This document shows positions 1-64,000 of a stretch of 64,000 nucleotides of DNA, in pieces (within the stretch, counting starts at the first letter, position 1; the number at the start of each line of letters is the position of its first letter). Below the pieces are notes generated by a model. The model saw only the letters and a list, made by a program, of their open reading frames with translations, ran no database searches and was not told the origin of the DNA. Location of the stretch: the NCBI GenBank assembly GCA_000320545.1, contig ADNK01000828.1:1-64000 (forward strand), in the 5' to 3' direction. The translations under genes were made by a program, and so were the position numbers. The DNA is from Bigelowiella natans CCMP2755. Lineage: Eukaryota > Protista > Cercozoa.

Positions 1-526
1 GATGATGATGATGATGATGATGGAGATCATTGATTGAGAGTTGATTGAGTTGGATGTACTGCTTTTCAAAGATATATAGATGATGAAGAAAACATAAATC
101 GTGTGCTACAATGACTACTACTACTACTACTACTACTACCGGGAGAGCTTCTCTGAGGGAGTCGCTCGTCAGATGTAGCTGGTGCGGCATGAGCACCTTG
201 GTGCAAAACAACACACAATGTTGGCTAAAGCAATAGGACGATGGAATCTGTCTTTACACAGCAGAGGAAACACATGATCTTTACTCGAAAACGCACAAGC
301 ACAAATCAAACAATTTCTTCAACATTGAGAATCATTACCCAGCAAGGACAATCTCATGCATTCTCCCCCACCCCACCCTCCCAAAAAATAAATCTCCCTG
401 CAATGCTTATGTTGATATGCTACTATACCCTTCCGTCTGGCCCGGTAATCAAGCAGCTGGTTGGAATGCGCTTGGATCCGATTTCCTTCGTTGTCGTCAT
501 CAATCATCAATTGGATGGAGGTTGAT

Positions 527-566
<40 letters not shown>

Positions 567-1022
567 AGAGTGTGTTGGGGGAAGAGGAGAAGAGGAGTTG
601 GGTTGCTGCAGGAATAAGAGCGAGAGAGAGAGGGAGAAAGAGAGAGAGGGGAAATTGCTCTGCTGATAGCACAACCTTTAGGGCTTCATCAGGTGCACAA
701 TGCCGTTTGGCAAATGTTCTGAAAGTTAGCGAAGAAGAAGACGACGAGACATTAACATAAGCTTTTAAGTAGGATCCCTCCCCCGCCCTCTCTCTCTTTC
801 TACTTCGCTTCCACACAGAGAGAGGGGGGGGGAGGGTGGTACAAATTGGGAACCCACATGCAAGAGCACATAATAGCACCAACCACAAACTAGATTCCAC
901 ACGTCATCACGAGAACGATGACATTACTTAAATAGGAGTGGGCAATTCTTCCGGATATTGTCCGGTAGGGTAGCAGAGAGTAAGATCGACACACGAGGTA
1001 CGTTCCCAGCCTTTCAAGGTAA

Positions 1023-1056
<34 letters not shown>

Positions 1057-1508
1057 TAACCATAGTAGGAAAAAGAATCATTGGCTTCCAAACCTGATCT
1101 GGTACATTACAATTTGAACCCCCCCCCCCCCCCTTTATTCATTCAAATAATGAGTGTTCGGTAGAGAATATAACCAGTTGAGCGTAAGCTTCCGCAATCG
1201 GGTTGTCCTCCATCTGAGAATGAATAGAAGTGAATAGAATACCATGCACATCACAAGTACGATTAGAATAAGAACAAGCAAACTGTAAATACAACAACGA
1301 TAGATACACGACAACAACAACAACATGGTATGCTAGCACTTGAGTCATCAAGTGAGAGAAAGAGAGGATTCTCCATAGGTGTATTTACCCCATATTCCGC
1401 CCCCGCAGTTGGCTAAGATATTATATCACCGCACGACACACACGCACACACCCACACAAACACAAAGATATTAGATTCTCGTTTTCCTTTTAAAACTCTC
1501 TCTATATT

Positions 1509-1546
<38 letters not shown>

Positions 1547-1775
1547 TTGAATGTGCGTTGTTGTTTGTTTGTGCGACACGCTCTTATGCTTGCCTTTCCT
1601 GCACGGTTATGGCACTTACTTCGTCCAGATAGAGCACAAATTGGTCAGGGAAAAGCTTCAATAGCTTTAAAGCTAATGGAAGGTATCATGAAGAACACAC
1701 ACACGGATATACACAGAGAGTGGATAGATAACAAGCTTCCTAGAAGTAACGTGTTGCTTCCAGTAGAGAACAAAG

Positions 1776-1822
<47 letters not shown>

Positions 1823-1918
1823 GAGAGGTTTATACGTGTAGTTTGTCTGTGAAATACTATCTAACCTGAAGCAGGATCTGCAACTACCAATGGTGCCCAG
1901 TTCTGCATATTAACAAAA

Positions 1919-1977
<59 letters not shown>

Positions 1978-2813
1978 AGAGAAAAGGTGAGGATAATAAT
2001 AAGTGGTAAGATGTACCCACTACTTTCCAAATGATTAAAAATGATAAGGATGCGGATAATTCTGAGTCGAAGCGTACTCAAAATTAAGCCAGTATTATTT
2101 ACTACTACTAGTCTTTTAGTGCAGTACAACTTGAGTGGTCCTGTTAAAGTACTCCACTTGCCGCTTTAGACTCTCATCCAGCTTACGTGCTTGAGCCTTT
2201 GTAATGATAAGATGATAATGAAGTTCATCAGAGAAAAGGGAGGGGAGAAAGAAGAAGGGGGTTATACAATAACAAACGCACACGGCTAAACAGGAGGATA
2301 TACTGGAATTAAGTTAGTTTTATCAGATTAGAAGATCAGCTGTGGCATCATCGTGAACAACAAGCAACAGCAGCTGCTGTAGCTCTGGACAGCTACTTAC
2401 TTGCTTCCATTGTAACCAGCATGAGTAATGCGGACGCACAGATGTCTTCACGTGTTTGAATAGACCTTCCTCTCTCTTCCCCCGCTCTTGAAGATATTAA
2501 TACAATCATCATCATCATCATCGTCGTCATCATCGTTATAACAATTTTAGTATTGGATCTGACCCGTTTGTACTTCTCCTTGTTCCCTCTCCCCCCCTTC
2601 CTCCTCCTCTTCCTCCTCCTCCTCCTCCTCCTCATTCTCTTTGATCTTCATATTGTCCTTCAGCCTCTTAGCAAGCATCTCCGTGTTCTCTTCTTCGTCC
2701 CCCCCCTCCCTCACGTCATGGTCATCTCTCTTCGAGCATCGTCTCATGGTAGCAGCAGCATGCGCCTCATGCTCGGAAGAAACTACCCAGAATGGCAACG
2801 TTGTACCTATTGG

Positions 2814-2847
<34 letters not shown>

Positions 2848-3255
2848 ATGATGATATGATGATGATGGTGATGAGAAGACAAACAAGGAGGGGAGCGTCA
2901 GCAGTACACTGCATCTATTGTAGCAGCCAACGACTATAATTTGTTGCTTTTTTTTTAGTGTGAAATGTGGATTTGCTGCTGCTGCTGCTGCTGCTGTGGT
3001 GATTCTTCCTTCTTCCTTGTTGTTAATTTGTCTGAGTACCGCTTGCAAGGGCCCCAGCGCACACACTTGTCCTCACCTATAATGATGATGATGATGATGG
3101 TGGTGGTAGTGGCAGTGGTGGTGATGATGGTGGTGCGATGAGATGGTGAAGATACCAGCCGCAATGACCATCTTATGAAAGAGTTTGTTTGATGTTTTGA
3201 AGTACCAATGGATTGTAGCAGCAATAAAGCAGTCGTTTGTTAGTGCCTGAATGTT

Positions 3256-3289
<34 letters not shown>

Positions 3290-3492
3290 AAGTTAGGAAT
3301 TATCTAACACTGGCTGCTGCTACTTTACCACCCTTCTCCCCTCCTCCTCCTCCTCCTCCTCCTCCTTCTCCTTCTATTACTGCTGCTACTACTACTATAA
3401 TTACATTTCTGTGCGTGCAATGTACTGAGTGCTGATGCAAGTGCAACAGCTAGCACCGTTTTCCCTCCTGATGGTGGCGTCTGAAGTGGCGA

Positions 3493-3529
<37 letters not shown>

Positions 3530-3918
3530 AGTCGTCGTCATCGTCATCACCGTGAGTTGTTAAAATATGTGTATTATGTGAGATATATCAATCAACAAGC
3601 ACGAGGAGGAGGCAAAGAAAAAGGTGATGGCGTTGGTGATAGTAGTAGATGTATTATTATTATTATTGGTAATAGTAGTAGTAGTAGTAGTAGTAGTAGT
3701 AGAGGTATAAATACTTTGTAGCAAAGCAGCAGTGGCTCGTCTTGAATGATAGCCTTCGCAGCTAACTCTACAACCTTTGATGATAGAGGAGGAGGAGGAG
3801 GAGGAGGAGGAGGAGGAGGAGGGCAAAGATATAACAACATGACAATAATAATAAGAATTAGAAATCATCTCCCACAGATATTTGACCGTCTGTGTATGCA
3901 GCAGCAGATGCCACATGC

Positions 3919-3957
<39 letters not shown>

Positions 3958-5888
3958 GGTGAATGCAGGGGGAGGGGTTTGTGCCTCCTGTTGCTCTTCA
4001 TAAGGTTTCAGCGTCGTTGCCCTTTCAATCCTCTGAAACGTCGAGGAATGGAGGAAGATAGGATATGACTCGAATAGTGTCGGATACCTAGTAGCAAGCA
4101 TAAAAATGACCATCACGACGTTGCTGTGTACTACTTAAATGCTGATAGCAGTAGGCACTCAATGCATTTAGGTGCGTGAATCCTTAGACTGCAGCGAGGC
4201 GGAGCATTGCATTCAAAGAATCAACAGCAGAATATTAGGAAAACAACAACAACAACTCTTTGTGCTTTCATCACGATGAAGCACACGGAATAGAGCTTTC
4301 TCTGAATACATACTACTACTATCGTCGTTGCTATTATTGCTGTTGTCATCATCCCTCTTTCTCTTCTTTAAAAATGGACGTATATTTAGGGCATAGTGCT
4401 ATATAATTCTATGCTCTGCCACGATGTTGATCTTACATTTGTCCATCCATTCTGTACTGGATGTGGGCCTTAAGAGCATGCAATACCTAGACAACAGCAA
4501 AGTGATGCGTCTACTCAATGAAGAAGAAAGGCCATCATCGTTTCGAATATATCGTATACATGGTGCTATGCTCAAGAGTGGTTTTCAAAGCAGCAGTTTC
4601 TATTCATTTACCATGGATGCGTGCCCCTGACACCGGCTGCCAACGGTGGATCTAACAGTGATTCAACACAAAAGGAGATGGGGAAGGAAAGAAGCAGCAG
4701 CAGCAGCAGCAACAGTACCAGCAACAAAACATAAAATATCCTCGAAATTCGTCATCATCTCTTGAGTTATACAGTGATCATAACACTATTACTACTACTA
4801 CTACTACTACTACTACTACCTGTGCGCTTGAAGTGCTCTTTGCAAGGACAAGCATGCATCTAGTAGCACCTGCCGACACACAAAAACGGCAAGTAAGGAG
4901 CCAACCTGCTCGCGGGGAGGACATTCTTTGCAAAGAAGAACGATAATGGCAACAGAAACAACAACATAGAGAAAGAAGAGCGTGAATCTTGTCCTTCCCT
5001 GCACGTCACTACTCTCTCGTATTGTTTTCGATAGTAGTAGAAGTAATAATAAGAGCACCTTGTCCTCGATTTCCTCCTCTCTCCCTTCTTTGATAGAAGG
5101 TGGAACATCGACACCTCCTTCCAACAACTCTTCAACAGTAACCCCCTCTCTCAATACCTGATTCATGGGGATGGGTAAAGCACCGAGGAGGACGAGGAGG
5201 CGGAGGGGAAGTAGCAGCAGCAGCAAGCAGCAGCAAGAAGATGATATTATGATGATTGAAATCAATCGTGGAGGAGGGAGAGCAATGGATGGCTGTGTGC
5301 GTGTATATGTGCGTGCATCGTGTATGCAATGAAGAAGGAAAGCAACACACACAAAAACACATATAGACACACGATTGAAAGACAGAGTAAAGAAAGAGGC
5401 CATTACCCCTTCCCGCATAAGAATCCTTATCCCCCAAATCATCATTGCCGTCAACGATGACGATGGAAAGTAGTACTCACCTCCTAGTTTGTTGTGTTGT
5501 GTATGTCTCCTATCACTTTGGCAGGTAAATATTACACACAACAACTATAATATCCCACCCAGACTACCGCCCCCCCCCCCCCCCCCCCTCTCCCTCGGTC
5601 TCATGATGATATTATACCTTTTGATAAAATTCACAAGTCATTCACATTATAATATACCACCAGATATTTCAAACGCCCTGCGCTTATCGCCCCTACTCAT
5701 ACTACCACTGCTATTACTAGTGTCACCATATTCTTCCAAAATCATATTACTTCCAACCACCTGCTCTATAGGCCATGCACTTGTCATCAACTTGCATCTT
5801 GGAGAAATCATCGGCGCTGTGCTTTCGATCCAGCTTTTCAGCAGAGACCAAATGAAGAAATGTAAATCAACACGTACACGCACACTCA

Positions 5889-5968
<80 letters not shown>

Positions 5969-6139
5969 GTATAGAAATACAAGATCTCGCCTTACCTCTA
6001 ACTTGGCGGCTTTTTGCACCTTCAATGACAACGTGGAATACAATCAATCAATGTGTGGATTATGTTACTATGTATATAGTCTTACATATACTTGATGATA
6101 CAGAATGCATCGTTAGTATTGGTTGCAAATGTTGTCAGT

Positions 6140-6176
<37 letters not shown>

Positions 6177-7140
6177 GTATATATCGTTGACGTCGTTTAA
6201 ATCTTACTACTCCAAGGTTGTTGTTGTTGTTGTTGTTGTTGTCATTACTTTGTGAGCATCTACTTTCTGTGCCTTCTTTGAACCCTAAAAACACGCGCGT
6301 CCATGTGGTAAGTAAGGAACGTAGATGATACACAAACAGCTCCAAGGAACCCCCCCTCCTGACCCTCTGCTAATACTAACAAACATCGTGTGTGTGTGCG
6401 TGTGTGTCTGTGCTGGGCTTGCAATATTACTGGTTTGGGTTGTTTCTTCTTTTTCTTGCCTTGAGGCGGAGAGTTTAATGCTAATTGTGAGGATGTAGCT
6501 GCTGCTGACACTGCTATATCACTAGATTGCGGGGAGATCTCAGAAAGAAGCCCCGGTGGAGGAGGTCCAAATAAGATGTTAAAACTGTTATTTACACATT
6601 TAATACATTCAATATGTTATGAAACGATCTACATCAGCACTACACAAAGGGTGCTGCGTTGATAGTTGAGTGCTCAAACCTCATACGAAGCTCTTCGGAG
6701 CTTTCCCGTATGACCCTTTCAAGCCAGTTGTAGCCGTCGTCGTCTACCTTGCTTGTGCCGTTTGGATCATGACCATCATTCTGGTTTTGGATCTTACTGC
6801 CTTCGCTTTTCTTCATCGCCAACTTTGCTCTTGCCCTTCCTTTCTGGAGCTCTCCTTGCCGACGGCTGTCACGTAGTAATTCATACGCTCGATCTCGTCC
6901 TAAATTTTATCACCAACACATACATGTTGTCAGGAGTACACCGAAGGAGGAATGGGGCGGCGGCGGGGGGGGGGAGGGGGGGGGGAAGAAGGAGCACCGA
7001 AGCGGGAGAGCATGGATGGAACAGGATCCAAAGATACACGGCCCAGCTCTTCCACTTGGCTGATGGCGATCACGGGTCATTTTAATATTTATAATGATGG
7101 ATGATGGAATACATAGTATTTATCACAACGACTCACACAT

Positions 7141-7172
<32 letters not shown>

Positions 7173-8306
7173 TAGTAGCAGCGCAATCAGATACCACGAC
7201 ACTACGGTTTTCTTGCATTGGGTGTTGGTCCAACAAAGATAGGTCGCCGAGGCAACAGCAAACAACAAGCTAGGTGTTTCTTACTTCCACTCGCTCTTCG
7301 TCATGGTGCGGGACGTTGCCTGTAAACAAGCACAAAGGAGTTGACAAATGACAAGTAATTACATTGAAAAGGGGAAAGTAATGAATAAAAAACAACAATT
7401 AATAACAAGCGGCCTGTCGTTACATAGAAATGACGCAAGCATCTGCATTGATTTTGTGCCTATGTTGCAGTACCTGGATCGCCTTTTTGTTTTCATTTAT
7501 CTCGTCTCTGAGATCCTGTTCCGATTGTTCCTCATTTGCTGCTGCTGCTTTTGTTGCACCGACATTATCATCAGTGCCATCCTGGTCATCATTCTCGTTG
7601 GGAGGGGGCTGTTCCTTTCTTCTTCTCCTGAGGCCACCTCCTCGCAAGCCGGTTGATGAGGACGACGTGGACATAGAAGACGAGTTCCAGGCTCCTCGGC
7701 GCTGTTTATATATTACATTCAGAGCTTTCACTTATTCGATCCCGAGATTCGAACAAGTCCAACAACAATAGAAGGAGATAAGAAGAAGAAGAAGAAGAAG
7801 AAGCAGGGAGAAGAAGCAGGGAGAAGAACTAGGAGATACCCGGAATCGCCGACGAAGCTCATCAGAGCTACGACTACTACTACTCGGATCTGACAATACC
7901 AACAAGCTCTGGAACAGTGGCAGGCCGCTGTGTTCCGAGTTCACTCCCCTAGGAAGATAGCGTGGTTAACGACGACGACGACGCACAACGAAGAATATAT
8001 TTGTGCCTCATGCATATGCACTCTGCTAAGCCTAAGAAAAAGAAGAAGAAGAAGGAGGAGGAGGAGAAGAAGAAGACTCTACCGGCTCAGGAGGCGGCAC
8101 TTGTTTCCACTACATCGCCCTCCCCTTTCCTCCAAAAGTAACGATAGCGGCAGCAGGCACAGTGTCAGGCAGGCCAGCGCAGCGCGGCCACAGGGGCGCG
8201 TACGCGAGGCCATGAGTTGTTTCCCTTCCCAAGTAGCGATGGCGGTTGATCGATCTCCCTCCCCCTTCCGATAAGTAGCCAATCCAGCCCAGGGGCGGGT
8301 CACCAC
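1..8306 (-). CDS. Large multi-exon gene (>20 short exons) of unknown product, 3' end runs off the window; start not resolved
   Basis: Many GT-AG-bounded exons read as plausible protein, several joining in consistent phase. Examples: RDRAYELLRDSRRQGELQK...WLERVIRESSEELRMR (~6670-6890), EKALFRVLHRDESTK+SLRIHAPKCIECLLLSAFK (~4130-4300), ECPPREQVGSLLAVFVCRQVLLDACLSLQRALQAH (~4820-4930), AQARKLDESLKRQVEYFNRTTQ+NWAPLVVADPAS (~1865-2200). Introns are filled with microsatellites. Confidence 0.6.
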
Positions 8307-8535
8307 AACTCAGCGATATAGCGAGGCCTTCAGCACATATTTAGACTTCGTATGTCCCGAAAATCACCAAGGATTATGTCCTGCGACATGACTCTGTGGC
8401 TTACTCGCTGTAAGTTTGAGCGGTATCCCTGGGTAGCATCATATTCGATTAAGACATAAGTTATTCTTACTAGCTACTGCTGCTGCCTCTGAGAGCGGCT
8501 TCCTCAAAACCCATATCATCGTCATCATCATCATC

Positions 8536-9499
8536 ATGATCGTGTACGCTCTCTTCGTCGCTTGGAACGTGCTTGCTGGGCTTGTGATACGTTGGTTCGG
8601 AGGAGGGTTCCTCTCCACCCTCCTTGGGTGCCTAGGGAGCTCGGCGTGGATGTTTGACATGCTCTACCTCCTCGAGTTTCATGTGAGAGCTTACTACAGC
8701 CTCAAGCGCTTTCACGAGAAGGGTCCAATGCCTTTGACAGAATGGCATGAGATTGCGCAAATAGCAGCCCCTATGGACATCGATATATTCGGTCATATGA
8801 ACAACGCCCGCTACAATCGAAGGGCGGAGTACTCGAGGTGGTGGAGTTAAAACCATGGCGTGAAAAAAGATATTTCATTTTTCGTCTGCATTAAAAACTC
8901 AAGCACTTTCTTCCTATCTGACCCATCGTGCATCTAACACGCTCAGAATAAGTTACTTCATTGAATGCGGTCTGCGAAGAGCGTCGAATGGGCTTGGAAT
9001 TCGTGGGGGCATCCTTAAAAGCATGGCGATGCGGTTTCGTCGGCAGATCAACCCCTTTCAGACTTTTAGTATCCGTATAAAATTGATAGGGTGGAAGGGG
9101 AAGGAGTTGTATTTTCAGCAAAGAATGGTGACAAAGGATGCCCGAGGGGAGGAGTTCGTCAACGCCTTCTCCGTCTCGATCTATAAGATTCCCAGGAAAA
9201 GTAAGTACAACGCCATCGATATGATTAAGGTTATAGACCCGGCCTTCGCGAAGACAGTTGGAACAGATTCTTTCTTATCAGATGATCCTAACGACGATTT
9301 GAAAATGGAGGATAACTCCGAATCAAAGAGTATCTCATCTGCAGCTGCAGCACAACCTCTATCATCACAATCCAGTAACGGCCAGCAAGAGTCGACTGAG
9401 CGGCAAAAGAAAATCAGTGTTTCGGATCTAGTTCGTGCATACAATCGATTCGAGGAACTATCCAGCACCTATCTTAATCCTAATAGACTTCGCAATTAA
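8536..9499 (+). CDS. Thioesterase (hot-dog fold, THEM6/4HBT-like) with N-terminal hydrophobic segment; 2 exons (8536-8837, 8947-9499)
   Basis: Motif DIDIFGHMNNARY followed by MRFRRQINPFQTF is typical of THEM6-like thioesterases. The phase-2 intron joins YSR|ISYF in frame. Confidence 0.85.
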
Positions 9500-10279
9500 T
9501 ATAGCGAGTCGGTTTGCAGATGTAATAGCTGTGTACTCATGCTCGATAATGAGACTGTAATGCCAACAGAGCTAATATAGTAATCAGAACGCAACGTCAA
9601 AGTTTGCACATGAGCGACAGCATATTCTTAAAAAATACTTATGCATGTAGGCTACAATCGAGAAAGGTGATATAATCGTGTGCGGCAAAAATCTTAGCGA
9701 GCACGCCTGTAGTTTATCGCGATTCAACATATCCCACCGCTGTGCCTGGCAGCTTTAAGTTAAAGAGACGGCATACATGATATCTTATACAAATAGACAC
9801 AAAATGAGCGCTGTAGCCGCTGTTTTGCACAGCTACATTAGGATGACTATTGAAAATATATATTTAATCACTTCATTACATCCGTCTCACATAATAAGCG
9901 CAAGTCATATGTGTAACTCATGTTACACGTTTCACTCACTGCAGGGTAGGCGTGAAGAAGCTTATTATTTAACACATAGCGATTATTACAAATGTATATC
10001 AGCCGATGTGAACGTATACAGCTGAGGAACATTTGCAATAGGCATCTGTAGATTTGCGAGAATCTATAAACGCATAGCTGATGATACATCTAGATGTAAG
10101 TAGCTTTAATGCTAAATACGCTGCTCTTCATTTTGCTATTCCTATTTTTTAAGTCTCTCAAGCGTCTTGTTCGATCAAGGCTATAAAGTGAATTCAGCTA
10201 TGGTGTTTTGTTTTTCTAATATTCATATACGGTATTTTTATGCATGATTACAATGCAATGCATAGCTCACTAACCATTA

Positions 10280-13200
10280 TTAAATGACTTGAACTCCAAC
10301 CTTGGCACACAGTTCTCTAAACTTGCTCAGCTTGTCCTCCGGAACAAGGGACCGCAGGGCTGATGAAAGATACCCCTTACGCTGATCTGAAAGCTGAGAT
10401 AAGGACCTCGCAATGTAGCCTTCAACGCCAGGGACATCCTCAAAAGGATCATGTATTCGATCCCTTGAGTGCGCTAGCCGAGTACCTCGAACGCCTCTAT
10501 CGCCCTCGTCTTCGAGCACGGACAGATAATTGTCCTTTTCCGCGGGCTCCGCCGATGCCGAAAGCAGAGTTTCAATGAGCGCTTTGAACATGTTTTCGGG
10601 AAGGCCTGGTATGTCCCATATGGTCCCATCCTCCACTATCATTCGCGTGGTTGCAATAAGTGCTGCCTTACGGCGAATGCGTGACTTGATCTTAGGGAGG
10701 AATTCCGTCCAGAAACGAGCTTGGATTCGACCAAGAGTCTCAGCATCAAGTTTGGATTTTAAGACTGTGATTCCATGCTTCCCGACCAACACACTCAGCA
10801 GATTCATCACCGGGCCGAATCGGCGTATCGAGAGCGGCACCGTGTTCGAGCGGCCGAGCTTCTTCACGCATGGCGCAAGAATTCTCTCTAAGACCGGAGC
10901 CAGCAGTTGCGCGTCGAGGGTCTCCACGAGCCCAACGAGGACCTTCATCCCCGACTGCTCTGTCCTTCTGCTTTGCATCAGAAGCTCAGCAACACGTATG
11001 ATTTGGTCAACCACATTGCCCTGAGTTGCTAGAAGCTGCGCACATCCCTTCTTCAGGTAGGCCTGCAGCAATCGTACTAGTCCCGGCACATTGCCGGCCA
11101 TCTGCCAATTACAAGGGGCGAGAATGGGCTGAAAGAGCGAAAGATATGTAGGACTGATATCTCCTGGAGTGGCCTCCAGAAGCATGGCTATCACTTGGAA
11201 CACGTACGGCATCAAGTCCTCAAGCTGCGATTGCAGAATCTCTTGGAAAAACGGAAACAGGGCGGCTTCTAGCTCTGCCACGACTGCGAGCAGTTTTCCT
11301 GTTGCCGCCGTATCTATCCCCCCCTCACCTGGTTGTGGAATTGAACGCCCCTCCGCCATTGCCGTTGAGAGCTGCACGCGCACGACAATGGCCAACGTCT
11401 CGAAGAGGTCATGAGTGAAAGTCGTATCTGCGCATTTATTCGGCTCGACAGTGAGGCGTTTGACCATGGTTGTAATCCCAACCATCACTTGCGGGAGGAG
11501 CGGTTGGATGCTCTTAGGAGGGGAGAACCCAAGCATGTCCATCAACGCGCTCATCGCGTACTTGTTGTAAGGCCATAGGTTGTGCAGGTAGCTCTCCGAG
11601 GTAATGATTTGCAATAAGGGATCGAAGGTTTGAACAAGCACGCTGTGTACTGCTTCTGGGGAAAGCTGCCTGCGGAACTTGTCGCCAATGGGAGTCATCG
11701 TCACAAACCGCTGGAGAATCGCTGCCGTGTAGGAATGGACGACGTAGGAACTCGATTTGAGCAGCTTTGTAAGGGAGGGGGTGATGGCGAGTACGTCCTC
11801 CTGCGACAACTGCAACCTGAAGACCATGAGCGCCTTGAGAAGTAGTGCTATGAGCTCCGGTTGTGTCTTTGGCCCTACCGTGGCGAGAGATGCGAACACT
11901 TGGTCTTGTAAGAACTTGGCAATGTTTACCTTTGTGTTGAGGGTTGTCGCTCCGTATTGTCGGATGGTGCCCTTGATAGATACAGCAAGGAAGAGACTCA
12001 GCGCAGTGTACTTAGCTTGCCACCTGTCGTTGTCCTGTTCAGGGTCATACTGATCCATCAGTCGCTCGATGTGCCGCATACACAGTGATGTCACTTCGTC
12101 CTCAAACTGGACTAGGAGCCTGCGGATCAGATCAGTTGCGGATTTTGACCGAGTGCTTGTCTGGGAACCGTCAATGTTGTCCTTGACGTAGAGATAGGGA
12201 CTATCTGCAAAGCTCTCGCGATCTGCGTGGCGCATCATGAGGTTGGGGATGCAAATCCGCTCGACAATTGCTGCAATAGCCCCGTCCCCCTCGAAGAGGT
12301 TGCGATTCCAAGGCTGCCCTGACACTGTAGTCAAATAGCCAATGGCGTTGGTTACGAGGCGGTCATATGTCACATCCTCTCCGTGAGCGATTGCAATAGT
12401 CCATACGTCCCTTGTTAGTTGCGACAGGAAAGGCTTGTACTGGTCCTCATGCTTACCAACAAACAGGGAGAGGGCTTCTACAACGTTTGTGTGCAGTTCC
12501 AGGAGCTGCCGGTCGCTCTCCGAATCTATTCCCAGATCAAACTGCCCACCGTCCGTACTTTTCGAGGTAGAAGCGCCTCGGATGAGCAGCAACTTGTGAT
12601 ACATCGTCATCCACTTCGCTATCGTGTCCTCGAAGAAGGCCGGGAGCACGGTAGAGCAGAACGTAACATGTATGCGAGTCACGAATCGAAGCACCTTGTA
12701 GATATAAGCTTTCCGGTCGTCCTGTGCGGTGCCAAGTTGTTGTTGTTGTCCCTGCTCCGCATCAGCTACTACCATGTCGGTAAGGGCTGTAAAGACTTCC
12801 AGTATGGGCTGCTGTAGCGTCTCCAACGAAAAGCGCAGCTGTTCAATTTCTCTTGTTGATACTTCGGGGTCGCGGAATCGTTCCAGAACCGAATCAGCTG
12901 CTTCAACAAGCCCGGCCATCGCTTGGAAGTTCTTGGCCCCCAAATTGGCCGCAAGACGATCTCTTATCTCCGGCAGCAACGACAGCCATTTTTGCGGGAA
13001 ATCGTGCATCGCGATCGCCTAGTAACAATAGCATAGAGAAATCAAGAACACGCAACACATATATCATCCACGTACTTAAAATAATAACCCGGCAACCCAT
13101 ATGGTGTGAATTATCATTGCGATTCCCAAGCTATAAATTTGTCGTTTCGCTTTTCTTTTTTTCATGGTGGAACAATTAACTACTGAAAATCGTAAGGAAT

Positions 13201-13892
13201 ACATTATAAACTACCTGGATGGCGTCTGTGAGCTGCTGCTGCGCTATTACAGGAACATCGCAAAGTAGTTCCAAGACGACTCGTTTCACTTCAGTCTTTT
13301 CTGGTTCTGAGATGAGGAATTGCGGATCTTTCTCATCTGTCTCATCCACAGCATCGTCATCGTCTGGTTTAAGAGCCCAATGTGCCTTGACCGTATTCTT
13401 GAATCGGACCGCCGCTGCCTGCAGCGCAATGCTGCGGGGGTTGTCCTTACGGTGGGCTATAATGCTCATCAGGTTATGCAGAAATCCTGGTTGCTTTTCC
13501 ATCGCAAAAATATTCTTCTCTGCCTGAGTTCTCTCGAATTCACTTACGCCGATCAACGATTTTTCGAAGGCCTCAGCAAGCGCCTGCTCGCTCCCTCCCC
13601 GCAACCTTGTTACCATGTGCATCTGGGGACGTCGAGGCAGAGGAGGAGGCGGATAAGGGGGGGCTACAGCGTATCTAGGGGCGCTAGCACAACCTTTGGA
13701 GGCCGCTGCCAGGGATCCACCACCACCACCATCATCGCTAGTGGTTGTTCGAATAAATGATGATGATGATGATGGTGATGATGATGTAACTATGGAGAGC
13801 AACATACTGCCCAAGCTCCTCCCACTTGGAGTAGTGTTGGCTTGGAACTTGCATCCCCCACTTCGCCCTCCTTTTATTCCTATACAAACCAT
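10280..13892 (-). CDS. CSE1: Exportin-2 / CSE1 (importin-alpha re-exporter) with N-terminal extension; exons ~13892-13215 and 13018-10280
   Basis: Importin-beta N-terminal domain (AEKNIFAMEKQPGF...AAAVRFKNTVKAHW), then AIAMHDFPQKWLSLLPEI, W..K..AL.L, VHSYTAAIL, NKYAMSALM and FPFFQEILQSQLEDLMPYVFQV, all characteristic of CSE1. The CAG|gtag...tag|GCG intron is in phase 0. Confidence 0.9.
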
Positions 13893-14337
13893 TATTGTCA
13901 GGCAAGGGTATCAAGAAACAGACTGTTAGCGCATGCGAAAGAGGGACATTTCTCATCTACAATTGTGTTGCAGACCGCTGCTGCAGTTTCCCCTGTTGTG
14001 GGCGGCCGTCCTTTGTATGAGCCCTTGCAGGGCAATATGTTGCAGGAATAAACATGTCACCAAGATGCAAACCGCAGCTCCTCCCTAATTTCCAGGACAT
14101 CGTCAACAAGGTGAAGTGTAAAAAAAAGTAACAAAGCATTCCTCCATTCCTCCCCTTGACCAATCAGTGACTCTACGCAGTTCTTAGCAACCCTGTCGTT
14201 TATAATACAATCGATTTCCACAATATCTAAGCCTAATCTTCATCCTAAGGCTCATTAGTGCCAACCCGGTGACGTGCACTGGCGTGGCCGCCTCCGACCG
14301 CCATTCCCAGGAGTTAGCAGAATTTGACCACGTCCCG

Positions 14338-14370
<33 letters not shown>

Positions 14371-14542
14371 TGGTGTGTGTAGGGTTGTTTTCCGATGAAT
14401 TTAATCCAATGTTTTCGCAGTCGCAGTCTCCATTCGCCATGATGAGCAAGAACAAATTAATTTATCCCTGTCGGCTGGCAAAAAGTACACGGTTTTACCG
14501 GTGCGACAAGTCCAAAGGATGTCGTAAAATGCGTCAGGTCTA

Positions 14543-15184
14543 ATCGGCACTCAAAACGATCAATTTTGGCGTCCTGTCCCATCATCCTTTCAACTGCTCC
14601 ATGAGCAACACTTCTTTCTTTCTTTCTGGCGGCCATTCCCACATGAGGGAGAAATTGGACGGCATGTGGTGTTTCCTGTTCACATTCCGTAACCAACCCT
14701 TTGCGCTGTGGAGCACCCGCCCCACACTTCACTTCCCCACTGTCAGTGCTCAGCAGCAAAAATTGCCAAAATGCGCAACGTGAAAGTTTGCCCACTGACG
14801 ACCTGCTGGCTGAGGATGAAATGAAATGCATGCGTGCGCTAGTGCAACTTGCAGATCAAACGCTGTGCCACAATTTTGCTGAGGCCTGCCTGGACATGTT
14901 TCGTGCGCATGCACTAGCTAGTGGCCAGCACGGTGGACAGCACTGCTCGCAGCACGCACTGCTGTGCAGCAGGTGTGACATGCTCCACCTGCTGCTGGTG
15001 CATTGTTCATCCAGAAATGCATCGTGCACGTCTAGACGTGTGCGCGCTGCACATGATCGATCTAGCGATGTCACATCGAACGCCATCATCAGCTAGTCAG
15101 GGACATGTCTAGACGTGCGTCACAGCAGATGAAGAGTCAGTGAAGACATCGCAATGTGCGAGTTGCAATTGATGATGCTCCAAA
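14543..15184. other. TpA-depleted intergenic tract (relic element)
   Basis: Manual count: 8 TA in 642 bp, 7 of them in CTAG. CpG is common and TG/CA is abundant. Confidence 0.85.
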
Positions 15185-15317
15185 TATTTGCATCCACTGC
15201 TAGAAGTGCTTGCCATGCAGCTAAACAAGCTAGCAAGACAAAGCTATGAAATGATTTATTTGGGCATCTTCACAATGTGCATCCAGCATTCAGAAGGTGG
15301 CATCCTGCATTGCCTTG

Positions 15318-17887
15318 CTAGCGCCGTGCAATAAATCCAATTTCTTCTTCGCTAAAACCGTGTGGACGTGGAACCGGGGCACCATACTTCGAGTCCAAAC
15401 TGCTACTGCTTGAGACACTACCTCGTGAGCTGAGTCGTCCACCTCTACGCCTACTTCTATAATGACTCTGGCTACATCCATTCGTGCCGCAGCAGTATCC
15501 TATAGCACCGAATATCAATGCGCTCAAGAAAGCCACTGCTACATAAAGAGCAATCTGCATGGTCCCATTATATTTATCGTTATCGTTGCTTCCTTCGCTA
15601 CTGTCACTTTCGCCCCTTCTAGATGCATATAAGGAAGTCTTCATTAGAGAGCCTTCGCGGATCGCGCAGCTGACCCCTGTGAATCCTGGGTCACAAAAAC
15701 ACTTTCCGTGGCGGCACATACCCTGAGAAAACGGAGGTGGTGGTGGTGATACATATGGTAGAAAATCATGGATAAAGTTTAGTGCCCTGAAGTACGCGCA
15801 TGTCGCAGCATGAAAGGAGTAAAAAGTACTTTGATGATTGAACAAAATGTGGACGGATAACGCCGTGTCACAAAAGAATAACTCAAATTATGGAAAAAGG
15901 TGGAAGCTTTTGTTATCCTCTCTCCCTTCCCATCTTTACCTTTCCATTGCAAGATTGAGGACAAGGGATCACGGTGTCGCAAGCTTTGCCCATATAACCA
16001 GGATCGCAGTAGCACTGAAACCACCGGCACTGCCCGTGACCTCCACACACTTGGTTATTTCCGACGTCCTTGTTGTGCGAGACCGGGCATTGTTGTTCAA
16101 CGGAGCAGTCTAATAGTAGATAAGCATATCGATGAGGAATGGTTGGGTAAAAATATATGTGTAGCATATGCGTTAGTGAGAATATGAAAAGCAACCTGCT
16201 CCTGTGTAGCCGATTGAACATTCGCAAGTGCCATGAGAGCACATTCCATGAAACGAACAGTTGTTTAAGCACCCACTGCGAGTTGATTTCCGATTTAATT
16301 TAAGTACGCATAAAACATAAAAAATAGATTTACCTCAATGCGCCGTGATTCGGGGTGTTAATAGGGGCTGAGCAGTCAGAATTTCCCCAGCCGGGGTCGC
16401 ATAGGCATCTGGTACGAACGATGTCAGAAAAGCAAAAAGCGGAGAAGGAGGGAAGGGTGATTAGAGAGGCAAGAAACCAGGGAGAGAAAGGTGAGAATTA
16501 ATTAAGAGAAGGGGAATACTAGGGAGTTGTAGAATAAGAATGTTGCACCTTCCACTCACGCAAATTCCATTGTTACTGCAACTGGGGGTCCCTGGGCAGT
16601 GTTCATGCTCAGAGCAATCCTGGCCTTTGAAGCCTGGTTCGCAGTAGCACTGGCCGTACATACATTTACCCTGCCGGTTGCAATTTGAAGGACAAGGCAT
16701 CTGGTATACCAAAAGACCATAAACACTCTTAGTGATGAAGAATCATGGAAATTTCTAGACTCGAAGTAGAATAATAAAGTGAAAAACAATATGGGATGCT
16801 ATAAATATGAACTTCAACAGATTAATTACAGCACTGTGGTACACGACTATTCTTTTTGCTCACTTTAAGTTCACAGGTAGTTCCGTTGTAGCCAGGATCG
16901 CAGAAGCAGCGCCCATTCTTGCAAAGCCCTTTTTAGTTTAACGAAGGTTCATTTCATGTGAGCAAAAAGTTTGAAAAAGATTTGTTTTGTGGATAAGATG
17001 TGTCAGCTGAAAATAACAAATTAAGCCCGACGAATTCTTCTTATGCCAAATTGTCCAAAGGCTACCGTGATCGCTGCAATTATTTCCGCACATATCCACC
17101 GAACAGTCATCCCCTGTATATATAAATGTTAGCACAGGTTCTTTTAAGGAAAAAGAATTATGAATGACCCGTAAACTGAGGGAGGCATTCGCATATCCCA
17201 TTGACACAGACACCATTCATCGAGCAATCATTTGGACATCCTTTAGCAACGCTTGCAACGCTCGTGGAGAGGGAAGCGGGTTGAGTCCACTGGATTATTG
17301 GATCAAGCAGCCTCTTGCACCTAAAAAGAGATTGAAATATTAATTTGCGGCACTTAATTCCAAATATATGTTTGCTTCTTAGGAACGTACTCTGAAGCCC
17401 TATGGCATTCTGCAGCAGCCTCCTGCGTTGTCATGTTAGATTTACTTCCACTATTTTGTGTGCGCACAGCTTCCCGAAGCTTGAGCCATTCGGATACTAT
17501 ATGACCGCCATGACTGGATATTAATTGCTGGCACTGCTGGGGAGGGGATGCGATAATTATCTCCAGGGATGATCCTGCCCTGCCTGCATTGTTTTTATGG
17601 TGTACTGGAGCGGTATGATTTTTCCCTTGGAAGGGAGAATTACTACGATCTCGGAGTTGTCGTGGTGTATTTCTAACGACTGCGTCCCTCAGTACCTCCG
17701 CGTCGGAAAGTTGTCCAAACTCAGGTGCTACTTCAATAGATGCTGAATCGACGTATGCTCTCAGCATAGACGCGGCACCCTCGGAGTTGTGCCGCATCTC
17801 AAGATTGGAAGAGAAACATAAAGGGACAAGGAGGAAATAGGCGGCAATTTGAAGGGTTCTCCCTCCATGCCCCAGCCTGGGCGCCAT
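15318..17887 (-). CDS. Type I membrane protein with signal peptide, 7 tenascin-type EGF repeats, a TM helix and a short cytoplasmic tail; multi-exon
   Basis: Spliced exons give [81 protein letters not shown] and four more repeats. TM segment IALYVAVAFLSALIFGAIGYCC; signal-like LQIAAYFLLVPLCFS. Confidence 0.85.
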
Positions 17888-18534
17888 TCTCCCAGACGGA
17901 ACCCCAATTCAAAATTTTCAAACTGGAAGCAACCGAAAAATTTGAAATACATTATTATGTCATAGCCGCATGCAATATTGTGTTTAAACCTTTGAGAATG
18001 ATTGTCGCAAGCCTTTTGGAAGCCCCTCTAAAAACACTGAAGACTGGTCCAAATGCAATGTAATTTTAATCTGCGACAAGCAGGATACTCCTTAGATTAT
18101 CTGGAGGTACCGGTAGCTGACAGCTCAAGGTACCCATCATGCTGCACAACTACAGAAGTTTCTCCTTACAGATCCATCATCTTTCCGGCATGAAAAATCT
18201 TTGCCTCGCCTTTTTTAAACCACCGTCGATCTGTGATAGCGCAGCAAGCAACAAAATGCATTCTGTTTCTCAGTTGATTTCGCTCTGATTTTAACCATTT
18301 TCTCATGGAATCGCAAGTTGTGTTCGGAAGGTGAGGTACCCATCCTCACACGTGTATACTTGTACCAAGGTGGTCATTTAGATGTACGACAAGCTGGAAT
18401 CCTTAAAAATATGTACAAACACATGGCGTTTTATCTTAGCTCCCTAACTATGAAAGAGCATCTACAGCAATCAAAATTCAAAGTTACCCGAAACCTCTGA
18501 GAAAGCAATATACGAACCATCAAATTCTCCGCAA

Positions 18535-19742
18535 ATGGCTGCCCCCGACCAACCTGCCAACGCTGACCTTCAGAAGTTCCTTGCTGCGTTTAAAGTAGCT
18601 GACATCGTCAAGGACAAAGATGAGCTCTTCACCATCAGCTCCACCTCGACGGTTGAGGAAACCCTCAAATTATTGGTAACAATTCATTTTACCTAATCGT
18701 TGGAGATGTGAATTTAGAGCAGGACCTGTGTCTTACATTTTCAGGAAAAAAAGAGAATTCTCTCAATGCCGGTGGTTGACGAGAAGAAAAAAAAATATGC
18801 AGGAATTGTTAGCATATCAGATATCGTGATTGCTATTTGCTTCAACCCTTGCTTCGCCAAACTTGCAAAGGGCGGTACAATCGACGATCTCACTCGTGAA
18901 GATATGGAGAAAATCATTAGCCGCTCAGTATTAAAGAACGCGGTTATCGATCTTGTTGGGGTTACTGAGGAAGGCAAAAACCTCTGGACTTTCGACGAAA
19001 ATGATAACATGCTCAAACTTGCAGAGTACTTTTCGCAAGGAGTCCACCGCGCCTTGATAATGAGGGAATCTGGAGGCCCATGCCTGCTCTCGCAGACAGA
19101 TTACGCAAGGTGACACAAATGCACAACGTACTCGACGACAGACGAAAATGAATATGTACATTTTGCAGATTTCTCTGTAATGAGGTGAAGAAATCCAAGG
19201 ACAAAAATATCGAAGATCGGCTGAAGATGTCACTCGAAAAGTTGGGATTCACTGGACAGAAAGGGCCAATAATTTCAGTCAATGACAAGGAAACTGCTCT
19301 TGCTGGCTTCCGCCGGCTCCTACAATGGCATTCATTTCGTGATTGGAATTTGGCTGCCATGCCTGTCATAGACTCAAAATCAGGGAAAATTATAGGGAAC
19401 CTCTCTGAGTCTGACCTGCGAGGACTTAATGAAAACAGGCTGTTGGATCTCCTTTTCGTGGTGCCGATGTACCTGAAAACCTTTTACGGACAAATGAAAA
19501 AACCGTTGATAGCCTCACCTGAGACAAGTTTTGGAGACGCATTGGACAAGGTATCGCCGCACACCAAAACACTAAGAGCTGATATTTATGATGATGACAT
19601 TTTATGCTATTTTCAGTTGGTCGAATCCAAAGTTCATCGTTTGTGGATAGTTGACAAGAACGAGAAACCTATTGGCGCATTTTCTCTCTCTGATGTGATT
19701 TCACAATTCACAGTATTCGGTTTTGCACACGAGAAATCATGA
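18535..19742 (+). CDS. CBS-domain protein (AMPK-gamma/SDS23-like); exons 18535-18675, 18745-19109, 19169-19550, 19617-19742
   Basis: CBS motifs ILSMPVVDE...GIVSISDI, GVHRALI, LAAMPVIDSKSGKIIGNLSESDLR and KVHRLWIVDKNEKPIGAFSLSDVI. All three introns are GT-AG and phase-consistent. Confidence 0.85.
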
Positions 19743-19954
19743 TGTAAAGGATGCAACAAACGACATCAGTGTCGCTGACACTAAATTGTCAGAGCTTGTA
19801 ACAGCATGTAGCATTACATCATTGTAAAATGCTCGTAAAAAAATCGCAACAGCTAGCCAATTTGAAAAGTGTCGCCATGGGCAGTGTGCATCGTCCAAGG
19901 CTTGAAATGATGTTGGCATTTACCATGTCTACATGCACGATCTAGCTGGTACAT

Positions 19955-20127
19955 GTACGTTATATAGCCCTATGAGGCTATAGAGCGTACCGGGTCAAAA
20001 GCACACATGTTCCCTGAGACATATGTGGTGAAAAAAATACTTATAAATAGAGCATATGTTGGAAAGAACATGTGTATGAAACTACATATGTTCGTACGCT
20101 ATATAGCCCTATGAGGCTATAGAACGT
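19955..20127. repeat. Two direct copies (139 bp apart) of a ~36-bp hairpin-forming motif
   Basis: gtacgttatatagccctatgaggctatagagcgtac (19955-19990) and gtacgctatatagccctatgaggctatagaacgt (20094-20127). Core TATAGCC-ctatga-GGCTATA is an inverted repeat. Confidence 0.9.
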
Positions 20128-20829
20128 CATACTGATTGGCATTAGCAAGTTTCTGTCCCAAAAAGATGTACATCAATGCATGTTGTAAAGCAAGCAAACA
20201 TTGTCTGCACAGATGGTTTACCCGTCGAGCGGCGTGCTAGCTGCGAAATTGGACCCAATGCAGCTCTTGTAAGAGCTTTCATGTGTAGTTTTATCAAAAA
20301 TATCAATTGGCAAATGCATGAAATGCCAATTTCAGTCAAAGCCACACTCCAATTGCTGATTGCACCCACTAGCACAAATGAACATGACCTGCAACCACTT
20401 CAACAAAGCTAGAAAGTTTGCTGCTAGCATGGCTAGGCGAGATGCTGTGTCATGCAATTAAATTCAACTAAAACAATGAAACTACTAGCTGTTCATCTGA
20501 CCGCAGCTACTTGCATTCCAAGCACGCGCTACGCCCAACAACCACTAGCGCAGCTAGCTAGCTAGGATGGACCTGCATTGTGAGGTCAACAAACATGAAT
20601 TTGTTTCCCAACACTAGTACAGTGTGAATCTCATGATGAGTTGTGACTTCTTCTCAATCATGTTGGTGTGCGTGAGTTTTGCAACGCGTCGTCTAGTCAT
20701 GTTTCGACGAGTTTCAGACTTTCCAAAGCTGCAGCACAGGGAGTATTTGGCAGGAAAAAACACCGCTCTTGCCATGCATGCCACGGAACACATTGTGTAG
20801 CACTTAATCCTACCAGCCATGTCGATGGA

Positions 20830-21497
20830 CTACTTTCGAAGCCACCCTTCGCCGTTCACGTTCTTCTGATTCACAGGTTTACGCTTTCCAATGTAAGGCT
20901 GGGTGGAGACACCTTCGAAACTCTCACAGGTCCCCTTTTGACCATAAAAGCAACCCTGAAAGAAGAAACAATGATAGAAGAACGGAACAGAATAGATGAA
21001 ATAACTTAAGTAATTAACAGCTTTCAATTAAAGTAAGCGACTGTCATGATGATAATGATTATAGTGTTGAGATTGAAAATGACGACTTAATGACCTTATC
21101 CTCCCGAAATTGCCACAACTTGCATCCCTTTGAGGATGATAAGCAAAATAAGAAAAACAATAGCAAAGAGGGACGAAATAGAGAGAAAGGGTGGAGAACA
21201 CAAGTATCACCAATTGTTTCAATTCCAAATTCAGAATAATATATTTCTTATTGCAGATTACATGCTCAAAACATGACACGGAAATGAAAAATGAAAGTAT
21301 TTGAAGATATAGCAGCAACGGCAGAAGCGACCTCATCTTGGCAACACGCTTGCTTGCAGCCTTCTTTGGTCTTCGGCTTTCTTGGGGGTCCAAGACCAAA
21401 ACATTGACCCCGCAGTTCTTCCTTTTCCCACTTGCACAATGAGGAGCCATTACCATCTTCATTAGCCATATTCTTGATTGTTGTATTTTGTTTCTAA

Positions 21498-21543
<46 letters not shown>

Positions 21544-22045
21544 GGGAGACTTTAAATCTCTTACAGAACCTTTCCCATGTTGTTGGTATTGGGAGATTCG
21601 GACACTCAAACATCTTAGTCATCACTCCCTCGCATTATGTAATTCAATAGAAACCAATTTTTTTGTTCTCGCTACAATCCTTATCGGTTTTCGGTGCCTT
21701 ATTCTCTGCGATTTTGTGAGTAAGTATCAAAAAATTAGTTTTCAAACCGATTTACGCTTTCCGGACCATGCGCTCGGAGGCGATGGCTCACACCAATGTG
21801 GGGAACGTGAGCCTGAGATTTTTCGAATGGCACCGATAAATTGAGTGTGAGATAGAAAATATTGACGATATCCATATGAAATGCAATTTTGTGCGCTTAG
21901 TTCTGTTTTGCTAGTAAATCATTGTCGTCATCAAGATTGATTGACTGCTGAGTTACTTTCGAGTCCTAGCCGAACCACGGGACCTGTGCAGCAGCCTACA
22001 TCTTCCCGGAATTGCCCTATTGTTATTTTCAATTTCGGCGTACTT

Positions 22046-22082
<37 letters not shown>

Positions 22083-22739
22083 GTTCAAAGCGTGCGCGTC
22101 TATGTCAAATCTACTGAATGCCGTACTCACATGTAAGACACTTGACCCCCATTTCGCAGCAAAGAGCAGAGCATTCTGCTGCGTCTTTCACGTCAGCAGC
22201 CTTGCCTTCTTTACATCTGTGCAAGTGAGACCAAACCGGAACTAAAATCACTATTGGATGCTGATGTTGCAGGTGTTTTTTGTGTTAGCATACCGCAGGC
22301 CAAAACAGGTTCCGACCAGAGTGTCGTTTCTCCACGTACATTGAGAGTCATATTCAACAGATAACTCCCTACTTTGGCTTTTTTGTGAATTAACAACTTG
22401 CTTCTCTCCTTTCTCCCTTCTTTCTTGCTCATCTGAAACTTCCTTCCCCTCCGCTGTAATGATATTTACAACTGTCGTGCTGCCGGTTTCATCTCCTACT
22501 CCTGGCGGCTGGTTGATAGTAGGGACTGTTTTTGACACCGCATTAGTTGATTCCTTTTCCAACGGTTGATGAGAATTGTGGAGGAGTGCTTCCTCTGGAC
22601 CCCCAGGGCCATGCAGATAGCTTTCCCTCGCCGACAAGTAGATTAGGAAAAAATATGCCAGAGTCGCAATCATCCAGAAGCAAACATTTCGCTTCTGCGT
22701 TGGATATTTTGCGGATGAAGAGGCATTCGCCCCAAGCAT
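20830..22739 (-). CDS. Signal-anchored protein with two Cys-rich repeats (PAN/apple-like spacing); multi-exon
   Basis: N-terminal hydrophobic anchor (VCFWMIATLAYFFLIYLSA). Spliced repeats CTWRNDTLVGTCFGL...ECSALCCEMGVKCLTWQFREDVGC and CKWEKEELRGQCFGL...GCKQACCQDEGCKLWQFREDKGC. Confidence 0.7.
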
Positions 22740-23214
22740 CAGTGGGAGGGGGCCGGCAGGGTTCGCTGATGTGACGTGGCAACAGTCCGATCAGTGTACG
22801 TAGAAGATCGATCCCCTAGATAATGCCGGTAGAAAACATGAGAAACTCTTTACTGCGACATCGACGAATTATTGTCGCAACACAAGAATCTCGGACATAC
22901 CCATCCCCGACAAAATATCAAAAGAATTTGTTGAGCATTCAATCCAGGCGACAAGGGTTATGGATTGTCGCCAGGCAAATACTCCACCACATCTCATGAG
23001 GATTGCTTTCCTCGGAGAAACATCGTAAAATCTCTCCGACTCTCTCTACGCGGGTGGCCGTTAGTTTTGCTTTGCGACATAAATTTGAATATTGACGCAA
23101 GCGATAAATTACTCGTGTTTTTGAATTCGTTGCGAAGTACGATTCGCACCCAACGAACGACGAACGAACACAGGAGGTGCTCTGTCTGGCCTCACCACCT
23201 TCGAAGAAGCACGG

Positions 23215-23674
23215 ATGGTTACCTTCACGTGCGATGGCTGCCAGGTTGTCGTGTCATTAGCTATGTGTTCTAGGACTTGGTTGTATGAATCTGCTATATC
23301 TTCCAAAAGTTGGCGCATATTGCGAGAATTATGTCTGATGCATGTTGCAGGCCACATTGAAGAAGAAGAAAGTTGACGGCCACTTCGCAACCGGAAGGTA
23401 TCTTGCTGCTAGGTGTAAGGGTCGCTCTATTGCGAAGTTGCTGCTGTAATTTTTCACATTCTCTTTTAACGCTAATAAATATGGGTACCCATCAACCGTC
23501 AACTAGAGAATATGATTCTCAGATGTAACTCTCCAAGTGTCTCTTGTGTGGACTGTGGCGTGGCATTCTATGGCGACGATTATGCGGTAGGATTGTGACA
23601 CATAGTATATGGAGGGGAGTGGAATGAAATAAGTGAAATAATAATGTTATACAAGTAATCATATACAAATGTAC

Positions 23675-23708
<34 letters not shown>

Positions 23709-23957
23709 CCACACACGAACCTCACTCTGACCCAATTTCTCATACTTTGCCTATATCCCACAAGATAAGAGTGGGTATTTTCTTATTTTGAGAATCATAA
23801 AATTGCCATTTACAACGTGTAACATATTGGTATTTGACCTAAAAAGCAACACACTTCCTGCATCTCGGAAGCAGAAAAGTACCAGGGGTGTCTGTACCGT
23901 CCGAAAAATAGCAAGGGTGGTAAGAACAAAAGCAATCCCTATAATAAAGGGGGGGGG

Positions 23958-23988
<31 letters not shown>

Positions 23989-24779
23989 AGTCACTGCCCT
24001 CACAACAGGTAGCAGGAGCGAAGCGCACTCAGGAAACAGTGGTGGCAAAATCAGGCACTGATCAAGATGAGCAAAAAAAGAAACGGAAGAATACCAGCAG
24101 CAACTCCTCCTTATCTCCAGGGTCGCTTTAAGTATACATAGTTCACTCTTCACATGCTCTAGTAGAGGTTCTTGATTACTGTCAAATGAGATACTGAAAT
24201 ACTCATGCTGTAAGCAGCAAGAAGAAGCTGCAAAAGACGACGAAGGCAGAAGGTACAGTTACCTCTAAGGGAGAAGATTTGGGGCAAGGCTCAGCCAAGA
24301 AAACGAACAAAAAGACCAAGGACGGCGTAAGCAAAAGTTCATCGAAACTCGAGAAATCGTTGCGCGCCCTCATAAAGGTGATGCTGGCTATTCTTAGGAT
24401 ACTTCGGAATAATAATGAGAAAATGACGTGCGCTACTCAGAACGATTTATTCATTCCCTTTTAGTTGCATACCTCTATTTACTTGCTCATTAAGATGAGA
24501 ATGCAAACCAAGGTTTGTTGATGTTATCTATGTCATTTAATATCTCAGAAAAAGGGAGGCAGATTGAGTATCGGAGCGGTGATAAAGAAAGTCAAAAAGA
24601 CGGTGACACAAAAAATATGAGATTCGCACAATAACAAGTCCGAATAAGGCCACAGGCGCAACTAACGTTGTGACTATATACTTCTATCTACACATTTTTC
24701 ATTGCAGGGACCGACTAACGTGCCAAAGGAAGTTATTCGAGTTCTGAGGGCAATAGATGCGAAAATCAGCTTGCTATGA
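23215..24779 (+). CDS. LYAR-type C2HC zinc-finger nucleolar protein; multi-exon, missed by the ORF track
   Basis: Spliced exons (23215-23244, 23351-23397, 23523-23586, 23847-...) give MVTFTCDGCQATLKKKKVDGHFATGRCNSPSVSCVDCGVAFYGDDYAQHTSCISEAEKYQG, the LYAR N-terminal zinc-finger signature. A Lys-rich region follows; last exon is 24708-24779. Confidence 0.85.
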
Positions 24780-25761
24780 GAATACAAATCAAAGGCAAAG
24801 TAATGTAAAATGTTCCACACGAATCCATTCAAGTAGTCATACAAGAATACGACAGCATAACTGCCGTTGTAAAATGATAACTGATGAAAACTTCTAGCCT
24901 GTATGCACATGTTGGTATCTAGACATGAGTAAGGCGGATATCATTGATAATGTTCTATATCTGACTTCATGCACGTACTTACAATCTCAATTTTGTGAAA
25001 TGCACAACTGCATGGTACATACATGTTTTACCCATGGAATCGTGTGTGCAACGTACACATTCAATATTGTTTCGTGGCCCTTTACTCCCTGTAGTGTAAT
25101 TGCGGCTATTCGTAATCTCGGCGTATTCTTTTGCGTATATGCGGCCTCGCATGCAGCTATGTCAGCTTGGCAAGCATACAGCGTAGATATTGCTGACGTT
25201 TGCAGCAGTGCAACATCCAGTGCGGCTGCGGTGCGTGAAGATGCAGGACAATCATGCACTCACGTGATATTGGTGCTTGTCTAGTTGTAGATATGCGATG
25301 CTGCATCCTTCATTAACGCACCAGCATTAATGGATGCAATGCAAACATTTCATGAGGCAGTTGACTAAGCAGCACACATTGTGCATGCAACAGAGCATCG
25401 ATCGCGGCCGACAAAAGGAGACTAGATTGAAGGTCAAACTATCACATTTGCGGGACTGCTGCAGCCGCGCGCGCCAAAAGTTCAAAAACTTGTGTGGCCA
25501 GTTTTGACCAAGTGTCTAGGGCGTGGATGTCACGCACGCGAGAGCTTTGCATGCGATGTACGAGCAGCAACAATAGAAACGGTTTATAGTGCATATATCA
25601 CAAATATTTTATACATGTATATACGTGATAACGATAGATGTATAATGCTTCTATTACATATCAAACAACGTACGCGCATTTAGCATCGATAGAAACAGAA
25701 TGATGCGTTCATTTTTCAATACAGCAGTCAACGATAATTATTTCTTCTCTTCAAAGCACTG

Positions 25762-28346
25762 TCACTTGATTTTCGTGACTATTGTGAATTTCCTTTGGCA
25801 TTCCAAGCACAAGAATCGTCTAACGGTTGAAAAGGTAGCTGATGCTTTATCATCTCCTTTCGCCACGAGCAATTCCAGTTTCTCACCCTGATTACACCGT
25901 GTGCATCGAACGCCAAACCTCCTGCAGCACATCATTGAATAGAATCTATGTGTGTGTGTGTGTGTGCGTGTGCGTGTGCGTGAATTATGTATCATACAAA
26001 TACATAGCGGTGAAGGACCATGTCGACATGTGTGCAATGCAGAAAGTGCGCAATACCGATTAAGACCACAGGCCTGGCACGACTTGTGCTTTCGTTGATT
26101 TTCCATGGTGCATTCTTGGCAAACCCATATGGGAGATTCATCTGCACGACAGGAAAGCAGCATCATAGTGTAAGTTGCTGCATACGACCATTGTGATACA
26201 TCATCATTGTATTCATGATCATTTCCTCCCTCATCGCTACTCACCCTCCTTCTTTTCTCCTTTATCGTTCTTGTTATCAGGAGTGGACATTCCCTTTGAT
26301 CGGCTATTTTCCTTCGTTGCCTTCTTTTTTTTCTTCCTTTTTCCTCCTCCCCCTCCTCCTTGTTGTTCTCCGCCAAAAGCAGCAGTAGCAGAGCGTGCAG
26401 TTCCTCTCTTCATTTTGTGTTTTTTCTTCGTCGTCTTCGTCGTCGATATGGGCTTCTTTTTGTTCTTCTCAGACCTCTTATTCTTTCCTTTCTGCCTTCT
26501 TGCTGGTTTCTTCTTCTTCTTCTTTAAGTGCTGTTCCCCTCCTTCTTCCTCTCTCGCATCATCATCTTCATCGCTGATTATGTATTCTCCCTCTTCCGTG
26601 ATACCGTTTTCACGAAGTTCGTTGAGTAGCCCTTGGATGTCCCACGTCTTCTTCTTATCGAAATGCTTAAAGTCAGAGGCAGAGGAGTACCACGGGCATT
26701 TCCTGTGCAGCATTGAGAACAGTCGTGCGCCTTCAGACTGCGGCGGCGGCGGTGGTACGTGGATGGTGGATGAAGATGATGGCGAAGACAGTGATGATGA
26801 TGATGATGATGATGTTCTTGTTCCTGTTGCTGCTGCTGCTGCCTCTATGAGATGAGCATACAACCTTGCAGACCTCGACACCCAGTTTAGTCTCACCAAG
26901 AGACCAAGGCTGCTGCGATTCCCATCCACGTGCCGGATTCTATGGCGAGCGAGCCATCTCGTATTGCCCGTCATCGCATAGAAATGGCCTCGTTTGTGCT
27001 TGAACGACACGCACCGCCCTGCCGCTGGGCCATTAATGTCAACGTCGTCGTAAAGCACGTCGACTGTCTTCTCATCGCCTACGAAACAAGGAGGTATCCA
27101 CGATCAGAGGTCCAATTGTGATAGATGGTGTAGGCAGGGGAAGGAGGAGGAGGAGGAGGAGGAGGGGCAAGGACGAGAGGGGTAAATATCATTGATTCGT
27201 TCCATCCATATTCGTCTTCATCGTAAGTGACGACAATAATTCATATTATTAAAAAAAATCAGTACGTGTAGTATTTGTAGACGAATATGACGTCGGCTGA
27301 TTGTTTGAAATGGAGGAATCAACATCAATGAACATCGCGACTAACGAACGACTACTACGAAAGATGATGTGTATGGTCTTGGAGTTTCGATTCGTCCCAT
27401 TGTATTGGTATTTGTGGCAGTAGTATCTTCTCGTCGTGACCATCAAGGAGGAGCGATCCGATTGCTTGGCCAAGACAGCTAACATCCTGGTGCAAAGGAA
27501 TGCCTGGACCGTACTTGAGCGACGACGACGACGACGTTGATGATGCCTACAGATAGGTACCCACCGTAAATAGTTGGAAAGAGTTATAGATGTGATATTG
27601 GTGATCTAAACAATCATTCAAACTCTCTCTCTCTCCCTCGACATCTCGCATACACACTCAGGCATTCACTCACTCACTCACACACATACACAGGCATTAC
27701 TACTACGATCAATACCCCACTACTTGTCACCACATTCACCAACAAACATCTACCCCTGCTCCTCCTCCTCCTCCTCCTCCTCCTCCTCCTCCTGAGTTAT
27801 TAGGCATCACAAGCCCATAATCGAGCACAACAAAAGCCATGACTTCAAGGACAAATTCCTCGCCATCCTTTCCCCTCTTGCAGCTCGGAAGAGCGCCTTT
27901 TGCGACAGCAGCATCAACCTGAGAAAGGAGGAGAAAACGGACGATGACGACAATGACGTCGAAAGGGTTGGCACAGCATCAACTTAGAACAACAACACGA
28001 TTAAGGGGCTTGATTGGGCACGATAACCCAAATAATTTAATATCGGCCAATCTTGTCTCATTATCCGTCGTCAGGGGGTGAGAGGAGAAGTGCATTCTTA
28101 TTTTCGGTATTTGTTATTGCTTGTGGTAGTGACATGGCAGCAGCAAGTAGCAGCAGGAGCATATCTTTCAGTACTACCAACGTCATGAGAGTTTTCCACT
28201 GACGATGAGTTGCTCTGGATGCCGGCATGCGACAATGCTTGCAGTATGATCCCCTTTTGACGGTGTTGCTGTATAACGTCGTGAGAGAAGAAGAAGAAGA
28301 GGAGGAAGAAGAGGACAAAGGCAAAAGGAAAGATAAAACAAGGGGG

Positions 28347-28384
<38 letters not shown>

Positions 28385-28578
28385 GAGAGTTAGGAAGATT
28401 GGAGTGATGTATAAGATGTCTAATGGGGGAGACTTGGAAGTTAGCATTTCATTGCAGGAGCGTTGTATACACATAACCAAGGGTACAGGATCATAACATA
28501 ATGAGAGCTGCTAGTGATATAGTAATGGTAGCTAGTGTTGTAGTAGTAGCAGCAGTAGTGGGATATCAGTAAGTGAGG

Positions 28579-28630
<52 letters not shown>

Positions 28631-30047
28631 AAGAGAGACCAGAATCTAACTGAGCAGGTGTTGCTCCGCACTTTTGGCAGCCCGTGACTACAGGGCATAT
28701 CACCCAGAACCTCGCGGGGGGGGATAGCATCCTGAACGATGCTATCGATACTAATACCAGTACTACTGATGTTTCTCTTCTCAATCTTGCAGAATTGGGA
28801 AGAAGAATTGTCTTTTCGACTGTTGGCCGTCCTTTCTATTTTGATTTGTTGTTGATAGTCGAGATTATCCGATGAATGTTTATGCCTCTCCTCCCCATCT
28901 TTTTTATCACTGTTGTTGCTTATTTTCTTCTTCTTCTCCTCTTGATCGAATTCAACGTGGCCACCATGATAGTTATCACCATCGTCGCCGTCATATATTG
29001 TCTTGTTCTCTAATCCAAGTGAACGTGTTTTCGTTGCTGTACTACCCCCCAGCCCTTGCTGAACATAGCACGGTTGTTGTTTCTTGGTTGGTACTTCGTC
29101 GTGCCACACGATTTTACTGTTTACCTGTTGCAAAAAGTACCACACACGATGCATAACGAATGGTGGCTATGATAAAGAAAGTGACAACAATAAGAATTTT
29201 GTCACACATAAAGCACTGAGAAGTCAAGAAAGAATGAGTGAATCGTATGTTTGCTTTCGGTGATATTGCTGTCTTCTTCATCATATGTACGCTCTGAACA
29301 TTTTTGGCATGAGAATGCTGCATGGAATGGATGTATGTGCGTGTGGTGGCTCTTCTATGCATGTATTTGCACCACCACCCTGTCGATCCACTTGTTAGGT
29401 ATAGTTTGATTTTTATTCCATTTGGGAGGGTCGCCATTCCTCGTCACGTAGATTTGCGTGCCGTTAGCAGGGTTGTCCCCAATACTGACGCCAACTGCTT
29501 TATGCCGCCCTCGAGTCTGGCGTGTACTTCTCCTACTCCTGCTCTTTCTGCTATGGCTGCTGCTGCTGCTGCTTCTCGTAGTCCCATGCTCACTCTTTCC
29601 TCTCTCCCCGTTTATACCCCCCCCTCTACTGCTGGTGGTATGCATGCTGCTTGCGTCTACGGTTTCTTTGGAGGAGGACAATGGCTTTTGCCCTTTCCTA
29701 TCTTGCTTCTCCTCTTCCTTTTCCTCCTCAATCCCGTCATCATCATCCTTTCCTTCGTCGTTGTTGCTGTCATCACCACCATCATCGTTGGCCTGCTGAA
29801 TAATCTCCTCGCACACATGTCGTAGAGCGATGAGCTGATCTGGAGTCAGCAACGAGCCCGATCGTACTAAACCAAGTTGTGCGACCTTGTCGAGGATAAT
29901 CACCACGACGATATTCATGGGCCATGGCAATGAGAGAGAGATTGAAGAAGAAGAAGAAGAAGAAGAAGAAGAAGAAGGGGGGGGGGGGGGAATTAGCACA
30001 ATTGTTCGAGAGATGTTGTTTTTATGCGTGTCTGATGTTCCTATCTC

Positions 30048-30086
<39 letters not shown>

Positions 30087-32087
30087 AGGAGCAGTAATAG
30101 TAGCATATGGTCGTGGGGCAGATAATGCTAATAGAACAACTGCTCATTAGGAGGAGTGAGGAAATGTAAGCACTATCGGTGTCGTCGCCAAAAACAAAAT
30201 TGAATTCGTAAATGGTATTTCAAAGAGACTTACATGTTTGATGGAATGAAAATGTATTGTCTTTTGCTGGTATATTGCAGCAGTCCGCTTGTTACTATTC
30301 TTCTTTTTCCTATTCTTCTGAGGTTGGGCCTGCTGCGCGGACTTGGTATTTTTTCTCAGCTTCTTCTTCCCGCTCCTCTTCACAGCCTTAGCTTTGTTCG
30401 CATTGTCAATGAGTTTCTTCAACTCGTTGGTTGGTAGCGCGCTGAAGGTCAGTAGCGGACAGAAGCGAAGAAGTGTTGGGAAATTCTTCATCGCCACCTT
30501 CTTCGTCGTCGTCGTCGGTTTCGTCGTCAAAGCCATCGTTATTGGGAAAGTATAGGGTAGTAGTGCTTCTGTTCGTGAAGGAGAATTGGCAGGAGTACTA
30601 CTACTACAACTACTACTAGTAGTGACTGCAGATGTATCATTGGCAAGATGATCTTTTTCCTGAAGCTTCTTGCTCTCCTCGGTTTCTTGTTCATTCGTCT
30701 TCTCTTCCTCCTCCCGCACATGCCCTTGCAGCAGCGTAGGCTCTACTGCATAATCGACTGCCACGCTTTGTTTTCTAACATCGCTTACAGTGGCAGCGAC
30801 GAAACGGTATCGGTGTGACGAGGACGCAGAAGAAGAGTCTTGCCCATCATCATCATCATCATCACCGAATGCAGCCTTTCATAGAAAAGGTAGGTTGTAC
30901 ATTTGCTCATCATCTTCGATAGAGAAAATTTTGAACTACGAAGCGAAATCACATATCTGCATACCACTTCACCTGTACCGAGCAACTTCACACACACACA
31001 CACACACACACATACACACATTATATTCGTTTTTCTCATTTATTACCTTGGATAAGTCAGAAGGAGGTGTCTCGGGCACCAGCGCAAGCACTTGCATCCC
31101 GCACTGAAGTTCGGATTTGCGGTACTTGAGAGTTTTCAAGTCACAGAGCTCACTCCAAGGAACAAATTCAACCATCTTCTCTTGCTTTCCATTGGTGTTT
31201 CCGCCCGGTCTCTTCCTCTTCTTCCCGCTCTGGAAAGAGGGGGATTTATCATCTTTGCTGTCATTATGATCTTCATCACCGTCGTTGTCGTTGTCATCAT
31301 CATCTTTATCTCCGGGGACAACCCTTTTGTTTGAGCAGTTTTTGCTGGGTCTCTCTAGTGCGGACACAGAGGCGTGTTCCAGACACGCGGCCTTCAGAAT
31401 TACGATTTCTGCTTCCAATGAAGAAGATAGTGATGATACTTGCTGCCCATTCTCGTTGGGATGCAACATAGGTGGCTGTTTCTGCCTGCTGCTACCAGGT
31501 GCTATTAATCGGACCATTGGCTGACCAAGACGAAGTTCCGGCTTTGGTGGTGATCCTATACCTCCCCTGCATTCACAATACGGATATGATGTAACTTCTC
31601 ATGAATTTGTGATGATAAGAATGAGTGCACATGATGGTATTGAGGTAGCAGGACGGAGAAATTCCATCTTAGACGGGGGAGAGTAACATGCAGAAGGAGG
31701 AGGAGGAGGAGGAGGAGGAGGAGGAGGAGGGGAGGAGAAGGAAGAGAAGAGCAAATTCGGAGATATTTCTCACCGGCCATTCTTTTTTGAAATTGATGCC
31801 ATGGCCTGCCGTACTCTAAATGTTTCGAAGTCATGCCCACGCATTCCTGCCTTGCTGTACTCCTGTTAGTGACAGGTCGTAGGACATGTTTGTGAGTAAG
31901 AAAGAGTGTGTATGTTGCGTGCTCGCGCGCGCACGCGTATACCTATAAATTGTTTGCAATCGTATCATTTGATTGAGGGTGAAAGGATTCAAACTCGCAA
32001 AAAAATCATCACCATCTGCTGCAGCCTTCGAGCGAGGGCTGCATCATCGTTGTTGCCAGTCGTCGCTCTTCTTTTGCTCCTGCGCAT
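25762..32087 (-). CDS. Large multi-exon protein with an AlkB-like 2OG-Fe(II) dioxygenase domain, an N-terminal DAALARRLQ motif, a Tudor-like segment, a RanBP2-type zinc finger and a C-terminal Zn ribbon
   Basis: Spliced core: LGLVRSGSLLTPDQLIAL ... KYGPGIPLHQDVSCLGQAIGSLLLDG (HxD at 27484-27492) ... KRGHFYAMTGNTRWLARHRIRHVDGNRSSLGLLVR (distal His and Arg). WVCQECTMENQRKHKSCQACG at ~26065-26130; CTRC...CLEC at the C-terminus. Some internal joins are unresolved. Confidence 0.7.
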
Positions 32088-32485
32088 CGATTCTCCCTTG
32101 TGCACAAGCTTTCACAGAGAAAACAAATGGTTGAAACGGCTCTCTCCTCTTCTGATGGAGGGGAAGCAATCAGTACGTATGCTGCCAGATGGCGGAGCGG
32201 AGGGAGATGGCGCTTCTTAATAATATTACAAACATGAAACTACGACTACTTCCACGATGTTTTTCGCATAATTTTATTCCTTGTCAATTATCCTCTGAGT
32301 TTATTCCTCGTACGAAGTTTCTAGCACGTGTTTCTTTCTTTTTCTTCTTTTTTCTCCTTTGCACAGTGGTAACTGATTTCTTGCTTGGTTGCTTCTGCGA
32401 CTTGCATAATGTATTGTCGTTGCGTGTAAAAGGATTCCGTATTCATTAAATCTACCGAACCTACGAACCTATCCCCTTTTTTCCA

Positions 32486-33234
32486 ATGGGGGGGACCCAA
32501 CATGGGGGCGTTGCTACTCTCCTCCTCTTGCTTCCTTACCTTACAGCTCAAATACTACGTGGTCCCACTACCTCCCAGAATGTCGCCTCCGCGGCCATAG
32601 TTTCTTTGCCTTTTTCGAGATGGCATGGCACTAGCTTTTCAAGAATGCGGAGAGAAAGGCACGTCAGGAATTGGGAGGATATCCTGTTGCCGGAGGAGGA
32701 GCCATCGAAACGATCGCACATTGGAAGAAAGTCGCTTAATTCTTACAATTTCATTTCCCTTTGTTTAACGATTCTATTCTGATTGCAGGCAGCGTGATAG
32801 CACAGATCAAAAGTGCAAAGAGCTTGCAGAGAAATTGTGTAACCTGTCGGATGCAAAACTGAAGGATATCGACATTAGTGATTCGGTGGCGTTCATAAAT
32901 ACGAAAATATATGGACCCTAATTTTTCTGAGAACTTTTTCCTTGCATCAATTAGCTTCGTTATGAGGTTGGCCTGGCTCGGGAATTGAAGCAAAGGCCTA
33001 AACGGAAGTCCTGGGCTCGTCAAATGCTCAACATCAGATCCATCATCCGCGAGTCAAGTCAGTAGCGTGAACATCGATATGTTTAGATCAGAGGCTCGTT
33101 TGTGAAGATTACGATATCTATTAATTGTGTCTGCATTCCTGAATTCCTGCTACAACAATTCAGACCCAAAGGCAGTTCGGCATCTCACAGACGAGTTGGT
33201 GAGGATACAGGTACTCAAGCAGCAGGGAGAATGA
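32486..33234 (+). CDS. Small hypothetical protein with a signal peptide plus transit-peptide-like leader; 4 exons
   Basis: MGGTQHGGVATLLLLLPYLTA, then S/R-rich QILRGPTTSQNVASAAIVSLPFSRWHGTSFSRMRRERHVRN. Phase-consistent downstream exons QRDSTDQKCKELAEKL..., VGLARELKQRPKRKSWARQML... and NPKAVRHLTDELVRIQVLKQQGE*. Confidence 0.55.
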
Positions 33235-33630
33235 TTAAATTAAAGTGACATAGATATGGAAACGACTTTGTCGTGAATCTCACTGCCAGCTCAGAAGCAT
33301 GACATGGATGAAATCTGATGGAAACGTGCGCTACTAGGCTAGCTTATGCTATGGCATGTTGCGACAATGCGATGCGCCCCAAATGGCCGCTTGAGCTCTC
33401 ATAAAGTACAATTTGCAATATTTGCAAGTGTGTGTGTCCTAAGGTACACGACACACATGCACGCGCAAGCTCAAAGAACCGCACCTCATTGCTGTTGGTT
33501 GTCGCATCACTAGATTTAGAGATCAGCCCTGTCCGCCCGGCTCATTGTTTGCCAGCGAAATAACAATGAGCTAACAATTGAGCGCAAAACGCACCAACAC
33601 GCACGTTGCATGCCACTGGACTGTTGCCTA

Positions 33631-35187
33631 CGTGGCCCCATGCTAGCCGTGTGTGTCTGTCGATCTAGCAGCTGTCCGGATCCGCAGCACACCCACATGT
33701 GCATGCATGCAACGACGTGTACGAGTCGCATGTGCACGTGTGTCAGGGCCCTGACACGTTGCAGCAACGTGAAACACACTAGCACGTGCATTCCACAATT
33801 CATCGCAGCACAGACATGCACCCGCCCGGTCATGCCAAGCTAGCAAGCTAGCAAGCCTGACACAGAGTTGCACATGCTAGCTAGCACCAGAGCATGCGAT
33901 GCTCTGTCTCCGTGCTGATCTAGTGATCACACCAATGGACCAGGTCCAGGTGCCGCCTTCTCTGGCTAGCTGGTCTAGTGGTGCTGGCGCTGGCTCTGCA
34001 GCTCAGCAGTTTGGCATCGTGCGGTCAAAACGCTGCTGCCACCCGCTAGCCCGCCTGGTGCGCACGTCTCTAGGCCTGGCGAAGGTCACCTGTGAATCAC
34101 ACAGCTCTGTGCCTCCTGCTGCATGAGCTCATTCGTCATCGACTGCACACAGGTGAATGATGATGAGTGAGGCACAGGCAAATGATGATGATGAGTGAGG
34201 CACAAGTGAACGAATGAACGAACACACACGAATGGTTCCAATGTGATGTGCTGGGTTCGTTCGAAAGGATCGGATCATCAGACGTGCTCTAGCAGTGCTG
34301 ACTCGTGTGATTCTAACGTTCCTGCGTTGTCCAAGCAACTGCAACAACTGAACGCAACGAGCCAAAAACAAAGATGCAACGAAAGAAAGAAACGTTTCCA
34401 TTGAAGTGATTGAAAGGATCATGGGACACGCTCTAGCGCTGACATCCGTGCCCTCCCGGATCAACTGGACCACCAAGGGAAAATGTGAGTGTTTGTTTCA
34501 TGTCCGGCCACAGCACTTGAGTGAACGAACTTGACGCTGCACAGCTAGACAGCGCTGGAGCGGGCGGAGAGCCCACAATCCAAATCGAACGATTCACGAA
34601 AGGAAATTGAACGCACGAGTGAACGAGGCAATTCCAAAAACAAGCTTTTGCTTGTCCCCAATTGTGACGACTGAACGAACGAAGTCCAGAAGCAGTTGCA
34701 CAGGAGCGATTGAAAGGATCACAGGGCACGCTGGTTCACCCGTGTTGCATGCACCTCCTCAATCAACTGGGCCGTGAGAGACACATGCACACACTGCACA
34801 CGTGTGCTCAGTCTCTTTTCACACCATTTTTTTTCCAACTGCATGTGTGCTGTTCACAGCTCCACGTCCACCAAACAAGTGCACACACACGTGCCAGCAT
34901 GTGCTGCCAGCTCTGCTGTTTGCACGCGGATGCACGTGCACTTGTGTGCCAACTTGTGCCGTGTTTCGTGAGCAAACGATTCCCAGCTAGACAGTGACAG
35001 CGAAAGCATTGATGTGTTTTTCCACGCACACAAGGCAATGGACACGCATGCACACTGGCACACATGCACTTGGTCTCTTTCGATCACCAGAGAAAGTTGA
35101 AGGTTTGTTTCACTTCCGCCGGCCACGCACTTGGAACGAAAATGACTGGACGGATGACCTGGCGACAAAAAAGAAAATGCAGAATCC
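33631..35187. other. TpA-depleted tract with degenerate internal repeats (relic element)
   Basis: Manual count: 18 TA in ~1560 bp, 16 of them in CTAG. Repeated gaaaggatc... units at ~34264, 34413 and 34712; gtttgtttca...ggccac..cacttg at ~34491 and 35103. Confidence 0.85.
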
Positions 35188-36484
35188 TAATTTCACACTG
35201 TGCTCGTTGTCGCACATCATAACTCAGATGTTTCTTCGGGCATTTTGCCTTAACGGTGGTCAAGGAAGAAGAATTTTGTTCTTTTGGTCCCGACGGCCAC
35301 ATCACCAAGCCACTGTGCTAGAAATTTCATGCGATCTTGAGGGCATCGATGGTACCACGTCCGTGTTGAAAACTCGGTTCAAATTTGGTGGAATTCCCAA
35401 GAAATATCGTTTGGATTTTAAAAGACATTTATCGGTGAATTTGCAACAAAACGAGTGTAACAGCACTCGTTGTCGATCCACGTTGTCGAAATTCATCTCA
35501 CTTGGATCTTATCCCCCACCACCCATGCGGTCTCGTTCCGATCCCACAAGGAAAAGGACGCTCCTACCCCTCGGGTGCAACCTGATTGGAGACAAAGTAA
35601 GCTCGATGAAGAATCAGTCTCTAACGGAATCAAAGAAAGATTCTTCTCTTTTTCATTTACCTGTGCGAAATGGTTGGTCTCCTCATCAGACCAGGCCCAT
35701 AGGAACACGACTCTCAGTATGCAATAAAACTTCAGCGCATAACTTAGCCCGTCCAGGGAAAAGGAAACTGTTAAGACGACCTTCACATAGTATGCAGTTA
35801 GTATATCAGCCTGCAAATTCACGAGGTAATCACGGCGGCTTTTCGACATTGCGAGGGAGCATTTCTCTTCCTTCAGCTGAGGAGCAACTGAGAAGGCATC
35901 CATTTCGTATGTCTTGGAAGGAGGATCTCCCACTTGCAACGTCAGAGGCTGTAAAATGTGCGAGGTTCCCAGGGTGTGTAAGATCGAGTACCTCGTTTCA
36001 AGTTCAGCGAGGAAATGCGCGTGTCAGATCGGAATCGGCGTCATTGACGCCATCATTGATGTCTCGGAAATTGGATAGGAACAGTTCAATCATCCCACGT
36101 CGCGTAAATACAAGTCAAAGTCTAGGGCCAGAAATTAGTTCATCAACAAGGAATGACTCTTTGGATATTGCCATTGAAAACTCGAAGAGTGCCTTTTCGC
36201 CAACTCCACCTAAAGCTCGACATCCACGAAAATCAAATCATGATGAAATTGGATTGAATTCTGCGCTTCCATTGAAGAAAAACAGAAGACCATTAATTGG
36301 GAGTGTCAATAGTATTGAGATAAGTGAGGAAGAGTGGAACAAGCTTGAGAAAGACACATGCATTTCTTCTCTGGAAATGTTTCAGACTCGAGTTGTCGAT
36401 TCAGTATCACCGGAGCAGCAATTGAAATGGAAACATGAATGGTTGGCGGCACAACAAGACTCGAACAAGCAACAAGAAGCCTAG
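34994..36484 (+). CDS. Intronless hypothetical ORF (496 aa; the real start may be internal, e.g. ATG near 35524)
   Basis: Long open frame, S/R/P-rich, with a short ordered-looking C-terminus (LEMFQTRVVDSVSPEQQLKWKHEW). The first ~65 codons lie inside the TA-free tract, where TAA/TAG cannot occur. Confidence 0.45.
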   Translation: MTAKALMCFSTHTRQWTRMHTGTHALGLFRSPEKVEGLFHFRRPRTWNENDWTDDLATKKKMQNPNFTLCSLSHIITQMFLRAFCLNGGQGRRILFFWSRRPHHQATVLEISCDLEGIDGTTSVLKTRFKFGGIPKKYRLDFKRHLSVNLQQNECNSTRCRSTLSKFISLGSYPPPPMRSRSDPTRKRTLLPLGCNLIGDKVSSMKNQSLTESKKDSSLFHLPVRNGWSPHQTRPIGTRLSVCNKTSAHNLARPGKRKLLRRPSHSMQLVYQPANSRGNHGGFSTLRGSISLPSAEEQLRRHPFRMSWKEDLPLATSEAVKCARFPGCVRSSTSFQVQRGNARVRSESASLTPSLMSRKLDRNSSIIPRRVNTSQSLGPEISSSTRNDSLDIAIENSKSAFSPTPPKARHPRKSNHDEIGLNSALPLKKNRRPLIGSVNSIEISEEEWNKLEKDTCISSLEMFQTRVVDSVSPEQQLKWKHEWLAAQQDSNKQQEA

Positions 36485-37653
36485 AATTTTGGAATATATG
36501 TTTCAATTCTGCCCGAAATATTCTCAGTGTGAATCTCGCTAACGCAACATCACTGCGTTCTGCTTTAGTTCAAACACAGTTTAAATATCTGCTCATGCAA
36601 CCCTGAGGGAGTTGATCAAAGGGGGAGAAATGACTTACTTTATGAACTATTTGTGCTTTGTTGTGGTTATGCTTCCATGAGACTTGGAATGAATGAAATG
36701 AAACTCCTTAAACGTTGTACACTAGTAGGCCTATCCGATGTTTGATTTTGTGCATGTTTGTCTAGAATTTAAATCATCACTAGTAGGCCTATAACATTGT
36801 ACAGTGGTATCTCGAAAGTAGTCGTAATCGTTGATCGTGTTTCGAAGTAGGAGCAATGTGACAGTAATTGATCGCAACTTCTCACAGTATTCCGACTACA
36901 TGTGATCGACAAAGATGCCAGAGTACAACTAGCTAGGCACTTATGGCTGCGTGTCGCTTGTCATCACGACCGCTAGGCGGCAGCAAAAAATCGTGTTGTA
37001 AACGCAACTCATTTTATTGATCGACACTACAAAAGCAGCGCTAGTCCTCAATCGCGCATATGTGCGTACACACACACACGTTCATGTAGCTAGATCGATG
37101 GCCACAAACTTCAGCTGCGATGCACTAGCTTGCCGACTACCCGAGCCGCTTTTTGCGTTGCTGGGCTTCACAGGCTTGTGATGATGGACACGATAATTCC
37201 GCAGCGTTAACTACTACGCGCGCTTTGTCATGGTGCGGTCGTCCACGCTACCGCCGGCTATGCCATTGTGTTTTCACACCCCAAAACTAACGCTTGCAGC
37301 GTTAACCCTACTATGGGTACATGCAGCACAGCATGCATGCACGTACGTTGTGTGTGGATGACAAACTGAGATGAGCAATGGAAAGATGAAACGAATAAAG
37401 ACAAACAATGATATAGCACTCTATCTGCTCATGGTGCTGCACGTACCGTCACGCGGCGCCGTGCTAGTCAGCGCTTGCGATCATGGCATTGTTCGCCATG
37501 CTATGTCAATTGTACTTACTGAACATGCAGCTTGCTACTACACTACGTACGCCGCGGGCATGTTTTGGCGTTGCGTACAGCACACGTACACCTTGCTAGC
37601 TTGCACACACACACACACACACACACATATATGTACATACATACATTAATATA

Positions 37654-37700
<47 letters not shown>

Positions 37701-37880
37701 CATTATAATTCAAACATATTTGAGTTTACTACGATAGGTTGTAGATCTGAGCTTAGGATTTATCCAAAGTAAACTAAGAGACGAAATGCATGGAATGTGA
37801 AAGCGCAGCAAACGATATAAACTCAAGCGACGCGATCTACGAACTTACGACTACCCAGAATTTTTTCATTTGTACGAAAA

Positions 37881-41413
<3,533 letters not shown>

Positions 41414-42149
41414 GTCGCTATAAATATATTCAGGTCTTTTGAGATCATTTCTCCGAGTTCCTACTTGAAAAATGCCCGTGCAAAAAAGTGCAAAAAAAAT
41501 CCACGGAGTCGTCCGACACCAACTTCTTGCATGAGCCGATTAACATAAATACGACAATGAATTATTGAAGTCGCTTGTGTTCATTTTATCGGATTCTATG
41601 GGACACTTTTATATGTCATATGTTGAGTGCGTCAAGTAAAATAACCTTACTAGTAGATCTACCGGTAATTCTCTGTTCGATTCGTTCTGCACAGTTTCTC
41701 GCTGCCATGTGAATGCATGACTTTGCTGAAATGTCTGCAGTCTCGTGATGCCCAAACGATGTCAAATGGCCTTCTACTTGCAATTCCATGTCATGATGAG
41801 TCTAGATCTAGATCTACCTGTAGATCTATTTTCACGTAGATCTACGAGAACGAGATCACAAGAATGAAAGGCCCTTAAGACTACACACACAACACATGTA
41901 AATGCGATTATTTCAGTTAGTACCGGGCGCTTTTATCAAGGCAATCTATTTTTACCTAATTTAAAAAGGAGGTTCCATGGAGTACATCTACGGCATTTCC
42001 ATGTCGCCTCGCTCGTTGGTCGCCAAAATGTTTATTTAGAAAAAAATTGTTTTTAATTTCCCTTGGATTTTGATTTTGCGACATAGCATTTTCTTTAAAT
42101 TATCATTTTTTAATGCAGTTCAGTAACGCCGAGTCTACGTAACATTTTC

Positions 42150-42551
42150 ATGCTCTTGAAATCAACAGAGCTCTCTGAGATTTCAACAACGAACTGCAAG
42201 CCCCCCCCCCACATGATGATGGAGCATGAAGTGGCACAGAAGAAGCAACGATGTGAATCGCCTCTTGATAAGACAACATCAACCTCTACGTCAATAGCAT
42301 CCCCAACTCAGAATTTTCCTGTGGAACTCGTGAACACGACCATCTTTTCTTTCATGTCGACAATGAGTTCGCCTGGAGGCAGGGGGAAAATTGAGAGTCC
42401 CTTTTCCGTCACTCTCGACAGCGTACCACTTCTGCAGAGAATACAATGTAATAGTTCCAGCGATACGTCTTCTAGTGTAGAATCCTCACCGTCTGGCGGC
42501 TGGAAGAAGAAAAGAAAAAGGAATCAGTTGACCGAATGCAAGTTTGATTAG
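42150..42551 (+). CDS. Hypothetical Ser/Thr-rich protein with a basic NLS-like cluster
   Basis: 133-aa ORF without microsatellite content, ending WKKKRKRNQLTECKFD. No recognised domain. Confidence 0.35.
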   Translation: MLLKSTELSEISTTNCKPPPHMMMEHEVAQKKQRCESPLDKTTSTSTSIASPTQNFPVELVNTTIFSFMSTMSSPGGRGKIESPFSVTLDSVPLLQRIQCNSSSDTSSSVESSPSGGWKKKRKRNQLTECKFD

Positions 42552-42926
42552 TGTCGACACGCTGGTGCAACTCAAAATATCCTCCCTTTTTGTTGAAATT
42601 TTCTAATCAATGAATACAAAGTATCAAAATCTCAACCGAATACTCATCTTCCAAGCTCATTCATTCCAAGCTAGCAAGTACCAAAGCTCACTGTCAAGAC
42701 CACTCATTCCGACTGCAGCTAGCCTCACTTGTGAATCCAGTAATCCATCATCTCCAATTGTTTGTATAGTGTATGCATATTTGTGTTTTCAATTGGACCT
42801 ATTCGAGCCGGAAACCCCGATGTTTAAATTGTTCATTTCATGGAATCATTGGATTCATCATCCGTTGATTCGCTTTTTACCTCATGCCTGGCAACATGTA
42901 CTTTCATCACGTTCTGTTTTTAAATG

Positions 42927-42936
<10 letters not shown>

Positions 42937-42978
<42 letters not shown>
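42937..42978. repeat. (GT)n microsatellite
   Basis: Uninterrupted gt run of about 20 units. Confidence 0.95.
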
Positions 42979-42981
<3 letters not shown>

Positions 42982-43765
42982 ACAAGCTAGCTAGATCGAC
43001 AGCTAAGCATGCATGTGTGTGCCGCATCAGAATGTGTGATGATCGAGGGATGTGATGAACAAATCAAATTCGTTCAATGGTTATCCTGATGTGCAACATG
43101 ATGTGCATGTAGCTGTACGTGCAATGCAGCGGCATTGTGCAGGTGCATGCTTCACCTGGAGCGATTGGTGCACGTGTTGAACCAAGTGCATGAAGGTTGA
43201 GACACATGTTGTCAAGCAGGCACACCTAGACACATTCATTTGACATGGAGACACGCGTGTTGTGTAGACATCGCATCGAATAGACTATAGTAGATGCCTC
43301 ATTGTATATGTCCACATAATTGTTGAACTTGTTTCGTTTCTTTGACCACCGCAACTCGATCAGCATGCAAATTTGTGGGCAACTGTTGGACTCTCCTAGT
43401 CTCTAGCATTGTTGCGAACAATAGACATACGTATGTATAGTGCGACAACATTTGCTGGCGCTGGCGCTGTGCTGTGCGTGCAATGCAATGAAGAGACACA
43501 TGCAATCTCGATGCAACTTGCTTGTGCCAAGTTGCTGCACTTGCGCGCGATGCTGTGCAAAAGGCACGATGCTAGAAATATGTTTGCAAATTACGGACTA
43601 AGTATTGTAAATGCGATATTTGAGGAGCTACCAATCCCTACAAACCACTACTAGAGAAAATTTTCAGTACTGTCACATAATCGTCACAAGTGATCAATGT
43701 AATGAAGCATAGATTCCAGCTCCACCTGCGTCCTTTCATTGTCATCATCTAGGAAAATTTTTAAT

Positions 43766-44323
43766 TTAGAAACTTGCCTTGGAGATTTTTCTTCTTTTCG
43801 AGGACATAACTTTTTGTAAACCTTGAAGTTGTTGAAACATGTTTTTGGTAAGATTCCGAGTTGAGAAGGAAAAGATCGAGACCTCTTGAGCATCCTGTAT
43901 TGCATTTCGAGCTTTGATCTTGTTCTTAAGGTGAGATTCAATCTATTTGGAAAAAATGGTGAATACGAAACTCAAGAGAAGAAGAAGAAATGTGGAAAAA
44001 GAGAAATGCATATATTGCAAATCAACCAACCTGCGCTAATTTGAATACTTCATTTGCATATTCGGGCGAGATCCTATGAATTAAGTGATATTAACTTCCC
44101 TTGAAATATTCGGGTGGAGACGGGGATATGAAAACTACCTCCCAAACGTGATTTTAACGCGCTCTAATGCCTGTGAAGCGTGAAGGGATGCCTGAACCAA
44201 AATACAATATAATATCGGTCACCACATCGGTATCTAACTGATATTTAGATGTCTCCTTTTTTAACAGTAGCCTAAAGGCTACTGTCGCTAATATGTTGGA
44301 CAGGAGGATGATTGTTATTACTT

Positions 44324-44354
<31 letters not shown>

Positions 44355-46096
44355 AACTACCCCAGTGCACTAGATTATGTACCATGGCAAAAATTCCGTG
44401 CGAAGCATACTCTTTAGCGAGTTGGTCGTGTAGTCTATTATAATAAGTCACACAGCAGCAGCAGCAGCCAATTCATAACGTGATCACTTCTGCTAGCTAG
44501 GTATCATCATCATCATCATGAAATTGTAGATAGAAGACTATATAACCAATATATCGCTCAATATGACTGTCTTTCTATGGACACACCTACTATACCGTCT
44601 ACTACCTTGCTATCCTTAAGTTCTCTCTTTCACATGTAATCCGCTTCAAGATGCACAAGGCGATAAAGGTGTGTCTGGTCCGCCTTTCAATGTTTCGGGC
44701 GACCGATGTCGCATTTGTTTTCATACCCCCACTGTTGTTGTCCTTGTAGCTCTTATTGCTAGGACGGGCTCTCTAATTACGATTCATCGGTGCTGCTTAG
44801 GGGTGATTGTAATGATGCATATACTGCTGACTATGATGATGAACTACGATAGTGGTGGTGGTGGTGGTGGGTGACGTGGAAGACTGATTGTCCGACCTCT
44901 AGAGTGGAGGCTAAGTTCATCAACCGATTCAATGCTACGATCTATATTATCAGCAAGACAACGACCGATAGCGACGATGATGATATAAAGCGACAGACAC
45001 ACCAAATGGACTACTACTACTCAATCTATTGTCATTATCATCTAGTACGGAGATAAAGGAACGACATCATCTTACTGATAATGCTACTACTCAATTTATC
45101 GTCATCATCTTGTAGAGAGAATGCCGAATCTTCTTTCTTGTATACTTTTCATTGGAAAGAGATGCTCACCTACCCACTCACCCCCCCCCCACCTACCTTT
45201 TCACGGTCCCCGCAGCTAGGACATTCATCTACTCAACAGACAAAAGAGAAGGATGTGGAGATAATTCATCTACTCAACAGACAAAAGAGAAGGATGTGGA
45301 GATAATTCATTGCTGAAACTACTCAACAGACAAAAGAGAAGGATGTGGAGATAATTCATTGCTGAAACTACCACCACCACCACCGCCTCCATTACTAGCT
45401 GCTACTACTACTACTACTAGGTTAATATTGCTTAGTTAATCTCGCCTACACACACACAAACACACACAAACACATACCTAGGTTGATTTGCATGGTTTGA
45501 CCACATATCGTGCACAACACACCGCGCCATTTTTCATCGATGACAATCTGCGGGGTTGTCCCTCCTCCTCCTCCTCCTCCTCCTTCTCCTTTTCCTTTTC
45601 CTTCTGCATCCAAGTTCTCTTCGTTTGGCATGAAGCATTTTATACAGCCTTTGCATCTACATTTGAACTTATACTGGGAGAGAAGTGCACGCTGTCGGTC
45701 CTGGACGCTCATTTTCCCGACCTATCATAGATTTCCATGACAGTGAAGATGTACTTAGTTATGATGATGATGAAGGCAAGTAAAACGTATCATCTTCTCT
45801 ATTTAGCGATTATGGGATACTACTACTACTACTACTGCTACTGCTACTGCTACTTAATCCCATACTGCTGTTTTCATAACAAACGATGATGATAATAATG
45901 ATGATGATGATGATGATACCACGCCTACCACTATATCGAAGATATATATTTACATATATTTTATATTGTATTTTGTTGAGAGCATACTTGTGGGCCATAG
46001 CAAGGTAAAACTCGACGCTGAGTTTCGATATCCTGTGTAAGTGTGTGTAAGTGTGTGTGTGTGTGTGTGTAAGTGTGTAAGTGTGTGTGTGTATAT

Positions 46097-46129
<33 letters not shown>

Positions 46130-46146
46130 ATTGAAGGGGATGTTGC

Positions 46147-46182
<36 letters not shown>

Positions 46183-46262
46183 GGTCGAAGAGGAGTTATT
46201 ATATGGAATGTAACACGAAGCAAGTGCACACCACACACAACACACACACACACACACACGCT

Positions 46263-46293
<31 letters not shown>

Positions 46294-46663
46294 TCATATA
46301 TATATATATATATATCTACATATGTACGAGAGGCGAACAACAACAACAACAACAACAACAACACTTCCACACCTCAGTCGCTAGTACACTCAGAGTTGGA
46401 CCTGCCGTGAACCTATGATGGGAGAGGAGGGGTACATCTTCCTTATTCATACTTCACCAATAAACACACACACACACACATACGCACATCAGTGTCTGGT
46501 TTCCCTTGGCCTATTATCTGAATATTGATCTCTGTTTTGGATCTCCTCGAGCATGTACTACTACTACTACTACTACTACTACTGCTGCTGCTATTACTAC
46601 CAATAATCAACGGGATAATGATGATGATGATGACATCAACGCATCCTATCACATTGGTGAACG

Positions 46664-46695
<32 letters not shown>

Positions 46696-47145
46696 CTGAG
46701 CTGCGAATTCGGTATGCAAGAGTGATTCATCATGCCTGTTGGTGTTGAGGAGTAGATTGATCATAATGATAATGATGATGATGATGATGGGTGGTGGTGG
46801 CTGATGCTGTCTCAAGGAATGGGAGAACATAAGGCTGGTATGCTAATTATTAGAATCTTGGAGTGTTCTTGCAGTAAGTACTCGCAAATGCAAATAACCC
46901 TAGTCCATATTTCTCCGATAACACCTGTGGCGTGTGATGATGGGGAAGATATGAAGATATGAAGTGAATATGATGATAACGTGAGGATTTCGGGCTAGCA
47001 GGGAGACAAAAACAGAATAGCAAAAAGGAAGGAAGGAAGGAGTGTGCGCGCTATAAATGAACGACTAAGAAAAATATATTCGAAACAACAAACACTATTT
47101 TCAGCATTGTGCGAATTATCAGATACATGCTGAATGAGAAGAAAA

Positions 47146-47178
<33 letters not shown>

Positions 47179-47306
47179 TACATACATTGTTGACAGCCTG
47201 TTCGTTCTGGATTTCCTGCAGGCTCTGACCGCTCACAGCCATTGCATTAAACCTTGTATTATCATCCAAACATATTTTATCATCATCATCATCGTCATCA
47301 TCATCG

Positions 47307-47338
<32 letters not shown>

Positions 47339-47734
47339 TATAGTATATCCCAGATCAGCTGGGGAGTTGAGAAAATAATGAAGCTGGCGGTGCCTGTTTC
47401 TTCTTCTTCTTTTTCTTCTTCTCTTTCTTCTTCTTCTTCTTCATCCTCTTTTTCGTTCTTCTCCTTCTCCACCAACTTTATCTTTGCCAAGTATTCGAGG
47501 ATGCTATATGCATCCATCCTTTGCAGCAACATTCTTTCTCGTGGCACTGTCCTTCGCTCCAGCATTTTGTTGAAGTACCTATTATTGTGGTGGATCGATG
47601 ATAATGACTATTAAGGAGAGGGTTGTCCTTGCGATAAGAAGAAGAGTGTTGGTATAGTTGAAGTAGATCTTTCGTTCTCTTAGTTACTTTTGTGTGCATG
47701 TGTGGATGTGAGCAAGTTGTAATATTCCAGATTG

Positions 47735-47768
<34 letters not shown>

Positions 47769-47890
47769 GTAATATCACCACTCCATCATCACAGCCTGGA
47801 ATCCTAAGTCTTTGAATTCCTTTCGTGAAAGCCTACCGAAGTAACGGTTGTGTGACCAGTACAAAGATAATGCTAACAAATTACCGCTAA

Positions 47891-47921
<31 letters not shown>

Positions 47922-49785
47922 TATACTTTTATAGCAACACAGGAAAGAAAGTGGGTATGATGATGTGGTACACCTACTTATCAAGGTGAGATACGAGTGA
48001 AGAAACTCGTTCAGCTTTACTTCTGCTTTGATCACCATCCTCACCTCTGAGCTCATCGCATAGGAATGTCCTTATCATCGTACGCACTGCCAAGACCTAC
48101 AAAGCAATCATCAAAGGAATAAGCTAAATGGTGGGGGAAACTTTTCCCTTTGCGGAATTTGAGCTACAGGTTGCGGTTATTGATGGTATTATTCTTGTCG
48201 CACCATCTAAGGTGGGGAAGCATGCAGCGTTAGAATCAAGACTGTGAGAGTGGTGGTAATACCGTTTCCTTTGGAACGGCTGTGAATATGGGATGTCCAC
48301 ACTATTATCATTATCATTAATATTCGTGATTCTTATAATAAAATCATGGTTCTTGCACTTAAATGATGATGATGATGATGATGATGGCGGTGGTGGTGGT
48401 GAAGATTCATGCAAGATAGATAGATACATGACCATCCTTCAAGTTGCTACTGCAACAACAGTGAATACAACTACTAGTACCTCAATTGCATGCCAATCGC
48501 TCCAAGCTTTGTCCCTGCATTCGAAGGAGCAATAAACAGCGTAGGCACACGACTTACATGGTATCCAAATATTAAAGTTGCGGATTCTCCGCTTTTCTCC
48601 ATAGGATTTGGGCGTGGGGAGGGGGACTCGTAACGTTTGAAGGCAATAGTGGCATCGGTCGTGTATTTGAGAAGGAGCGATGGCCATGGAAAACCTGCAA
48701 CAAAATATATTTAAATGATATGTGTTTTTTCTTCTTATCATCTTCTCAGATGACGAAAGGGCAGTTCTGGGATCTCAATGATTAATCTATAACTGCTTCT
48801 GTACGTAGTATTACGGTGACTCCCGCAGCACAGTTTGCCCTGCTTTTATTTTTGTCGTTACTCTCATTGTCCGGCCTTCTTCTCCTTGCAAGCAGAAATA
48901 CATGTTGGGGTCGACATCATCTTCATAACTGAATAATGGTAGGTAGCCCCCCCCGTGTGTTCGATGGTAATATATTTTGTGCCTGCATGATCTGTACATT
49001 TACTACCACAAGACTTCTTTGCTTCTTCGATTCGAAGAGGAAATTTGCTTTGACTTTCAGATTTACAGCGAAAGGTGTCAAGAGTTTCTTTCAAGAATTT
49101 TGTTTGACGATGAGTCAGAAGATCTTGCCGTTCACTTTGCAGCTTTTGTGCCTCGTCAGCGGAAGGAGCGGTCCGAATAGCAATCGAAAACGATTCTGCA
49201 GCCTCTAACGATAAACCATATTGTATTGTTAATAACTAAGGACACTTGCTATGTTCTTGCTGAAAATTGCTTTCAATGTGACGACGAACAGCTTTGATGC
49301 AACTCAATGCACACATTATACACGTGTTCGCGGGGTTCCAACCTTCGAAGGCCCCAGTTTCTCTCTCTTTGCGTGCTTTTGTAGCAAAATTGGAGCTTGT
49401 ACTCTTGTGCTTGTCCCACTGTGTGTGCATGAAAGACAATGGCAACAACGTTCGATGGGATCACATGTCGCCGTTAAACTTGTACCTGTGGCCTCCTTTT
49501 GATCATCATTGCGAGGTGGCTGAAGGCTTGCCGCGGACTCTCTCTCATGTAATTTTTCGGCAGTAATCCCGCAGCGATACACATGTCACGAATAGCATCA
49601 AGCTGCGCTCTAATAGCAAATTGTGGTAAGTTCGATGTGATTGTAGGATAAGGGCTTTGTACCTACCTCAGCGGCTTCTTCTGAACCTCATTGTTTAGGT
49701 CGATAGTGCATGCATTGCTACTGCTACTCTCATCATGAAAGAAGCTTGAGTATCGAATCGGTTCTCTTCTTCCGGCCGAAGCCAT
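43766..49785 (-). CDS. SET and MYND domain protein (SMYD-like lysine methyltransferase) with TPR-like regions; many exons
   Basis: Spliced exons give GRTMRVTTKIKAGQTVLRESP (SET N-part), CHYC...CKSCAYAVYCSFECRDKAWSDWH (MYND), GLGLFAFASMMNHSCIPN (NHSC at 46716-46727), LPCYGPQ, RQRALLSQYKFKCRCKGC (post-SET) and C-terminal LHDQLAKEYASHG...SPEYANEVFKLAQ. Confidence 0.85.
45229..45370. repeat. Three tandem copies (periods 41 and 49 bp) of an intronic unit in the SMYD gene
   Basis: Unit ctactcaacagacaaaagagaaggatgtggagataattca starts at 45229, 45270 and 45319. Confidence 0.95.
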
Positions 49786-50746
49786 TTGCGAAGGCCAACC
49801 TTCCCGTAGCTTGTTTTCGGGATGCCCAACTCAGATTAAGATCTTAAATCACATATTGGAATAAAACCCGATAGAAAAATGACCCTTTTGTATTGTACGA
49901 CAAGAGATATATCACAAGATCAGCCATCTGGATCCCAGTACACCGAATCAAAATCCAAGCAGCTCGAAATGTACTAGAGAGTGGAACAGAGACCATGTGT
50001 TCCTTTCATCTCTAAACACAATTATCAGCTTAAGAGTATCGTAAAATGATGATGGTGATGATGACGATGATGATGATAATGATGATGATTGACGATGGTA
50101 ATGGTGTTGATGATGCATCACCTAATCACGGATCATAAGGTTATCTGTTTTTTTCTCGGTGTCCACACATCATTTCCACTGATCATTTCGTGGCTTCGAG
50201 TGTACTATTCATCATCAATTTTACGTATAATTCCCAGGCAAAGGCAGAGGTAATTGCTTCTGTCGAGTCTCCACTAATATACAAAGACAAGACCAGTGAG
50301 CAGAGACGCGACACAAGGATGGTGCGTGAGCAACCAAGAATTCACACCAACAACACATACAAGAGTTTGCTAGTTATGGGTGCTATGTTCCATAGAAACG
50401 GAAGGAGGCATCCAAGGATGACAATGAAAGGAAAGAACCTGTATTTAGGCTCAACGATCTTGTTTTGGTACGTCGCTGGTTGTTGGTCTTCTTCTGAGAT
50501 GACGATGCTGGTGGTAACTATTGACTTCGAACCAATCTGTAACTAGGTTAAAATGCAAACCACTTATGATATCAACCGAATGGTATCAGCTTCCTCCTCC
50601 GCATGTGAGGTACTGAGAAGCACCACCATCACCACCACCACCACCACCACCACCGCCCTTGCCCCTTTTGGAGCTGCTGCTGCTGCTGCATTGTTTGAAG
50701 CACTTAGTCAAGGGGTGATTCGCTACCAACTCTTACTAATATTCAG

Positions 50747-52205
50747 GTCATCGACCCGCACACAAGAAGCCAGCGAAGCTTGGTAAAGTTTTGAGAACGA
50801 ACCCCCTTCTCACTTTTGCCATCTAATACATTTGATATGCGCCAGGATTGGATGTCTGTATGGCCATTACCTCGAAATGCTGCTTCGAGGCTCTATCCTG
50901 GAAATTCAGCATTGGCCTTATGGAACAATGGTTGGGCGGGGGGCAGTACCGACTCCTCATGGACAACAACATATTACCCAGGTCCTTTTCAGACGTCGGA
51001 TATATCATCATCATCATCATCATCATCATTATCATCACCACTACCCCACACCGCCGCCGCCTTCCTTACCTGTGTTCTTTCTCCAGTTACGGTTACCAAA
51101 AGAGGAGCAGAAAATGGCTTCATCACTGTCAAATTTGAGGTTAAAATGGAATATTGAAAATACTTCTAATGCTGTAAGTACGTGTGGTTATGAACGATAT
51201 GAATCAAATGCAGAGTGACGTGACTGAGCGGAAGGTCCCTTCTCAAGTCCAACTTGATGATGTGGTACTTATTTCAATCATCCCATATTTTGTATCAAAC
51301 TGACGATTATTTTTATTTTTTGATAGTATGGAAGCGTTCCAGGTGTATCATTTCTCTCCGCTCCTTTTGGATCTGACATGCAGCAAGTCCTGCATGCTAC
51401 ACAGGCAGCTTGCTCACCTTCTCCGGAGCACCAACCGGCAGCGAAACGTGCGAAGACTGTAAGTCTATACTACACTTTCTGTTTCTCTCTTAGGTGTAGT
51501 AAATATCATGCTATTCTTGTTCAGGAGATAATGTCTGAGGAAGATTCGGAAGAAGATGTACCAATTGCACTGAAAGTAACACGGAAGGATCAAGTGGCAG
51601 ATACGAGTTCTTCTGCTGCCACCGTGAAACCCAATCCCCTCTTGTCAGCCCCGATTAAAAAGAAACATCGTCCGTTCGGTATAGAAGTTAAACTCTCGAA
51701 TCCTGACAAAATCGTACTGAAGAAGATATCTAGAGCTAAGCGGGAAAGAGCTCAACAAGCAGCAGCATCTTCTTCAAAATCATTATCAGCAAGGACTGCT
51801 CCTCGTAGGAGCATCACGGGCGGTTCCCTTCTCCTTTCACACAAGATAAATCCTTCAAACGTTCAGACATTTAGACCACAACCTGTGGCAGCGGCTTCTG
51901 CTGCTACTTCTGTCTCGTGGATGGACACCAAGACAGTAGAGCAAAGTGCTATTCCGCACGATTCAAGCAGTTATCAAGTTCCTCTCACGCCAATCAAGGT
52001 TGACCTCAGCGAATCGTATCTTCTCGGCCCCCTTAAAACTGAAGACAAAGGTGTTATTCCGACCGATGCCTCCAAAAATGAGGACGACCCACGAGGGTTT
52101 GTCAGTGCCCTCGGGGCGTGGCATTTCTGGGATCAAGCTAAGCGCCTTCCATCTAGATCGACTGAAACGTCACAATTTGTTGTAGCTGCGTATGTGCTAC
52201 CTTGA
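50747..52205 (+). CDS. Tudor-domain protein (SGF29-like) with a long low-complexity C-terminus; 5' exons unresolved (probably from ~49.9-50.6 kb)
   Basis: Phase-consistent exons 50747-50782, 50846-50981, 51087-51139 and onward give VIDPHTRSQRSLDWMSVWPLPRNAASRLYPGNSALALW...WTTTYYPVTVTKRGAENGFITVKFE, matching the SGF29 second-Tudor pattern (PLP...VLAL...TTxFY...V.FED). An exon from 51327 is in frame with the 51378 ORF. Confidence 0.65.
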
Positions 52206-52776
52206 AGATAATACTACGTTAAATCATTATTATTTTATTTGCTAATTTTTATCGTCCAATACTGTGATCTTTTAACGCGTGAGACGAATGGTGTCGAAAT
52301 TTGCATACCCTGTTCAGCTCGAGCTACGTGCATGCGCGTGTACAAAGATGGATGGGAATGAGAGAGGGGCGTGATAAAAACAAAAGGCAAGGTGAGAGTT
52401 ATGCTAACACGTTATATTTCGGCCGTGCGCTGCATAACTGCAATCATGTTGCTACGCCGCTATATTAACCAGCTAGCTAGGCCATGCTGTAGTCATTTGG
52501 TATGCTTAGAAGCATCAGTCGATGCTACGCTAAAAAAGCGATCGCAAGCTCTGCGTACGTGCATCGCATATGAGGCTCCAACATACATTGCGCGAACTTG
52601 TAGCGAGGTGTTCATCAGTAGCGCGCACTTTTCATTCTTAAAGTTACCTCGTTATTTGTTTATATGCAGATAAAACCATAATCATTTTTGCCTTTGCATA
52701 CACCTCGCAAACTAAAATAGAAAACAACTCTGCATCTAAATATAGTGTCGAGTATGCACAAATATGCTCAACGAAT

Positions 52777-53986
52777 TTACATTCTATTCATCTGAAAATA
52801 CTGGGGATGAGTTTTAGACGTAACGGGGGGGGCACTCCATCCAGGCAAATCCCCGAGTTTAGAAGCAATATAATTGAACCTATGATGTATAAAACTGAAG
52901 GCGTAGTCTATGTACATTAAACCATGATCGCACCTCTTTGCATTGACACGAAGATCCAAGAATCCTAAGCGAGATGCAGTCCGAAGACCAACCTTTTGGA
53001 CACAAAATCAGCTGTAAATATGTATTCTTTCTTATTTATATATTAGAATTCTACATAACGAGATTTATGTTGATGGAAATAAACGATTGTTACAACAAGC
53101 TGTACGACAAAAAGTGCGTTAGTGAGATCTCAAGTCACCGTTCCATCAGGATTTACTGAAACTTCGAAATCATCTAAAAAAAAAAATCATTAAAGAGACG
53201 ATTGAGAATTTCAAATAATATTCCCTTCCATTACCAATATATCCTTTTTTGAGTGACTCATATTGAACGTATACATATCCGTTCTTTTCGTCTTGTTTCA
53301 CGATTTTAAAGCCACCACCGTCGATATTATCTTTGAGTACACAAATGTGGGAATCAATGATTTAATTTGAAGTAATGATAGAATTTCTCACCATGTCCTA
53401 CTTCGTAACTTTTCAACACATTTAGAATATCTTGGAAGGCCTCATTACGGCCCTTCGAATATTTGAAAGGCTGTACAAGGTACGATTTGTACAATTCTCC
53501 CTCGATGTCATCTGAACGTTAAAAACTTTATAAAAAGAGACAATCGTAATCTTATGGTCTTATCTACCAGGGTTTGCCGAGGTGGAGAAGCAATTGGGCT
53601 TTACAAAGTCGCATCCTTTAAGCGACCCATCAGAACGTAGGCCAAGGTCTTTTGGTTGTGGCCCAGGTGTCTTCGGGTATGGTTCGAGCTTTACCTTGTG
53701 GTGGGAGGAGCATGTTTGTTAAGCAAGATTCTTGTACATGTTTTATTTTATGCCAAGCTACCGGAAGCCTGTTCTCAAAGGAGTAGGAGGTTCTGGGAGA
53801 TGTTAGAGAATTGATGCACGTTGAAAGTGCTATCCCTGGGCCAAGTTGTGTTACGATAGCTCTCCTAGACCGCGCTGGCCCTCCACCACTCAGTAAACGA
53901 AGAGATCCTGAGGCCACAATGCTCCCCACCGATATCATTGATACTGCTACTACTGCGTAGGCAGTTCTTGTGGAACGGGGGAAAGC
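52777..53986 (-). CDS. DUF1499-family (thylakoid-lumen-type) protein with a plastid-targeting-like leader; multi-exon, first exon unresolved
   Basis: Spliced [88 protein letters not shown]...THPQYF. Leader [20 protein letters not shown] followed by an R/S-rich stretch, then FENRLP. Confidence 0.85.
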
Positions 53987-54349
53987 CTGTCAAAAAATAA
54001 TAAAGTACTCCTCAGACCACGTAACCACCTCCTCCGTTCAATGAGAACCATCGAGTCAGTTCGTACTGTAAGTGTTGTGGCTGTTGTTGTTCATTTTGTA
54101 GTTAGAACAATTATTATTGATAGAATCACGAGGATGAAATATATAGATCCATTTTGCCTAACGAAGGGTTGTCGCAGGTATAAAATGACAAGGTTTATCC
54201 GAAAGAGTTATTCATTTCGATACGTCAAGAGTTGGGCATCCATCCGATGGTGGACGTCCGCAAACGTGGCCTGCAATAACTTTTCGAAGATGACGTTCAG
54301 GGGGGTTCAGCAGATATAAAGCAACAACGCACCTTAACATATAAGCATA

Positions 54350-59101
<4,752 letters not shown>

Positions 59102-60221
59102 GAGCTTGCTAATCGTTGAAGAACCCTGTTTTTCGGCGGAAAATTCATATCTGTTTCTGAGCGAATCGTGAGTCAATAATCATTGTTACTTCATGTGAAA
59201 TCCAGGGCTTATCTTTGGGTCACGAGAAAATGTGATGACAGCTTAAAATCAAGGAAAAATGACAAGCAGTCCAATCGGTCATCTTTCACGTCTACGATTG
59301 ATAGTAACATTTACCTAATTATTACTGTTTTAATTCATTAGGTCGTCACTTTGGTGTGCTACTCCATCAATGTAGACAAGTTCGGAACATATCTAATAAA
59401 TTGCCGGACTTTTCTAAATTCCTTACATGTATCCTATATTGTATAGAGGTTTGGCGCATATGGCAATGTTGCGTACGTATTATACTTTTGCCAGCAAAGC
59501 TAAGATTAACTTCAGGCCTGCACTCTCTATATAGCTCCCGCTGAAATAGAGTCAATTGTAAATCTTTGGCTCACTTCGCATGCAATGCTTGTCAAATTGC
59601 ATCTGTACACGTGCATGCCCGCGGTGGCTAGACATCACATCTGCTAGACATAGCTACACATGCGACAAGGCACGAGTACCCTGCTAGCCTGCTAGCTGAG
59701 TGAAGGACAAGATACATTTTCATTAAGTGTAACGTAGCGCCGTTATCATGCATGTACACAGTCTACCTTGACATATAGGAAATGTTAACATTTCCCCCTA
59801 TATATACGACTAGTTGTCTCATGCATGCAATGTGGTGGCAAGATCATAGGTCAAGCTAGTCGACGCGTGTCTCCGCATGGCTACAAAAATTAGCACATAG
59901 CATGTTATTATATGTCATCGGCTACTGGAATGCTTATGTATACATGCAGCGCATACAAATTCATGACGGACAACAAGTTACTCTTAGCTACATATGCTAC
60001 ATGCCGATGTACATGAAAAATGAGCTTAATTCAATTTTACTTCGCTTTCTCGAACGATACTAAATCGCTAGGCACATGTGTACAAATGTTTCATGCTCTC
60101 TTTCCTGGCAGCTTTGCATCGATGACGACCACTGAACCATCATCCCTAAGAAATCATAGCATGAAATCTCTAATTAGAGTGCGGAGTTTGAATTGAGAAC
60201 TAGCAATAATTTTGCAAAAAG

Positions 60222-62026
60222 CTACATAAATTTGTACCGGACAATAACATTAGAAAGATTGTCGTCAATGTCCATGAGTTTTTCTGTGTCCGGCATGGCG
60301 TTGATCTTCTCCATAAGATTCATCAAGGCTGTGAAACCTGAGGAGGCAATCAAAAAGTTATAAGACCCAGAACTGCGATTCTTACAGGAGAGATGATGAT
60401 GATGATAATGATGATGATGATGATTGTCAGGGGACCTTCCTTACTCTTCTTGGCGCCTGAGATTTCGTCTATGCTTTTAACTCCAAAATACTTATTCCCA
60501 ACTTTACCCTCAACAAACTCTTTGAGAACTATAGGATACTCCTGATAGGCGTCCGCTGATGCACGATTGCTTCCAAAGAATATTGTTCCTACAGCTGGAG
60601 TAGTCCGACAGACATTTATTCTGTGATTCTTGCAAATGTTGTAGATCCTCATCTCGAAGCTCGCCATTTTCATTGAGTGCACGCCCTCCAACCATGGGTA
60701 CGTGTTCTCTTCAGATGGCTGACGTTGATTGATAAGGCGATATACATTGGAATTCAACAAAAGTTCACAAGAATAAGATCATTTCAAAGAGCATAAGTTC
60801 ACAAGAATAAGATCATTTCAAAGAGCATCTACGATACATCCACAATGCTACTGAAATAAGTCCCTTGGGACAAATGTCAAATATAAAGTAGAATTCTCTC
60901 AAGAGCATTTTCTTAGCGCTGCCACTTACAGCAGGAGCAGTAGCAGTATGTATTTCAGGTTCTTGCTCGATAATCGGAAGCTTAACTCCCCAATGCTCGC
61001 CTGTCTTTCTCCAGAACAAGCCCTCGACGCCCATGCCAATGTAAGTCCTATCAATTCGGATTTGCGGCGAAGTGATTAGGTTTTACGAGGATCGGAAACA
61101 TATAATTGAGAGTAGGTTACCATCCCCCAGTGTTAGCCATCTCGACAGTGTAGTCGTCGTTTTTGGAGATTTTCTTGAGTGCTGGAAGTGACTTCTTTGT
61201 GAAATGTAGTGTCATCAATCCCCCAGGACCATCAGCCTGTGCAAATCCAATGTGTTTTCTCCAACTCAGTCGTACACTTTTTCCAACAGGAAAATCGTTC
61301 AGGTTCGAGGTTATTTCCTTTGATGTGAATAATACCTACCTCAACCAAAGCGTCCCTCATGAAAGTAGGATGTTGGACGATACAACCAGTTCCCGGAGTC
61401 AATAGGTTACCATCTTCGATTTTACATCTCCCCTTTGTGTCGTTGAGCTTCCCCCCTGATATAATTACAACATGCGAGTGATTTCCGGTTGCAATCGGTG
61501 AGAGCAATGGAAAGGGGGAGGAATAGTGTGAAATATGCACGGTATCCACAACAACAACAAAAAATAGTAGTTAATGAGCATGAAGATTATGATATAACAA
61601 TGTTGACGATACTGTTGTTAATGGTGGTAATGATCAGGATGGTGAGGAGGATGAGGAAGGAGGAGGATAGTGAAGGTGTCGACGAAATTACGGTGATGAA
61701 TTGCGTTGAGAGCGCCATCAGCTGCAATTATGTCCTGATTTTTTTGATAGCAAAGTTCTGTTATGTTTATCTCACTATTGTATACTCTGGCTCTTCTTTT
61801 CTACGCATCTATCTCCTTTATCTGAGTATTTTCTCTCTATTCCGGGCAGGACACAATTCTCGAGAATTTCCCTCGTTGCATCCCTCATCCCAAACACTCT
61901 GAAGCCGATATATTCCATTTGCACCTGCCCTTGCGATTGGTCTTTATGAAGTCCAGCGCTATCCACTCCTTCTAATGCAACAACAAGCGTCAAGAGTACT
62001 GTGTGTACTGCTTTACTTCCGTGCAT
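60222..62026 (-). CDS. Hypothetical secreted multi-exon protein
   Basis: Signal-like MHGSKAVHTVLLTLVVALEGVDSA. GT-AG exons such as EITSNLNDFPVGKSVRLSWRKHIGFAQADGPGGLMTLHF and final GFTALMNLMEKINAMPD...RYKFM*. One junction near 61050 is not resolved. Confidence 0.55.
60761..60828. repeat. Perfect 34-bp tandem duplication (intronic)
   Basis: aagttcacaagaataagatcatttcaaagagcat occurs at 60761-60794 and 60795-60828. Confidence 0.95.
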
Positions 62027-62321
62027 ATCGAGGGACTGGGGTAGGATTCAAAAATGTATCAAAATTTTGAAACGATCTCCAGGGACTCTCGTTGTTGTTG
62101 TTGTTGTTGTTGTTGTTATTGTTGTTATTGTTGTTGTAGTTGTTGTTGTTGTTGTTGTTGTTGTTACCATTTTCTCTCCTAACATCGCCGGGAGACTCGC
62201 GAGATCCAGCGCAAAGAGGCAGGGAGCGGCAACCGATCAACATCCACTATGAAAATCACTTCGGTGTAACAACATAGCTGGGAAGTCAAGGGCGCGAAAA
62301 GATTAACTAACTAACTAACTA

Positions 62322-63556
62322 ACATTGTTTCTTGTTTCTTGTTTGGCACTGCGTTTCGGACCTCACTGTTTCACAACAGCTTTCTGGAAGTTCCTGCTCA
62401 GAACAATTGGATTTGGACCTCACTCACTGAAGTTGGTTCGAGGATGCACTGCGTTTCGCACATTGCAAACGTCTTGCAACACTTTGGAAACGCAGTTCGA
62501 TCATCGTTCATTGCAATTGGTTCATTGTTCACTGTTCACAGCAGAGTGCCAATTTTCAAACGCTGCTGGTTTCACTGGTTGGTCCTCACTGAAGCTCGTT
62601 CGAGGCACTGTGTTTCGCATGTTGCCAAATTGCAAACGTTTTGCGTGTGACGTTTTGGAAACGCACTCCATCACCACGTTTGCTTTTTTTGTTTGTTCAT
62701 TGCAAGTGATGTAGTTCTTCATCATTGTTTCATTGTTTCATTGTCGTGCAACACTTTGGAAGTGTGGTCGATCAGCAAACTTTCTTTTTCTCTCTCTTTC
62801 TTGCGTCACACAACCCCAGCTGCTGACGACAACTTTGCTGTGACTGCTGCATGGTGACTGGGGAACAACTCTGCCTCACAACACCGGATGGTTTCAAGGA
62901 AGCAAGCCAAACTTTCAAACCACTTGACTTTTTGGAAACGAGCGCGGAGTGTTCCAATGCCGTTGACCAACAAGGCAAAATCAACTTTCTCAGTTTCTCT
63001 GTTCAACACGTTCAGCTGCAATGTGGAGCAGGTCGTGCGCGTGATGCATGTCGTCTGTGACAGCAGTCGCACACACTTCACGGCGGGAACAGTGTGTCAC
63101 ACGCACATCGCGCGCATTTTCCACAGTCCAGCGATGCACAAAGTGGGAAAGCAGAATTGTTGATCACAAACCACGGTCTCAAGTCAATCGCACAATGCTG
63201 GAATGAGTTCTGTCAGTCTGTCAGCCCACGCGCGCGCAATGCTGTGACCAAAGCGTGAGTCAATTGCAACAAAAGTGCTGCTTGCCAACTGACCGACGTG
63301 CCACTCTGGCACTGCTAGACTGCTTGCATGCGTGTGCACCCGTCATGTGCAGCGACACGTTTGTTGATGACTGGCATTGACCATGCTGGCATGGACCAAT
63401 TCGACAAATGCTGCAATGTGAGGTGCACGTGCACAAGGTGTGCATGTGCAACAAAGATCCTGTCTGTTTTTGAGATGATTGTTTTCATTTTTTTTGAGAT
63501 GGTTGTTTTCAAATTTTCTGTTCAATCAATGCCGCACAATGAACATTGTGACCAAT
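62322..63556. other. TpA-depleted tract with degenerate repeats (relic element)
   Basis: Manual count: only 2 TA in 1235 bp (62712 in GTAG, 63316 in CTAG), with many CpG. Bounded on the left by a (TAAC)n run. Confidence 0.9.
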
Positions 63557-64000
63557 TAAAATCATGCCCTCCTTCGCAATTACTGTCGGTGAGTTGGCCT
63601 CATCTAGCGAATGATGGCTACATGTCGGTTGCTGGTCAACACAACAAAGGACAAGCGCTCGAAATGAAATGTGGCTGCCCCCCTACCCACAAATATGATA
63701 TTTCATGATTTATTTGAATCTGCCGGCATCTCGCTGGAATGTGCATCTGCTATGTCTTTTAATGTTCTGATAACAAAGGGGGGAAAGAAGAATGAGCGAT
63801 GAAAACAATGTCAGAAGCGATTAGAAGTTGGTAATTAAGAGAAGAATTCTTACAAACTAAAGGTATGGATATAACTATCATCAACAGGATAAACATCTTT
63901 TCACCTGAAGAAAAGAGCTATAGTCTTTAAATCCTCCCATGTTCCTACGAAGCGGATGGCCTCTCTTGGCACATTTGTAATGATGAAAGACTTCTCCTGC

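What the first reader, a model, noticed from the sequence alone, without database searches (positions are those of the whole stretch)
13593..13892. CSE1 exportin with a ~95-aa leader ending in the ubiquitin C-terminal motif RLRGG
Seen: homology to CSE1 starts right after ...QMHMVTRLRGG|SEQALAEAFEKSL (RLRGG at 13593-13607). It is preceded by an open S/G/P/R-rich frame. Hydrophobic segments upstream (MLCYFFLHFTLLTMSW near 14140, joinable by a phase-1 gtgac...tatag intron; or MRNVPLSHALTVCFLIP at 13956) could supply a signal peptide. Established: ubiquitin ends in LRLRGG and is cleaved after GG by deubiquitinases, and chlorarachniophytes import host-encoded proteins into the periplastid compartment using bipartite leaders. 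Inference: this is a host-encoded nuclear-transport factor for the nucleomorph, and its leader may be removed by a DUB-like protease at RLRGG.
Basis: partly seen in the sequence, partly recalled or inferred. Interest (0 to 1): 0.7.

Follow-up and report, generated by a model that had tools for sequence, protein, structure and literature searches.

The report
Leader-bearing CSE1 exportin ending RLRGG
A chlorarachniophyte alga makes a nuclear-export receptor (CSE1) with a secretion signal and transit-like leader, probably sending it to the swallowed green alga's relic nucleus. The leader ends in ubiquitin's tail, RLRGG, in two genera, which may mark where it is cut off.

Summary
RLRGG (13593-13607, minus strand) lies directly before the first residue that aligns with canonical CSE1/CAS exportins. 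Spliced RNA contigs from three studies show two upstream introns.

The real start is the ATG at 14304, with an in-frame stop four codons upstream. It gives a 145-residue leader: a signal-peptide-like N-terminus, then a basic, Ser/Thr/Ala/Gly-rich, disordered stretch ending RLRGG.

The only relative found with a leader, Amorphochlora amoebiformis (46% identical), also starts with a signal-peptide-like segment. Its otherwise unalignable leader ends in the same RLRGG-S. Both leader ends match ubiquitin's last ten residues at 7 of 10 positions. No ubiquitin fold precedes them.

A CSE1 directed to the periplastid compartment and nucleomorph is well supported but not shown. Cleavage at GG by a deubiquitinase-like protease is plausible and untested. 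Whether a separate host CSE1 exists, and where this gene came from, stay unresolved.

The scan has already noted LRGG-ended leaders on an NTF2 gene and a ubiquitin E2 gene elsewhere in this genome. I did not test those. I found no paper describing the motif.

The parts
14328..14382 (-). (CA)n microsatellite at or just downstream of the transcript's 5' end; RNA contigs stop here
   Evidence: Sequence. Read laying skipped this repeat and shows zero depth from 14366 upstream to 14539.
14266..14327 (-). Exon A: end of the 5' UTR plus the start codon at 14304-14302. It codes MAVGGGHASARHR (the basic n-region). An in-frame TAA lies at 14316-14314.
   Evidence: Translation reads KFC*LLGMAVGGGHASARHR. 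Covered by contigs of runs X1, X3 and X4.
14085..14265 (-). Intron A, 181 nt, GT..AG. Spliced in the majority form and retained in a minority of contigs.
   Evidence: Joint 14083|14265 seen in three runs at depth 7.3, 11.2 and 9.4. Unspliced contigs 14056-14294 have depth 3.6-7.9. The joint rests on 58-nt unitigs with 28 and 30 letters on each side.
13976..14084 (-). Exon B: 36 codons plus the first base of a split Gly codon. It carries the hydrophobic core AAVCILVTCLFL (14043-14078) of the signal-peptide-like segment.
   Evidence: Translation. Best 11-residue Kyte-Doolittle mean is 3.02. A 230-nt contig joins it to exon C in three runs.
13880..13975 (-). Intron B, 96 nt, GT..AG, phase 1.
   Evidence: Joint 13878|13975 with 87 and 111 letters on each side, in runs X1, X3 and X4.
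13608..13879 (-). Transit-peptide-like part of the leader (first part of exon C). Basic, Ser/Thr/Ala/Gly/Pro-rich and low in complexity; it includes the (TCA)n/(GGT)n repeats at 13749-13791.
   Evidence: Translation. Composition is 48% S/T/A/G, 13 basic and 2 acidic residues. AlphaFold2 gives coil at mostly low confidence; pLDDT block means are 45-61, except 80 over the proline-rich residues 71-80.
13593..13607 (-). RLRGG, the last five residues of the leader, followed by Ser, which begins helix 1
   Evidence: Identical RLRGG-S in Amorphochlora P0001 residues 78-83. The tail matches ubiquitin's last ten residues at 7 of 10 positions.
13215..13592 (-). Rest of exon C: mature N-terminus with the importin-beta N-terminal domain (HEAT helices)
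   Evidence: Pfam IBN_N, E = 1.6e-08. AlphaFold2 helices start at residue 96, with pLDDT above 90.
13019..13214 (-). Intron C, 196 nt, GT..AG, phase 0
   Evidence: Joint 13017|13214 in 3.5-3.7 kb contigs of three runs; sequence.
10280..13018 (-). Last exon: 912 codons plus the stop (10282-10280). It holds the Cse1 and CAS_CSE1 domains.
   Evidence: ORF list. Pfam Cse1 3.1e-77 and CAS_CSE1 5e-58. 46% identity to Amorphochlora P0001 over 100% of the query.

Best explanation
This is a four-exon nuclear gene of a chlorarachniophyte (Bigelowiella-like). It encodes a complete CSE1/CAS exportin, the RanGTP-dependent receptor that returns importin-alpha from the nucleus, behind a 145-residue N-terminal leader. 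The leader has a short basic start, a 12-residue hydrophobic core like an ER signal peptide, and then about 110 disordered, basic, hydroxyl-rich residues like a chlorarachniophyte transit peptide. It ends in RLRGG.

Shown here: the leader is transcribed and spliced in frame with the exportin, and the Amorphochlora orthologue has the same architecture and the same RLRGG-S junction.

Inferred: the precursor enters the ER co-translationally and crosses into the periplastid compartment, where the mature exportin recycles importin-alpha for the nucleomorph.

Inferred with less confidence: the ubiquitin-tail-like RLRGG marks where the leader is cut off. The enzyme would be a protease with LRGG specificity, either a deubiquitinase-like enzyme or a papain-like LXGG protease. 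The cut would free a protein that starts where ordinary CSE1 proteins start, and removing the transit-like part would stop onward import into the plastid stroma.

My sub-confidences are: gene model and leader 0.9; periplastid/nucleomorph destination 0.75; RLRGG as the cleavage site 0.4.
For: - Protein family: Pfam IBN_N, Cse1 and CAS_CSE1.
- Transcript structure: spliced contigs from three studies remove three GT..AG introns and link exons A to D.
- Reading frame: exon-wise translations are open in one frame from the ATG at 14304, with a stop four codons upstream.
- Leader make-up: the hydrophobic core scores 3.02, and the rest of the leader has 13 basic and 2 acidic residues and 48% S/T/A/G.
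- Second genus: Amorphochlora P0001 (1088 aa, 46% identical) has a hydrophobic N-terminus and an 82-residue leader ending RLRGG-S. Leader identity elsewhere is about 14%, against 6 of 6 at the motif. A transcript fragment, P0013, covers that leader. Amorphochlora has no internal Met near the junction.
- Position of the junction: canonical CSE1 proteins start about 7 residues before to 2 after it, and none of the 150 best hits has LRGG near its N-terminus.
- Structure: in the AlphaFold2 model the leader is coil, mostly at low confidence, and helix 1 begins at the Ser after GG.
- Ubiquitin resemblance: both tails match ubiquitin's LHLVLRLRGG at 7 of 10 positions. None of 200000 shuffles of the leader did so at the tail.
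- Literature context: rhizarian polyubiquitin carries an S or A insertion after GG, with both reported in Lotharella amoeboformis (PMC3014934). B. natans has a ubiquitin gene with signal and transit peptides (PMC3542566).
Against: - No localisation or N-terminal protein data exist.
- SignalP and ChloroP could not be run.
- Neither leader contains a detectable ubiquitin fold. From my own knowledge, ordinary deubiquitinases cleave bare RLRGG peptides poorly.
- No leader-bearing deubiquitinase was found or searched for.
- Only two species could be compared. The mature N-terminal region is about 48% identical, so six conserved residues could belong to the mature protein (P about 0.01 at that rate).
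- The exon A to exon B junction rests on 58-nt unitigs, and no single contig spans the whole transcript, because contigs break at two repeats.
- Intron A is retained in a sizeable minority of contigs.
- A separate host-type CSE1 was not demonstrated.
Confidence: 0.45

Rival explanations
1. The destination is the same (periplastid compartment and nucleomorph), but RLRGG is not a cleavage site. It would be either the conserved first residues of the mature exportin or a recognition or retention element within the transit-like sequence. Its likeness to ubiquitin's tail would then be coincidental or only historical, for example a remnant of an old ubiquitin fusion. The leader would be removed elsewhere by an unrelated peptidase, or not at all.
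For: No ubiquitin fold precedes the motif. The adjacent mature region is about 48% identical between the two species, so a conserved hexapeptide is not extraordinary. Only two sequences are available. One RLRGG per 64 kb is within chance. How transit-like sequences are removed in periplastid compartments is unknown in general (PMC5756292).
Against: The motif occupies positions that are the unconserved extreme N-terminus, or lie beyond it, in 38 canonical CSE1 proteins. The match to ubiquitin extends to 7 of 10 residues in both species, through partly different positions. The scan's notes report LRGG at leader ends of two unrelated proteins in this genome; I did not test that.
Confidence: 0.35
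2. The signal peptide sends the protein somewhere other than the periplastid compartment, such as the ER lumen, the secretory pathway or the plastid stroma. Alternatively, the gene yields both a host-cytosolic and an organellar form through intron retention or downstream starts, and it is the cell's only CSE1.
For: Signal-plus-transit leaders of chlorarachniophytes also direct proteins to the stroma (PMC4641359, PMC12730881). Intron A is retained in part of the RNA. In-frame Met codons exist downstream. No second CSE1 of a chlorarachniophyte was identified.
Against: An importin-alpha exporter has no known role in the ER lumen or the stroma, which have no Ran system (established knowledge). With intron A retained, the reading frame from the ATG at 14304 is not continuous with exon B, because an in-frame TAG lies directly before exon B. 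Amorphochlora has no Met near the junction and no intron within its leader, so a leaderless form is not conserved. The search for a host paralogue was limited by unnamed database entries, so finding none carries no weight.
Confidence: 0.12
3. There is no leader. Translation starts at MHMVTRLRGG, and the open frame upstream is 5' UTR kept open by simple repeats.
For: A start at that Met would give an N-terminus only 4-10 residues longer than canonical CSE1 proteins. Part of the upstream frame is trinucleotide repeat, which lacks stops.
Against: The frame stays open for 145 codons across two splice junctions that both preserve phase. It begins at the first AUG of the covered transcript and has a stop just upstream. 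It encodes a hydrophobic core exactly where a signal peptide should be. The orthologue has an equivalent leader and no such Met.
Confidence: 0.03

Closest known systems
Canonical CSE1/CAS (exportin-2; yeast Cse1p, human CSE1L)
   Same: It has the same three Pfam domains, in the same order, over the whole length. Some 2208 relatives were found, and the best are 33% identical and align from the residues right after GG to the C-terminus.
   Different: It carries a 145-residue N-terminal leader that none of the 150 best non-chlorarachniophyte relatives has. It is strongly divergent, with a stem branch of 1.46 substitutions per site.
Nucleus-encoded periplastid- and nucleomorph-targeted proteins of chlorarachniophytes with a signal peptide plus transit-peptide-like leader (EFL, histones, POLD, RFC1, RPA1; Hirakawa et al. 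2009-2011, Suzuki et al. 2016 PMC5635652)
   Same: It has an N-terminal hydrophobic signal-like segment followed by a basic, hydroxyl-rich stretch. The mature part is a cytosolic/nuclear-type protein. The leader is shared by Bigelowiella-like and Amorphochlora genes.
   Different: Its localisation has not been tested. The conserved ubiquitin-tail motif at the leader/mature junction appears in no searchable paper. I could not check whether this gene is already among the 1,002 (Curtis 2012) or 147+134 (Suzuki 2016) predicted proteins, because those lists were not readable.
Natural ubiquitin fusion proteins (Ub-ribosomal proteins; chlorarachniophyte Ub-actin and Ub-P1, Archibald, Teh & Keeling 2003, cited in PMC3542566) and rhizarian polyubiquitin with S/A insertions after GG (PMC3014934)
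   Same: A ...RLRGG sequence lies directly upstream of the first residue of a functional protein, followed by Ser as at rhizarian polyubiquitin junctions. This architecture would release the downstream protein by cleavage after GG.
   Different: Only the last seven to ten residues resemble ubiquitin. No beta-grasp domain is detectable by Pfam, by PDB sequence search or in the AlphaFold2 model.
SELMA/ERAD-derived, ubiquitin-dependent import into periplastid compartments of red-algal origin, with its deubiquitinase
   Same: Both link ubiquitin-system chemistry to presequences of proteins entering a periplastid compartment.
   Different: In SELMA, ubiquitin is conjugated to the preprotein and later removed. 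Here a ubiquitin-like tail is encoded in the presequence itself. Periplastid versions of the SELMA components are reported absent from chlorarachniophytes (PMC5756292).
Viral papain-like proteases that cut polyproteins at LXGG and also act as deubiquitinases (my own knowledge, not checked here)
   Same: A short L-R-G-G motif, without a ubiquitin fold, would serve as a processing site.
   Different: No such protease has been identified in this alga. This comparison is an analogy only.

Membership tests
CSE1/CAS exportin (importin-beta superfamily) | Importin-beta N-terminal domain (IBN_N) | tested here: met
   PF03810, E = 1.7e-08, 34.8 bits against a cut-off of 21
CSE1/CAS exportin (importin-beta superfamily) | Cse1 central domain and CAS/CSE C-terminal domain, colinear over the full length | tested here: met
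   PF08506 at 3.1e-77 and PF03378 at 5e-58. Full-length alignment to canonical CSE1 proteins.
CSE1/CAS exportin (importin-beta superfamily) | Binds RanGTP and importin-alpha and exports importin-alpha | not testable with these tools
   Needs biochemistry. The partners in the periplastid compartment were not identified here.
Chlorarachniophyte bipartite (signal peptide + transit-peptide-like) leader | N-terminal ER signal peptide | tested here: inconclusive
   A basic start followed by a 12-residue hydrophobic core (hydropathy 3.02) in this gene, and 2.35 in Amorphochlora. No SignalP-type predictor was available.
Chlorarachniophyte bipartite (signal peptide + transit-peptide-like) leader | Transit-peptide-like region: basic, hydroxyl-rich, few acidic residues, unstructured | tested here: met
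   13 basic and 2 acidic residues, 48% S/T/A/G. Coil, with pLDDT block means mostly 45-61.
Chlorarachniophyte bipartite (signal peptide + transit-peptide-like) leader | Leader is part of the mature mRNA and in frame with the protein | tested here: met
   Spliced contigs from three studies; exon-wise translations.
Chlorarachniophyte bipartite (signal peptide + transit-peptide-like) leader | Delivers the cargo to the periplastid compartment or nucleomorph | not testable with these tools
   Needs GFP fusions in Amorphochlora amoebiformis or immunolocalisation.
Ubiquitin / ubiquitin-fusion precursor | Ubiquitin beta-grasp domain upstream of the GG | tested here: not met
   No Pfam ubiquitin hit even at E up to 10. 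No ubiquitin among PDB sequence matches. The leader is coil in the AlphaFold2 model.
Ubiquitin / ubiquitin-fusion precursor | C-terminal tail LRLRGG directly fused to the next protein | tested here: met
   T-RLRGG|S in this gene and H-RLRGG|S in Amorphochlora. Both match the last ten residues of ubiquitin at 7 of 10 positions.
Ubiquitin / ubiquitin-fusion precursor | Cleaved after GG by a deubiquitinase | not testable with these tools
   Needs N-terminomics or a mutant precursor.

The most novel reading that the evidence does not exclude
LRGG at the end of the presequence is a general, encoded 'ubiquitin-tail' maturation signal for residents of the chlorarachniophyte periplastid compartment. 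After the precursor crosses the second membrane, a periplastid LRGG-specific (deubiquitinase-like) protease would clip the transit-like peptide off. This would both create the native N-terminus and stop the protein from being carried on into the plastid stroma. That would be a sorting principle distinct from the SELMA system of red-lineage complex plastids. It would also show that a Ran/importin-alpha/CSE1 cycle still serves a nucleus reported to lack a canonical pore complex.
Probability: 0.3. Interest if true: 0.85.

Novelty: new variant of a known kind. Interest (0 to 1): 0.62.

Why it matters
There are two open questions this would make testable.

First, nucleomorphs were reported to lack a canonical nuclear pore complex, and it was suggested that nuclear-transport proteins might be dispensable there (PMC6411479). 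A dedicated leader-bearing CSE1 kept in two chlorarachniophyte genera argues that receptor-mediated importin-alpha recycling still operates. It also gives a concrete protein to localise and pull down. The scan's notes describe a leader-bearing NTF2 as well.

Second, it is not known how periplastid residents lose their transit-like peptide or how they are kept out of the stroma, and chlorarachniophytes lack the ubiquitin-dependent SELMA import system (PMC5756292). A conserved ubiquitin-tail motif exactly at the leader/mature boundary is a specific, mutable candidate for that step. If it is general, it would also be a practical marker for predicting periplastid proteins and their mature N-termini.

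Tried and rejected
Both candidates and the ATG at 13892 were rejected because they lie in introns.
- **Decayed ubiquitin in the leader.** This was rejected. There was no Pfam hit at E up to 10, no ubiquitin among PDB matches, and the model shows coil.
- **Exon-shuffled leader cassette.** I found no support for it. Amorphochlora encodes the whole leader and the first 110 mature residues in one exon, whereas this gene has two introns in the leader.
- **More orthologues, to test conservation.** A word search with the exon C product, an N-terminal fragment search with P0013, a metagenome scan with the two-species alignment, and a degenerate EKQPGFLH DNA pattern (120 loci) all found nothing usable.
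- **Origin and host paralogue.** A 64-sequence maximum-likelihood tree pairs the two chlorarachniophyte proteins (support 100) on a long stem. It places them, at support 95, with four sequences I could not assign to a lineage: an MMETSP0960 transcript, two ENA metagenome proteins and a record labelled Batrachochytrium salamandrivorans. They do not fall inside the clade containing Chlorokybus. I draw no conclusion on green-algal versus host origin, and I recognised no host-type chlorarachniophyte CSE1.
- **Literature.** The predicted periplastid protein lists (Curtis 2012, Suzuki 2016 supplements) and Hirakawa 2009/2010 were not readable.
- **Second LRGG in the window.** The one at 7636-7647 (minus strand) lies in a low-complexity ORF with no Pfam family and is probably chance.
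- **Raw-read RNA run.** Run X21 gave no reads on this gene at the 6% of the run that was read.

Full report
**What is at the coordinates.** On the minus strand, 13607-13593 encodes RLRGG. The same frame runs on into a protein with the three Pfam domains of CSE1/CAS exportins: IBN_N (1.7e-08), Cse1 (3.1e-77) and CAS_CSE1 (5e-58). One RLRGG in the six-frame translation of the window is not significant on its own, since shuffles give 0.19. What matters is where it sits and whether it is conserved.

**Gene model from RNA.** I laid contigs from three public runs of one organism, from three studies (X1, X3, X4), on 12800-15400. All three are spliced, so they derive from RNA. They remove three GT..AG introns on the minus strand:
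- 13019-13214, 196 nt.
- 13880-13975, 96 nt.
- 14085-14265, 181 nt.

The first two joints have 87 or more letters on each side. The third rests on 58-nt unitigs with 28 and 30 letters on each side. That is the size I would expect for a splice bubble if these are 31-mer (k = 31) unitigs. It occurs in all three runs at depth 7-11, beside unspliced contigs at depth 3.6-7.9. Contigs break at two simple repeats (13749-13791 and 14328-14382), so no single contig spans the whole transcript. No depth is seen from 14366 upstream to 14539.

I translated the exons one at a time, by reference.
- Exon A (14304-14266) reads MAVGGGHASARHR, with an in-frame TAA four codons upstream.
- Exon B (14084-13976) is open and contains AAVCILVTCLFL.
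- A split codon, G|GA, gives Gly.
- Exon C (13879-13215) is open through RLRGG into the IBN_N domain.
- The last exon (13018-10280) follows at a codon boundary.

The predicted product has 1183 residues, of which 145 precede the Ser after GG. I never handed the joined spliced model to a search tool; each exon was searched separately.

The ATG at 13892 and MRNVPL... (13956) lie in the 96-nt intron. MLCYFF... (about 14140) lies in the 181-nt intron and is in another frame. The idea that an upstream exon supplies a signal peptide was right. The particulars were not.

**Anatomy of the leader.** The hydrophobic core has an 11-residue hydropathy mean of 3.02. The remaining 110 residues have 13 basic and 2 acidic residues and are 48% S/T/A/G. 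The mature N-terminal part that follows has 15 basic and 23 acidic residues. I built an AlphaFold2 model of the exon C product from a 40-sequence alignment. Residues 1-95 are coil at mostly low confidence: pLDDT block means are 45-61, except 80 over the proline-rich stretch. The first helix starts at residue 96, the Ser directly after GG, and pLDDT is above 90 from there. SignalP and ChloroP were not available.

**The orthologue.** The best relative is a 1088-residue protein of Amorphochlora amoebiformis, P0001, 46% identical over the whole last exon. This identifies the window as chlorarachniophyte. Other notes of the scan name Bigelowiella natans. P0001 starts with a basic and then hydrophobic segment (hydropathy 2.35), followed by a basic leader that ends ...HRLHRLRGG at residue 82. 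It continues SGESLEQAL..., where this gene has SEQALAEAF....

In the pairwise alignment the leaders share about 14% identical positions, which is chance level for an optimised alignment. RLRGGS is identical at 6 of 6 positions, and the mature N-terminal part is about 48% identical. A 289-residue transcript-derived fragment (P0013, EukProt) covers the Amorphochlora leader. In the Amorphochlora genome the leader and the first 110 mature residues lie in one exon. Amorphochlora has no Met near the junction, so a leaderless start at that point is not a conserved option.

**Relation to ordinary CSE1.** An exhaustive profile-free search with P0001 found 2208 relatives. Apart from P0001 and P0013, the matches that reach furthest towards the N-terminus start at query residues 82-83, right at the end of RLRGG. 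None of the 150 best has LRGG near its N-terminus. In the 40-sequence alignment the initiator Met of the 38 canonical proteins falls about 7 residues before to 2 after the GG|S junction. A cut after GG would therefore give a protein that begins where CSE1 proteins normally begin.

**Likeness to ubiquitin.** Ubiquitin ends LHLVLRLRGG; this string occurs in 39 papers on ubiquitin. The two leader tails, MHMVTRLRGG and LHRLHRLRGG, each match it at 7 of 10 positions, partly through different positions. None of 200000 shuffles of this leader reached that at the tail, and 2.5e-05 reached it anywhere. This statistic is after the fact.

The residue after GG is Ser in both species. Rhizarian polyubiquitin carries a one- or two-residue insertion at monomer junctions, and both A and S are reported for Lotharella amoeboformis (PMC3014934; PMC12930898). 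A scan note (s1-417373), which I did not test, describes a divergent polyubiquitin in this genome with SGE linkers. The Amorphochlora junction reads RLRGG-SGE.

Against a true ubiquitin fusion, no ubiquitin domain is detectable in either leader by Pfam at E up to 10, by PDB sequence search, or in the structure model.

**Function and destination (inferred).** A protein with an ER signal peptide cannot serve the host cytosol. An importin-alpha exporter has no known role in the ER lumen or in the stroma. Signal-plus-transit-like leaders are the established route to both the plastid and the periplastid compartment in chlorarachniophytes (PMC12730881, PMC5635652, PMC3542566). The most economical reading is a CSE1 for the nucleomorph.

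This bears on the report that nucleomorphs lack a canonical pore complex and may have simplified nuclear trafficking (PMC6411479). The literature also says that chlorarachniophytes lack the ubiquitin-dependent SELMA import system, and that removal of transit-like peptides in periplastid compartments is unexplained (PMC5756292). B. natans has a nuclear ubiquitin gene with signal and transit peptides (PMC3542566), so ubiquitin chemistry in that compartment is plausible. I found no paper that combines LRGG with chlorarachniophyte, nucleomorph or periplastid terms, and none on nucleomorph exportins or importins.

**Recurrence within the scan.** Notes on other pieces of this genome report leaders ending in LRGG on an NTF2 gene (s1-417445) and on a ubiquitin E2 gene (s1-417442). 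I could not obtain those sequences and treat the notes as leads only. If they hold, chance becomes a poor explanation.

**Unresolved.** In the maximum-likelihood tree of 64 CSE1 proteins, the two chlorarachniophyte sequences pair (support 100) on a long stem of 1.46. They group (support 95) with four sequences of unclear taxonomy and do not fall within the clade containing the streptophyte Chlorokybus. I cannot say whether the gene is of green-algal or host origin.

Four attempts to find further orthologues failed. One locus fetched by the metagenome pattern scan (L070) is labelled as a human-gut metagenome. I left it out of the screen and did not use it.

**Verdict.** The periplastid/nucleomorph reading is well supported but not demonstrated. 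The RLRGG junction is conserved, exactly placed and ubiquitin-tail-like, which makes a processing site a reasonable hypothesis. I put that at about 0.4. It is readily testable, not established.

Noticed in passing
window 14085-14265 (minus strand): The first intron of the leader is retained in a sizeable share of RNA contigs (depth 3.6-7.9, against 7.3-11.2 for the spliced form). With the intron retained, an in-frame TAG lies directly before exon B, so that form cannot encode the signal peptide fused to the exportin. It could be unprocessed RNA or a regulated non-productive isoform.
   Followed up: partly
window 14328-14382 and 13749-13791: A (CA)n microsatellite sits at the apparent 5' end of the transcript. 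In-frame trinucleotide repeats (poly-Ser and poly-Gly coding) lie inside the transit-like leader. RNA contigs break at both.
   Followed up: no
window 7636-7647 (minus strand): A second LRGG (…SSSSTGLRGGGLRRRRKE…) lies in a 103-residue low-complexity ORF with no Pfam family. It is probably chance, but I did not check it against RNA.
   Followed up: partly
window 8536-8850 and 9023-9499 (plus strand): Two ORFs each match part of the 4HBT_2 thioesterase-like family, at profile positions 3-26 and 53-89. This looks like one intron-split thioesterase gene convergent with the 3' end of the CSE1 gene.
   Followed up: no
window 15318-15845 (minus strand) and 14540-14887: Upstream of the CSE1 gene there is an ORF with an EGF-like module (EGF_Teneurin, 6.6e-06). 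A separate, weakly expressed transcript is seen in raw RNA reads and in one contig at 14540-14887. The CSE1 promoter region is therefore short.
   Followed up: no
L001 6001-6887 (Amorphochlora amoebiformis contig BAAHQB010000003.1) and P0013: The Amorphochlora gene spans 12 kb and is intron-rich, yet its leader has no intron. The transcript fragment P0013 reads into the first intron after ...VAQR (intron retention) and has an open 88-codon stretch upstream of the annotated Met.
   Followed up: partly
protein databases: No protein from the window's own organism appeared in any search, although this gene is expressed. The best non-chlorarachniophyte hit, P0009 (MMETSP0960), carries header taxid 87120, which NCBI resolves to a basidiomycete and is probably a metadata error.
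   Followed up: partly

Follow-up and report, generated by a model that had tools for sequence, protein, structure and literature searches.

In clonally propagated mutation-accumulation lines of Bigelowiella natans, two integrated-virus regions together acquired 231 new mutations. Of these, 230 were A>G or T>C changes, all of them on TpA, and no A>G change outside TpA was seen (Mettrop et al., bioRxiv 10.64898/2026.01.13.699255). The mutation rate in these two regions, an integrated NCLDV and a virophage region, amounted to about 6e-7 per site and generation. A scan of the genome in 1-kb windows resulted in 124 clusters, a cluster being an operational label for at least three consecutive 1-kb windows that have a Rho TpA of <= 0.43 together with a Rho CpA+TpG of >= 1.52. 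Genes poor in TpA were linked to transposon and viral domains, and the authors included TE-like and unannotated sequences among the targets of the process. As responsible enzyme they put forward the TadA/ADAT-type protein ADAT2 (Bn78255), a structural candidate only. Our literature search returned no paper on this process besides this preprint.

Two further types of system can be compared. Fungal RIP, a premeiotic process, requires at least 80% identity over at least 400 bp (PMC3017866). ADAR and TadA/ADAT2 convert A to I, which is read as G, and favour U or T 5’ of the edited A, a preference also seen in the DNA described here. The hotspot of ADAR is 5’-UAG on dsRNA, while for TadA/ADAT2 5’-ACG on tRNA is listed (PMC10661471, Table 1).

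We analyzed a stretch of 64 kb (in the following “the window”), the host of which is B. natans: the alanyl-tRNA synthetase (AlaRS) encoded at 37884-40852 on the minus strand is identical to B. natans Bigna1|53113 in 819 of 819 residues, and its nearest relatives are chlorarachniophyte proteins. The exon of this gene at 37884..40340 (minus strand) is located outside hypermutated DNA. The genes of the window are ordinary host genes with introns, including, in addition to AlaRS, a thioesterase-like gene (8864-9496, plus strand), CSE1/exportin-2 (10283-13910, minus strand), an EGF-repeat protein (about 15321-17430, minus strand) and a CBS-domain protein (19152-19739, plus strand).

Three tracts between these and other genes have lost nearly all of their TA dinucleotides. 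The most saturated one, tract A (62322-63556), contains 2 TA (GTAG at 62712 and CTAG at 63316), whereas 84.6 are expected from its base composition (O/E 0.02). Tract B (14543-15184), flanked by the EGF-repeat gene with its 3’ end and by CSE1 with its 5’ end, has 8 TA versus 36.5 expected, and tract C (33631-35187) has 18 versus 84.9. These numbers agree with a preliminary description of the same DNA, in which 2 TA instead of dozens had been counted for tract A and 28 for all three tracts (28 TA over 3434 bp in our recount). In the window as a whole the O/E of TA is 0.75. When the stretches of the window without any TA are ranked by length, the first five (604, 442, 392, 241 and 219 bp) are all inside tracts A–C, and outside the tracts the longest one measures 211 bp. 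TG and CA, correctly described before as abundant, are both raised to an equal degree, with O/E values of about 1.55-1.97: we counted 138 TG (1.63) and 135 CA (1.97) in tract A, 71 and 70 in tract B and 158 and 171 in tract C. Both TpG and CpA are produced, which means that both strands are acted on. CpG, described before as plentiful, is at an ordinary level: tract A with 56 CG (O/E 0.81), and the tracts altogether with 0.73-0.81, show no enrichment over the value of 0.80 found window-wide.

The preliminary description had named an assembly or consensus artefact as one way in which its observation could fail. We compared the tracts with contigs from other DNA sequencing runs. Contigs of runs X3, X7 and X13 match tract A (62297-62677/62723/62738 and 62745-63719/64000) and those of X3 and X13 match tract C, in each case with 0 other letters; positions 62739-62744 fall between the matching pieces listed for tract A. 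This comparison uses assembled contigs, the runs probably represent one strain and X13 is a possible source of the window sequence itself. Nevertheless, letter-identical contigs from other runs make an artefact very unlikely, and we assign this explanation a negligible probability. Between the runs and the window no new mutations were found at tracts A and C, where almost no TA targets remain.

A segment scan with a score that ignores CTAG yielded 16 segments. Tracts A–C reach scores of 41-97, and the next three segments (11-16) define two partial tracts, which were taken from the best 6 of the 16 segments and are absent from the preliminary description. Partial tract D (20304-20796) contains 18 TA, 11 of them in CTAG. 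Partial tract E (about 42985-43580) contains 24 TA, namely 6 in CTAG, 9 in CTAH/DTAG and 9 in DTAH, and 23 TG+CA per 100 bp. All five tracts are non-coding, intergenic and located near genes, with sizes of 0.5-1.6 kb. They have almost no mutual similarity but one common signature; tracts B and C have a patch in common (34378-34428 versus 14575-14625, 76%, inverted). The borders, which had been described as sharp, are so at the left edge of tract A, which is abrupt because it adjoins the TA-containing tail of a repeat. To the right of tract B (to about 15400) and on both sides of tract C (33300-33630 and 35188-35400), however, the loss of TA fades in graded halos of about 200-330 bp.

Applying our own version of the formula of Mettrop et al., we obtained a Rho TA of 0.02 and a Rho CA+TG of 1.78 for tract A, 0.22 and 1.76 for tract B and 0.21 and 1.69 for tract C, all of which pass the published thresholds. 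Sliding-window ratios, proposed in the preliminary description as a genome-wide check, pass within the window only over tracts A, B and C; among fixed 1-kb tiles 2 of 64 pass (34001-35000 and 63001-64000). The tracts are too short to carry the cluster label: there are no three consecutive qualifying tiles, and the window ends at position 64000.

The tracts thus resemble the system of Mettrop et al. in the species, in the conversion of TpA to TpG/CpA on both strands and in passing the thresholds. They differ from the active regions of that study, which are 25-186 kb of viral DNA still containing TpA, by being short (0.5-1.6 kb), saturated and intergenic and by having no match in the viral sequences scanned; part of tract A is a high-copy repeat. 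That one and the same process is responsible seems to us very likely. The conversion of A:T to G:C at TpA on both strands, as suggested in the preliminary description, matches the mutation spectrum published for the same species. Its mechanism was therefore probably right, but the accompanying statement that no described system does this is superseded by the 2026 preprint, and natural targeted A-to-G hypermutation of DNA having already been reported in B. natans, our tracts reveal no new system. What is new is the detail of sequence context described below, in which CTAG is converted last and TAG slowly.

RIP or decay of 5mC as cause was rejected, in agreement with the preliminary description: these processes run in the opposite direction, whereas here TpA is destroyed and CpA and TpG are gained. 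RIP and the B. natans tracts have in common dinucleotide-specific transitions on both strands, an association with repeat-containing DNA and a compositional scar. RIP, however, changes C to T and makes TpA. A partner of the kind needed by RIP (at least 80% identity over at least 400 bp) does not exist today for tract C or for 62818-63556, and RIP is premeiotic, in contrast to the B. natans mutations observed in clonally propagated lines.

The few surviving TA are not distributed evenly over the sequence contexts, a property that is missing from the account given in the preliminary description. In tracts A–C 24 of 28 surviving TA are part of CTAG (7 of 8 in tract B and 16 of 18 in tract C), compared to 4.05% of background TA (P = 7e-30). 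For the partial tracts D and E the fraction is 17 of 42 (Fisher p = 9e-14). All 15 other NTAN words are reduced to 0-8% of the background level in the tract cores, as expected for a TadA/ADAT2-type enzyme with T before the edited A. TTAA, for example, occurs 0 times in the cores versus 22.1 expected (both strands), and 3 times in the partial zones. CTAG is slow to convert and not immune: the ratio CTAG:(CTGG+CCAG) decreases from 25:7 in the partial zones (11:0 in partial tract D) to 24:38 in the cores (p = 4e-4) and 1:10 in tract A. The spared CTAG is likely a fingerprint of the responsible enzyme.

Because CTAG is palindromic, a rule acting on one strand, by which the A of T-A-G is slow, suffices to account for its persistence: in no site but CTAG do both strands read TAG, and hence CTAG survives longest. 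Such a rule predicts that CTAG is slow on both strands, that CTAH/DTAG sites are intermediate and that DTAG is converted mainly to DCAG. In the partial zones (1993 bp) DTAH sites reach 0.39 and the half sites CTAH/DTAG 0.65 of their background density, a difference that does not reach significance (p = 0.08). Simulations of the one-strand rule give the same order for these zones (0.30-0.32 for DTAH, 0.51-0.55 for half sites). The ratio of products, DTGG/(DTGG+CTGH), amounts to 87/216 = 0.403 and is 0.39-0.43 in each tract alone. With the other DNA of the window as stand-in for the source sequence, a symmetric model results in 0.484 +/- 0.033, and 0 of 48 simulations were equal to or lower than the observed value. 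The ratio becomes 0.359 with strong avoidance of a 3’-G and 0.400 when TAG reacts at a relative rate near 0.2. Avoidance of a 5’-C (C-T-A slow) was rejected, the predicted ratio being 0.618 versus the observed 0.403. We infer that a G following the A slows the mutator about five-fold, and avoidance of a 3’-G on one strand probably contributes to the pattern.

With a TAG rate of 0.2 the cores should further retain about 7 half-protected sites; 2 were seen, so that CTAG may have extra protection. This shortage is in line with an alternative that does without an intrinsic +1 preference: the whole CTAG would be shielded by a base mark or a protein, or CCAG/CTGG would constantly be turned back into it through C->T decay or palindrome-templated repair. 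Shielding or regeneration is also favoured by the density of CTAG in tracts and halos, which is 3-6x background and beyond what TpA editing can create, by the CpG-type variation among repeat copies described below and by an excess of short perfect palindromes in tracts A–E over trinucleotide-preserving shuffles (4-mers 361 versus 310 +/- 12, 8-mers 41 versus 27 +/- 5). The symmetric model, however, produces the deficit in DTGG, which is present in each tract alone, in 0 of 48 simulations, and CTAG declines instead of rising with saturation. The methylation motifs given for ChlorV are not CTAG (10.1101/2025.11.19.688996). Moreover, CTAG-rich DNA with normal TA exists in the window at 36450-37500 (11 CTAG) and 59501-60000 (6 CTAG). 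Both regions are intergenic and rich in alternating purine-pyrimidine words and are possibly similar to the DNA from which the tracts arose before editing, which suggests that the excess of CTAG can be inherited. Altogether we consider a shielded or regenerated CTAG unlikely compared to a slow reaction at T-A-G. That CTAG is a sufficient attractant of the mutator was rejected as well, because these CTAG-rich intergenic regions keep normal TA.

Returning to the slow reaction at T-A-G, we looked at related copies of the tracts. The left ~500 bp of tract A include a dispersed high-copy repeat (62414-62817) with an internal duplication of ~80 bp (62423-62494 / 62585-62665, 73%). Its summed contig depth reaches up to about 230-270x single-copy, a rough value that does not equal copy number. 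At an identity of >=80% the rest of tract A (62818-63556) occurs in a single copy, and so does tract C except for patches of ~25-50 nt common to other loci. Most copies of the repeat are already erased. Among 40 of the 41 variants of the repeat copies 37 are located in tract A, and 6 would give TA beside their neighbours in the window sequence, the variants being unphased. Depth arithmetic forces TA states in other copies at three sites only, each containing TAG. At 62576-7, where the window reads CTGG, other copies have CTAG and, judging from depth, CCAG for the most part; at 62596-7 CTAG accounts for no less than 15% of the depth in X3 and 34% of that in X13, and 70 of 89 RNA reads carry it; and at 62493-4 other copies show GTAG. 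One site among the copies thus presents the ancestral CTAG along with both one-step products, CCAG and CTGG. Many other variants are CpG<->TpG/CpA or ApT<->GpT/ApC and not TpA changes. For loci related to tract C we evaluated by eye 11 distinct 30-letter loose ends of contigs (19 of the 43 listed, minus 4 duplicates, 3 outside the tract and 1 short). These contain 7 TA, 3 of them in CTAG, 3 in CTAH/DTAG and 1 in DTAH. Judged by their sequence, repeat copies and loose ends support the TAG rule beyond the window; as the variants among copies are unphased, they inform on the direction of change at the tract loci indirectly.

On its left side tract A borders on the end of a different, high-copy element that carries a (TAAC)n tail (62238..62323, plus strand). 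TA is intact in this element end, which forms the abrupt border. Its summed depth is 190-430x single copy, and several contigs match 62238-62314/62323 and then diverge. Going by the tail, 62238-62323 probably represents the 3’ terminus of a non-LTR retroelement, for which a younger insertion would be the simplest reading. RNA reads at 62238-62323 are mostly from the plus strand, and copies vary at the word GGGCGCG in a CpG-decay-like manner. The RNA fold of the repeat tail is not notable (z = 0.35).

The abrupt left border could also be expected if the tracts were insertions from a TA-poor source that were never mutated in place. The related loci represented by the contig loose ends are TA-poor, too, and no TA-rich ancestor was recovered: the viral, phage and metagenome sequences scanned yielded no ancestral or unedited copy of a tract. 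In detail, tract patterns had 0 matches in viral contigs and metagenome contigs, blastn of the tracts against phages gave no match, and a scan of metagenomes for CSE1 led to 21 pattern matches with 0 confirmed relatives. Six-frame comparison of tracts A, B and C with Pfam (18 frames) resulted in 5 weak matches, none at cut-off and no viral or transposon domain, and Rfam had no match for the tracts. A TA-poor source would, however, leave unexplained why five nearly dissimilar tracts share one signature, why halos are graded with intermediate survival of TA and why CTAG, CCAG and CTGG coexist at one site among copies. In addition the process has been directly observed in B. natans by Mettrop et al. 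We regard an origin from a TA-poor source as very improbable and hypermutation in place as the preferred reading.

When comparing the tracts with simulations we noticed that the O/E values of AT, GA, CC and AC deviate from every model in which TpA alone is mutated (0/48 or 48/48 simulations equal to or lower than observed). The O/E of AT is 0.83 for the tracts overall, 0.69 in tract A and 0.85 in tract C, and ApC/GpT are above the TpA-only simulations. The deficit in AT ranks the tracts in the order A, C, B by saturation. AT, GT and AC states were found among the repeat copies at 62453-4, 62462-3, 62469-70, 62490-1 and 62762-3. These data hint at ApT as a possible second target in a slower tier, but CpG decay overlaps most of the five variable sites, and Mettrop et al. 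saw A>G changes at TpA only. Neither this possible tier nor the exemption of CTAG/TAG nor the graded halos are part of the main text of the preprint, which contains none of the terms CTAG, trinucleotide, tetranucleotide, flanking and context; its supplement may hold context data.

With regard to the chemistry, we hold deamination of adenine to be, on balance, the probable reaction, and ADAT2 would be a candidate for the enzyme. Alternatively, the same targeted process could act on the T side, the thymine of TpA being modified, as in the oxidation of thymine to 5hmU/5fU, or an error-prone polymerase placing G opposite T. Lesions on the A side and on the T side leave identical scars, so sequence alone cannot separate the two, and under T-side chemistry the context rule simply becomes “T after C is slow”. 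The T-side reading gains from the fact that the deaminase of the preprint is a structural candidate, and polymerase eta is known to mutate at WA hotspots (PMC7884765). A polymerase of the WA type should, however, erode ApA, whereas AA/TT in the tracts has an O/E of 1.15, the same as in TpA-only simulations, so that the preference of polymerase eta fits poorly. Also the spectrum of the preprint consists of transitions only and of TpA only. We judge T-side chemistry to be rather improbable.

For the deamination of adenine the context rule allows a comparison with known editing enzymes. UAG, the hotspot of ADAR, corresponds to the slowest and best-surviving context in the tracts, which weakens the analogy to ADAR drawn in the preprint. 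In the tracts, moreover, it is DNA in which the change has become fixed, and both strands are affected. Editing of RNA before reinsertion predicts a bias of A>G for one strand, in contrast to the near equal numbers of TG and CA in each tract. For the +1 preference of engineered TadA our literature search gave no usable source. No member of a deaminase family was found among the 118 ORFs of the window that were scanned (out of 538 ORFs >=55 aa).

In our overall reading, which we consider reasonably probable, the tracts are what the TpA-specific A:T->G:C hypermutation of B. natans leaves behind once it has reached saturation, and this hypermutation follows a context rule. An enzyme, likely a deaminase of the TadA/ADAT type, is predicted to convert the A of 5’-TA-3’ to inosine on either DNA strand. 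Its target would be silenced, repeat-containing DNA, in which replication would fix inosine as TG or CA. T-A-H would react faster than T-A-G, and CTAG would slowly be converted to CTGG/CCAG. The enzyme could be targeted via heterochromatin, its activity spreading a few hundred bases into the flanks. A chromatin state with H3K9me3/H3K27me3 has been described on TEs and repressed genes of B. natans (10.1101/2025.03.17.643675), and guidance of the mutator to the tracts by this state would be plausible. Concerning DNA methylation, PMC9998398 names only DNMT6 in Rhizaria, and PMC12344493 does not mention DNA methylation in B. natans. A more far-reaching version, which we put forward tentatively as possible rather than probable, is that the mutator is a DNA adenine deaminase with the preference T-A-H > T-A-G > ApT, which, besides giant-virus insertions, hits hundreds of intergenic repeat relics of less than 2 kb, spreads 200-300 bp and, by sparing CTAG, is unlike ADAR.

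The fingerprint of CTAG converted last and TAG converted slowly can be used in vitro to accept or reject ADAT2/3 or other candidates, and it is directly comparable with the 231 mutations of the preprint. If the mutator is such a graded deaminase, its sparing of CTAG would allow the enzyme to be tested directly in vitro. The ratio of CTAG to CTGG+CCAG can serve as a clock ranking tracts by their saturation. Furthermore, short tracts without a viral match beside housekeeping genes are among the targets, a fact of relevance to the aiming and confinement of the mutator.

Finally, we looked at transcription in and around the tracts. Almost no RNA reads map to tract C, with a depth of <1x in run X21 (about 6% of the run read). 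At 63424-63726 minus-strand RNA reads of X21 overlap with the right ~130 bp of tract A (63424-63556). They probably represent the 3’ end of the neighboring gene, and they indicate that transcribed DNA can sit within an erased tract. RNA reads on the repeat part of tract A can derive from other copies. A stop-free frame of 497 codons without Pfam match extends over 34991-36481 (plus strand). Its first ~65 codons are located within tract C, and the start of the frame may be open only through the loss of TAA/TAG.

The short perfect palindromes of tracts A–E include one of 14 bp at 15027 and one of 18 bp at 33740; background DNA has no excess of palindromes when compared to dinucleotide shuffles. 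Exact tandem duplications are located at 45223-45371 (41/49 bp) and 60761-60828 (34 bp).
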